Of a DNA stretch of 31,006 nt, positions 1-31,006 are shown in pieces. Numbering within the stretch: the stretch's first letter is position 1; the number at the start of each line of letters is the position of its first letter. Made by a program: the position numbers and the translations under genes. The stretch comes from Candidatus Pacearchaeota archaeon. Lineage in GTDB: Archaea > Nanobdellota > Nanobdellia > UBA10117 > JABICX01. The notes under the pieces were generated by a model, which was not told where the DNA came from, did not search any database, and saw only the letters and a list, made by a program, of their open reading frames with translations. The DNA lies in the NCBI GenBank assembly GCA_017609995.1, contig JAFCCX010000001.1, forward strand, positions 1 through 31,006. Reading direction: 5' to 3'.

Positions 1-960
1 GAATTCTTACTAGATGTGCGTCATTTATGGCTCAGAAGCAGAAAAATGCAGGCAGTTTTGAAGGTTAGAAGCAAGGTTTTCGAGGCAATTCACGAATATT
101 TCAAGAAAAAGGACTTCACACTTACACATATGCCGCTTTTAACAGCTGGAAGCGCAGAATCTGGTCCAGATTTGTTCAAAGTCAAATATTTTGATAAAAC
201 AGCTTACTTAAGCCAAACTTGGCAGCTTTATGCAGAGTCAATTCTGCCATCTATTGAGAAGATTTACACAATCACACCTGCTTTTAGAGCTGAAAAGTCA
301 AAAACATTCAGACATTTGACTGAATATTGGACAGCAGAAGCTGAAATGGCTTGGTGCGACCTAGATTGCTCTATTAAAATCACAGAAGAGCTAGTTGAAT
401 ATGTTCTTCAGAAGGTTGCTCGCGAATGTGCTAAACCTTTAGCTGTTTTGGGCAGAGATCTAGCTCAGTTAAAGCAAATTAAGAGACCTTTCCCTAGAAT
501 TACTTATGATAAAGCTCTTCAAATTCTTGCAAAAGATGGAATGAAGATTAAATGGGGGAAAGACCTCAGAACAGAAGAGGAAAGGCAATTGATGAAACAC
601 TACAAGAAACCTCTTGTTGTTACTCATTATCCAAAGAAAGTTATGGCTTTCTACAAGCCGCGGGATGCTAAAAAGCCAGAAACAGCTTTAGCATATGATA
701 TGCTTTGCCCAGAAATTGGAATAGAGCTAGTTGGCGGGTCTGAAAGAGAGCTTGATATTGCAGAATTAAAGAAATCTCTGAAAGATGTTGGTGAGGACCC
801 AAAGAAATACGCATTTTATTTTGACAGTCGGAAGTATGGTAAAGTTCCGCATGCTGGTTTTGGCTTAGGAATAGAAAGACTAATCTTCTGGATTTGCAAA
901 CTAGACCATATCAGAGATGCTATACCTTTCCCAAGAACAATTTCTAGAATTAAACCTTAA
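1..960 (+). CDS. asnS: Asparagine--tRNA ligase, 5'-truncated by the window edge
   Basis: Frame is open from base 1 (EFLLDVRHLWLRS...). Class IIb motifs YLSQTWQLYAE, FRAEKSKTFRHLTEYW and HAGFGLGIERL...IRDAIPFPR. AsnRS is favoured over non-discriminating AspRS on motif wording only. Confidence 0.85.
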   Translation, partial: EFLLDVRHLWLRSRKMQAVLKVRSKVFEAIHEYFKKKDFTLTHMPLLTAGSAESGPDLFKVKYFDKTAYLSQTWQLYAESILPSIEKIYTITPAFRAEKSKTFRHLTEYWTAEAEMAWCDLDCSIKITEELVEYVLQKVARECAKPLAVLGRDLAQLKQIKRPFPRITYDKALQILAKDGMKIKWGKDLRTEEERQLMKHYKKPLVVTHYPKKVMAFYKPRDAKKPETALAYDMLCPEIGIELVGGSERELDIAELKKSLKDVGEDPKKYAFYFDSRKYGKVPHAGFGLGIERLIFWICKLDHIRDAIPFPRTISRIKP

Positions 961-1445
961 CCTTCTTGAATTAGTTTAGAACGACTAACTAATCCCATTT
1001 CAACTAATCTATCTATCACTTCTCTTGTATCTTTAAGAGGTATACCTGTACGCTCAGCTACTGCTTCTGGTGTTTCAGGAAGAAGTTTAACATAACATCG
1101 TTCAGTTTCATTATCAATATGCATTATAGCATAATAAAAATCCCCAAAAACTAAACGTCCGTTACCTTCTTGATTAGCAAGAACTAATCCTAAAGTTCGT
1201 AGAGCACTTAGTTCACTTGTAGTTACATATTCACCTTTTTCATCAGATCGAAAATCGTATCTTTCACCATTAAATCTTAAACGATCCCCAAAACTAACAC
1301 TATTTTCATCAGCACTTTCAAAAATATAAAAATTATTACCTACTTTTAATAGAGACTCAGTTTCATCTCCTCCATCTATGAAGCCAATTTTTCCACTAAG
1401 CCCACCCATTTCTTTTTTAGTTAGGGTTTGATTTGAATAATCCAT
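957..1445 (-). CDS. Hypothetical protein with a possible C-terminal winged-HTH
   Basis: 162-aa ORF; the C-terminus PEAVAERTGIPLKDTREVIDRLVEMGLVSR has wHTH spacing. Confidence 0.6.
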   Translation of the reverse strand: MDYSNQTLTKKEMGGLSGKIGFIDGGDETESLLKVGNNFYIFESADENSVSFGDRLRFNGERYDFRSDEKGEYVTTSELSALRTLGLVLANQEGNGRLVFGDFYYAIMHIDNETERCYVKLLPETPEAVAERTGIPLKDTREVIDRLVEMGLVSRSKLIQEG

Positions 1446-1480
1446 ACTAATACTTAGTTACGAAAGATATAAAAAACTAG

Positions 1481-1564
1481 TGGCAGGGACATGATTCGAA
1501 CATGCGAAGGCACTAAGCCACAGGATCTTAAGTCCTGCCCCTTTGACCACTTGGGTACCCTGCC
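1481..1564 (-). tRNA. tRNA-Leu(UAA)
   Basis: Reverse complement folds as a cloverleaf: acceptor GGCAGGG/CCCTGCC, anticodon loop CT-TAA-GA, long variable arm, TTCGAAT T-loop. No encoded CCA. Confidence 0.95.
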
Positions 1565-1685
1565 GTAATATTCTGGGTCTAATTTAGTTTTTAAGTGTTT
1601 CCACGACCATAGAGAGTGGAAGCCAGCGAATTCTGAAAGAGCGTGTTTCCGATAGTTTTAAAAGTAAGTTTTCCAGTTGTTTTGT

Positions 1686-2372
1686 ATGGTTAAGAAAATA
1701 TCCAAAAAACACATCAGGAACGTAATAATTGTAGGTAAACCTGGTGCTGGAAAAGGTGTTAGAGCAGAAATTCTAAGTTCTGAATTAAAGTTGAAACACC
1801 TTTCAACAGGTGATATTTTCAAAGAAATTCTAACAAAGAAAACTCCACTAGCAACTAAAGTTAGAAAATATTACGAAGCTGGACATCTTGTTCCAGACAA
1901 AATTGTGAATGAAGTTTTCGCAGAATATTTCAAAAAACATGATTACAAAGGCTGTATTTTAGACGGCTTTCCGAGAAATGTTTCACAAGCAAAGTTCTTT
2001 ATGAAACTTTTAGAAAAAAAAGGCAGCGGTGTTGATATGATTATTCTTTCTCACAGAGAAGATAAGGATATTGTTGAGCACATTATTCACAGACATGATT
2101 GTTTAGATTGTAATAAGATCTATCATATGCAAGATAACCCACCAAAGAAAACAGGAGTATGCGATATTTGTGGTGGAAAAGTTACTCAAAGATCTGATGT
2201 TCACAAAATCAAGATGAGACTTGATGTTTTTAGAAAAGAAATCGAGCCAATGATTGATTGGCTGAAAAAGCACGATGTTCATTTTATAATGGTCCCTGGA
2301 AAAGTTGATCCTTACAGCCAGAAAGCTATACGGGAATCTGTAATGAAAGAACTCCGCCGTGTTCTAAATTAG
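1686..2372 (+). CDS. adk: Adenylate kinase (bacterial type, Zn-LID), paralog 1
   Basis: GKPGAGKG P-loop, HLSTGD, LDGFPR and CxxC...CxxC LID. ATG 1686 is preferred because TTTTAAAA lies about 25 nt upstream. Confidence 0.88.
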   Translation: MVKKISKKHIRNVIIVGKPGAGKGVRAEILSSELKLKHLSTGDIFKEILTKKTPLATKVRKYYEAGHLVPDKIVNEVFAEYFKKHDYKGCILDGFPRNVSQAKFFMKLLEKKGSGVDMIILSHREDKDIVEHIIHRHDCLDCNKIYHMQDNPPKKTGVCDICGGKVTQRSDVHKIKMRLDVFRKEIEPMIDWLKKHDVHFIMVPGKVDPYSQKAIRESVMKELRRVLN

Positions 2373-2414
2373 ACATAGAAACGCTTTTAAACCAACTTTC
2401 TGCCTTATTTTTAT

Positions 2415-2486
2415 GGGCCCATAGCATAATGGATAGTGCGGCCGGCTTCGGACCGGTTGATGGGGGTTCGAATCCTCCTGGGCTCA
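2415..2486 (+). tRNA. tRNA-Arg(UCG)
   Basis: GGGCCCA/TGGGCTC acceptor, GCCGG-CTTCGGA-CCGGT anticodon arm, GGGGG-TTCGAAT-CCTCC T arm. Confidence 0.95.
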
Positions 2487-2489
2487 CTA

Positions 2490-2512
2490 GAAACTTTTTC
2501 AAAAAAAGTTTC
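2490..2512. repeat. Perfect 10-bp inverted repeat between tRNA-Arg and tRNA-Glu
   Basis: GAAACTTTTT-CAA-AAAAAGTTTC. Confidence 0.85.
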
Positions 2513-2527
2513 ATCAAAAAACGATCT

Positions 2528-2644
2528 GCCCCTGTGGTGTAGTCCGGTTAATCATACCAGCCTCTCAAGCTGGTGACTCGAGTTCAAAGCGAGCTTCGCT
2601 CGGTTTACTACGAACGAAGTTTGGAGAAAATCTCGGCGGGGGCA
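2528..2644 (+). tRNA. tRNA-Glu(CUC) with a 42-nt non-canonical T-loop intron (about 2589-2630, position 59/60)
   Basis: GCCCCTG/CGGGGGC acceptor, CCAGC-CTCTCAA-GCTGG anticodon arm, TCGAG/CTCGG T-stem. Removing 2589-2630 restores the T-loop TTCAAAT. Confidence 0.92.
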
Positions 2645-2649
2645 TACAA

Positions 2650-2841
2650 TTATATACACCGTGTAGAATTATCAAATTTTTTACTTATGAAAGAAGGGTC
2701 ATCATCTGGAATGATTTCTAAGGCAATATCGCCATCATCACCATCATCTTCAACAGCTAGAATTATTTTTACCTTTTCAGCAAGCTCTTTAACTAGCTTA
2801 TCTTCCACTCTTTTCCAATTAATATTCATTTTTTTAGGCAT
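2650..2841 (-). CDS. Small hypothetical protein (63 aa, MPKKMNINW...)
   Basis: 3' part of the track ORF 2650-2952. ATG 2841 lies 25.5 nt from the centre of TTATAA (2864-2869). Confidence 0.6.
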   Translation of the reverse strand: MPKKMNINWKRVEDKLVKELAEKVKIILAVEDDGDDGDIALEIIPDDDPSFISKKFDNSTRCI

Positions 2842-2863
2842 TAGGACTGGTAGATAGGAACGC

Positions 2864-2869
2864 TTATAA
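2864..2869. promoter_or_regulatory. Centred TATA box shared by divergent starts at 2841(-) and 2892(+)
   Basis: The palindrome TTATAA is equidistant (25.5 nt) from both ATGs. Confidence 0.65.
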
Positions 2870-2891
2870 ATTCTTATATGGCCTACTAGAC

Positions 2892-3278
2892 ATGACAGCA
2901 TTGAAAAGACCAAAATCAATGGATGAGTTAGCTTATTACACTCGCAGAGCAATTGGAACTGGAAAGGCAGAATTATGGGTTTTCAAAGAGAAATGCTCAT
3001 GTGGCGCTTTACCAAAAAAGCCAAAGATGCGAGCTCCAACTTACGAATGTAGTTGTGGAAAAAGTATTCCAAAAGATGAATATGAAGAGAAGCTAACAGC
3101 AAGTATAGTATATACTTGTCCGCATTGTAATTTTTCTGGTGAAACACAAGTCCCATTTCATAGAAAGAAAGTAACTATTTTTGATGAGAAAAAACAAAAG
3201 AAAGTTCGAGTAGAGTCTGTAAGATTTCAATGTGAAAAGTGTGGAAAAGATATCGATGTTACAAAGAAGATGAAGTAG
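2892..3278 (+). CDS. Uncharacterised multi-Zn-ribbon protein
   Basis: Four Cys pairs (CSC, CSC, CPHC, CEKC) in a basic 128-aa protein. From recall (not a search) it resembles a conserved hypothetical of Woese-/Pacearchaeota. Confidence 0.8.
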   Translation: MTALKRPKSMDELAYYTRRAIGTGKAELWVFKEKCSCGALPKKPKMRAPTYECSCGKSIPKDEYEEKLTASIVYTCPHCNFSGETQVPFHRKKVTIFDEKKQKKVRVESVRFQCEKCGKDIDVTKKMK

Positions 3279-3423
3279 AATCATCTTTCTTTTTCTTAGC
3301 GTCTTCATAATTTGTTTTGTTTAGAGCAACTGTTTCAGCTTGGTCAATTATTTTTTCAGAATCTGAAAAAGCTAAACCCATATCTTTCAGAATTTTCCGT
3401 AGTTCTTCTTTTCGGTCTGTCAT
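3259..3423 (-). CDS. Small hypothetical protein (54 aa), not in the ORF track
   Basis: ATG..TAA ORF MTDRKEELRKILKDMGLAFSDSEKIIDQAETVALNKTNYEDAKKKKDDSTSSSL. Minus-strand TTTATATT lies about 25-30 nt upstream, and the ORF fills an otherwise empty gap. Confidence 0.6.
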   Translation of the reverse strand: MTDRKEELRKILKDMGLAFSDSEKIIDQAETVALNKTNYEDAKKKKDDSTSSSL

Positions 3424-3502
3424 TAAGCTGCCTAAAACAAACTTGAATATAAAGTTTTAGGTTAAGAAAGGTTTAATAATTCTCTGAACAGTTGAAATTT
3501 AT

Positions 3503-3574
3503 GCCTCTGTGGCTCAGCGGTAGAGCGCGTGCTTGGTAAGTGCGAGGTCGCGGGTTCGATTCCCGCCAGAGGCT
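3503..3574 (+). tRNA. tRNA-Thr(GGU)
   Basis: GCCTCTG/CAGAGGC acceptor, loop TT-GGT-AA, GCGGG-TTCGATT-CCCGC T arm. Confidence 0.95.
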
Positions 3575-3611
3575 TAGAAAGTTTTTTATTGTTCTAGTGT
3601 TCTTCTTTTGC

Positions 3612-4733
3612 ATGTCAAAGAGATGGCTAGGCCTATTTTTCATATTCATATTAATCACCGGTATTGGAACTGCTTATGCGTTGCCTGATTTAATTATAGA
3701 TTTCTCTCCAAAAGAAGTTGAAATACAACACGATGAGACTGCACTCTTTGATGTTGAACTAACTAATAATTATAATGTTCACCAGAACATTTCAATTCCA
3801 ACACCAAGAACTGATTGGAATATTTACATTAGTGATTATTTCCTTCAGATTCCGCGTACTGTTTCTAAAAACACAACAATAGCAATAACTCCACCACCAG
3901 ATGTAGAAGCAGGTGAATATGGAATTTATATTGAATTTAATTCAGAAACAAGCCCAGAAGTTAGTACATACAAATATTTCCAAGTGAAAGTTACAGATGA
4001 CGGTCCAGGAATTACACCACCACCAAGAAGAGAAGCTTTGGTAACTGAATCTTCTGAAAAGGGTTTTCTAACAGAAACATTTACAGTTACTATTCTAAAT
4101 ACTGGAACAATGAATATCTCTGATAAATATTCTGTTTCAATTGAATCTCCTGATTACTTTTTCTTTAGTGCATTACCACTACAAACAATGTCTAAAAAAA
4201 TAGATAGTATACAAGAATACACTTGGTATTATGAGCTTATACCTGGAGAAGAAGATACAATTACTTACAAAATATCCTATCTTCCTTTACTTATTGCTGG
4301 AATCTTAATTGTATTTGCAGCATTTATGCTCGCATTCTATTACATAACTAGATTTACATTAAAGAAAGAGATTGTTATGAAACCAACTAAGAAAAAAGAC
4401 GAACATAGAACAATCAAAATAAGACTTAACTTGAAAAATAATACATACTCTGATCAGAAAAACGTTGTTCTAAGAGACAGTGTTCCTTCTCCATTAAAAG
4501 TTACTGAGAACTTTGGAACACTTGAACCAACAATACGGAAATCAAAAGGACATAAAGTTCTAACTTGGAAATTTGATAAATTAGAACCAAGAGAAGAGCG
4601 AGTTGTTTCTTATGAACTTAAATCATCAATGGAAGTAATCGGAAAAATCCTTATTCCACAAGCAGTTGCAAGCCAGAAAGTTGGTAAGAAACTTGAACGA
4701 ATTTATTCTAGAATTTCTAGGAAAGATAAGTGA
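3612..4733 (+). CDS. Membrane-anchored cell-surface protein (signal peptide, beta-rich Ig-like domains, TM helix, DUF11-like C-terminal domain)
   Basis: True start is probably ATG 3612 (MSKRWLGLFFIFILITGIGTAYA), since the track start lies inside tRNA-Thr. TM segment LLIAGILIVFAAFMLAFYYI. C-terminal VVLRDSVP...LTWKFDKLEPREERVVSYEL. Confidence 0.75.
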   Translation: MSKRWLGLFFIFILITGIGTAYALPDLIIDFSPKEVEIQHDETALFDVELTNNYNVHQNISIPTPRTDWNIYISDYFLQIPRTVSKNTTIAITPPPDVEAGEYGIYIEFNSETSPEVSTYKYFQVKVTDDGPGITPPPRREALVTESSEKGFLTETFTVTILNTGTMNISDKYSVSIESPDYFFFSALPLQTMSKKIDSIQEYTWYYELIPGEEDTITYKISYLPLLIAGILIVFAAFMLAFYYITRFTLKKEIVMKPTKKKDEHRTIKIRLNLKNNTYSDQKNVVLRDSVPSPLKVTENFGTLEPTIRKSKGHKVLTWKFDKLEPREERVVSYELKSSMEVIGKILIPQAVASQKVGKKLERIYSRISRKDK

Positions 4734-4761
4734 TTTCTAAGGTTAGATATTAACCCAAACG

Positions 4762-4769
4762 TTTATAAA
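4762..4769 (+). promoter_or_regulatory. TATA box of tRNA-Tyr
   Basis: TTTATAAA about 24 nt upstream of the tRNA 5' end. Confidence 0.7.
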
Positions 4770-4792
4770 CCAAAATTAAGGAAAAATAGTAA

Positions 4793-4899
4793 CCCCTCGT
4801 AGCTCAATGGTAGAGCGCACGGTTGTAGATTGGTTTACCAGCTAATAACTGGTCCGTGCAGATCCCGTGAGGTTCCTGGTTCAAATCCGGGCGAGGGGA
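4793..4899 (+). tRNA. tRNA-Tyr(GUA) with a 35-nt anticodon-loop intron (about 4829-4863, position 37/38)
   Basis: C1-G72 acceptor CCCCTCG/CGAGGGG with A73, CACGG/CCGTG stem, GTA at 4825-4827. The central BHB helix TTGT/GCAG has bulges AGA and ATC. Confidence 0.92.
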
Positions 4900-4900
4900 C

Positions 4901-5056
4901 TTATTTTTTAGTCTTCTTTTTTTTGATCCATCCGCCACCTTTCTTTTTGACCCAACCTGTTGCTGCACTGCAAACTGCCCAAGGATTTACTTTCTTTTTC
5001 TTTCCCTGGTTTTTTCGCGTAACATCTTTGACACACTTTTCTAATATTTTTGGCAT
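4901..5056 (-). CDS. Small very basic Cys/Trp protein (51 aa), not in the ORF track
   Basis: MPKILEKCVKDVTRKNQGKKKKVNPWAVCSAATGWVKKKGGGWIKKKKTKK. It fills the Tyr-Asp spacer and has TTTATAAA (5088-5095) upstream. Confidence 0.72.
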   Translation of the reverse strand: MPKILEKCVKDVTRKNQGKKKKVNPWAVCSAATGWVKKKGGGWIKKKKTKK

Positions 5057-5087
5057 GAAATAAGAGCACAATTATACAATAAAAAGA

Positions 5088-5095
5088 TTTATAAA
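5088..5095. promoter_or_regulatory. TATA box for tRNA-Asp, possibly shared with the divergent small ORF
   Basis: TTTATAAA about 24 nt upstream of tRNA-Asp; the sequence is self-complementary. Confidence 0.65.
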
Positions 5096-5118
5096 TGGCT
5101 TATCGGAGTCAAAATTAT

Positions 5119-5268
5119 GCCCTGGTGGTGTAGCGGCTATCATCTCAGCCTGTCGAGCTGAGGACTCGAGTTCGAGCGTAATTCAGGGGACCAACGAAGC
5201 GAAAATATTATAAACGCTTCGAATAACACAAATATACCTTGAATAAACCGAAAATCTCGGCCAGGGCG
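5119..5268 (+). tRNA. tRNA-Asp(GUC) with a 78-nt non-canonical T-loop intron (5177-5254, position 59/60)
   Basis: GCCCTGG/CCAGGGC acceptor with G73, TCAGC-CTGTCGA-GCTGA arm, TCGAG/CTCGG T-stem. BHB with central helix TTCG/CGAA and 3-nt bulges AGC and AAT. Confidence 0.93.
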
Positions 5269-5295
5269 CTTTAATTCCTTTAGGAGCGTGTCAAA

Positions 5296-5577
5296 CTGCC
5301 TAAAAAATCTTCTTCTCCAAGCAAAAAGAATGAAACCACCTCAAAGGAGACTCTTAATTTATCAAAACATATTCTTGTACCAAAACATATACTCTTATCT
5401 GATAAAGAGAAGACTGCGCTTTTAGATAGTTATAATATTTCAGAATTTCAAGTACCTATCATTAAAATAAAAGACCCAATTATTAAACTTATAAACGCTA
5501 AACCTGGAGATGTAATTAAAATTACCAGAAAAGGTCCGACAGGGACTTATGAATATTTTAGAAGAGTAACTGATTAA
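5296..5577 (+). CDS. rpoH: RNA polymerase subunit Rpo5 (H), probable CTG start; missed by the ORF track
   Basis: KHILVPKHILLSDKEK...PIIKIKDPIIKLINAKPGDVIKITRKG...YFRRV is the Rpo5 signature, in the expected position before rpoB''. No in-frame ATG/GTG/TTG follows the upstream TAG (5281-5283). AGGAG lies 9 nt before CTG 5296. Confidence 0.93.
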   Translation: MPKKSSSPSKKNETTSKETLNLSKHILVPKHILLSDKEKTALLDSYNISEFQVPIIKIKDPIIKLINAKPGDVIKITRKGPTGTYEYFRRVTD

Positions 5578-5578
5578 A

Positions 5579-7078
5579 ATGAATATAGAAGATCAACAAA
5601 TGCTGATAAGGAAATATTTCGAAGAGAATAACTTCGTAAAAAGCAATATTGATTCTTATGATTCGTTTATTAAATGGAGAATTCAAGAGATAATTTCTGA
5701 CCAAAAAGAGGCAATTCCTGCAGTTATTCCGCCAGATATGGAAGATGTGAGATTTAGATTCGGCGAAGTTTTCATTAAACAACCAACAATTATCGAAGCA
5801 GATGGTGCGGAAAGAATGCTTTTACCAACAGAAGCCAGACTTCGAAACTTGTCTTACAATGCTTTAGTTTACATTGAAGTTAGTTTAGTTATTGATGGAA
5901 AAGAGCGAGATAGAGCTGAGGTTCAAATCGCTGAGATTCCGGTTATGGTTCGGTCAGGTCTTTGTTATCTAAACAAAATGAACAGAGAAGAATTGATTAA
6001 AGCTGGAGAAGATCCAGGAGATCCTGGAGGTTATTTTATTATTGATGGAACAGAAAGAGTTCTAGTTCTATTAGAAGACTTAGCTCCAAATCACGTTTTT
6101 ACTAAAGAAGAAAAAGTTGGCCCATCAACTCATTCTGCAAATGTTTTCTCAGCAAGTGAGAGCTACAGAATCCCACTTGAAATGGAGAGAAGCAAAGATG
6201 GATTATTTTTAGTTAGTTTTTCAGGAATTCATAGAGTTCCATTTGTTGTTCTATTGAAAGCTCTTGGAATTAAAGTTGATAAAGACATTCTTGAAACAAC
6301 AACTCTTGAAATGAATGAAGACATGTATATTAATTTCTATGAGTTTACTGAGCTTGTTAAGACACAAGAAGAAGCACAGGAGTTTATTGCAAAGACACTT
6401 CACTTAAGTTTACCAAAAGACAGAAAACTTCAGAGAGTAAATTACATTCTTAATAATCTTTTATTACCGCACCTTGGAAAAGAGTCAAAGAACAGAAATG
6501 CTAAAGCAGCTTTCCTTGGACGAATGGTTAAGAAAATACTTCTCCTAAAAGCTGGAAAGATTACACCTGATGATAAAGACCATTACATGAACAAAAGAGT
6601 TCGACTTGCAGGAGATTTACTTGAAGATCTTTTCAGAACAAACTTCAAAGTTTTGGTTAATGATATGTTGTATATCTTCCAGCGAGGAGTTAGACGAGGA
6701 AGATTAATTCCAATAACTTCTATTGTTAGAACAAAACTTTTAACACAAAGAATTAAGAGCGCAATGGCAACTGGTAAGTGGACAGCAAACAGACAAGGAG
6801 TTAGCCAGAGATTAGAACGAGATAATCCATCTAACACTTTCTCACACTTACGAAGAGTTGTTTCACTTTTAGAATCAAACAGAGAGAGTTTCAAAGCTCG
6901 GGAACTTCACCCAACACATTGGGGAAGACTTTGCCCACTTGAATCTCCAGAAGGTAAGAACATTGGTTTGAGAAAGAACTTAGCAATTCTAGCTCAAATT
7001 ACACCAAAACTTACACAAAAAGATTATGCAGATATCATGCGAGGATTAGAGAAACTAGGTTTGGAGATGATTAAATGA
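5579..7078 (+). CDS. rpoB2: RNA polymerase subunit Rpo2N (B'')
   Basis: EARLRNLSY, DPGGYFIIDGTERV, DKDHYMNKRVRLAGDL and WGRLCPLESPEGKNIGL motifs. Confidence 0.97.
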   Translation: MNIEDQQMLIRKYFEENNFVKSNIDSYDSFIKWRIQEIISDQKEAIPAVIPPDMEDVRFRFGEVFIKQPTIIEADGAERMLLPTEARLRNLSYNALVYIEVSLVIDGKERDRAEVQIAEIPVMVRSGLCYLNKMNREELIKAGEDPGDPGGYFIIDGTERVLVLLEDLAPNHVFTKEEKVGPSTHSANVFSASESYRIPLEMERSKDGLFLVSFSGIHRVPFVVLLKALGIKVDKDILETTTLEMNEDMYINFYEFTELVKTQEEAQEFIAKTLHLSLPKDRKLQRVNYILNNLLLPHLGKESKNRNAKAAFLGRMVKKILLLKAGKITPDDKDHYMNKRVRLAGDLLEDLFRTNFKVLVNDMLYIFQRGVRRGRLIPITSIVRTKLLTQRIKSAMATGKWTANRQGVSQRLERDNPSNTFSHLRRVVSLLESNRESFKARELHPTHWGRLCPLESPEGKNIGLRKNLAILAQITPKLTQKDYADIMRGLEKLGLEMIK

Positions 7079-8877
7079 CTGACGTATTAATTGACGGATC
7101 ATTAGTAGGAACTGTTTCAGATGGTAAAACGTTTGTACAAGATCTTATCACTTCAAGACGAGCTGGAAAAATATCTGCACAAGTTAATATTCTATACAAT
7201 GAAAAAGAAGAAAATGTAAGTATTGATTTCGGAAGAAATAGAATTCGAAGACCACTAATTGTTGTTAAGAATGGAACTTCTCTTTTGACACCTGAACTTA
7301 TAAAAGATTTGAAAGATAAAAAAATAAAATGGTTTGATCTTATAAAAAGGGGTGTTATTGAATATCTTGATGCATTAGAAGAAGAGAGTACATTAGTGGC
7401 ATTAAAGGAAGAAGATATAACAAACGAACATACACATCTTGAAATCAATCCAATTTCAATTTTTAGTGTAAATGTTTCTTTAGTTCCATATCCAAATTAC
7501 AATCAGAGTTCTCGACTTGCAAGAGGTCAGAAGAATCAGAAGCAAGGTGCAGGAATTTACGCACTTAATTTCTTAAACAGATTAGATACAAATATGAACT
7601 TACTTCATTATCCACAAACACCAATGGTTCGAAGTTTCACACAAGATATTTTTGGTGATTCTTTAGTTGGTGGACAGAATATTGTAATTGCTGTCTTAAA
7701 CTATGGTGGTTATAATATGGAAGACGCAATTGTAATTAATCGAGCATCAATTGATAGAGGTCTTTTCAGGTCAACTCATTATCGACCATATACAACTGAG
7801 AAGCTAAGATATGCTGGTGGACAGGTAGATGAAATTGGAATTCCACCAAAAGACACACAAAGTTATACACTTGAAGAGGATTACAGATTCTTAGGTGAAG
7901 GTGGTCTAATTTATCCTGAAGTTGATGTTACTGGCGGAGATGTTTTAATTGGTAAAACTTCACCTCCAAGATTCTTAAGCCATTTAGAATCATTTAGTAT
8001 GACTGCAAACATTAGAAAAGACACATCTATTAGAGTAAAATATGGTGAAAAAGGAACTGTATCAAAGGTTTTCTTAACTGAAAGTGGAGAAGGTAACCCA
8101 CTTGTTCGAGTTGAGGTTAGAGAAAACAGACTTCCAGAAGTTGGAGATAAGTTTGCATCACGACATGGTCAGAAAGGAATTATTGGTATGATTGCAAATC
8201 CAGAGGATGTTCCATTCACAGCATCAGGAATTCAACCAGATATTATATTCTCACCATTTGGTATGAGACGAATGACTGTTTCTCAGATTCTTGAAACACT
8301 TGGTGGAAAAGTTGGAGCAATGGCTGGAAGATTTGTTGATGGAAGCGGATTCCAAAGTGAAGATGTTGATAATTTAAGAACAGAATTACTTGACTTAGGT
8401 TTTAGAGAAGATGGAACTGAAACACTTTATGATGGAAGAACTGGAAGACTTTACAATGCAAGAATCTTTGTTGGTAATACTTTCTATATGAGATTAAAAT
8501 ATCAAGTTACAGATAAACTTCAAGCAAGAGCTCGTGGAAGAGTTGCACTTCTTACAAGACAACCTACTGCTGGTAAGGCAATGGAGGGTGGTCTGAGATT
8601 CGGAGAGATGGAGAAAGAAACTCTTGTAGGTCATGGAGCATCATTGTTAATGAAAGAAAGATTTGATTCAGATAAGACAGTTACTTATGTTTGTGAAAGA
8701 TGTGGTGATATTGCTGTTAGAGATCACTACAAAAATAAACTTACTTGTTTGAGTTGTGGAGATAAAGCAAAAGCATCTCCAATTGAAGTTTCTTACGCTT
8801 TCAAATTATTCCTTGATGAACTTAAGAGTATGGGAATACGTCCAAGATTAATACTAAGGGAGAAATACAAATCATGA
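7075..8877 (+). CDS. rpoB1: RNA polymerase subunit Rpo2C (B')
   Basis: GDKFASRHGQKG, LLTRQPTAG, GGLRFGEMEK and the C-terminal Zn site CERC...CLSC. Confidence 0.97.
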   Translation: MTDVLIDGSLVGTVSDGKTFVQDLITSRRAGKISAQVNILYNEKEENVSIDFGRNRIRRPLIVVKNGTSLLTPELIKDLKDKKIKWFDLIKRGVIEYLDALEEESTLVALKEEDITNEHTHLEINPISIFSVNVSLVPYPNYNQSSRLARGQKNQKQGAGIYALNFLNRLDTNMNLLHYPQTPMVRSFTQDIFGDSLVGGQNIVIAVLNYGGYNMEDAIVINRASIDRGLFRSTHYRPYTTEKLRYAGGQVDEIGIPPKDTQSYTLEEDYRFLGEGGLIYPEVDVTGGDVLIGKTSPPRFLSHLESFSMTANIRKDTSIRVKYGEKGTVSKVFLTESGEGNPLVRVEVRENRLPEVGDKFASRHGQKGIIGMIANPEDVPFTASGIQPDIIFSPFGMRRMTVSQILETLGGKVGAMAGRFVDGSGFQSEDVDNLRTELLDLGFREDGTETLYDGRTGRLYNARIFVGNTFYMRLKYQVTDKLQARARGRVALLTRQPTAGKAMEGGLRFGEMEKETLVGHGASLLMKERFDSDKTVTYVCERCGDIAVRDHYKNKLTCLSCGDKAKASPIEVSYAFKLFLDELKSMGIRPRLILREKYKS

Positions 8878-11456
8878 GAGAAGAACATATTGTAAAGAAG
8901 ATTGATAAGATTGCATTTGGAATTGTTTCACCTAGTCTTATTAAGAAAATGGGCGTAGTTAATGTAGTTACTCCTGAAATTTATGATGCAGATGGTTATC
9001 CAGTTAAGAAAGGTTTAATGGATCCTGGAATGGGTGTTATTGATCCAGGACTTAGATGTAAAACTTGTGGTGGTCGTCTTAAAAACTGTCAAGGTCACTT
9101 TGGTTTCATAACTTTATCAAAACCTGTTCTTCACGCACTTTATGCTGATAAAGTTTACAATTTCCTAAGAGGTTTCTGTAAAGAATGTGGAAGAATTCTT
9201 ATGACTCAAGATAAAATTAAAGATTGGTTAGCAAAAATCGATCAGGCAAAGAGAGAATATGATATAGATAAATTACATTCACTAATTAGTTCAGTTATAA
9301 CTTCAATTAAGAATGCAAAGAAATGTCCACATTGCGGATACAAAAAAGAAAAAATAACTTTTGTTAAACCAACATCTTTCAATGAGGGAGATGACAGAGT
9401 CTGGCCAAATGAAATAAGAGAAAGATTTGAAAAGATTCCAGATGATGATATTAGATTACTTGGGCTTGACCCTGCAGTTGCAAGACCAGAATGGATGGTT
9501 TTAACTGTACTTTTAGTTCCACCAATTACAATCAGACCATCGATTACATTAGAATCAGGTGAACGTTCAGAAGATGATTTAACTCACAAGCTTTCAGATA
9601 TTGTAAGAGTTAATCAAAGACTATTGGAGAATATCAATGCTGGAGCACCAGAAATTATTGTAGAAGATCTTTGGGACTTACTTCAATATCATATTACAAC
9701 ATATTTCAATAACAAGATTTCACAGATTCCACCAGCAAGACATAGAACAAAGAGACCACTTAAGACACTTGCACAAAGACTTAGTGGTAAAGAAGGACGA
9801 TTTAGATATAACTTGGCTGGTAAGAGAGTAAACTTCTGTGCACGTTCAGTTATTTCACCAGATCCATATATTGATATTAATGAAGTTGGTGTTCCAAAAC
9901 GAACAGCAACAGAACTTACAATTCCATAAAGAGTAAATGAATGGAATATAAAAATACTTACAAAATTTATTAAAAACGGTGATAAATATCCAGGTGCAAA
10001 CTATGTAATCACTGCTGATGGAAAGAGAAAGAAAATTACTACAGAAACATTACCATCAATTTTAGAAGAACTAGCTCCGGGATGGGTTATTGAAAGACAC
10101 TTGTTAGATGGAGATATTATTGTATTTAACAGACAACCATCTTTACATCGATTATCTATGATGGGACATAGAGTAAAACTTGTTCCAGGAAAAACATTGA
10201 GAATCAACCCAATTGTTTGTCTTCCATATAATGCAGACTTTGATGGTGACGAGATGAATTTACACTTACCACAGACAGAAGAAGCAAGATCAGAAGCAAA
10301 CAATCTGCTAATATTAAAGAATCAAATTATTACACCAAGATATGGTTTGAGTATTATTGGAGCAATTCAAGATATTCTTCTTGGTTGCTATTACTTAACA
10401 AAAGATATGTACTTAACACAAGAAGATGTTTCAGATTTAGCATTAGAAGTTAATTATGATAAAGAACTTCCAAAGCCAGATAAGAGAGAAGGTGGCAAAC
10501 CACTTTGGCACGGAAGACAAATTTTCAGTATGCTTTTACCAAAAGATCTAAACTTTATACGAAGTGGAAAGGTTTGGAAAAATGGAAAAGTTTCAAAAGG
10601 AGATGTTGTATTTAAGAATGGTCAACTAATTGATGGAATTATGGATAAGAAATTTATTGGTCCCGAGGGCGGACTTCTAATTCACAAACTTTACCAACAT
10701 TATGGTGTAGATGTAACTTCAGAATTTATTAATAACTTAAACAGACTTGGTTTAGCAATTAGTAGAAAGATTGCATATAGCATGTCATTCTATGATTTAG
10801 ATATTCCTAATAAACAAAAGAATGAGATTAAACAAATCTTAAAAGATACTGAAGAACAAGCACAGAAAATTATTCAACAATATTTGAATGATAAAATTAT
10901 TCCAATGCCTGGGCAGACAAAGAAAGAAACTTTTGAAGGAAAAATAATGCAGACATTAAGTAAGGCAAGAGATTCAACAGGTAATGTTGTTGAACAAGTT
11001 ATCAAAGAAGATTCAACTCTTGTAAATTCTGCACGAGCAGGTGCAGGAGATAAGATATTGAATATTTCACTTATGTCTGGTTTTGCAGGACAGCAAGCAC
11101 TTAGAGGAAACAGAATTGATATTGGTTATAATGATAGAACACTACCTCATTTTAAGAAGAAAGATTTAAGTCCAAGAGCAAGAGGATTTATTTCAAGAGG
11201 TTACGCACATGGAATTGATCCAATTGAATTATTTTTCAATGCAATTGTAGGTCGGGACTCATTAATGGATACTGCAATGAGAACTCCAAAATCAGGTTAC
11301 ATGCAGCGAAGATTAATTAATGCTCTACAAGATCTTAAATCAGATTATGATGGAACAATTAGAGATTCAGGTCGAATGATTGTTCAGTTTAAATATGGCG
11401 GAGATAATATTGACGTTTCAAAGAGTGATGGAGGCACAATAGATACTGATTTGTAA
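8874..11456 (+). CDS. rpoA1: RNA polymerase subunit Rpo1N (A'), one reading frame interrupted by an in-frame TAA at 9927-9929
   Basis: The track ORFs 8874-9929 and 10101-11456 are in the same frame. The intervening codons read (TIP)*RVNEWNI...YPGANYV...ERHLLDGD, which is continuous Rpo1N. Catalytic NADFDGDEMN is in the second part. Confidence 0.93.
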
Positions 11457-11544
11457 TCAACCAAATTATTACACAATTTGTTGGCTTTTCGCTGTTAGCG
11501 AGAACCTGACCAAATTGGGTGTTGATTCGAGCGGGAGATACTAA

Positions 11545-12933
<1,389 letters not shown>

Positions 12934-12941
<8 letters not shown>

Positions 12942-13356
12942 ATTATCTGTCGATGACATCAAAATAATGAGTGTTTTTAGCAAACTAACTTATGTTTTTC
13001 CAACAGATTGTTTTACAGTAGGTAAAACTATTGTATTTATCACACCACCTGGCTCAGCTGCTAAAGCAATTGGTAAGCAAGGCAAGAATGTTCAATTTCT
13101 TAAGAACAAACTGAATCAAGATATTAAGATTGTTGAGTCTGCTTCAGATGTAATAAACTTATGTAAAAACTACTTGTTTCCATTAATACCAAAAACACTT
13201 GAAAAAGACATTGAAAACAAAAATATAATCAAAATAGAGTTCAAAACTAGTAGAGAAAGACGATTTCTGTTAGATAATCAGCAAAAGGGACTGAAGGAAC
13301 TAAAGGAAGTTGTTAACCGTTATTTCAAAGAAATCGAGGATATTCGTATCTTATAG
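12934..13356 (+). CDS. nusA: Archaeal NusA (KH domains)
   Basis: KAIGKQGKNV KH motif; position between rpl30e and rps12. Confidence 0.88.
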
Positions 13357-13361
13357 TTAAA

Positions 13362-13369
13362 TTTATAAA
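13362..13369 (+). promoter_or_regulatory. Internal TATA box upstream of rps12
   Basis: TTTATAAA 22 nt before ATG 13391. Confidence 0.6.
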
Positions 13370-13390
13370 CCCTTTTTTAGAGGACTAAAT

Positions 13391-13831
13391 ATGGCTAAGA
13401 AATCACGTGGTCTGGGAGCTGCTAAAAAGCTCAAGAAGCGAAGAAGCAAATTTCGAGAGAATAATAAATGGTTCGTTAGACGGAAATATCGTTTGAAAGA
13501 AAAATCAGACCCATTAAAAGGTGCTCCTATGGCTAAAGGCATTGTGCTTTCTAAGAGACAGTTAGAAGCTAAGCAACCTAACTCAGCTATGAGAAAGGCT
13601 GTTAGAGTTCAGCTTATTAAAAACGGTAAGCAAGTAACTGCTTTTGTGCCAGGAGATGGCGGAATTAAGCACATTGATGAGCACGATGAAGTTATTGTAG
13701 CTGGAATTGGCGGACATATGGGCAAGACAAAAGGAGATATCCCACAAGTTCGATGGCAAGTTATGAAAGTTAATAATCAATCTTTAGAAATGATTAGAAA
13801 AGGACGAAAAGATAAGATAGTAGGAAGATAA
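13391..13831 (+). CDS. rps12: 30S ribosomal protein uS12
   Basis: [39 protein letters not shown]. Confidence 0.97.
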
Positions 13832-13835
13832 TTCT

Positions 13836-14594
13836 ATGGTTAAATCTAAGGCTAAAACCCCAAAATCAGAGAAGAAAGTTGCTGAAGCAGAAGCAGAAAA
13901 GGTTGCAAAGGAAGATAATAAAGTAATAGATGAAGAATCTACAAAATTAGAGAAGCCTTTACGAATTGGGGAAGAAAAACCAAAGAAACCAGTTTATGAT
14001 TTCAAACTTTTTGATAGATGGGAACTAACTGGAATTCATGTTTCAGATGCAGGATTGAAGAGATACATTAACCTGACTCCGCAAATGGTTCCATTCTCAG
14101 CTGGCCGAACAGTTAAGAAACAATTCTGGAAATCTAAGAAAAACATTGTCGAGAGACTGATTGGCAGAGTTTTTGTTGCAGGACATAAAGGAAAGAAACA
14201 TTGGAGAACATCTGGAATTAATACAGGAAAGTTCACTGTAGCAACAAAAATTATTAAACAAACATTTGAGATTCTTGAGAAAAAGACTCAAAAGAACCCA
14301 ATTCAGGTTCTAGTTGATGCTATTTGTATAGGTTCACCAAGAGAAGGTGTAACAACTATTGAATATGGTGGAGTTAGATATCCTAAAGCAGTTGATATTT
14401 CACCACAAAAGAGAATAGATTTAGCTCTTAGATGGATGGTTCAAGGAGCTTTCCAAAAAGCTTCTACAAGTGGCAAAACAAAGATGTCTGAAGCACTTGC
14501 AGACCAGATAATCCTATCAACTCAGCAAGATGCAAAAGCTAACTGCATACAGAAAAGATTTGAATTAGAAAGACAATCTGCAGCTTCTAGATAA
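13836..14594 (+). CDS. rps7: 30S ribosomal protein uS7 with an about 50-aa charged N-terminal extension
   Basis: FKLFDRWE, NIVERLI, NPIQVLVDAI...PREG, AVDISPQKRIDLAL. Confidence 0.95.
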   Translation: MVKSKAKTPKSEKKVAEAEAEKVAKEDNKVIDEESTKLEKPLRIGEEKPKKPVYDFKLFDRWELTGIHVSDAGLKRYINLTPQMVPFSAGRTVKKQFWKSKKNIVERLIGRVFVAGHKGKKHWRTSGINTGKFTVATKIIKQTFEILEKKTQKNPIQVLVDAICIGSPREGVTTIEYGGVRYPKAVDISPQKRIDLALRWMVQGAFQKASTSGKTKMSEALADQIILSTQQDAKANCIQKRFELERQSAASR

Positions 14595-14596
14595 TT

Positions 14597-14986
14597 CTAA
14601 ATTCCATCAAGTAATCTATCGATTGTTAGTGGTTCTCCGCGCAATGTTATTATTCCACCTTTTTTATGTTTAAAACTTGAAAATAAAGCAGCATACCATG
14701 GCTCTGTTCTTCGTGAGATAATACCGTCTTCATACCATAATGTGCTTTCTATTTTTCGAGTAGGCAATTTAATTCGTTCTCTAAATATAACAACAGCATC
14801 ACCTTTAGTTGTAGGAAGAGCAGTTTCATCTAATGTACCATCATTATGAGTTATGATATCTCTCATATTAATTTCAATAACATTTCCAAAAAAAAAGCTA
14901 GAAGTTTCTCTTGCGGAAGGGTAGTCTTGTTTTAAGTCTTCTAAAATACCATCACTTTCTTCTGGACTAAAACTTACATAAGCCAT
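14597..14986 (-). CDS. Hypothetical protein (129 aa)
   Basis: Clean ATG ORF filling the gap; no recognisable motif. Confidence 0.6.
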   Translation of the reverse strand: MAYVSFSPEESDGILEDLKQDYPSARETSSFFFGNVIEINMRDIITHNDGTLDETALPTTKGDAVVIFRERIKLPTRKIESTLWYEDGIISRRTEPWYAALFSSFKHKKGGIITLRGEPLTIDRLLDGI

Positions 14987-15037
14987 ATAAAATCAAGTAT
15001 GGTAAAACTTATATTTATTTCCATACTAGTAATTAAA

Positions 15038-15691
15038 ATGCCAATAGCGTTTAATTTTAAAGTATGTGATAACGCACCTGAATGTAATGGAATTGCAAAT
15101 TGTCCATTGAAACTGATCAAATGGGATAATAAACAACAGACATTAGTTGTTAACAACGATAAATGCACTGCTTGTGGCTTATGTGCTAAATCCTGTCCTG
15201 TACCTGGAGCTATTTTAGTAGCAAAAAATGATGAAGAATTTGCAAAAATAAAGGCAGATGTTGAGGCTGACCCAAGAACTCGAGCAGAATTGCTTGAAGA
15301 TAGATATGGTACAGCACCAACAGATCAAGCTCTTGTTCTGACAATGAAGAATTTTGATGAGGAAGTACTCCAATCAGATAGACTTACGTTTGTTGATTTT
15401 TGGGATGACCCACATGTTGCTTGTAGAATCAAATCTATTCCATTTAAACAGATGCGTCAGGCTGCTACAAAAGTAATCTCTAAGATGAAGAAACCAGTCA
15501 AACTTCAATTTAAGAAGATTGATATTGAGGCAAATCCTGAGATTGCAACAAGATATTCTATAAAAGAAATTCCTTCCTTAGTTGTTTTCTGGAAAGGAAA
15601 AGCAATTAGCAGAATCTCAGGTAGAGTATTACTTGATGATGTCAAAAAGATGAATAATGAAATAGAAGCAGCAATTAAGAAAGCCAATTAG
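15038..15691 (+). CDS. Ferredoxin domain fused to a thioredoxin-fold domain lacking CxxC
   Basis: N-terminal Cx5Cx5CP and CTACGLCAKSCP motifs. C-terminal VDFWDDPHVAC, KIDIEANPEIATRYSIKEIPSLVVF. ATG 15038 is favoured by TTATAT at 15009-15014. Confidence 0.8.
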   Translation: MPIAFNFKVCDNAPECNGIANCPLKLIKWDNKQQTLVVNNDKCTACGLCAKSCPVPGAILVAKNDEEFAKIKADVEADPRTRAELLEDRYGTAPTDQALVLTMKNFDEEVLQSDRLTFVDFWDDPHVACRIKSIPFKQMRQAATKVISKMKKPVKLQFKKIDIEANPEIATRYSIKEIPSLVVFWKGKAISRISGRVLLDDVKKMNNEIEAAIKKAN

Positions 15692-16185
15692 GCTTCGTCT
15701 TTCTTTTCTTCTTCAGTTGATTCTTCTTCTTTAGCAGGCTCTTCAGTTTTCTCTTCTTGTTTTGGTTCTTCAGCAGGTTTTTCTTCGCCTTCAGCTGGCT
15801 TAGCTTCTCCACCAAGAACTTTAGCTAAATCTTCCTTGCCTGTTTTTATAACCTTGCAATTAACTTGTGCTGTATCATTAGAAATAGTATTACCTCGAAT
15901 AGATTTTCTCTTTCTCTGTCCAGAGCTCTTAGCATGGAAACCTACACCCTTAGTTAATAGAACCTTTTTTCTTGTTTGTCCAGAAACGTCTTTTCTCATT
16001 GGAACACCTGTTTTATCGCTTCCACCAGTGATTTCTAGTTCATATCCATTTAAGCTGATTATTTCGCCTCGGAACATCTCACCAATCTTTTTTCCAACAA
16101 GTTTTTCAGCATCAGGACCACTAATTGTAGTCTTATATGTCTTTTTTGACTTCTTGTCTCCAATTGCTAATTTGAATTCAACCAT
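15688..16185 (-). CDS. rps6e: 30S ribosomal protein eS6 with an acidic C-terminal tail
   Basis: LVGKKIGE, YELEITGGSDKTGVPMR, GQRKRKSIRGNTI. Confidence 0.95.
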   Translation of the reverse strand: MVEFKLAIGDKKSKKTYKTTISGPDAEKLVGKKIGEMFRGEIISLNGYELEITGGSDKTGVPMRKDVSGQTRKKVLLTKGVGFHAKSSGQRKRKSIRGNTISNDTAQVNCKVIKTGKEDLAKVLGGEAKPAEGEEKPAEEPKQEEKTEEPAKEEESTEEEKKDEA

Positions 16186-16239
16186 TCTGTATACTGAATT
16201 GTGGAACTCTTTTTAAGCTTTTTGGATGTATATATTATT

Positions 16240-16914
16240 ATGAGCACATTTATTTCATCCCACGAAGATAATGAGAAAGGAGATGTATTTTTTGATAGGC
16301 CTCTTGGGTTCCAAATTAAAGAGTTGGTTGTAAAATTAGGTGAATACCAAATTGGTCGTGATGAGATTGATAAAACAAAAGAAGTAGTAGAGAATATTGA
16401 ATATAATACGTCTCTTGATACATTTCGAGTCATAGGATACCCCGACGGCAGCTTATTTCGATTAATCGTTGCTGATGATTTTTCACTTAAAGTAGATAGA
16501 TTTATCCTTGAAAAATTTCAAATGCGTTTTAAAGCTGATGCAGCTTCTGAATTATTTTATACTTATGAAAAAAACAGAAGAGAAAATCCAGAACTAAATT
16601 TACTTTCAATTCATTCTTTTCCAAAAAGAAATCAAATTTGTTTTGTTCCTGCTATTCTTACTTATTCAAATGAAAGAGATTTATGGGTAGAATTCCGTAG
16701 AGTAAAACATAGTAATTTCAGTTACGTTTCTGCTAGAACTATACTTAGAGATCCAAAGCTTCTCGAAGAAGCAAAAAAATTACCAAAACCGGCACCAATG
16801 TTTAGTGGAGCTGAAATGAACCACTTTACTAATTTTACATTAATTTGTTCTAAAATAATAGATGGAACACTTGATCAATTTTTAGATGAACAAGATATAA
16901 AAATCTATGATTGA
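16240..16914 (+). CDS. Hypothetical protein (about 224 aa)
   Basis: Long ORF; ATG 16240 is preferred over the GTG at 16201; no recognisable family. Confidence 0.6.
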   Translation: MSTFISSHEDNEKGDVFFDRPLGFQIKELVVKLGEYQIGRDEIDKTKEVVENIEYNTSLDTFRVIGYPDGSLFRLIVADDFSLKVDRFILEKFQMRFKADAASELFYTYEKNRRENPELNLLSIHSFPKRNQICFVPAILTYSNERDLWVEFRRVKHSNFSYVSARTILRDPKLLEEAKKLPKPAPMFSGAEMNHFTNFTLICSKIIDGTLDQFLDEQDIKIYD

Positions 16915-18671
16915 TAGAACTCACCAGATTTTCTTTGTTTAGCGTCTTTTTGGCTGCCTGGTTTGTTAACTCTTGGTCTATTGGTTTCAGGGTCTTTTCT
17001 CAAAGTGATGTCAAGTTCTTTTAGAAATGAATTCATACCTTCTTTTACAGGCAAGATTTCTTTTGCATGTCCAGCTTTTGAAGGTTCACCATCAAATACC
17101 ATAACTCTGTCTGAGATGAAACTAACAAAAAGGAGATCATGGTCAATTACTAAGGCCGCAGCATCTTTGTGTTTAATGACTTTTTGAATAGCTTTTGCAA
17201 CTTGTAAACGTTGCTCAACATCAAGATAAGTTGAAGGTTCATCTAAAAGATAAACATCAGCATCTCTTAATAGACAAATTGCAACAGCAACTCTTTGAAG
17301 TTCACCACCTGAAAGGTCACGAACAATATGCTCCATTAGATGTTCAAGTTTAAGAGGGCGTAGTATATTTAGCACATTTTCCTGGGTTAAAGCCATCTTA
17401 TTTGCTTCTAAAAGAGCTAATTTAACAGTTAAAATAGAATCTCCCTTGATGTACTGAGGCTTGTAAGATATTTTGAGTTTTGAATCAAGTTTGCCTTTAT
17501 CTGGAGTAAGTTCACCTACTAACATTCGCATGAAAGTTGTTTTACCTGTCGCATTTGCTCCAACAATACCAACAACTTCTTTGTAATGAAGTTCAGAAGA
17601 ATCAATGTTTAATTTAAAACCACTTTTCATTTCTTTATACATTTCTGGCCAAGAAACTAGTGGTAAAGCCTCACTTTCTTTTGTAATCATGTGATGTTCA
17701 AACTTTAGTGGTTCTGGTCTGAACCGAATATTTTCCCCGCGAATGTAGCCATCTAAATAAGTATTGATACCGTTTTTAGCTGAAAGAGGGTGAGAAACAA
17801 CACCATATGCTGCTGTCTGACCAAAAAGAATGTGAACTAAATCAGCTAAGAAATCTAAGATAATTAAATCATGCTCAACAACAAGCACTTGCTTTCCAGA
17901 CTCAGATAATTCTCTAATGACTTTTGCTATGCGAACCCTCTCCTTTACATCTAAATAAGATGCAGGTTCATCAAAGAAGTAAAGGTCAGCTTCTTTTAGA
18001 ACAGCTGCTGAAATAGCTGTTTTTTGTAATTCACCACCAGATAGCTCATGAACGTGTCTGCTAAGAATATGAAGAATATTAAGTTTCTTTGCCATTGTTT
18101 TTATCTGTTCCTCATTAGCATGCTTTCTAAGTAGTTCAATTACAGTTCCATCAAATTTCTTTGGAATCATATCAACATATTGTGGTTTATAAGAAACTGT
18201 GGCCTTTTGTTTGAAAAGATTTGAAAAATATTTGTGAAGTTCAGTTCCCTTGAAATGTTCAATAACTGCTCGTTCATCAAGTGGATTGTCATACTCACCT
18301 AAATTTGGTTTGTGAATTCCAGATAAAACTTCTAAAGCAGTTGATTTACCAATTCCATTTGCACCCACAATTCCAACTACTTGGTTTTCAATTGGTATTG
18401 GAAGTCTAAAAAGTTCAAATGCATTTTCTGCATATCTAAAAACAGGAGCCTCTTTCAAAGCTTCAGGAAGGTTGACAATTTGAATTGCTCCAAAAGGACA
18501 TTTCTTTGGACAGATACCACAACCAGTACAAAGAACTTCATCAATATGCGCTACATCTTTTATTACAATACATTCTTTACCCATCCGATTAACTGGACAG
18601 TATTTAGAACACTCTTGAGAACATCGTTTAGGAAAACACTTACTTCTATTTAGAATTGCGATTCGACTCAT
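16905..18671 (-). CDS. rli: Ribosome recycling factor ABCE1/Rli1
   Basis: N-terminal Fe-S motifs ([27 protein letters not shown]) and two ABC NBDs ([15 protein letters not shown]; [18 protein letters not shown]). Start probably MSRIAIL at 18671. Confidence 0.96.
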
Positions 18672-19060
18672 TTTCGTTTCTTCCAAACTTCCCTAAGAGC
18701 AGGCCTAAGGTTTTTGGTTTTAAGAATATTTTGTTTAGAAACCCATTTAACATCTTTTACTTCATGTTCAAGGATAATATCTCCACCACTTATCTTACCA
18801 AAATAATAAATTAAAATAGTGTGTCTTTCAATTTTAGGGTCAAAAATTTCAGTAAAACCTACAAAATCTTTTAGTTTGATATCTAATCCAATCTCCTCTT
18901 TTACTTCCCGAATACCACATTCTTCAAGAGTTTCACCAAATTCTTGTTGTCCGCCTGGAGCATCCCATGTATTTGCATCTGGTGGATACGCTCTTTGGAT
19001 TAAGAGAAATTTCCCATTTTTTTCAAGAATAACTTTAACTGCAACATGAACATATTTCAT
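18668..19060 (-). CDS. Nudix hydrolase
   Basis: Nudix box GGQQEFGETLEECGIREVKEEIG; start probably ATG 19060. Confidence 0.92.
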   Translation of the reverse strand: MKYVHVAVKVILEKNGKFLLIQRAYPPDANTWDAPGGQQEFGETLEECGIREVKEEIGLDIKLKDFVGFTEIFDPKIERHTILIYYFGKISGGDIILEHEVKDVKWVSKQNILKTKNLRPALREVWKKRK

Positions 19061-19098
19061 ACTACAAAAAGTTTGCAAATCTATATAATACTTTTCTT

Positions 19099-19386
19099 CT
19101 AGAGACGTTTTCCAGTAATTGGAGTTCTAGAGTCTGTTAGCATTAGGATATATGCATTAGCTCTACTGTTGAATCTCCAGAAACCAAGCATAAAATCATT
19201 CAAGTCTTTTTGTCTTCTTCCCATTGCAAAGATGTAAATCCATTGAACAATCCATGCAAAAAATACAAAGAAACCCCAAATACTAATTGCTATGCTTAGA
19301 ATCCATCCATATAAGAAACGAATGAATAGCTCTAATCTAGAACCATTTCTTGCCCATTTTACGTCTACTTTAGCAGGGTATGCCAT
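19099..19386 (-). CDS. DUF4389-like membrane protein
   Basis: SRLELFIR, a hydrophobic segment and RANAYILMLTDSRTPI pattern recalled for DUF4389. Confidence 0.75.
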   Translation of the reverse strand: MAYPAKVDVKWARNGSRLELFIRFLYGWILSIAISIWGFFVFFAWIVQWIYIFAMGRRQKDLNDFMLGFWRFNSRANAYILMLTDSRTPITGKRL

Positions 19387-19459
19387 GGATTAATATATAC
19401 ACTCAAATATATAAAAGTTGCTTAGTAACACTTAAAAACCCACTTTTTGACTTATAATT

Positions 19460-20641
19460 ATGTTAATTGGTATAGTTGGTAAAGCCAATGTTGGGAAAAG
19501 TACTTTCTTCAAGGCAGCAACTCTGTCTGAAGTAGATATAGCTAACTACCCTTTCGCTACTATCAAACCAAATGAAGGAGTAGGTTTTGTTAGACATGAA
19601 TGTGTTGAAAAGTTCTTCAAAACCAAATGTAATCCTCAGAAAGGTTTCTGTATAGATGGAGAAAGATTCATACCTGTAAAACTTGTTGATGTTGCTGGTT
19701 TAGTTCCAGGAGCACATGAAGGAAAAGGTATGGGCAACAAGTTTCTTAATGATCTTTCAGCAGCAGATGTTTTGATTCATGTTGTTGATATTGCAGGGAC
19801 AACTAATGAAAATGGTGAGCCAATTAAAACAGGTTCTTATGATCCAGCTAATGATATCAAATTCCTAGAAGAAGAATTAGATTTGTGGTTCTATGGAATG
19901 TTAAAAAAGAACTGGAATAAGTTTGCTAGAACAAGTTCAATGGAACACCAAGATATTGATAAAGCACTTTATGCTCAATTTAGTGGATTAAAAGTAAATC
20001 TTTCAATGATTAAAAAAGCTAGAATCAATAAAGAACTTGATAAATGGACAGATGATGATATTCTAAAGTTTTCTAAGCGTCTGCGTGCGGTTTCAAAACC
20101 AACGATCATAGCTGCTAACAAAATTGATTTAGCTAGCGGAGAAGCAAATTTTAAACGAATAAAAAAGCAGTTTCCAAAACATATAATTATACCTGTTTCA
20201 GCTGAAGCTGAGCTAGCTCTTAGAGAAGCTGCTAAGAAAGAATTAATTTCATACGTTCCCGGTAACGGAAAATTTAGCGTGTTACAGAAAGCCAAGTTAA
20301 ATGAAAAACAGAAACAAGCTCTCAAGTTTGTTGAGAAGTTTTTAGGTAAGTGGAAAAACACAGGTGTTCAGAAATGTATGAATACAGCTGTTTATGATCT
20401 ATTGAAATTTATCACAATTTTTCCAGGTGGAGTTCATAAACTTGGGGATTCAAAAGGAAACATTCTTCCAGATGCATTCTTGCTTCCACCAAATAGCACA
20501 GCATTAGATTTTGCTAATCATATTCACACAGATTTAGGTGATAATTTTATCAAAGCAATTGATGTAAAAACAAGGAAAGCTGTTGGAAAAGACCATAAAC
20601 TCAAAGACGGCGATGTACTTGAGATAATCAGTCGGAAATAA
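19460..20641 (+). CDS. ychF: YchF/Ygr210-like Obg-family NTPase with TGS domain
   Basis: GKANVGKS, YPFATI, DVAGLVPGAHEGKGMGNKFL, ANKID and a C-terminal TGS domain. Confidence 0.95.
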   Translation: MLIGIVGKANVGKSTFFKAATLSEVDIANYPFATIKPNEGVGFVRHECVEKFFKTKCNPQKGFCIDGERFIPVKLVDVAGLVPGAHEGKGMGNKFLNDLSAADVLIHVVDIAGTTNENGEPIKTGSYDPANDIKFLEEELDLWFYGMLKKNWNKFARTSSMEHQDIDKALYAQFSGLKVNLSMIKKARINKELDKWTDDDILKFSKRLRAVSKPTIIAANKIDLASGEANFKRIKKQFPKHIIIPVSAEAELALREAAKKELISYVPGNGKFSVLQKAKLNEKQKQALKFVEKFLGKWKNTGVQKCMNTAVYDLLKFITIFPGGVHKLGDSKGNILPDAFLLPPNSTALDFANHIHTDLGDNFIKAIDVKTRKAVGKDHKLKDGDVLEIISRK

Positions 20642-21028
20642 TTATTCCATCCAGATTGGAGCATTATGGTAAAGAAAATATAGCACGGTGTCTGTATCAA
20701 AATTATGCTTTTCCTCATCAAAATTGTTATGTATGTTATCACATACTACTCGACCATCTGGTAATCTTGCGCCATAAATTCTAAAATCAGAAATATTACG
20801 ATTTCTTAATACTTCCAAAATACTATCAAGTTCTGATAAGTCCACATTGGGAAGGATAGATATGGCTTCTACTTGGCCCCCAAATTTTCCAATAGTTATT
20901 TCATGACCCTTTTCTAGAACATCTATAACTTGCCACTCATCCCAATAAAGATTTTCAGTATGTTTTTTAACTTTAGATACATCAATTTCTAATTCAGATA
21001 TTTTCTCTTTTACACCGTCATGTTCCAT
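20642..21028 (-). CDS. Hypothetical protein (128 aa)
   Basis: Clean ORF with a centred TATA upstream. Confidence 0.6.
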   Translation of the reverse strand: MEHDGVKEKISELEIDVSKVKKHTENLYWDEWQVIDVLEKGHEITIGKFGGQVEAISILPNVDLSELDSILEVLRNRNISDFRIYGARLPDGRVVCDNIHNNFDEEKHNFDTDTVLYFLYHNAPIWME

Positions 21029-21040
21029 TATTACTGTTAT

Positions 21041-21066
21041 TTGGTAACATTTATAAGATTTACCAA
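21041..21066. promoter_or_regulatory. Dyad-symmetric bidirectional promoter/operator
   Basis: TTGGTAA-cat-TTATAA-gat-TTACCAA; the centre (21053.5) is 25.5 nt from both divergent ATGs. Confidence 0.7.
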
Positions 21067-21078
21067 TTAATACCTAAT

Positions 21079-21432
21079 ATGAGATGGACGTACATTGGTA
21101 GTGATGAAGAAGAACGAAAATCTTTAGAAAGAGCACTTGAAAAATCTCCACTACATTTAATGTTACCTGTAGAAACAGCTAGTTTAGGAGTAGAGGGTGC
21201 TCCAGAAGATTATAATATAACTGCAGTAAGGATTTCAATGGGTAGCGGTGCTTTAGTTGTTCCAGATAGAGATTCTTGGATTAGTATTATAGGAGCTGAT
21301 GCTCAGATACATCCTTATAAGGGATATATACAAATAATACCTAAAAAAGGTAATCTTGGTTTTATAGACGCTTTCTTTGATGCAGAAAAAGGAAAAAAGT
21401 TATTAGAACAAAAAGGGTTTAGTTCTAAATAA
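21079..21432 (+). CDS. Hypothetical protein (117 aa)
   Basis: Clean ORF; no known motif. Confidence 0.62.
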   Translation: MRWTYIGSDEEERKSLERALEKSPLHLMLPVETASLGVEGAPEDYNITAVRISMGSGALVVPDRDSWISIIGADAQIHPYKGYIQIIPKKGNLGFIDAFFDAEKGKKLLEQKGFSSK

Positions 21433-21480
21433 ATAGCTTTTCACAAGCTTTTTAAGAGTTACTAATGAATAGTTAATATA

Positions 21481-21855
21481 ATGGAATTTGAAAGAGAGCG
21501 GTTTGAGGATACATTTTCTGGAATGCCTGTTGTAAATATACATAATAAAAAAGGAGAGAGCTTAAACCCTTCAGATAATGATTTAGTATGTAAAATACTT
21601 GAAAAAGTACCATTAAGGATAAGTGGATTTACTAGTTTTGAATCAGAAGGACTGGATATAGATGTTTCTACTGAAGGACAAAGACGCATAAGACATTTAT
21701 ACCTATACCCTAATCAACCAATTCATGCACAAATTGAGAAAATTCCTAGAAGAACCAATGTGGAAGTATCAGCAAGTCGGATTCGAGTATATACCGAATA
21801 TAAGAAAAAGAAATATAATGTTTTTGTAAATTTTAATCCTGCTGAGAAAGCATAA
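21481..21855 (+). CDS. Hypothetical protein (124 aa)
   Basis: Clean ORF with TTTTTAAG about 25-30 nt upstream; no known motif. Confidence 0.62.
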   Translation: MEFERERFEDTFSGMPVVNIHNKKGESLNPSDNDLVCKILEKVPLRISGFTSFESEGLDIDVSTEGQRRIRHLYLYPNQPIHAQIEKIPRRTNVEVSASRIRVYTEYKKKKYNVFVNFNPAEKA

Positions 21856-21947
21856 TAAGTTATCTATTTCTAATCTAGAACTTCCAAGACAATAAAGCTT
21901 ATAAATCGGGTTTTTTACATCTTTAAAGTTCTAAAGGACGAAAAATA

Positions 21948-22133
21948 ATGGGACGAATACGGACAAAATCAGTGAAAAGAGTGGCTGAAAAGCTACTTGA
22001 AACAAGTAAAGACGCATTTAGCAAAGACTTTGCTGAAAACAAGAAAAACATTTCTGAGCTAGTTGATATTAAGACTAAAAAGCTTAGAAACATGATTGCA
22101 GGGTACGTTACAAAGAAAGTGAAAACGTCGTAA
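21948..22133 (+). CDS. rps17e: 30S ribosomal protein eS17
   Basis: MGRIRTKSVKR...FSKDFAENKK...KKLRNMIAGYVT. Confidence 0.96.
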   Translation: MGRIRTKSVKRVAEKLLETSKDAFSKDFAENKKNISELVDIKTKKLRNMIAGYVTKKVKTS

Positions 22134-22190
22134 AGACTTTTTTTGTATGCCCCACAAATCTATGATTTGTTAGGGCGTTACAAAGAAAGT
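22101..22190 (+). repeat. Direct repeat plus inverted copy able to form two alternative long hairpins
   Basis: CGTTACAAAGAAAGT at 22106-22120 and 22176-22190; the complementary tract ACTTTTTTTGTA at 22136-22147 lies between them. Confidence 0.85.
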
Positions 22191-22218
22191 AAAGACTGCA
22201 CAATGAGGTTAACAAAAC

Positions 22219-22611
22219 ATGGAAGATTACGCTATATATGTTGGCGGTAAGCCATTTATGAATTATGTAACTGCAGTGGTTATGCAATTTACTACTAAAG
22301 GAGCAGATAAAGTTGTTATTAAAGCTCGAGGTAAGTTCATAAGCCGAGCAGTTGATGTTGCAGAAGTTGTCAAAAGTAGATTTTTAAGAGATCAAGTTGC
22401 TGTTGAAGGAATGGAGATGGATTCTGAGGAATTTACAAACAAAGAAGGAAAACAAGTTCGAGTTTCAACATTAGATATTACTCTTGGAAGAGTAGAGAGT
22501 AAACCAGCACCTGAACCAGCTCCAAAAGCTGAAAAACCAAAGAAAGAAGAACCTGCTGAAGAAGAGACACCTGCAGAAGAGACTGAAGAAGCTGAAAAGG
22601 AAGCTAAATAG
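22219..22611 (+). CDS. albA: DNA/RNA-binding protein Alba with an acidic Pro/Glu/Lys tail
   Basis: IYVGGKPFMNYVTAV, VIKARGKFISRAVDVAE, VSTLDITL; SD GAGGT at 22205-22209. Confidence 0.95.
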   Translation: MEDYAIYVGGKPFMNYVTAVVMQFTTKGADKVVIKARGKFISRAVDVAEVVKSRFLRDQVAVEGMEMDSEEFTNKEGKQVRVSTLDITLGRVESKPAPEPAPKAEKPKKEEPAEEETPAEETEEAEKEAK

Positions 22612-22635
22612 GCTTCTGCTTTTTTAATTTTTAAA

Positions 22636-22917
22636 ATGGTAAAGCTAAGTGAAATAACAGACAGAATAAATACAAGTGATTTGAGTTTTTCAGGAATTGA
22701 AGAAATTCTTTTGAAAATTAAAAATGAAAAGCAATTAGATGATTTTAAAGCTGGTCTTTCTGATGGTCTATATGGTAGACCTTTTAAGGGGAAAAGAAAG
22801 TTCTATAAATTAGGTTATCCTCAAGGTGAAAAAATTATTGATATGAGAAGTATACGAGTAGCTAGTATACGTTTGGCATATATGGTTGATGAAAAAAGAA
22901 GGACACTTACTCCCTGA
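22636..22917 (+). CDS. Hypothetical protein (93 aa)
   Basis: Clean ORF; no recognisable family. Confidence 0.55.
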   Translation: MVKLSEITDRINTSDLSFSGIEEILLKIKNEKQLDDFKAGLSDGLYGRPFKGKRKFYKLGYPQGEKIIDMRSIRVASIRLAYMVDEKRRTLTP

Positions 22918-23845
22918 ATTCTACATCATCTACAATTCCATCTGAGTCAAGGTCAATTCCTTCTACAACCTTAGCTATATACTTAGAATCATGTTTGTTT
23001 CCAGCTGTTATCTGGCTAAAGCCTTTTAGAAAAGCAATAATAGCTGCCCGTGTTCCAGCATGCCTTCGACCAGCAATCCAGAGAACATGTTTTTTCTCAT
23101 TATATGGATTTGGTGCTTTTACAATCATACCATGACTTTCTTCTAAATAAGTTGTTTGAGATAAATTTGAATGAATTGCCCAGTTCTGGTTTGCATCAAA
23201 ATTAATTGGAAGTTTTCCATTGATTTTTTGAGAAATGCTATTGACAATTGGCCCACCAATTATGATAATATTGTTCTCTTCAAGATCTGTATCATGAACT
23301 TCTGTATCTAATCTAACATTTAATTTAGGAACATAATTTAAGAAAGTGCCTAGAAACAGAGCAAAATCAATACCATAATAGCCATCTCTTGACCTAGCTC
23401 TTTGCGGTCCATGTGGATCTGGGCTTCCGACAATAATTAATGCATTTAGTTCTCCATTTTTAATAAATGGTTCTAGGAATTTCCTGTGTTGTGTTTTAAG
23501 GTGAGATAAACCCTTATGCATTGGCTTAAACTCACCAAGTTTGAAGTAAAAAGCAGATTCAGTTAAACCATAGAAGGTTGTTAGTGCTCCATGTATTCTT
23601 TTATGTTCAACTGCATTAATTAAGCCAGCTCTTTCAAGTTTTCGTATATGATAGTACACTTTTTGCTCATGAACCTTCAATTTTTTCGCAATTTCAATAG
23701 GATAAGCAGGCTTTTCCTTTAGAATTTTAAGTATCTCATTACTAAGCTCAGAAGCTAGAGTTTTGAGTTGCTCTCGCTTTATTTCAATAGTAGGTAAAGA
23801 TAAGATTTCATTCTTTTTTTGCTGAATTATGTAGTCTGTAGCCAT
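22907..23845 (-). CDS. ArsR-like wHTH transcription regulator with a C-terminal alpha/beta (S-layer-C-like) domain
   Basis: ILKILKEKPAYPIEIAKKLKVHEQKVYYHIRKLERAGLI; C-terminal NIIIIGGPIVN motif. Divergent from glmS. Confidence 0.82.
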   Translation of the reverse strand: MATDYIIQQKKNEILSLPTIEIKREQLKTLASELSNEILKILKEKPAYPIEIAKKLKVHEQKVYYHIRKLERAGLINAVEHKRIHGALTTFYGLTESAFYFKLGEFKPMHKGLSHLKTQHRKFLEPFIKNGELNALIIVGSPDPHGPQRARSRDGYYGIDFALFLGTFLNYVPKLNVRLDTEVHDTDLEENNIIIIGGPIVNSISQKINGKLPINFDANQNWAIHSNLSQTTYLEESHGMIVKAPNPYNEKKHVLWIAGRRHAGTRAAIIAFLKGFSQITAGNKHDSKYIAKVVEGIDLDSDGIVDDVEFRE

Positions 23846-23865
23846 TATAACTTCCTTTTTAATAG

Positions 23866-23884
23866 TTCTAAAGTTTTTTTAGAA
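23866..23884. promoter_or_regulatory. Candidate operator (7-bp inverted repeat) between the regulator and glmS
   Basis: TTCTAAA-GTTTT-TTTAGAA, immediately upstream of the glmS TATA-like TTTAATAA (23889-23896). Confidence 0.45.
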
Positions 23885-23920
23885 GTCGTTTAATAAAAGC
23901 ATTTCTTTAGTAGACTCAAC

Positions 23921-25690
23921 ATGTGTGGCATCATAGGATATTTTGGAACGCGAAGCGCACCACCACTTCTTGTAAAAGCCTTGAAAACACTAGAATATAG
24001 AGGTTATGATTCTTGGGGTATTGCTATAAAACACGGAAAAGAAATAAAATTGCATAAAAAAGTAGGAAAAATTGGTGAAGAAACTAAAGTTCCTTTTGCT
24101 GGTGTTGAAACAACAATTGGAATTGGCCATACAAGATGGGCAACTCATGGTTCAGTAACAGATGCTAATGCTCACCCACATTTTTCAACAGATGAAAAGG
24201 TTGCTGTTGTTCATAATGGCGTTGTTGAAAATTATCAGGAAATAAGAGAAAATCTTCAGAAGCAAGGCTTCAAATTCAGGTCAGATACAGATACAGAGGT
24301 TATACCGCTTCTAATTGAGAATTACATGAAAAAAGGTCTAACTTTGTATGATGCTTTTAAATTAACTCTAAAAGACCTTGTTGGAAGATATGCTATTGTT
24401 GTTTTATGTGCTGAAAGTAATGAAATTATCGCTGCAAGAAATGGCTCACCACTTGTTGTTGGACAAGGGTATAATGAAACATTTATTGCGTCAGATATGC
24501 CTGCTTTTTTAGACCATACAAAGAAAGTTATTTACTTAAAAGATCATGATATTGTTAGAATTACTTCTTCTGAAACTACAATTTTTAATCTTGAAGATAA
24601 TATGCTTGTAAAACGAGAAGTTGATACAATAGAATGGGATGCTGAGCAAGCAAAAAAAGGCGATTTTAAGCATTTTATGATTAAAGAAATCCTTGAGCAA
24701 GTTGAAGTTGTTGAACGAACATTATCTCGAGATATGACTGAAATTGAAGATTTTGCTAAGGAAATAAAAAGTGCTGATAAAGTTCTAATGGTTGCGTGTG
24801 GAACAGCCTCTTACGCTTGCATGGCTGCAAGTTACATATTCGCTAAGGTCGCCAAGATAAGTGCTAATGTTATTAGCGGAGCAGAATTCAAGTATTTTGC
24901 AGATTTCATTACTCCTAAAACAGTAGTTATCGCTGTCTCTCAATCAGGTGAGACAGCTGATGTTCTAGAATCAATTCAAGCAGCAAAAGAAAAGGGAGCT
25001 AAGATACTCGCTGTTATTAATGTCCGAGGGTCAACAATAACAAGAGCGTCAGATAAAGTTGTTATAACTCAAGCTGGCCCAGAGATTTGTGTGCTTTCAA
25101 CAAAAGCATATACTGCTCAGGTTCTTGTTCTAAGTTTAATTGCACATGCTGTTGCAGGTACTCTGAAAGAAGGTACAGAAAATGCTAAAGATTTAATTAA
25201 GAATTTGTATAATTTAACTTCAAAAAGCATGAGAGATTATATCCAACAACTAGCTGAGAGATTAAGATATTCTCAACATCTTTTCTTAATTGGAAGGAAT
25301 CTTCAGTATCCAACAGCAATTGAATCTGCTTTGAAAATTAAAGAAGTTTCATATATTCATGCAGAAGCTTTTGCTGGCGGAGATTTGAAGCATGGAACAA
25401 TAGCACTAATTGAGTATGGAACACCTTGCATTGTTTTTACATCAGAAGATACAGAGCAAGAAGTTCTAATTAATGCTGCTGAAGTCAAAGCCAGAGGGGG
25501 TTATATCATCGGAGTAGGACCAAATAACAACGAGTTGTTTGATTTCTATGTCAAAGTCAGGGAAGCAGATGAGTTTAACTCAATTTGTCAGGTTATTCCA
25601 ATGCAGATTCTAGCTTATCAGTTAGCTTTACTTCGTGGGAAAGACCCAGATAAGCCAAGAAATCTAGCAAAAAGTGTGGTTGTAAAATGA
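23921..25690 (+). CDS. glmS: Glutamine--fructose-6-phosphate aminotransferase
   Basis: MCGIIG (catalytic Cys), LEYRGYDSWG, HTRWATHG, SQSGETAD, DPDKPRNLAKSV. Confidence 0.98.
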   Translation: MCGIIGYFGTRSAPPLLVKALKTLEYRGYDSWGIAIKHGKEIKLHKKVGKIGEETKVPFAGVETTIGIGHTRWATHGSVTDANAHPHFSTDEKVAVVHNGVVENYQEIRENLQKQGFKFRSDTDTEVIPLLIENYMKKGLTLYDAFKLTLKDLVGRYAIVVLCAESNEIIAARNGSPLVVGQGYNETFIASDMPAFLDHTKKVIYLKDHDIVRITSSETTIFNLEDNMLVKREVDTIEWDAEQAKKGDFKHFMIKEILEQVEVVERTLSRDMTEIEDFAKEIKSADKVLMVACGTASYACMAASYIFAKVAKISANVISGAEFKYFADFITPKTVVIAVSQSGETADVLESIQAAKEKGAKILAVINVRGSTITRASDKVVITQAGPEICVLSTKAYTAQVLVLSLIAHAVAGTLKEGTENAKDLIKNLYNLTSKSMRDYIQQLAERLRYSQHLFLIGRNLQYPTAIESALKIKEVSYIHAEAFAGGDLKHGTIALIEYGTPCIVFTSEDTEQEVLINAAEVKARGGYIIGVGPNNNELFDFYVKVREADEFNSICQVIPMQILAYQLALLRGKDPDKPRNLAKSVVVK

Positions 25691-27012
25691 ACATGCAAGT
25701 TTTTAAACCAAATGATGTTCGGGGAGTTTACCCAGTTGAGTTAGACGAGTCTTTTGCATATGGTTTAGGCAGAGCAATTGCAACTGTTTGGCCCGGAAAG
25801 ATTGTAGTTGGCGGAGATGGAAGAATTAGCACACCAGCTTTAAGAAAAAGTTTGATAAATGGATTAGTTGATTCTGGTGCTGAAGTAATTGATCTCAGAT
25901 TAACACCAACACCAATGGTTTGTTTTGCAGTAAGACATTTAGAAGCAGATTTAGGAATTAATATTACTGCGTCTCACAATCCACCAGAATATAATGGATT
26001 CAAATTTTTAGATTCTAAAGGAAGAGCATTCAATACTTTTGATGAGCTTAAGAAGACACTTGATTCTTCTAATTTCAAGAACAATTGCGGTAATCTAGAA
26101 GAAATAGATCTTAAAAAAGAATATGTAGATTATCTAACTTCTAAAATCAAAACTAAACTAAACTTCAAAATTGTTGCTGATTTTGGAAATGCTGTACCTG
26201 GAATTATTTTCCCCGCTGTTTTTGAGAAAGTGGGACTCAAAGTTATTCCTCTTTTCGCAGAACTAGATGGAGATTTTCCAAACCATCTTCCAAATCCAGA
26301 AAGTGAAAAATATCTCCAAGATGTTATGGCGAAAGTAAAAGAAGAAAAAGCTGACTTTGGTGTTTCATTTGATGGAGATGGAGATAGAGTTGCTGTAATT
26401 AATTCTAATGGTGAAATAATCCCCTCAGAGCTGTCATTTGCTGCACTAATTCATTCTAAAAAAGGAAAATATGTTCAAGATAGTTTGATTTCCAGAAAGA
26501 TTCGCGATTTTGTAAATGAAAGAGGTAGTGAACTTACTATTTGTCGTGTTGGACATACTTTTGTTATACAAAAGATGAAAGAAACAGACTCAGATATTGG
26601 TGGAGAGTTATCTGGACATTTCTACTTCAAAGAGATTGAGTATGTCGATGATGCTTGTTTTGCAACTTTAAAGATTTTGGAAGCTATTACAAAAATATCT
26701 CTAAAAGATCTTGCTACGAGATTACCAAAATATTATTCAAATATATCACGTGATAATCGAATTACCTTTCATGGAGATAAGGAAGCATATATAGAGAAAC
26801 TAGCTAAACAATTCAAGGACCAAGGTTTTGAAACAGACCGCCTTGACGGAGTTCGTATTCTTATGCCCAGGGGTGGGTGGTTGCTGGTTAGAGCTAGTAA
26901 TACAGAACCAGTTTTAATCTATAGTTATGAATCATCAGACAAAGCAGAATTCGAAGAACTTAAAACAATTATGGATAATATATTAGTTGAGGTAAAAAAT
27001 GCAGGAAATTGA
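25687..27012 (+). CDS. Phosphomannomutase/phosphoglucomutase (phosphohexomutase family; possibly acting as GlmM)
   Basis: TASHNP phosphoserine loop, FDGDGDR metal loop, GELSGH, VRASNTEP. Confidence 0.93.
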   Translation: MNMQVFKPNDVRGVYPVELDESFAYGLGRAIATVWPGKIVVGGDGRISTPALRKSLINGLVDSGAEVIDLRLTPTPMVCFAVRHLEADLGINITASHNPPEYNGFKFLDSKGRAFNTFDELKKTLDSSNFKNNCGNLEEIDLKKEYVDYLTSKIKTKLNFKIVADFGNAVPGIIFPAVFEKVGLKVIPLFAELDGDFPNHLPNPESEKYLQDVMAKVKEEKADFGVSFDGDGDRVAVINSNGEIIPSELSFAALIHSKKGKYVQDSLISRKIRDFVNERGSELTICRVGHTFVIQKMKETDSDIGGELSGHFYFKEIEYVDDACFATLKILEAITKISLKDLATRLPKYYSNISRDNRITFHGDKEAYIEKLAKQFKDQGFETDRLDGVRILMPRGGWLLVRASNTEPVLIYSYESSDKAEFEELKTIMDNILVEVKNAGN

Positions 27013-27475
27013 AATACTTGGTAGAGGTGGACAAGGTGCAGTTACAACTGCATATATTCTAGCTGAAGCTATATTCCTAGAAGGAAAGTTCTCACAAGCT
27101 TTTCCATTTTTTGGAGTAGAAAGGCAAGGATCACCTGTTTTTGGTTATGTTCGAATCTCAGATAAAAACAGCTTCCCAATCCAGCATGTTTACAAACCAG
27201 AGATTTCTGTTGTTTTTGAGAAGTCACTTATAAAACTTGCTAAGGGAAAAAGACTAATCAGTAGTCCTAAGACTGTGGATGCTCAGAAGATTGCAATAGA
27301 AACCATTGGTAAGCCAGTATTTGGTACAGTATTACTAGGTGCTCTAGTTAAGAGCACAAAAGTTTGTAAACCTAAATCAGTTGAAAAAGCAATAAAGAAA
27401 ATGTTTGATTGCAAAGAAACAGCTGACAAGAATATCAAAGCATTTAGGAGAGGTTATGATGAAACAACTAATTGA
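26999..27475 (+). CDS. porG: 2-oxoacid:ferredoxin oxidoreductase gamma subunit (short)
   Basis: GRGGQGAVT, AFPFFGVERQGSP; SD GAGGT upstream. Confidence 0.9.
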   Translation: MQEIEILGRGGQGAVTTAYILAEAIFLEGKFSQAFPFFGVERQGSPVFGYVRISDKNSFPIQHVYKPEISVVFEKSLIKLAKGKRLISSPKTVDAQKIAIETIGKPVFGTVLLGALVKSTKVCKPKSVEKAIKKMFDCKETADKNIKAFRRGYDETTN

Positions 27476-28565
27476 AGGTAGTCATGCAGTAGCTGAAATG
27501 GTTAGGTTATGTGGACCAAAAGTTATTGCTGCATTTCCAATTACACCACAAACTCATATTGTAGAAAAACTTGCAGAGATAGTTGCACAAAAGAAACTTG
27601 ATGCACAGTTTATAAATGTTGAATCAGAGTTTTCAGCAATCTCAGTTATACTTGGAGCTCAAGCTGCAGGTGTTAGAACATTCACAGCAACTGCATCTCA
27701 AGGCTTAGCTTTGATGCATGAAGTTTTACATGCAACATCTGGATTAAGAATGCCACTAGTAATGGTTGTTGCTAATCGAGCACTCTCAGCTCCTATTAAT
27801 ATTTGGGGAGATCAATCAGATTCAGTTGCACAAAGAGATACTGGTTGGATACAGCTTTATGCAGAATCTATTCAAGAAGCAGCTGATTTAATTCCACAAG
27901 CTTACAAGATTGCAGAGAAAGCTCAGCTACCTGTTATGGTTTGCATGGACGGGTATTATTTAACTCACACAAAAGAAGTTGCAGATATACCAACTTCTTT
28001 GAAAGGATTTTTAGGAAATTACAAACCAAAAATAGTTCTTGATCCAAAGAAACCAATTACAATTGGTCCACTTGCTAATCCAGATTATTTCCAGGAAATC
28101 AAGAAAGAACAAGATAAAGCATTAAGAGATTCAGATAAGATTGTTAGCAAAGTTGCAAAAGAATATTCAACTAAATTCAAACGAAAGCAAACTGGATTAG
28201 TTGAAGGTTACAAACTCAAAGATGCTGAATATGTTTTTGTTTCAATGGGTTCAATAATCACAAATGCAAAACTTGTTGTTGACCAACTAAGAAAAGAAGG
28301 AGACAAAGTTGGAATTCTAAAGATTGGTTGTTTTAGACCATTCCCTGCAAAAGAAATTAAAAAAGCTCTTTCTGGAAAACAAGTTGCTGTTTTTGAAAAA
28401 GAAAGCTACAGAGCACTTTATTCAGAAGTCAAAGCAAGTGTTCCAGATGCAAAAATAGTAAGTTATGTCGGTGGACTTGGTGGAAGAGATATTACAGTAA
28501 ATCATGTTAGAACAATGTTCAACTTAGAAAAGAAAAAGGATGGTGATGAGTTATGGGTGGCTTAA
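27459..28565 (+). CDS. porA: 2-oxoacid:ferredoxin oxidoreductase alpha subunit
   Basis: AAFPITPQT, VESEFSA, TATASQGL, NRALSAP. Start at ATG 27456 or 27459 after GGAGAGG. Confidence 0.93.
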   Translation: MKQLIEGSHAVAEMVRLCGPKVIAAFPITPQTHIVEKLAEIVAQKKLDAQFINVESEFSAISVILGAQAAGVRTFTATASQGLALMHEVLHATSGLRMPLVMVVANRALSAPINIWGDQSDSVAQRDTGWIQLYAESIQEAADLIPQAYKIAEKAQLPVMVCMDGYYLTHTKEVADIPTSLKGFLGNYKPKIVLDPKKPITIGPLANPDYFQEIKKEQDKALRDSDKIVSKVAKEYSTKFKRKQTGLVEGYKLKDAEYVFVSMGSIITNAKLVVDQLRKEGDKVGILKIGCFRPFPAKEIKKALSGKQVAVFEKESYRALYSEVKASVPDAKIVSYVGGLGGRDITVNHVRTMFNLEKKKDGDELWVA

Positions 28566-29329
28566 AGACTGGACATAATACTTGTGTAGGATGTGGCGCA
28601 GCAGTAATAACTCACATGATGTTAGCTGCAGTAGAAGAAAAAGTAGGTAAAGATTACATTATAGTTGGAACAACAGGATGCATGGAAGTTACAACTGCAA
28701 TTTATCCGAAGACCTTCTGGAAAGCACCATATATCCACGTAGTTTTTGAAAACTCACCAGCTGTTGCAACAGGAGTTGCTGCAGCAATTAAAGCTCAGAA
28801 AAAGAAAACAAAAGTAATTGTTCTTGCAGGTGATGGTGGAACTTATGATATTGGTTTTGGCGCTTTATCTGGAATGCTGGAAAGAGGAGATAATGTAACT
28901 TACATTTGTTATGATAATGGAGCTTACATGAACACTGGAATTCAAAGAAGTTCTGCAACACCAAAAGGTGCTTGGACAACAACTTCTCCCGCTGGAAAAG
29001 GCCAGAAAAAGAAAGATATCCTATCAATTGTTGCTGCACATAATATTCCTTATGTTGCTTCTGCAAGTTTAGCAAATCCTGCTGATTTCAAAAGAAAAAT
29101 TCAGAAAGCTCTTGATAATCAACCAAGTTTTGTTGTAGTTGATGCTCCTTGCCCTCCAGGATGGGGGTACAAGCCAGGAAAAACAATGGAACTAGCAAGA
29201 TTAGCTGTAGAAACAGGTGTCTGGCCTGTTCTTGAAATTGAGAACGGCAAGAGGATTGTTAATATAAAGCCAACTAAGAAACCTAGTGAATACTTTAAAA
29301 CACAAAAGAGGTTTTCAAAACGATGTTAA
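28553..29329 (+). CDS. porB: 2-oxoacid:ferredoxin oxidoreductase beta subunit (TPP-binding)
   Basis: CVGCG, TGCMEV, GDGG...YDNGAYMNTGIQRS, PCPPGW. Confidence 0.93.
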   Translation: MGGLKTGHNTCVGCGAAVITHMMLAAVEEKVGKDYIIVGTTGCMEVTTAIYPKTFWKAPYIHVVFENSPAVATGVAAAIKAQKKKTKVIVLAGDGGTYDIGFGALSGMLERGDNVTYICYDNGAYMNTGIQRSSATPKGAWTTTSPAGKGQKKKDILSIVAAHNIPYVASASLANPADFKRKIQKALDNQPSFVVVDAPCPPGWGYKPGKTMELARLAVETGVWPVLEIENGKRIVNIKPTKKPSEYFKTQKRFSKRC

Positions 29330-29931
29330 CTAGAGAAAAATTATTAGAAAAGCTGAAGAAGACTGTGTTGAAGACACAAATAATAATTGAAGCTTTTGAG
29401 GATGTTGATAGAGCAGATTTTGTTTTACCAGAACATAAAAAGAACGCCTATATTGATGAACCACTTCCAATTCTTGCTGAACAAACAATTTCACAACCAA
29501 CAACTGTTGCTATAATGACTGAAATATTAAAGCCAGCAATCGGAATGAAAATACTTGAAGTTGGAACAGGGTCTGGTTATCAAACAGCGATTTTAGCTGA
29601 GGTTGTTGGAAAAAAAGGAAAAATATACACTCTTGAACGAATCCCTGAACTTTTTGAATTTGCAAAGAAAAATTTAGAAGAATATGAAAACATTGAAAAC
29701 TTTTATGGAAATGGTGTAGATGGTTTCCCTTCTTGGGCACCATATGATAGAATTATAGTTACTGCAGATGCAACTGAAGTTTCAGATTACTTACTTTATC
29801 AGCTTAAGCCAGAAGGAATATTAATTATTCCTGTAAACGGAGAATTGATGAAAATAGAAAAAACAGAATGGGGAGATAAGAAAGAGACACCAATGGGTAA
29901 CTTTAGTTTTGTTCCGCTGGTTAAGGACTAG
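29323..29931 (+). CDS. pcm: Protein-L-isoaspartate O-methyltransferase
   Basis: QTISQP, LEVGTGSGYQ, APYDRIIVTA. Confidence 0.93.
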   Translation: MLTREKLLEKLKKTVLKTQIIIEAFEDVDRADFVLPEHKKNAYIDEPLPILAEQTISQPTTVAIMTEILKPAIGMKILEVGTGSGYQTAILAEVVGKKGKIYTLERIPELFEFAKKNLEEYENIENFYGNGVDGFPSWAPYDRIIVTADATEVSDYLLYQLKPEGILIIPVNGELMKIEKTEWGDKKETPMGNFSFVPLVKD

Positions 29932-29965
29932 AAATTTTTATTAAGGACTAACGAGGTAAATTAGT

Positions 29966-30310
29966 ATGAAGATTGATTTTGCAGGAGAAAAGATTTCTGA
30001 TGCTGATAAGGCATATATTGAAAAAACAATTGCGAAGACTCATGAAGCTGAGCAGATTAAGCAAATAAAAATACACATTAAAGAGTATGAAAAGTCAGGT
30101 TTGCGTGGTAAATATGATATTCATGTTGAAGTTATGACTGCGATAGGTATTTTTCACTCAGAAGGTGTTTCTTGGCTTTTCCGTCTAGCTGTTAAGCAAG
30201 CAATAGGCCGAATTGCTAGTCAGCTTAGAAAGAAAATACGAAAAGAAGATAAGATATCTCTATTGAAAAGACTGGCAAAAATCAAGGATATTATGCCGAG
30301 ACTAAAATGA
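29966..30310 (+). CDS. Putative HPF/RaiA-fold ribosome-associated protein
   Basis: Apparent beta-alpha-beta-beta-beta-alpha pattern (IKIHIK, YDIHVEV, FHSEG, AVKQAIGRIASQLRK). Own TATA-like tract and GAGGT SD. Confidence 0.55.
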   Translation: MKIDFAGEKISDADKAYIEKTIAKTHEAEQIKQIKIHIKEYEKSGLRGKYDIHVEVMTAIGIFHSEGVSWLFRLAVKQAIGRIASQLRKKIRKEDKISLLKRLAKIKDIMPRLK

Positions 30311-30513
30311 AAAAACAAATCTATATGGGTGGGTTTCTTGCAATGCTTCTTGCTATCGCTATAACCTTCTATTTTCAAATAAAAACTATGTCTGAGGGAA
30401 ACGCTTATCAATGGTATTTTTTAGGTATTATTGTATTAGTTGGATTAGCTAGCTACTACTTTAGCAAAAAAATGAGACAAGAACATTGGTTCATTAAACA
30501 GAGCAAAAAATGA
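30307..30513 (+). CDS. Small two-TM membrane protein
   Basis: Two hydrophobic helices in 68 aa; ATGA overlaps with both neighbours. Confidence 0.75.
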   Translation: MKKQIYMGGFLAMLLAIAITFYFQIKTMSEGNAYQWYFLGIIVLVGLASYYFSKKMRQEHWFIKQSKK

Positions 30514-31006
30514 AAATAATATTGATGGGTGCACCAGGTGCAGGAAAAGGAACTTATGCTGCTCGTTTAACAAAAATTCTTAAAATTCCAACTATTTCTT
30601 TAGGTGATGTTTTTAGAGTTGAAATAAAAAAAGGTACTTCTTTTGGAAAGAAAGTTCAGAAATACATGGATGCTGGACAACTTGTTCCAGATGATATTTC
30701 TACTGCTTCTTTGAAAAAAGAACTTGCTAAACCAAAATATAAGAAAGGTTTCATGTTAGATGCTTTCCCTCGAACACTTCCACAAGCAAAAGAACTTGAA
30801 AACATTACTGAGATTGATCGTGTTCTTTACTTTTCTGTTACACTTAAAACAATTTTAACTAGAACAAGTACACGAATTATTTGTAAGAACTGCGGAGAAA
30901 TTTTTAATCTAAAAACAGTTACACCAAAAAAAGAAGGTATCTGCGATGCGTGTGGAACTGAATTGATTACTCGTGATGATGAGCAAAGAAAAGTTGTTGA
31001 AAAACG
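30510..31006 (+). CDS. adk: Adenylate kinase paralog 2, 3'-truncated by the window edge; missed by the ORF track
   Basis: MKIILMGAPGAGKGTYA, TISLGD, GQLVPD, LDAFPR, LID CKNC...CDAC, RDD. Confidence 0.9.
   Translation, partial: MKIILMGAPGAGKGTYAARLTKILKIPTISLGDVFRVEIKKGTSFGKKVQKYMDAGQLVPDDISTASLKKELAKPKYKKGFMLDAFPRTLPQAKELENITEIDRVLYFSVTLKTILTRTSTRIICKNCGEIFNLKTVTPKKEGICDACGTELITRDDEQRKVVEK

What the first reader, a model, noticed from the sequence alone, without database searches (positions are those of the whole stretch)
2583..2636. Non-canonical T-loop intron in tRNA-Glu(CUC) with a relaxed BHB
A 42-nt insert splits the T-loop (TTCAAA|...|T). The junction has 3-nt bulges (AAG, AAT) around TTCA/AGAA (3 pairs plus an A-A mismatch). 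It is followed by a 9-bp helix CGAGCTTCG/CGAAGTTTG that competes with a local hairpin CGAGC-TTC-GCTCG. Non-canonical intron positions are known in Thermoproteales and some DPANN and require a broad-specificity splicing endonuclease. Standard tRNA callers may miss or truncate this gene.
Basis: partly seen in the sequence, partly recalled or inferred. Interest (0 to 1): 0.65.

Follow-up and report, generated by a model that had tools for sequence, protein, structure and literature searches.

The report
T-loop intron in tRNA-Glu gene
A tiny DPANN (Nanoarchaeia) archaeon carries a real tRNA-Glu(CUC) gene interrupted in its T-loop by a 42-base splice-out insert of a known kind, with two less usual features: the genome's cutting enzyme looks like the plain 'strict' type, and related inserts sit at the same spot in other tRNAs.

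Summary
- Window 2528-2644 (+) is a tRNA-Glu(CUC) gene. A 42-nt insert (2589-2630) splits the T-loop between positions 59 and 60.
- Removing the insert gives a perfect 75-nt cloverleaf that aligns gap-free with intron-less tRNA-Glu genes of relatives.
- ARAGORN and Rfam both miss the unspliced gene.

**The junction is a slightly relaxed bulge-helix-bulge (BHB) motif.**
- It has the T-stem, TTCA/AGAA (3 pairs plus A·A), bulges AA^G and AA^T, one extra unpaired G, and a 9-bp inner helix.
- This geometry occurred in 3 of 20,000 shuffles.
- The 'competing' local hairpin is negligible (p = 0.006).

**Context**
- tRNA-Asp(GUC) at 5119-5268 has a second 59/60 intron (78 nt, strict BHB).
- Related genomes carry 59/60 introns in Glu, Asp, Ala, Trp and Phe tRNAs. 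Four of these form one 40-43-nt family.
- The genome encodes RtcB and a single one-unit EndA. This EndA is collinear with M. jannaschii α4 and lacks the CSL and N. equitans loop insertions.

**Precedent**
- 59/60 introns with relaxed BHB are known and were cleaved in vitro in ARMAN-2.
- α4 EndAs occurring with disrupted tRNA genes in DPANN were noted in 2018.

**Verdict:** a genuine intron and a new member of a known kind. No RNA evidence could be obtained. The first-stage scan had already flagged the Asp intron and the shared motifs on this same window.

The parts
2528..2588 (+). 5' exon of tRNA-Glu(CUC), tRNA positions 1-59. Acceptor strand 2528-2534, anticodon CTC 2564-2566, T-stem strand 2578-2582, T-loop TTCAAA 2583-2588.
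   Evidence: The spliced form is called tRNA-Glu(ctc), 75 nt, by ARAGORN. It aligns gap-free with 8 relatives' tRNA-Glu genes with all stems paired.
2589..2630 (+). 42-nt BHB-type intron at position 59/60.
   Evidence: Excision restores the cloverleaf. Its geometry is rare in shuffles, 3 of 20,000. It belongs to a 40-43-nt family found in G002, G017 and G035.
2631..2644 (+). 3' exon: T60, T-stem strand CTCGG 2632-2636, acceptor strand CGGGGGC 2637-2643, discriminator A 2644. No CCA is encoded.
2583..2586 (+). Central BHB helix, 5' strand TTCA (T54-A57). It pairs with AGAA 2625-2628 through 3 pairs plus A2586·A2625.
   Evidence: The free-RNA pair probability is only about 0.17.
2587..2589 (+). 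5' bulge AA^G. The predicted 5' cut lies between 2588 and 2589.
   Evidence: Register of the BHB motif. The same layout occurs in six other 59/60 introns.
2590..2623 (+). Inner helix h' (2590-2598 / 2615-2623, 9 bp), a 3-bp apical extension (2600-2602 / 2611-2613) and an 8-nt loop.
   Evidence: MFE fold. Pair probabilities 0.97-0.99. Kept in the 4-member family consensus.
2624..2628 (+). Unpaired G2624 followed by the 3' strand of the central helix, AGAA 2625-2628.
   Evidence: All four short-family members have one extra unpaired base here.
2629..2631 (+). 3' bulge AA^T. The predicted 3' cut lies between 2630 and 2631.
5119..5268 (+). tRNA-Asp(GUC) with a second 59/60 T-loop intron. Exons 5119-5176 and 5255-5268, intron 5177-5254 (78 nt). 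Strict central helix TTCG/CGAA, bulges AG^C and AA^T.
   Evidence: The spliced form is a 72-nt tRNA-Asp(gtc) by ARAGORN. ARAGORN's own call 5120-5189 is a mis-call with a malformed T-arm. Rfam gives 18.8 bits.

Best explanation
Window 2528-2644 is a functional tRNA-Glu(CUC) gene carrying a 42-nt archaeal BHB-type intron between tRNA positions 59 and 60.

Structure in the precursor:
- The T-stem is the outer helix.
- T54-C56 (and nominally A57) pair with the intron's 3' end, AGAA, to form the central helix.
- A 9-bp (12 bp with the extension) intron hairpin is the inner helix.
- This presents two 3-nt bulges, AA^G and AA^T.

Proposed processing:
- The genome's splicing endonuclease EndA cuts after the second base of each bulge (2588|2589 and 2630|2631).
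- RtcB joins the exons to give the UUCAAAU T-loop and probably circularises the intron.
- CCA is added afterwards.

Shown here: the gene anatomy, the BHB geometry, conservation of the site and layout in relatives, and the presence of EndA and RtcB genes. Inferred: cleavage and ligation in vivo.

The intron belongs to a small, lineage-restricted family. Members sit at the same T-loop site of different tRNAs (Glu, Ala, Trp, Phe) in related genomes. This implies intron spread between tRNA genes, as described for Thermoproteales.
For: (1) Excision yields a 75-nt tRNA-Glu(ctc). The unspliced form is missed by ARAGORN and Rfam.

(2) The spliced sequence aligns gap-free with 8 tRNA-Glu genes of relatives. 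Acceptor, anticodon and T stems are paired in all 153 cells, with 8, 16 and 9 cells changed on both sides relative to ours.

(3) BHB geometry in register occurs in 3 of 20,000 shuffles, and the intron fold has z = -3.3. The inner helix has p = 0.97-0.99.

(4) The same 59/60 layout is found in G000 tRNA-Asp, G005 tRNA-Glu(CUC), G011 tRNA-Asp, G002 tRNA-Ala(CGC), G017 tRNA-Trp and G035 tRNA-Phe.

(5) The family pattern occurs in 3 of 401 genomes of the class, against 1 reversed-pattern control hit. The four members share a consensus fold.

(6) No other tRNA-Glu turned up by ARAGORN, BLAST or two BHB-splice scans of the assembly.

(7) An EndA with both domains is present, with the Tyr/His/Lys triad aligned to M. 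jannaschii EndA. RtcB scores 560 bits.

(8) Precedent: the 59/60 relaxed-BHB intron of ARMAN-2 pre-tRNA-Cys was cleaved in vitro (PMC3239211).
Against: - There is no RNA evidence: no public run holds the locus.
- The central helix has only 3 Watson-Crick pairs plus an A·A mismatch and an extra unpaired G. Its predicted probability in free RNA is about 0.17.
- The only EndA found is α4-like, and the literature describes that type as needing a strict 3-4-3 motif (PMC3239211, PMC3488258).
- The assembly is 71% complete, so an intact second tRNA-Glu (for example UUC, which relatives have) may exist unassembled.
Confidence: 0.88

Rival explanations
1. A tRNA-Glu pseudogene disrupted by insertion of a small palindromic repeat. 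It is not spliced, and GAG is decoded by another tRNA-Glu (for example UUC) in the unassembled part of the genome.
For: The assembly is 71% complete. Relatives carry a separate tRNA-Glu(UUC). The BHB is imperfect. The insert is made of short palindromic CGARC/GYTCG units like those of a small mobile repeat.
Against: The exons show no decay and keep every stem pair. The insert sits exactly where bulge-register cuts restore a 7-nt T-loop. The same arrangement recurs in six other tRNA genes, including the orthologous Glu(CUC) of G005. No other copy of the insert exists in the genome outside this gene.
Confidence: 0.06
2. The insert is removed, but not at 59/60 or not through the BHB described. 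Because of the A-run, cuts at 56/57, 57/58 or 58/59 give the same mature RNA. An alternative pairing (TTCA with TGGA 2622-2625) or a different enzyme could define the sites.
For: The mature product is identical for four cut registers. TTCA can form 4 pairs with TGGA 2622-2625. The predicted probability of the proposed central helix is low in free RNA.
Against: The alternative pairing makes bulges of 5 and 6 nt and destroys two inner-helix pairs. Only the 59/60 register gives 3-nt bulges on both strands. That register is the one shared by all seven 59/60 introns, including those with perfect 4-bp helices. 59/60 is the documented site in ARMAN-2.
Confidence: 0.05
3. An assembly or binning artefact joining unrelated fragments inside a tRNA gene.
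For: The genome is a fragmented MAG of 88 contigs.
Against: The locus lies 2.5 kb inside a 31-kb contig. Both exon halves match one tRNA. Independent genomes show the same architecture, with homologous inserts.
Confidence: 0.01

Closest known systems
ARMAN-2 (Ca. Micrarchaeum) pre-tRNA-Cys(GCA) intron at 59/60 and pre-tRNA-Pro(GGG) T-loop introns at 53/54 + 59/60 (Fujishima et al. 2011, PMC3239211)
   Same: A DPANN archaeon with the same insertion point (59/60) in the T-loop. The BHB is relaxed in one case and strict in another, mirroring Glu (relaxed) and Asp (strict) here. The 59/60 site is described as overlapping the major insertion sites of other archaea.
   Different: The ARMAN-2 intron is 13 nt and of hBH type (one bulge lost). 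It is cut by a three-unit ε2 EndA with an ASL loop. Here the intron is 42 nt, both 3-nt bulges are present but the central helix has a mismatch, and the EndA is a single-unit α4-like protein.
Non-canonical and 'transposed' tRNA introns of Thermoproteales (Sugahara 2008; Fujishima 2010, as summarised in PMC4033280)
   Same: Introns at many non-canonical positions, several per gene. Similar intron sequences occur in different tRNA species, read as intron transposition. Here one family sits in Glu, Ala, Trp and Phe tRNAs. Another is shared between a 37/38 site and a 59/60 site.
   Different: A different phylum (Nanoarchaeia, not Thermoproteota). Those organisms have (αβ)2 EndA with the CSL loop, and this lineage does not.
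α4-type EndA of DPANN lineages linked to disrupted tRNA genes (Kaneta et al. 2018, PMC5829648)
   Same: A one-unit EndA in a DPANN genome that nevertheless has non-canonical and multiple tRNA introns. That paper also predicted undetected disrupted tRNA genes in such genomes.
   Different: That paper ties the trait to an 'L3' loop. L3 is the N. equitans-type insertion before the catalytic His (residues 90-98; PMC3488258). This EndA has no such insertion: Tyr to His is 10 residues as in M. jannaschii, against 16 in N. equitans.
Nanoarchaeum equitans (αβ)2 EndA and its split or relaxed-BHB tRNA substrates
   Same: The same class: G048 is N. equitans. Its α subunit is the closest solved relative of this EndA (E = 9e-32), and both share the C-terminal ...WKKP Trp.
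   Different: N. equitans has two subunits, a degenerate L10 in α, and the basic L3 insertion. This lineage has one gene with an intact acidic L10 (VDDEGDVTYY) and no insertion.

Membership tests
Archaeal BHB tRNA intron, strict hBHBh' (3-4-3) | Two 3-nt bulges separated by exactly 4 base pairs | tested here: not met
   Both bulges are 3 nt. The central helix has 3 pairs plus A2586·A2625, and G2624 is an extra unpaired base. The neighbouring tRNA-Asp intron does meet this (TTCG/CGAA).
Archaeal BHB tRNA intron, relaxed motif | Outer helix (exon-exon) and inner helix (intron-intron) flank a central helix, with at least one canonical 3-nt bulge carrying a splice site | tested here: met
   T-stem of 5 bp (p about 0.8), inner helix of 9 bp (p 0.97-0.99), and a 3' bulge AAT flanked by helices on both sides. 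The geometry occurs in 3 of 20,000 shuffles.
Archaeal BHB tRNA intron | Cutting after the 2nd base of each bulge and joining the exons gives a complete, foldable tRNA | tested here: met
   A 75-nt tRNA-Glu(ctc) by ARAGORN. It is collinear with 8 orthologues and all stems are paired.
Archaeal BHB tRNA intron | Cleavage by EndA and ligation by RtcB in vivo or in vitro | not testable with these tools
   The genes are present: EndA at C7:202-825 and RtcB at C83:1824-3122. No RNA run was listed.
α4-type (homotetrameric) EndA | A single EndA gene encoding one N-terminal plus one catalytic domain | tested here: met
   One PF01974 hit and one PF02778 hit, both in the same 207-aa ORF. Nearly all 60 relatives have one gene per genome, while the N. 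equitans control shows two.
α4-type (homotetrameric) EndA | The same polypeptide carries both the catalytic Tyr/His/Lys triad and an acidic L10 loop for tetramer contacts | tested here: met
   An ungapped 143-residue alignment to M. jannaschii EndA (1a79): RVYRRG...QDHAKW...STRKKLL, with VDDEGDVTYY aligned to VDADGDIVYY. The N. equitans β subunit has VDSEGDVTYY.
α4-type (homotetrameric) EndA | Assembly as a homotetramer | not testable with these tools
   Needs biochemistry or a structure.
Broad-specificity EndA (loop-bearing: CSL/L1, ASL/L2, NEQ/L3) | An insertion loop with a basic residue near the active site | tested here: not met
   A 7-residue gap against the A. pernix α subunit at the CSL site. 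A 6-residue gap against N. equitans α at the L3 site and no gap against M. jannaschii. The protein does have flanking Lys residues (GVKSKR) and the C-terminal Trp that PMC3488258 reports only for broad-specificity enzymes.
Transposed / shared tRNA intron families (Thermoproteales-type) | Similar intron sequences inserted in different tRNA species | tested here: met
   40-43-nt introns with the core CGAACG(A/G)(A/G)GTT(C/T)G occur at 59/60 of Glu, Ala, Trp and Phe tRNAs in G000, G002, G017 and G035. The C63 Ser(UGA) 37/38 intron matches the G005 Glu 59/60 intron: score 27 against a shuffle maximum of 13.

The most novel reading that the evidence does not exclude
In this Nanoarchaeia order, a plain one-unit EndA has acquired tolerance for imperfect BHB motifs by means other than the known ones. 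The enzyme has none of the three known specificity loops. Candidate determinants are the C-terminal Trp, Lys residues at the CSL-equivalent spot, and a Lys-rich N-terminal tail in some members. That tolerance would let short palindromic introns spread between tRNA T-loops (59/60) and anticodon loops, for example by reverse splicing. The T-loop sequence UUCRA itself supplies half of the motif.
Probability: 0.3. Interest if true: 0.6.

Novelty: new member of a known kind. Interest (0 to 1): 0.42.

Why it matters
- It restores a tRNA-Glu gene, and a correctly bounded tRNA-Asp gene, to the annotation of a reduced DPANN genome that otherwise seems to lack them. Common callers under-count tRNAs in these lineages.
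- The locus gives a matched natural substrate pair for one α4-like EndA: a strict BHB in tRNA-Asp and a mismatched BHB in tRNA-Glu, with the same T-stem. This makes it directly testable whether subunit architecture or loop insertions decide EndA specificity.
- The shared intron families extend the 'intron transposition' pattern from Thermoproteales to Nanoarchaeia.

Tried and rejected
(1) A pattern scan of genome contigs for the intron family returned only random bacterial matches, because the pattern was too loose for 596 Gb. The same pattern run within the class was informative.

(2) RNA evidence: two run searches found no holder.

(3) Naming the order through the look-up of encoding contigs failed, as the protein is not on record. 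The class was inferred from G048 being N. equitans.

(4) Synteny between the Glu loci of G000, G002, G003, G004 and G005: no shared neighbouring ORFs or tRNAs within ±1.5 kb. Inherited and independently gained introns therefore cannot be told apart by context.

(5) My first BHB scan required 3 inner-helix pairs and missed tRNA-Tyr and tRNA-Asp. The relaxed scan fixed this.

(6) The alternative central helix TTCA/TGGA was rejected because it gives 5- and 6-nt bulges.

(7) The local hairpin as a competitor was rejected (p = 0.006).

(8) A link between the Lys-rich N-terminal EndA tail and T-loop introns was rejected as a rule. Family f3 genomes with such introns have acidic tails, and G005's EndA is cut off by a contig end.

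(9) No C/D-box motif or ORF was seen in the 42-nt intron by eye.

Full report
**1. The observation**

The sequence at 2528-2644 reads as a tRNA whose T-loop is split.
- The acceptor strands are GCCCCTG (2528-2534) and CGGGGGC (2637-2643), with discriminator A2644.
- The anticodon loop is CTCTCAA, with CTC at 2564-2566.
- The T-stem is TCGAG (2578-2582) / CTCGG (2632-2636).
- The T-loop is TTCAAA (2583-2588), then 42 nt (2589-2630), then T2631.

ARAGORN and the Rfam tRNA model do not report the gene. With permissive thresholds Rfam gives only a 17.3-bit partial match, against a cut-off of 29. When 2589-2630 is removed, ARAGORN calls a 75-nt tRNA-Glu(ctc) with a regular cloverleaf.

Two corrections apply.
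- One base (G2624) is unpaired between the inner and central helices, and the inner helix extends by 3 more pairs after a mismatch.
- The local hairpin does not compete. In the partition function its pairs have p = 0.006, against 0.97-0.99 for the long helix.

**2. More than chance, and not a pseudogene**

In 20,000 dinucleotide-preserving shuffles of the insert, a central helix of at least 3/4 pairs in register arose in 19%. Combined with an inner helix of at least 5 bp it arose in 0.6%, and with at least 9 bp in 3 cases. The insert's own fold has z = -3.3.

The spliced sequence aligns without gaps to eight tRNA-Glu genes of related genomes. Acceptor, anticodon and T stems are paired in all 153 cells, with 8, 16 and 9 cells changed on both sides relative to ours. 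This is the signature of a gene kept under tRNA structural constraint.

No second tRNA-Glu was found in the assembly by ARAGORN, by BLAST with the gene, or by two whole-genome 'splice at BHB, then call tRNA' scans. The assembly is only 71% complete, and relatives have a separate tRNA-Glu(UUC). This argues for importance, not for essentiality.

**3. Context in the same genome**

The relaxed scan and inspection show five intron-bearing tRNA genes among about 25.
- Glu(CUC): 59/60, 42 nt.
- Asp(GUC): 59/60, 78 nt.
- Cys(GCA) on C5: D-arm, about 41 nt.
- Tyr(GUA): 37/38, 35 nt.
- Ser(UGA) on C63: 37/38, 47 nt.
- There is also an unresolved multi-insert tRNA-like gene at the start of C2.

The tRNA-Asp case lies in this window. 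ARAGORN's call at 5120-5189 is wrong. The true gene is 5119-5176 + 5255-5268, with intron 5177-5254. It has a perfect central helix TTCG/CGAA and bulges AG^C and AA^T. The first-stage scan had noted this Asp intron and the motifs it shares with the Glu intron. I reached the same structure independently and confirmed it.

**4. Relatives**

G048 is Nanoarchaeum equitans. The window's class is therefore Nanoarchaeia. The order could not be named.

Among 60 relatives, many tRNA-Glu genes are intron-less, and some carry inserts in the D-arm. Seven genes have an intron at exactly 59/60 with the same layout. That layout is T-stem, TTCR, a 3-nt bulge cut after base 2, then the intron, then a 4-nt partner strand, then A(A/G)^T and the T-stem.

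| Genome | tRNA | Intron length | Central helix |
|---|---|---|---|
| G000 | Glu(CUC) | 42 nt | one mismatch + one extra unpaired base |
| G000 | Asp(GUC) | 78 nt | perfect 4 bp |
| G005 | Glu(CUC) | 64 nt | perfect 4 bp |
| G011 | Asp(GUC) | 66 nt | perfect 4 bp |
| G002 | Ala(CGC), with G3·U70 | 40 nt | one mismatch + one extra unpaired base |
| G017 | Trp(CCA) | 43 nt | one mismatch + one extra unpaired base |
| G035 | Phe(GAA) | 41 nt | one mismatch + one extra unpaired base |

In the four 40-43-nt introns the mismatch sits at different positions.

These four introns are homologous.
- They share the core CGAACG(A/G)(A/G)GTT(C/T)G and a consensus fold of a 9-bp helix plus a 3-bp cap.
- The intron helix shows only one-sided G-C to G-U changes, which points to recent common origin.
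- A stricter pattern for the family hits 3 of 401 genomes of the class, all in the window's order, against one reversed-pattern control hit.

A second family links positions. The 37/38 intron of G000 tRNA-Ser(UGA) aligns with the 59/60 intron of G005 tRNA-Glu(CUC) at score 27, against a shuffle maximum of 13. G004, of the same genus as G005, has an intron-less Glu(CUC), so gain or loss is recent. Homologous introns in unrelated tRNA species are what was called intron transposition in Thermoproteales (PMC4033280).

**5. The enzymes**

RtcB is present (560 bits).

EndA is one gene, a 207-aa ORF on C7 with both Pfam domains.
- It aligns without a gap over 143 residues to M. jannaschii α4 EndA. 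The Tyr/His/Lys triad and an acidic L10 loop (VDDEGDVTYY) are retained.
- Against N. equitans α it lacks the 6-residue basic insertion before the catalytic His. That insertion is the 'L3' loop, residues 90-98 (PMC3488258).
- Against A. pernix α it lacks 7 residues at the CSL site.
- It does carry Lys residues flanking that site (GVKSKR).
- It ends in RWKKP. The Trp there is one that PMC3488258 reports only in broad-specificity enzymes.
- Its Lys-rich N-terminal tail is not conserved. It is acidic in family f3 and absent in genus g2.

Nearly all 60 relatives have one EndA gene, while the N. equitans control shows its two. By the sequence criteria that can be tested, the enzyme is therefore α4-type.

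**6. How it most likely works**

The precursor folds so that the T-stem, the T54-C56/intron pairing and the intron hairpin present both splice sites in 3-nt bulges. EndA cuts at 2588|2589 and 2630|2631. RtcB ligates the exons, and CCA is added afterwards, since it is not encoded. The T-loop sequence UUCRA itself supplies one strand of the central helix and two bases of the 5' bulge. This may explain why 59/60 is a recurrent insertion site. The gene anatomy, the conservation and the enzyme genes are shown here. The cleavage and ligation steps are inferred.

**7. Comparison with what is known, and verdict**

Position 59/60 and relaxed motifs there are documented, and a 59/60 intron was cleaved in vitro in ARMAN-2, with an ε2 EndA (PMC3239211). 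Kaneta et al. 2018 (PMC5829648) already noted α4 EndAs in DPANN lineages going with disrupted tRNA genes. They also predicted undetected disrupted tRNAs in such genomes.

This locus is therefore a new member of a known kind. Two modest additions are the apparent absence of all three described specificity loops in the EndA, and the small intron families shared among T-loops of different tRNAs in Nanoarchaeia. I put the chance that the insert is a genuine spliced intron at about 0.88. Interest is moderate (0.42).

Noticed in passing
window 5119-5268 (+): tRNA-Asp(GUC) has a 78-nt intron (5177-5254) at 59/60 with a strict BHB (TTCG/CGAA). ARAGORN's call at 5120-5189 uses a false 3' end. The first-stage scan also noted this intron (e1-5286874).
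   Followed up: yes
window 4793-4900 (+): tRNA-Tyr(GUA) has a canonical 37/38 intron of 35 nt. Its central helix TTGT/GCAG has two G·U pairs and its inner helix is weak, so my strict BHB scan missed it.
   Followed up: partly
G000 C5:4717-4825 (+), at the contig end: A tRNA-Cys(GCA) gene with an intron of about 41 nt in the D-arm region (after about position 11). Rfam gives 39 bits and ARAGORN misses it.
   Followed up: partly
G000 C2:~5-140 (+): A tRNA-like gene (acceptor GGGGGGT/ACCCCCC followed by ACCA) with large insert(s) after the D-arm and an odd anticodon loop CTAATAA. Its identity is unresolved and it is possibly a multi-intron tRNA.
   Followed up: no
G000 C63:4579-4709 (-) and L017 (G005): The 37/38 intron of tRNA-Ser(UGA) in G000 is homologous to the 59/60 intron of tRNA-Glu(CUC) in G005 (GGGAATCC...GGTCTTCCAACCCCA; score 27 against a shuffle maximum of 13). 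One intron family is thus shared between canonical and T-loop sites.
   Followed up: yes
G000 C7:202-825 (-): The EndA has a 31-residue Lys-rich N-terminal tail (MVKKRKTKKKIVIKKK...). Tails in relatives are Lys-rich, acidic or absent, so this is a variable low-complexity extension.
   Followed up: partly
window 2491-2513 (+): A/T-rich inverted repeat AAACTTTTT-CA-AAAAAGTTT in the 40-nt spacer between tRNA-Arg(UCG) and tRNA-Glu. It may be a promoter, terminator or processing element.
   Followed up: no
L016 (G002), L035 (G017), L022 (G035): The tRNA-Ala(CGC), tRNA-Trp(CCA) and tRNA-Phe(GAA) genes of relatives each carry two introns, one in the D-loop or D-arm and one at 59/60.
   Followed up: partly
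L018 (G012), L020 (G010), L025 (G008), L028 (G051): The tRNA-Glu genes of other relatives carry inserts at other sites: after the T-stem 5' strand, in the D-loop or D-arm, and next to the anticodon loop. Insertion sites therefore vary within one tRNA species across the class.
   Followed up: no

Follow-up and report, generated by a model that had tools for sequence, protein, structure and literature searches.

A tRNA-Asp(GUC) gene split in its T-loop by a strict-BHB intron with a promoter-like box, upstream of an archaeal rpoH operon

The tRNA-Asp(GUC) gene at 5119-5268 of the window (the whole stretch of DNA analysed here, 31,006 nt long) is almost certainly functional, to judge from its sequence, and its T-loop is split between nucleotides 59 and 60 by a 78-nt intron with a strict BHB. 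T-loop introns at 59/60 have been published for archaea, DPANN included, and this intron and its BHB therefore belong to an already known kind. What is plausibly a new variation on the type is that the intron carries a promoter-like box. We tentatively favour the reading that the long intron may be retained as the carrier of a second promoter, termed P2, which would feed the 3' exon and the rpoH operon behind it. The window lies on contig C43 of a 0.53-Mb, 71%-complete genome, and the genomes of its relatives measure 0.3-1.2 Mb; genome size, gene content and the literature together suggest an ultrasmall archaeon of DPANN-like type. The features of the locus are collected in Table 1.

Table 1. 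Features of the tRNA-Asp(GUC) locus and neighbouring genes, in window coordinates; P1 and P2 are predicted boxes.
Feature	Position	Strand	Remarks
Sister gene tRNA-Glu(CUC)	2528-2644	+	42-nt T-loop intron 2589-2630 at 59/60
P1, BRE/TATA-like box of tRNA-Asp (predicted)	5082-5095	+	14.6 bits in the refined matrix; ends 24 nt before nucleotide 1
tRNA-Asp(GUC) exon 1	5119-5176	+	Nucleotides 1-59: acceptor 5' strand, D-arm, anticodon arm, T-stem 5' strand, T-loop 54-59
Intron, 78 nt	5177-5254	+	Between nucleotides 59 and 60; strict hBHBh' boundary
8-bp closing helix	5181-5188 (5' strand), 5237-5244 (3' strand)	+	One G.U pair
7-bp hairpin	5195-5221	+	CGAAGCG 5195-5201 with CGCTTCG 5215-5221; 13-nt A/T loop 5202-5214; specific to the lineage
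P2, candidate intron-borne BRE/TATA-like box (predicted)	5201-5214	+	8.4 bits; orientation as tRNA and rpoH; conserved in 5/5 family genes
tRNA-Asp(GUC) exon 2	5255-5268	+	Nucleotide 60, T-stem 3' strand, acceptor 3' strand, discriminator G
AGGAG ribosome-binding site of rpoH	5282-5286	+	Begins 14 nt after the tRNA end
rpoH (RNA polymerase subunit H/Rpb5)	5296-5577	+	PF01191, E 2.8e-24; probable CTG start
rpoB''	5579-7078	+	
rpoB'	7075-8877	+	
rpoA'	from 8874	+	

All the sequence features named in the sequence-only reading, which had described a strict hBHBh' intron at 59/60 of a tRNA-Asp(GUC), are present as stated. The T-stem (TCGAG 5166-5170 with CTCGG 5256-5260; 5 bp, one U.G pair) serves as the outer helix of the BHB. 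The central helix consists of 4 bp (TTCG 5171-5174 with CGAA 5249-5252) and is flanked by two 3-nt bulges, AG-C (5175-5177) and AA-T (5253-5255), the hyphen marking the predicted cut after the second bulge nucleotide on each strand. The inner helix has 2 bp (GU/AC, 5178-5179 with 5247-5248) and leads through a 1x2 internal loop to the 8-bp closing helix. The geometry is thus that of the strict hBHBh' motif, shifted from 37/38 to 59/60. Exon 1 scores 70.7 bits with covariance model R1, and the scripted joining of the two exons gives a 72-nt tRNA-Asp(GUC) for which ARAGORN draws the full cloverleaf with the T-loop TTCGAGT, in agreement with the splicing that had been predicted. Both interior helices that had been named are also present: folded alone, the intron reaches -15.6 kcal/mol and forms exactly the 8-bp helix and the 7-bp hairpin, against a mean of -6.4 kcal/mol for shuffled introns (z = -4.2; 0 of 200 shuffles fold equally well). 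When the T-arm and the intron are folded together, the fold with the BHB enforced lies only 1.0 kcal/mol above the free minimum.

Standard gene finders do not report this tRNA. On the raw sequence, ARAGORN gives a false 70-nt form at 5120-5189 in which intron bases are used as the acceptor strand; we rejected it as an artefact with a poor T-arm and 6/7 acceptor pairs. The Rfam tRNA model gives the gene 18.8 bits against a cut-off of 29. A genome-wide scan for T-loop inserts returned exactly two tRNA-like cases, tRNA-Asp(GUC) and the sister gene tRNA-Glu(CUC). The latter has a relaxed BHB (UUC/GAA plus an A.A mismatch), forms a perfect cloverleaf after splicing and is missed entirely by ARAGORN. 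Its intron has no similarity to that of tRNA-Asp and holds no promoter-like box on the matrix scan described below. Two other ideas about the origin of the tRNA-Asp intron were dropped: that 5177-5190 might be a decayed old 3' end (6/14 identities by eye), which was seen in no relative, and that the intron might be mobile or repeated, which was set aside because BLAST against its own genome found no second copy (besides itself, one 17-nt match with E 0.23).

The genome encodes the enzymes expected to process such a precursor. Its EndA has 207 aa with N- and C-terminal domains (PF02778 and PF01974), and among solved structures it comes closest to the alpha subunit of N. equitans and the alpha4 enzyme of M. 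jannaschii. Exactly one EndA-domain match occurs in each of the six family genomes. RtcB is also encoded (560 bits), and RNase P RNA was found in three of the six family genomes, this 71%-complete one not among them; the idea of leaderless tRNA transcription, known from Nanoarchaeum, was dropped on this result. Cleavage at the two bulges would fall to the single-unit EndA, and exon ligation to RtcB. It seems that a single-unit EndA serves this family for T-loop BHBs of both the strict and the relaxed kind. Kaneta et al. described alpha4-type EndAs in DPANN lineages, alongside many disrupted tRNA genes and incomplete tRNA sets (PMC5829648).

BLAST with the whole tRNA-Asp gene found orthologues in none of five family genomes, and an IUPAC pattern was so narrow that it hit 3 of 39 genomes and passed over two from which it had been built; the orthologue search was finally made with covariance model R1, built on exon 1. 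In the family, tRNA-Asp introns at 59/60 measure 90 nt in G001, 94 nt in G003, 66 nt in G002 and 60 nt in G004, the last two genes having an additional anticodon-loop intron; the same search found no tRNA-Asp in G005. Of 23 tRNA-Asp genes across the order, nine carry the intron at 59/60 and 12 lack any T-arm intron; in G012 the insert is at 53/54, and one further gene is truncated at the end of its contig. This count excludes 16 genomes of the order: for six of them (G005, G009, G016, G030, G032 and G034) the fetched matches were other tRNAs, mostly tRNA-Glu, and for ten no loci were fetched. The introns of G007, G008 and G012 were read by eye instead of by script. Presence of the intron varies even within a genus, as it occurs in G038 and is absent from G025 and G029. 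A metagenome scan for the 3' junction gave 80 loci, 31 of which proved to be tRNA-Asp(GUC) genes whose inserts at 59/60 measure 15-108 nt; the 49 others, mostly on GC-rich contigs, failed the tRNA-Asp test.

Covariation among relatives, which had been proposed as a check, supports the BHB. In 41 T-loop-intron tRNAs, nucleotide 57 and the base facing it co-vary: TTCA is paired with TGAA in 21 and TTCG with CGAA in 12, a mismatch occurs in eight and crossed combinations in none. The search pattern behind the 31 metagenome loci dictated three of the four partner bases but left the co-varying one free. The central helix is perfect in 33 of the 41 (G57-C in 12, A57-U in 21).

The position itself is known. 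It is a listed non-canonical intron position, including in Crenarchaeota and Nanoarchaeota (PMC4090602), and in ARMAN-2 (Ca. Micrarchaeum) both pre-tRNA-Cys and pre-tRNA-Pro have T-loop BHB introns at 59/60 (Fujishima et al. 2011, PMC3239211), the 13-nt intron of the former being cleaved in vitro (PMC3239211). The present intron resembles those of ARMAN-2, Crenarchaeota and Nanoarchaeota in position and splice motif, and ARMAN-2 is likewise ultrasmall. Nevertheless, there are two differences from ARMAN-2. The introns there are short, that of tRNA-Cys having 13 nt, and the available part of that report mentions no signal inside them (PMC3239211). Moreover, the ARMAN-2 EndA is a three-unit epsilon2 enzyme (PMC3239211), whereas one single-unit EndA gene per genome is found here.

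The interior of the intron is where the locus plausibly departs from this known type. When T-arm, intron and spacer of the five family genes are aligned, the interior is essentially unalignable except for one block. Only 15 of 88 interior columns are invariant, and 10 of them fall within the 14 columns of 5201-5214 against 5 in the 74 elsewhere, a clustering reached by none of 10000 permutations. This block forms the A/T loop of the 7-bp hairpin, for which no base pairing is predicted. The four family orthologues have not retained the stem of that hairpin: a counterpart, of 4 bp, occurs in G004 alone, and the loop that contains the block in G001 measures 46 nt. Next to the BHB, G001 (10 bp, with extensions) and G003 each form a closing helix of unrelated sequence; that of G004 is short, and G002 has none. 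The conserved element looks like a DNA-level signal rather than an RNA fold, because what is conserved is the primary sequence of a loop and this sequence matches the genome's promoter box.

These observations bear on the suggestion of the sequence-only reading that the multi-helix interior exceeds what splicing needs and that the excised, probably circularised, intron could be a stable RNA; in its fuller form, this would be a structured RNA with a separate function borne by the 8-bp helix and the 7-bp hairpin. RtcB circularises introns in other archaea, and the enzyme is encoded here; circular tRNA introns are a general archaeal property. Together with a fold far better than that of shuffled sequences, this is what speaks for the suggestion, of which the helices themselves stand. 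The step from helices to a stable RNA fares badly, since the hairpin is conserved in none of the four family orthologues, the helices share no sequence and the one conserved part is a loop sequence predicted to be unpaired. On the intron strand, Rfam matched no family at E up to 10, neither a C box (RUGAUGA) nor a D box (CUGA) occurs in 5177-5254, and there is no second copy in the genome. We consider a stable, functional intron RNA very unlikely.

Sigma-70-type promoter scans are irrelevant for archaea; our promoter matrix was obtained by a motif search upstream of the genome's own 22 tRNA genes. A BRE/TATA-like 14-mer ending 23-25 nt before the tRNA was found at 14 of the 22, tRNA-Asp included (P1 in Table 1). 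The 14 tRNA promoters behind the matrix come from a 71%-complete genome, and the relatives were scored with the same matrix, unaltered. Within the tRNA-Asp intron it matches the conserved block, P2, where 0.035 sites as good would be expected per intron strand. The orthologous Asp introns score 11.4 (G001), 12.2 (G003), 10.2 (G002) and 8.7 bits (G004), whereas Glu T-loop introns of the same genomes reach -1.1, -0.5 and 1.1 bits, and Asp T-loop introns of other families -0.1 (G011) and -8.7 bits (G038). Among the 31 metagenome T-loop introns, 29 score below 8.4 bits.

The match itself is not strong. P2 lies below all 14 training sites (10.2-17.1 bits), and 563 genome positions reach 8.4 bits, only 40% of them outside long ORFs (21.9% of the genome); the matrix match alone predicts little. 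The box is also near-palindromic, and its minus strand scores 7.4 bits here, 9.4 bits in G002 and 12.7 bits in G004 (against 8.7 on the plus strand), so that its orientation, as read from these scores, is ambiguous in G002 and G004. For G001 and G003 the minus strand gives 3.7 and 2.8 bits against 11.4 and 12.2 on the plus strand.

From the 23-25-nt spacing seen at the tRNA genes, the start belonging to P2 is predicted at about 5237-5239, where the 3' strand of the 8-bp helix begins and 16-18 nt remain to the 3' splice site, or in wider terms at about 5237-5241, some 14-18 nt from that site. RNA polymerase would start there, and the transcript would bear the last 14 nt of the tRNA as a leader and run into rpoH-rpoB-rpoA. 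The intron-derived leader ahead of the splice site is predicted at 17 nt here, at 24 and 23 nt in G001 and G003, which have complementary helices, and at 9 and 8 nt in G002 and G004, which are without a helix. The distance from the P2 box to the CTG of rpoH is 76-89 nt across the five genomes (counted by eye). The tRNA-Asp would mature mainly from a read-through precursor started at P1, by ordinary cis-splicing; trans-splicing of a 5' piece from P1 to the P2 leader would be possible without being needed.

The operon behind the tRNA makes a promoter inside the intron worth considering. The rpoH frame opens after a TAG at 5281-5283 and holds no ATG, GTG or TTG before the conserved HxLVPKH motif, and its probable start codon, the CTG at 5296, aligns with a CTG in four of four relatives. 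As its length indicates, the gap between the tRNA and the ribosome-binding site leaves no room for a promoter, and the best site on a matrix scan of 5255-5300 reaches -2.0 bits. Since that scan gives no site and the ribosome-binding site follows 14 nt behind the tRNA, rpoH transcription must start within or upstream of the tRNA gene. No terminator-like site was found between the tRNA and rpoH.

A related arrangement occurs in another family. In G012, an intact tRNA-Asp is followed by 195 nt, a 13.1-bit box, 24 nt, a second copy of the 14-nt tRNA-Asp 3' exon preceded by TGAAAA, and then rpoH. This second copy carries the BHB partner (TGAA, then AA-T, the hyphen again marking the cut) of the T-loop TTCA.

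Several lines of evidence lead us to the tentative reading of P2 as a second promoter: 5201-5214 is the only conserved stretch of the interior; the orthologous introns score 8.7-12.2 bits where Glu and other-family introns score -8.7 to 1.1; no promoter-like site lies between the tRNA and rpoH; the strong box of G012 precedes a second 3'-exon copy upstream of rpoH; and the tRNA-Asp(GUC) 'intron' of Aeropyrum pernix, discussed below, is a precedent (PMC3218864). The low score of P2 relative to its training sites, the many equal positions in the genome and the near-palindromic box weaken it. Its main rival is that this is an ordinary long BHB intron whose interior helices only present the BHB, with rpoH transcribed solely by read-through from P1 and freed by tRNA 3' processing, and with the TATA-like block being a relic (for example of an intron-creating insertion or duplication) or kept for some other reason; taken together, we regard this as a real possibility, if not a probable one. 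The relatives speak for it. An intronless tRNA-Asp abuts rpoH in G010, with one upstream box only, and ten metagenome loci have the order tRNA-Asp, tRNA-Lys, rpoH (Asp-Lys spacer of 9-17 nt in three of them) with no site above 8.5 bits in the stretch before rpoH. Because these loci are without a strong box before rpoH, a dedicated rpoH promoter is evidently not required and co-transcription from P1 is probably common; among relatives without an intron box it seems to be the rule. The weakness and poor specificity of P2, the lack of a terminator-like site before rpoH and the wide occurrence of 15-108-nt T-loop introns that mostly score below P2 fit the same explanation. What it leaves unexplained is the 10/14 invariance across three genera in an intron that is otherwise unalignable, as well as the sense-orientation promoter consensus in G001 and G003.

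The same box could also make the locus an adjacent split tRNA of the A. pernix type, in which a 5' piece from P1 and a 3' piece from P2 would be mainly separate transcripts, annealed through the acceptor stem, T-stem, central helix and 8-bp leader/trailer helix and trans-spliced at the BHB. Several features would suit such a gene: the internal box is on the same strand, a predicted start 16-18 nt before the 3' splice site coincides with the point where the 8-bp helix begins its 3' strand, the predicted leaders of G001 and G003 come with complementary helices of 10 bp and longer, and besides the A. pernix precedent (PMC3218864), the permuted tRNAs of Thermofilum pendens and Cyanidioschyzon merolae, with 3' parts of 14-17 nt, are likewise joined at 59/60 (PMC3218864). 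Nevertheless, 5189-5236 holds neither a run of at least four T nor a terminator-like site to end a 5' piece, and the short leaders of G002 and G004 form no leader/trailer helix. A predominantly split, trans-spliced gene is disfavoured because no terminator-like signal separates the 5' piece from the box, and we consider it unlikely. A broader proposal is that the RNA polymerase operon and tRNA-Asp share an RNA, the 5' end of the mRNA being the 3' 'half' of a tRNA split at 59/60 and trans-spliced at the BHB; G012 would then be an evolutionary intermediate, and T-loop introns would have arisen by duplication of the tRNA 3' end around an inserted promoter. This we regard as rather unlikely.

The closest counterpart of the reading that we prefer, an intron-borne second promoter, is the tRNA-Asp(GUC) of A. 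pernix, whose 121-nt 'intron' contains, on the same strand, a BRE/TATA promoter similar to the one that the gene itself has (Chan, Cozen and Lowe 2011, PMC3218864). Transcription there starts 20-25 nt short of the intron's 3' end, as verified by northern blot and RT-PCR (PMC3218864). Both loci share the isoacceptor, an unusually long insert and a strict hBHBh' followed by a complementary stem; the candidate BRE/TATA box here likewise lies on the same strand in mid-insert and resembles the upstream promoter, and the start predicted from it would fall some 20 nt before the 3' end of the insert (PMC3218864). The differences are in the junction, which divides the A. pernix tRNA at 37/38 into parts of 40 and 35 nt and lies at 59/60 with a 14-nt 3' part here, and in the stem, which has 14 G/C-rich bp there and 8 bp here (PMC3218864). 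Separate transcripts were shown by experiment in A. pernix (PMC3218864), whereas the present case is known from its sequence. The 3' part here runs straight into the rpoH operon, an arrangement of which the available text on A. pernix makes no mention (PMC3218864). The lineages also differ, the present genome being DPANN-like and A. pernix belonging to the Crenarchaeota.

Two further systems are comparable in part. The permuted tRNAs of T. pendens and C. merolae share with this gene the joining at 59/60, a long 5' part, a short 3' part and a BHB (PMC3218864). Those genes are circularly permuted, with the 3' part upstream and one promoter, whereas the order here is normal (PMC3218864). As in the tRNA-Trp introns that bear C/D box sRNAs (PMC3218864), a long archaeal tRNA intron would have a second job (proposed here), although this intron has neither C/D boxes nor an Rfam match and its conserved element looks like a DNA-type signal. 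Neither a T-loop intron with a promoter nor a tRNA intron promoter feeding a protein operon was found in the literature searched, to which subscription journals did not belong.

The tRNA-Asp intron hides one more tRNA gene in a lineage whose tRNA sets are left incomplete by standard finders, ARAGORN and Rfam both failing on it and on the neighbouring tRNA-Glu. The apparent use of a single-unit EndA on strict and relaxed BHBs bears on the published debate over which EndA types tolerate non-canonical introns (PMC5829648, PMC3239211). If P2 works, it would be the second known archaeal tRNA 'intron' to hold a promoter, the first such promoter at the T-loop and, within the literature searched, the first reported to feed a protein-coding operon, that of the RNA polymerase genes. 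It would also provide a concrete selective reason for keeping a long tRNA intron and a testable link between intron-containing and split tRNA genes.

Within one genus of the same order, the tRNA-Asp gene of genome G038 (locus L045) carries a 39-nt T-loop intron, and those of G025 (L046) and G029 (L047) carry none. Since the exons of these three genes are otherwise near-identical, the gain or loss of the intron in this genus is recent. In four metagenome loci (L062, L075, L085 and L119) the gene order is tRNA-Asp, tRNA-Lys(UUU), rpoH, and the tRNA-Lys(UUU) gene has a 59/60 T-loop intron as well in all four; many metagenome tRNA-Asp genes contain two or three introns, located in the D-loop, anticodon loop and T-loop.

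Six tRNA genes lie between window positions 1480 and 5268. The tRNA-Glu(CUC) gene, which was not detected at all by ARAGORN or Rfam, has a T-loop intron at a position that is shared by Glu-UUC of G004 and Glu-CUC of G005, both family relatives. The tRNA-Tyr(GUA) gene was detected by Rfam, and by ARAGORN in intron mode only. The splicing endonuclease (EndA) of the window's own genome has a lysine-rich N-terminal extension of 30 residues and, in a pairwise alignment, lacks the insertion present in the N. equitans alpha subunit; nonetheless, this genome, with its single-unit EndA, has a relaxed bulge-helix-bulge (BHB) motif at a non-canonical site, in tRNA-Glu.

Features of the window and of the EndA locus in the same genome
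Feature	Location	Strand	Description
tRNA-Glu(CUC)	window 2528-2644	+	42-nt T-loop intron (2589-2630), relaxed BHB
tRNA-Tyr(GUA)	window 4793-4899	+	35-38-nt intron, canonical position
Small ORF	window 4901-5071	-	51-56 aa, very basic, lysine-rich tail; divergent from tRNA-Asp
EndA	L009 202-825 (G000:C7)	-	single unit

The near-palindromic box at 5082-5095 is a candidate promoter that could serve both directions, tRNA-Asp and the divergent small ORF. Downstream, the rpoH frame contains no ATG, GTG or TTG start codon after its in-frame stop and ahead of the conserved motif (window 5281-5300, + strand; L013, L022, L018 and L026). Instead, each of the five family genomes has, at the equivalent position, a CTG that follows a Shine-Dalgarno-like sequence, suggesting that rpoH is initiated at CTG.

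Duplicated tRNA 3' ends were observed in two relatives. In G003 (L023 and L024), the segment from the T-loop to the 3' end is repeated 150-190 nt after each of the intact tRNA-Glu(UUC) and tRNA-Gln(CUG) genes; the inserts that separate the copies contain many hairpins. These look like att-type repeats from small integrated elements. In G012 (L002 1660-1896), the 3' end of tRNA-Asp is present as a 17-nt direct repeat, of which the first copy completes a tRNA-Asp with a 53/54 insert. The second, 195 nt further on, stands behind a strong promoter box and immediately 5' of rpoH, and its T-loop letters are altered to the BHB partner sequence. This locus may represent an intermediate stage in how a T-loop intron arises.

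Follow-up and report, generated by a model that had tools for sequence, protein, structure and literature searches.

The large subunits of archaeal RNA polymerase are known as products made in pieces, and in the natural A'/A'' and B''/B' splits the pieces have their own start codons and the breaks are conserved across lineages. Stop codons can also acquire a coding meaning, as in Blastocrithidia nonstop and the peritrich ciliates, in which UAA is reassigned to Glu or has a dual meaning, and thousands of in-frame UAAs are read by dedicated tRNAs. In the programmed readthrough cassettes of viruses and cells an in-frame stop is followed by an open and conserved frame; UAA is the least leaky of the stop codons and termination efficiency is modulated by the codons upstream (PMC4615788). 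Nonsense substitutions are also seen in draft genomes assembled from metagenomes or single cells, and the premature TAA in an archaeal rpoA' gene that is described here probably belongs with these.

The window analysed is the whole of contig C43 (31,006 bases) from the draft genome of a small DPANN archaeon. The draft comprises 531,961 bases in 88 contigs, of which the largest is 31 kb, and is 71% complete; it is AT-rich, with a GC content of about 34%, and Woesearchaeota and Nanoarchaeota are among the source names of its nearest protein matches. The RNA polymerase genes of the window and the parts of the interrupted gene are as follows.

5579-7078, + strand: rpoB'', intact upstream partner, with Pfam Rpb2 domains (1-7 across rpoB'' and rpoB')
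7075-8877, + strand: rpoB', intact upstream partner, covered by the same range of Rpb2 domains
8874-11456, + strand: rpoA' (rpo1N), a frame of 860 codons interrupted by one internal stop
8874-9926, + strand: first 351 codons of rpoA', matching Pfam RNA_pol_Rpb1_1 (E 2e-91) and profile positions 1-36 of Rpb1_2
9927-9929, + strand: in-frame TAA at a conserved Glu codon, in collinear alignment to relatives
9930-10100, + strand: 57 conserved codons without ATG, GTG or TTG, directly 3' of the stop
10101-11453, + strand: remainder of rpoA' from TTG 10101, the earliest point at which a restart is possible, with Pfam Rpb1_2 (39-164), Rpb1_3, Rpb1_4 and the N-terminal part of Rpb1_5
11454-11456, + strand: genuine rpoA' terminator TAA; the relatives' proteins end at query residues 855-860
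11554-12693, + strand: rpoA'' (rpo1C), intact downstream partner, with Pfam Rpb1_5 (profile 66-266)

The operon has the typical order rpoB''-rpoB'-rpoA'-rpoA'', and rpoA' is present in a single copy in the assembly. The preliminary description had placed an in-frame TAA within rpo1N at a conserved Glu, with a frame that then stays open to 11456 and no start from 9930 to 10101, and each of these statements is borne out. The TAA at 9927-9929 occupies a site that is Glu in most relatives and is the only internal stop in the frame, the sole later one being the terminal TAA. The sequence at the stop is ACA ATT CCA TAA AGA GTA AAT GAA TGG (in translation, TELTIP*RVNEWN), and the earliest ATG, GTG or TTG that follows in frame is the TTG at 10101, 57 codons on, with the first ATG at 10158, 76 codons on. 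A simple split would, as was also claimed, cost about 57 conserved residues, since a restart at 10101 drops part of Rpb1 domain 2.

Pfam Rpb1 domain 2 runs through the stop: the sequence ahead of it matches profile positions 1-36 and that beyond it 39-164, and domains 3 and 4 and the N-terminal part of domain 5 come next. The gene thus has Rpb1 domains 1-4 and the N-terminal part of 5 in the correct order for an Rpo1N, in a frame that the TAA interrupts. The product of the first 351 codons is 64-67% identical to the relatives' full-length A', and the catalytic NADFDGD motif is present downstream of the stop (10230-10250, within YNADFDGDEMNLH at 10227-10265). In the same operon we note that rpoH (rpo5; 5284-5577) contains no in-frame ATG, GTG or TTG from an upstream TAG to its conserved HILVP core, which could reflect a non-standard start or a further one-base defect of the draft.

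Comparison with relatives shows how isolated the stop is. Of 11 relatives from the same order that were compared at this codon, nine have GAA, one has GAG and one ACA (Thr). The solved archaeal Rpo1N chains in the PDB have LTVPEKV or LTVPERI in the corresponding place, so that Glu stands at the site, in agreement with the earlier statement that homologues carry PER here. TAA is a single G-to-T step from the relatives' Glu codon GAA. The alignment at the stop is collinear, with no residue inserted or missing relative to homologues, and an intron-like insert is therefore excluded. A first search of 40 relatives gave an rpoA' match in 39, none with a stop at this codon and 38 with no in-frame stop whatsoever. 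Among the best 150 rpoA' matches listed from 401 genomes of the class, an in-frame stop is seen only here and in one other genome (G010), where a TAA lies at a different codon, about 300 codons further on and at a Gln-aligned position. The stop at this codon is shared by none of the approximately 150 matches listed, and none of them is split at this site. The nearest other protein is 81% identical, the exact 351-residue fragment is recorded on a single contig, which is this one, and a scan of metagenome contigs for the exact pattern with N at 9927 returned no matches. Identity to relatives over the 57 codons after the stop is 59.0%, compared with 59.6% among the relatives themselves, and these codons bear no sign of relaxed constraint. 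Conservation at the relatives' level implies that the change is either very young, or read through, or not biological.

The rpoA' stop is accompanied by others in the same draft. The whole assembly was compared by tblastn with the relative G010, the best-scoring frame being kept at each place and about 300 kb being surveyed in all, and a second scan looked for pairs of long open frames with just one stop between them. Three further conserved genes were found to be interrupted.

C48:4681-4683, - strand: TAA in the TldD/PmbA gene; relatives have Lys in 19 of 19 (AAA 18, AAG 1)
C58:5701-5703: TGA in the SRP54 gene; relatives have Gly in 13 of 13 (GGA 11, GGG 2)
C64:8041-8043: TAA in a ThiI-like PP-loop ATPase gene; relatives have GAA in 7 of 15, and the position is mostly Glu

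In TldD the Pfam domain PmbA_TldD_3rd is continuous over the stop (profile 2-80 before and 82-218 after), and in SRP54 the TGA falls on the invariant Gly of the PGMG motif, with an ATG directly after it. The three closest relatives have E, Q and E at the ThiI-like site. None of the relatives' orthologues is broken, with 0 of 19 for TldD, 0 of 20 for SRP54 and 0 of 15 for the ThiI-like gene; TGAs in the TldD genes of two relatives (G020 and G023) were considered as internal stops and proved to be merely terminal ones.

Among other frames that are candidates for joining across single stops are those at C18:1846-1848 (- strand), C76:555-557, C88:3597-3599 and C75:3053 and 4157. They include a tape-measure-like frame (C18), a Cys-rich secreted protein, a tail-like protein and a Mu gpT-like head protein with a TGA, and those on C18, C75 and C88 look viral. 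A survey for frameshifts in this genome gave two frameshift-like pairs, one of which looks like two adjacent genes, and the other corresponds to an N gap with a duplicated flank. The assembly has three N gaps, of which one is flanked by a duplicated 16-mer: at C63:621-626 a six-N gap has the same 16-mer (AGCAACTAAAAGGTGT) on both sides and breaks a conserved ribosomal-protein-like frame, and this duplicated flank is a scaffolding artefact.

G010 is another noisy draft. It consists of 46 contigs joined by 100-N runs. In-frame stops interrupt its rpoB', its rpoA' and two or more further conserved genes, the breaks being at C1:877107, 879607, 33967/33991 and 756822, and there are also three frameshift-like breaks. 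With stops present in this draft and in G010, and the orthologues intact elsewhere, the stops cluster by assembly and not by lineage.

The kinds of change involved can be compared with expectation. With the codon usage of this genome 5.2% of random substitutions create a stop, and the commonest one-step routes are AAA to TAA (13%), GAA to TAA (12%), TTA to TAA (7%), TTA to TGA (7%) and GGA to TGA (6%). The four observed stops use three of these five routes, ranking first (AAA to TAA), second (GAA to TAA) and fifth (GGA to TGA), and the spectrum is therefore as random single-base changes predict. Four stops at 5.2% over the approximately 300 kb surveyed imply about 2 random changes in every 10,000 bases, a high rate for a consensus built from short reads and a poor yet conceivable one for a fragmented draft. 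Three of the four changes are G to T, and an oxidative bias was considered and set aside (p = 0.07, not significant).

A more complex picture is seen with the immediate context. The stops in the two essential genes, rpoA' and SRP54, share ATT CCA T (ATT CCA TAA and ATT CCA TGA, respectively), whereas those in TldD and the ThiI-like gene have different contexts. The hexamer ATTCCA is fairly common in the genome, with 709 occurrences on both strands, and by a rough estimate the chance that two of four sites would share it is well under 1%. The shared ATT CCA T is not predicted by random error, and it may be coincidental, with a conserved Ile-Pro at that point in both proteins. Two mutational origins were examined and rejected. 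T9927 completes a 7 bp inverted repeat (ATTCCAT/ATGGAAT), as a quasi-palindrome or template-switch origin would have it; random A/T positions show arms like these in 8.6% of cases (p = 0.086), and there is nothing of the kind at the other three stop sites. A genome-wide conversion of ATTCCAG to ATTCCAT is not seen either, with ATTCCAG not depleted relative to G010.

On the best-supported reading the rpoA' TAA is probably a one-base consensus error, or a non-functional or minority allele, in a noisy draft. Several observations lead to this reading: at least three further seamless one-base stops are present in the same assembly, the assembly is poor (88 contigs, N gaps, 71% complete), the stop is absent from the relatives listed, with Glu in 10 of the 11 compared at this codon, and rpoA' is single-copy. 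The ancestral GAA would have become TAA by a G-to-T change at 9927 in the deposited consensus only, either through a sequencing or assembly error or because the low-quality draft captured a dead allele from a single cell or a minor subpopulation. We infer the error from the consensus, in which an error and a real defective allele would look the same. The resemblance to nonsense substitutions in other draft metagenome or single-cell assemblies lies in the single-base change, its restriction to one assembly, the other scattered stops and the random-like spectrum; the high rate for short reads, at about 2 per 10,000, and the ATT CCA T at two of the four sites set it apart from them. The preliminary description had regarded a GAA-to-TAA base-call or consensus error as the likeliest cause, and this is supported by the one-step distance from the relatives' codon, by its being unshared and by the at least three similar stops in the draft. 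More generally, we infer that none of the four nonsense changes is decoded and that each is an artefact or a dead allele. In the living organism Rpo1N is almost certainly a normal full-length protein, with Glu as residue 352.

Next in standing is that the stops are real and fixed, and that a near-cognate tRNA reads UAA and UGA after a P-site Pro-CCA often enough to give sufficient full-length Rpo1N and SRP54. This we regard as unlikely. The frames are intact on both sides of the stops with normal conservation, much as in the described readthrough cassettes, the efficiency of termination is known to vary with the upstream codons (PMC4615788), and the ATT CCA T[AG]A common to both essential-gene stops is the sole observation that favours such decoding. 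Against this, the stop is conserved in none of the relatives among the matches listed, a property by which the described cassettes differ, and the stimulatory structure of those cassettes has no counterpart, with the RNA after the stop folding no better than shuffled sequence (z -0.13, -1.12 and -0.16). There is no suppressor tRNA among 21 tRNA hits. UAA, the least leaky stop (PMC4615788), is also the commonest true terminator here, ending 15 of the 35 genes of the window (TGA 11, TAG 9), and TldD and the ThiI-like gene have their stops in other contexts. CCA precedes natural stops 5 times where 9.6 are expected, so that its avoidance is not clear-cut, and basal readthrough would probably be too low for a stoichiometric RNA polymerase. 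A literature search on in-frame stops or readthrough in DPANN archaea found nothing. The wider proposal, in which certain ultra-small DPANN archaea have essential genes (rpoA' and SRP54) with fixed nonsense codons after ATT CCA, obtain full-length products by context-dependent readthrough and have lost the TldD and ThiI-like proteins, is more doubtful again.

Among the tRNA genes, a UUA anticodon is absent from the 18 ARAGORN and 21 Rfam hits, a set that is incomplete given a 71% complete genome with intron-bearing tRNAs. Long intron-bearing tRNA genes missed by ARAGORN are present at C63:4579-4709 (- strand), C5:4717-4825 (+ strand) and positions 4793-4899 of the window, and by eye these resemble Leu(GAG), Cys(GCA), which has an insert close to its D-arm, and Tyr(GUA). 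A weak tRNA-like element at C2:69-132 (24.7 bits, under the Rfam cut-off) combines a good T-arm with an AAU anticodon loop but lacks an acceptor stem, and it may represent a fragment of a tRNA, a half-tRNA or a pseudogene; it was rejected as a suppressor tRNA on account of its AAU anticodon and missing acceptor stem.

A new split, repair at the level of RNA and a change in the code are improbable even when taken jointly. The preliminary description had held that readthrough, editing or a new split would be remarkable if real, and nothing has come to light in their support beyond the context noted above, which favours readthrough alone. A true new split point in Rpo1N, giving a 351-residue piece and a second piece restarted downstream, is very improbable. 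The large subunits are naturally split in this operon (A'/A'' and B''/B'), the family and the making of a product in pieces are the same, and an open reading frame from TTG 10101 exists; however, each piece in a natural split has a start codon of its own and the break is conserved across lineages, whereas here there is no start at the break or for 57 codons after it, those conserved residues of Rpb1 domain 2 would be lost, no listed relative is split here, and there is no spacer or insert of the kind found at natural splits.

Repair of the transcript, by U-to-G editing or by removal of a small tRNA-type (bulge-helix-bulge) intron that holds the stop, is a still remoter prospect. The stop takes up the Glu codon precisely and adds no bases, there is no insertion relative to homologues that could form a bulge-helix-bulge, splicing would delete conserved residues, and no significant hairpin is present. 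We know of no mRNA base editing of the U-to-G kind in archaea.

An altered code, with TAA as Glu or with a dual meaning, has in its favour two TAAs that fall on Glu sites, those of rpoA' and the ThiI-like gene, and a likeness to Blastocrithidia nonstop and the peritrich ciliates in that TAA also ends genes, but is close to refuted: TAA is far from rare as a terminator, ending 15 of the 35 window genes; it is read as a stop in rpoA' itself, because that gene ends with TAA where the relatives end and rpoA'' starts at 11554; the in-frame stops are only a handful in 532 kb, unlike the thousands of UAAs in those organisms, and are of two types at Glu, Lys and Gly, the three TAAs checked being at Glu, Glu and an invariant Lys and the TGA at an invariant Gly; and a UUA-anticodon tRNA was not found in the incomplete tRNA set.

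The scattered one-base stops of this draft and of G010 are in the first place a quality flag, in that because of them essential genes will appear in annotations as pseudogenes or fragments, and such stops could mislead analyses of gene content or of split genes in DPANN archaea. Were the rpoA' stop real and decoded, it would be the first instance of tolerated nonsense codons in core information-processing genes of archaea.

Follow-up and report, generated by a model that had tools for sequence, protein, structure and literature searches.

Small palindromic insertion elements are tiny, non-coding, hairpin-forming sequences that occur in multiple copies, lie at gene ends or within genes in frame, and have stems that carry compensated changes. 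They include the REP/REPIN sequences, MITEs such as the Correia elements, the Rickettsia palindromic elements, and the double-hairpin elements of Allomyces mitochondria. Integrative elements that use att sites (tRNA genes, icd) rebuild the 3' end of the gene that they target. Template-switch mutations are known to create RNA hairpins (Monttinen and Loytynoja 2022, PMC8794818). Our search of the literature found no paper on hairpin elements of the kind described below in DPANN archaea. We examined a long hairpin located between the genes rps17e and alba of a small-genome (DPANN) archaeon, and consider it probable that this hairpin is the scar of a small mobile hairpin element, left by a target-duplicating insertion into the last codons of rps17e.

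The window, by which we mean the whole stretch of 31,006 nucleotides that was analyzed, is from contig C43 of a 532-kb, 71%-complete assembly, labelled G000 among the genomes compared. The features of the locus are as follows.

21948 to 22133, forward strand: rps17e coding sequence, the live copy, 61 amino acids, with stop TAA at 22131-22133 (open reading frame; Pfam Ribosomal_S17e, 59.8 bits)
22101 to 22152, forward strand: fold A, in which 22101-22120 is paired with 22136-22152 (17 bp, 3-nt bulge, 15-nt loop)
22106 to 22133, forward strand: D1, the upstream copy of the duplicated gene end, still translated and ending in VKTS and the stop (direct repeat, translation)
22136 to 22147, forward strand: I, an inverted copy of 12 nt (22109-22120 / 22179-22190), which pairs with both copies
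22136 to 22190, forward strand: fold B, the 24-bp long hairpin, consisting of I, the core and the start of D2 (-26.9 kcal/mol, z -6.26)
22148 to 22175, forward strand: the core, or cap, of the putative inserted hairpin element, 28 nt (dispersed multi-copy hairpin)
22176 to 22206, forward strand: D2, the likely displaced gene end, untranslated (translation; frame +1; homologue C-termini)
22205 to 22209, forward strand: Shine-Dalgarno-like GAGGT of alba, 10 nt before the ATG (read from the sequence)
22219 to 22611, forward strand: alba coding sequence, 130 amino acids (open reading frame; Pfam Alba, 63.8 bits)

The genes rps17e and alba are adjacent at 30/30 loci of the order and at most loci of the class too, and GGAGG or GAGGT motifs comparable to that of G000 also precede alba in relatives. 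Some 24 nt ahead of the rps17e ATG, a TTTAAAG tract (window 21914-21935) is consistent with a TATA box for a leaderless transcript of rps17e; nothing similar is visible before alba.

The RNA of this region can adopt two folds, as the initial annotation had described. The long hairpin of about 24 bp at 22136-22190 was borne out with the same coordinates, and is built of 12 bp, a 1-nt bulge, 5 bp, a 1x2 internal loop, 7 bp and a 3-nt loop. Its folding energy compares with a mean of -10.5 kcal/mol in 200 dinucleotide shuffles, none of which folded as well (0/200). Folding likewise bore out the upstream pairing, in which the rps17e stop sits inside the 15-nt loop of fold A, and for nascent RNA extending to 22172 the structure of minimum free energy is fold A at -21.2 kcal/mol. 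Folds A and B both use the same 5' arm (22136-22152) and are mutually exclusive. The U7 tract noted in this shared arm is also present, at 22138-22144 within I, where it represents the complement of Lys codons. The partition-function check that had been proposed gave a divided result: both folds form, but they are not balanced. In a context of 146 nt, the downstream fold has pair probabilities of 0.52-0.99 (three of the four outer- and mid-stem pairs of fold B that were checked lie at 0.89 to 0.99), compared to 0.003-0.004 for the upstream fold. Because the downstream fold dominates in the full context, the modeled two states would be kinetic at best. In the same ensemble the unpaired probability is 0.4-0.87 over the ribosome-binding site of alba, which is partly open, and 0.7-0.8 over the alba start codon, which is largely so.

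Both pairings are possible because of a direct repeat, 22106-22126 / 22176-22196, which is exact over 15 nt, matches at 19/21 positions overall, and has a spacing of 70. The order along the gene is D1, I, core, D2. Taking the reverse complement of the first 12 nt in the paired part of the repeat gives I, whose inverted alignment to the rps17e end has a z of 3.4. The core has a 5-bp closing helix (22148-22152 with 22173-22177) that encloses a 7-bp hairpin at 22154-22170. When D2 is read from 22177, in the register of the live gene, it gives VTKKVKTAQ and a stop; this relic stop, at 22204-22206, overlaps the Shine-Dalgarno GAGGT of alba. The three nearest S17e proteins in a large protein collection, from a search that returned four homologues only, end in KTAE or KTADR, and the live D1 ends in KTS. 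D2 looks ancestral because these C-termini resemble the D2 peptide more than that of D1, and on this comparison of sequences D2 is likely to be the displaced original end of rps17e.

The cap belongs to a dispersed family. Its exact stem is found in four copies in G000, compared to 0.016 expected from base composition and none for a backwards control. Across the order, the cap-hairpin pattern occurs six times each in G008 and G034 (both counts include the rps17e copy), three times each in G031 and G035, and once each in five more genomes, with the multiple copies of a genome at unrelated loci; the reversed control pattern gave a single match apiece in two other genomes and none elsewhere in the order. 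An alignment of thirteen dispersed copies shows an element of two hairpins, about 57 nt long, with compensated base pairs. The first hairpin of the family, RCAAA(A)TC / GATTT(T)GY with a loop of 3-6 nt, is present at 22154-22170, where the 7-bp stem is identical to that of the copy on G000 contig C48; the copies on contigs C47 and C12 differ from it in the outermost R/Y pair only. The short closing helix of the family, CCA/TGG, is represented at rps17e by the 5-bp helix, which has the same geometry with CCC/GGG instead. All four G000 copies have in common a three-A variant of the stem that appears in no other genome's copies, which suggests that the rps17e copy arose within the G000 lineage and so argues for a lineage-specific insertion. 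We infer that the element itself is mobile.

A covariance model (R1) was built on the alignment (A1) of the 13 dispersed copies. The model matched the rps17e element of G034 at 23.1 bits (E 5e-4) and the rps17e site of G000 weakly, at 11.7 bits (E 0.007 in 701 nt). The slot of the family's second hairpin, which a G/C-rich linker joins to the first, is filled in the G000 rps17e site by the target-derived helix of fold A, and the weak score for G000 can be accounted for by this replacement of the usual second hairpin with target-derived sequence. No Rfam family matched the dispersed element. A relaxed hairpin pattern was not above control in G012 and family f1, and no clear multi-copy family was found in G012.

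Other copies of the element also lie at gene ends. In G000, copies at a gene for ScpB (Pfam, 90 bits) and at a 150-aa open reading frame resemble the rps17e copy in that the stop codon falls within the loop of the hairpin nearer the gene. The second hairpin of the element encodes the last codons and stop of ScpB and of the 150-aa open reading frame in these copies (L113 473-528 and L112 509-565, on G000 contigs C12 and C48), which indicates that the element supplies the C-termini of both. A further G000 copy follows a tRNA. A tRNA gene of G031 (L096, approximately 1435-1557), for which ARAGORN gave no report, has an insert in its T-loop (an intron) that holds a hairpin of the family and is followed by a C-box-like CTGATGA. 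In G008, two-hairpin copies (L094 and L107, on contigs C1 and C14) are interspersed with a different repeated module, approximately 40 nt long, an arrangement that suggests composite or nested repeats.

Four further lineages of the order have this layout, at the identical codon: G012 (L013), G034 (L007), G008 (L008), and a metagenome contig (L033), the last being the one locus with the layout of two found in a metagenome scan. D2 begins at Ile/Val-Thr codons in all four. The D2 relics read ITKKVKTQSL in L013 (frame +2), a frameshifted VTKK-LKTQAA in L007 (frame 0), ITKKIKMGID in L008 (frame 0), and TTQKMKSAED in L033 (frame +1), each followed by a stop. Because the frames differ between lineages D2 cannot be read through, and its translation by read-through or bypass was ruled out on these varying frames and on the stops that intervene. 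I matches each lineage's own codons (for example 14/15 in L007, z 7.0). The two copies in L008 still have at least 37 nt in common (z 7.9). In L033, where the cap differs in sequence, D2 together with the TATA-like tract behind it matches the native gene end and spacer of the uninterrupted sister loci L032 and L004.

None of the five other genomes in the G000 family has the structure, most of the order lacks it, and 60 additional rps17e loci from the class are also without it. On a tree of S17e and Alba the five bearers are scattered and require five changes, and at least three of these are imposed by branches with good support; L033 branches from among non-bearers. The S17e and Alba tree follows taxonomy, and horizontal transfer of the entire locus from one bearer to another was ruled out on this ground. 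No pair of filled and empty sites was seen in near-identical genomes.

Five matches on one codon need targeting or selection, and random insertion does not explain them. Survivorship, by which only insertions that rebuild the gene end survive, is a further candidate explanation of the recurrence. Some benefit of the structure is possible, because direct repeats are easily lost by slippage and these nonetheless persist. The junction between rps17e and alba seems prone to insertions. In G021 the spacer between the two genes contains a free-standing gene resembling LAGLIDADG homing endonucleases (L028 1764-2495; Pfam LAGLIDADG_3, 73.5 bits), which has homologues in four other genomes of the order. 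A break made by a homing endonuclease is at most a conceivable cause of the recurrence, as the homologues of this gene in G034 and G008 are off the contig that bears rps17e.

We propose that a small non-coding hairpin element inserts into the last codons of rps17e, just before Val/Ile-Thr-Lys-Lys. The insertion would leave D1 as the rebuilt and translated end with a new stop, followed by I, the core, and D2, the old end that now would serve as the alba leader. I always ends at the edge of D beside the core, which suggests copying, turning back, and run-off at the broken end; DNA synthesis primed by a break may thus copy the target, make a U-turn, and run back to the end of the break. I can pair with D1 as well as with D2, so the two exclusive helices would simply have come with the insertion. 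Searches for a Y1 transposase, a tyrosine recombinase, and a reverse transcriptase gave no match in the 71%-complete G000 genome. As a consequence of the proposed event, the rps17e stop would have shifted upstream by 73 nt and would no longer lie on the ribosome-binding site of alba. Translation of alba is probably from a transcript shared with rps17e, and a stable hairpin and U7 tract placed between the two cistrons should, it is likely, loosen their translational coupling. The hairpin and U7 tract may also cause partial termination or alter RNA stability.

A second footprint is present in contig C73 of G000. Here a gene start (ribosome-binding site and ATG) is duplicated as a perfect direct repeat of 30 nt (3416-3445 and 3535-3564), with about 90 nt of hairpins between the copies; 2 nt beyond copy 1 is an inverted copy (11/12) of the first bases of the repeat. 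An upstream open reading frame of 40 codons begins at the decoy start. This layout is that of the rps17e case, and the event is evidently recent. A genome-wide scan of G000 for exact direct-inverted-direct 9-mers identified the C73 site only.

Among the alternatives to an insertion is a pure template switch of replication without any mobile element, a fold-back event in which the polymerase would have copied the end of rps17e, changed strands, copied back and changed strands again, duplicating that end and producing a direct-inverted-direct triplication and with this a hairpin. That order is the classic signature of such an event, I agrees with the codons of each lineage as described above, and template switching is a published source of new RNA hairpins. 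The cap can also be aligned to the Met-Ile-Ala codons of rps17e; derivation of the cap from these codons was dropped when the cap proved to be multi-copy. A template switch should template all new bases locally, but only I is local in origin and the core is dispersed: the cap occurs at unrelated loci with the same lineage-specific stem variants. In addition, five independent complex switches at one codon are very unlikely. The initial annotation had offered a duplication scar made by template switching as its alternative to regulation. Of this, the duplication stands, and a pure template switch is incomplete as an account of the locus since the cap is not locally copied; we consider it unlikely.

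A bolder version of the insertion reading is that the family integrates without a transposase of its own, by break-primed copying and a U-turn, that it is repeatedly targeted to one rps17e codon, and that its RNA was co-opted into a role in which a structure sensitive to translation uncouples or tunes alba expression. Taken as a whole we regard this combination as distinctly unlikely; if true, the co-option would explain why the structure persists despite its flanking direct repeats.

We also considered that the locus encodes a selected two-state RNA, in which a ribosome ending rps17e masks D1, steers the 5' arm into the long hairpin, and tunes termination at U7 or translation of alba. Both folds do exist and nascent RNA forms fold A first, the part of D2 that forms the arm is better conserved than the D2 tail, and the structure persists in several lineages despite its direct repeats. 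The 3' strand of the cap (22159-22172) can furthermore pair at 13/14 positions with the region of the alba start codon (22210-22223), a pairing used only if the 3' arm of the long hairpin is blocked; inspection by eye did not find it in the other four bearing lineages. Against such a switch, fold A has a share of 0.3-0.4% at equilibrium, the ribosome-binding site of alba is largely free of pairing under either fold in the ensemble, and the insertion layout accounts for every feature. Alternative structures conserved with covariation, as expected of a riboswitch or attenuator, were not found in relatives, and a scan of the hairpin region against Rfam, at the gathering cut-off and at E up to 10, gave chance matches only. 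Conservation had been set beforehand as a check, and the absence of the structure from the five same-family genomes, the nearest to G000, as well as from the greater part of the order and class, speaks against a conserved regulator. The translation-coupled attenuation or Alba autoregulation suggested in the initial annotation is thus without support, given this absence, the single fold at equilibrium, and the lack of an Rfam match; both pairings follow automatically from the repeat layout, and the cap is a multi-copy dispersed hairpin. We judge a selected switch to be improbable. The scar may still have a secondary effect on the expression of rps17e and alba.

A protein-spliced bulge-helix-bulge intron in the rps17e mRNA, the loss of whose 70 nt would fuse D1 with D2 and bring back the ancestral C-terminus, is highly improbable. 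Excision of 22106-22175 does leave an in-frame, native-looking end, and G000 has T-loop introns in tRNAs, as does G031, in which such an intron holds a hairpin of the same family. The unspliced frame, however, already ends at a normal stop, and a scan of the five loci for the bulge-helix-bulge motif (two 3-nt bulges, 4 bp apart) found no flanked motif giving an AGY(I/V)TKK junction. An assembly or amplification chimera is hardly credible, for although inverted chimeras are a known by-product of whole-genome amplification, the copies here are diverged rather than identical and the same layout occurs in four independent assemblies.

The insertion of a hairpin element thus represents our preferred reading, and it can be compared with the systems that the locus most resembles. 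Like bacterial leader-peptide attenuators of the trp type, the rps17e end has two exclusive helices, one of them over translated sequence beside a U tract; unlike them, it is archaeal, lacks conservation across relatives, has unbalanced energies, and appears to originate by insertion. What looks like a riboswitch would in this case become a readable insertion footprint, and the locus serves as a warning for RNA-structure scans, as a direct-inverted-direct insertion can mimic a two-state switch. With the hairpins made by template switching (PMC8794818) the locus has in common an inverted copy of adjacent sequence, made in one step, that yields a perfect stem in the transcript. It differs from them in that the rps17e event would add a foreign multi-copy hairpin and a direct duplication, and recurs at one codon.

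The differences from the small palindromic elements lie in the arms and in the duplication. The long arms found here copy the target and not the element, and the duplicated stretch of target is long, varies in length (from 15 to about 37 nt or more), and is accompanied by an inverted copy of the target. A MITE or other IS-derived element would bring terminal inverted repeats of its own and a matching transposase, and would duplicate its target over a short, fixed length; the arms at rps17e are target copies, and the duplication is 15 nt exact (19/21) in G000 and at least 37 nt in L008. Unlike the case of REP/REPIN, no RAYT/Y1 transposase or other recombinase was found here in searches for Y1 and tyrosine recombinases. 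Two regularities appear to be new. The inverted target copy always adjoins the core of the element, which constrains the mechanism of integration, and the same codon of an essential, conserved gene has been struck in at least three and probably five lineages, pointing to targeting or to strong survivorship.

A parallel for the fate of the gene is provided by the integrative elements at att sites. As with these, the interrupted gene remains intact since its end is supplied in a further copy, with the old end persisting as a relic. Unlike these, the insert at rps17e is about 40-70 nt and is without an integrase, and the replacement end appears to have been copied in situ, because D1 resembles the D2 of its own lineage in L008 and L033. 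The locus would accordingly show a ribosomal protein gene losing and rebuilding its C-terminus, with the old coding end turned into the leader of the next gene.
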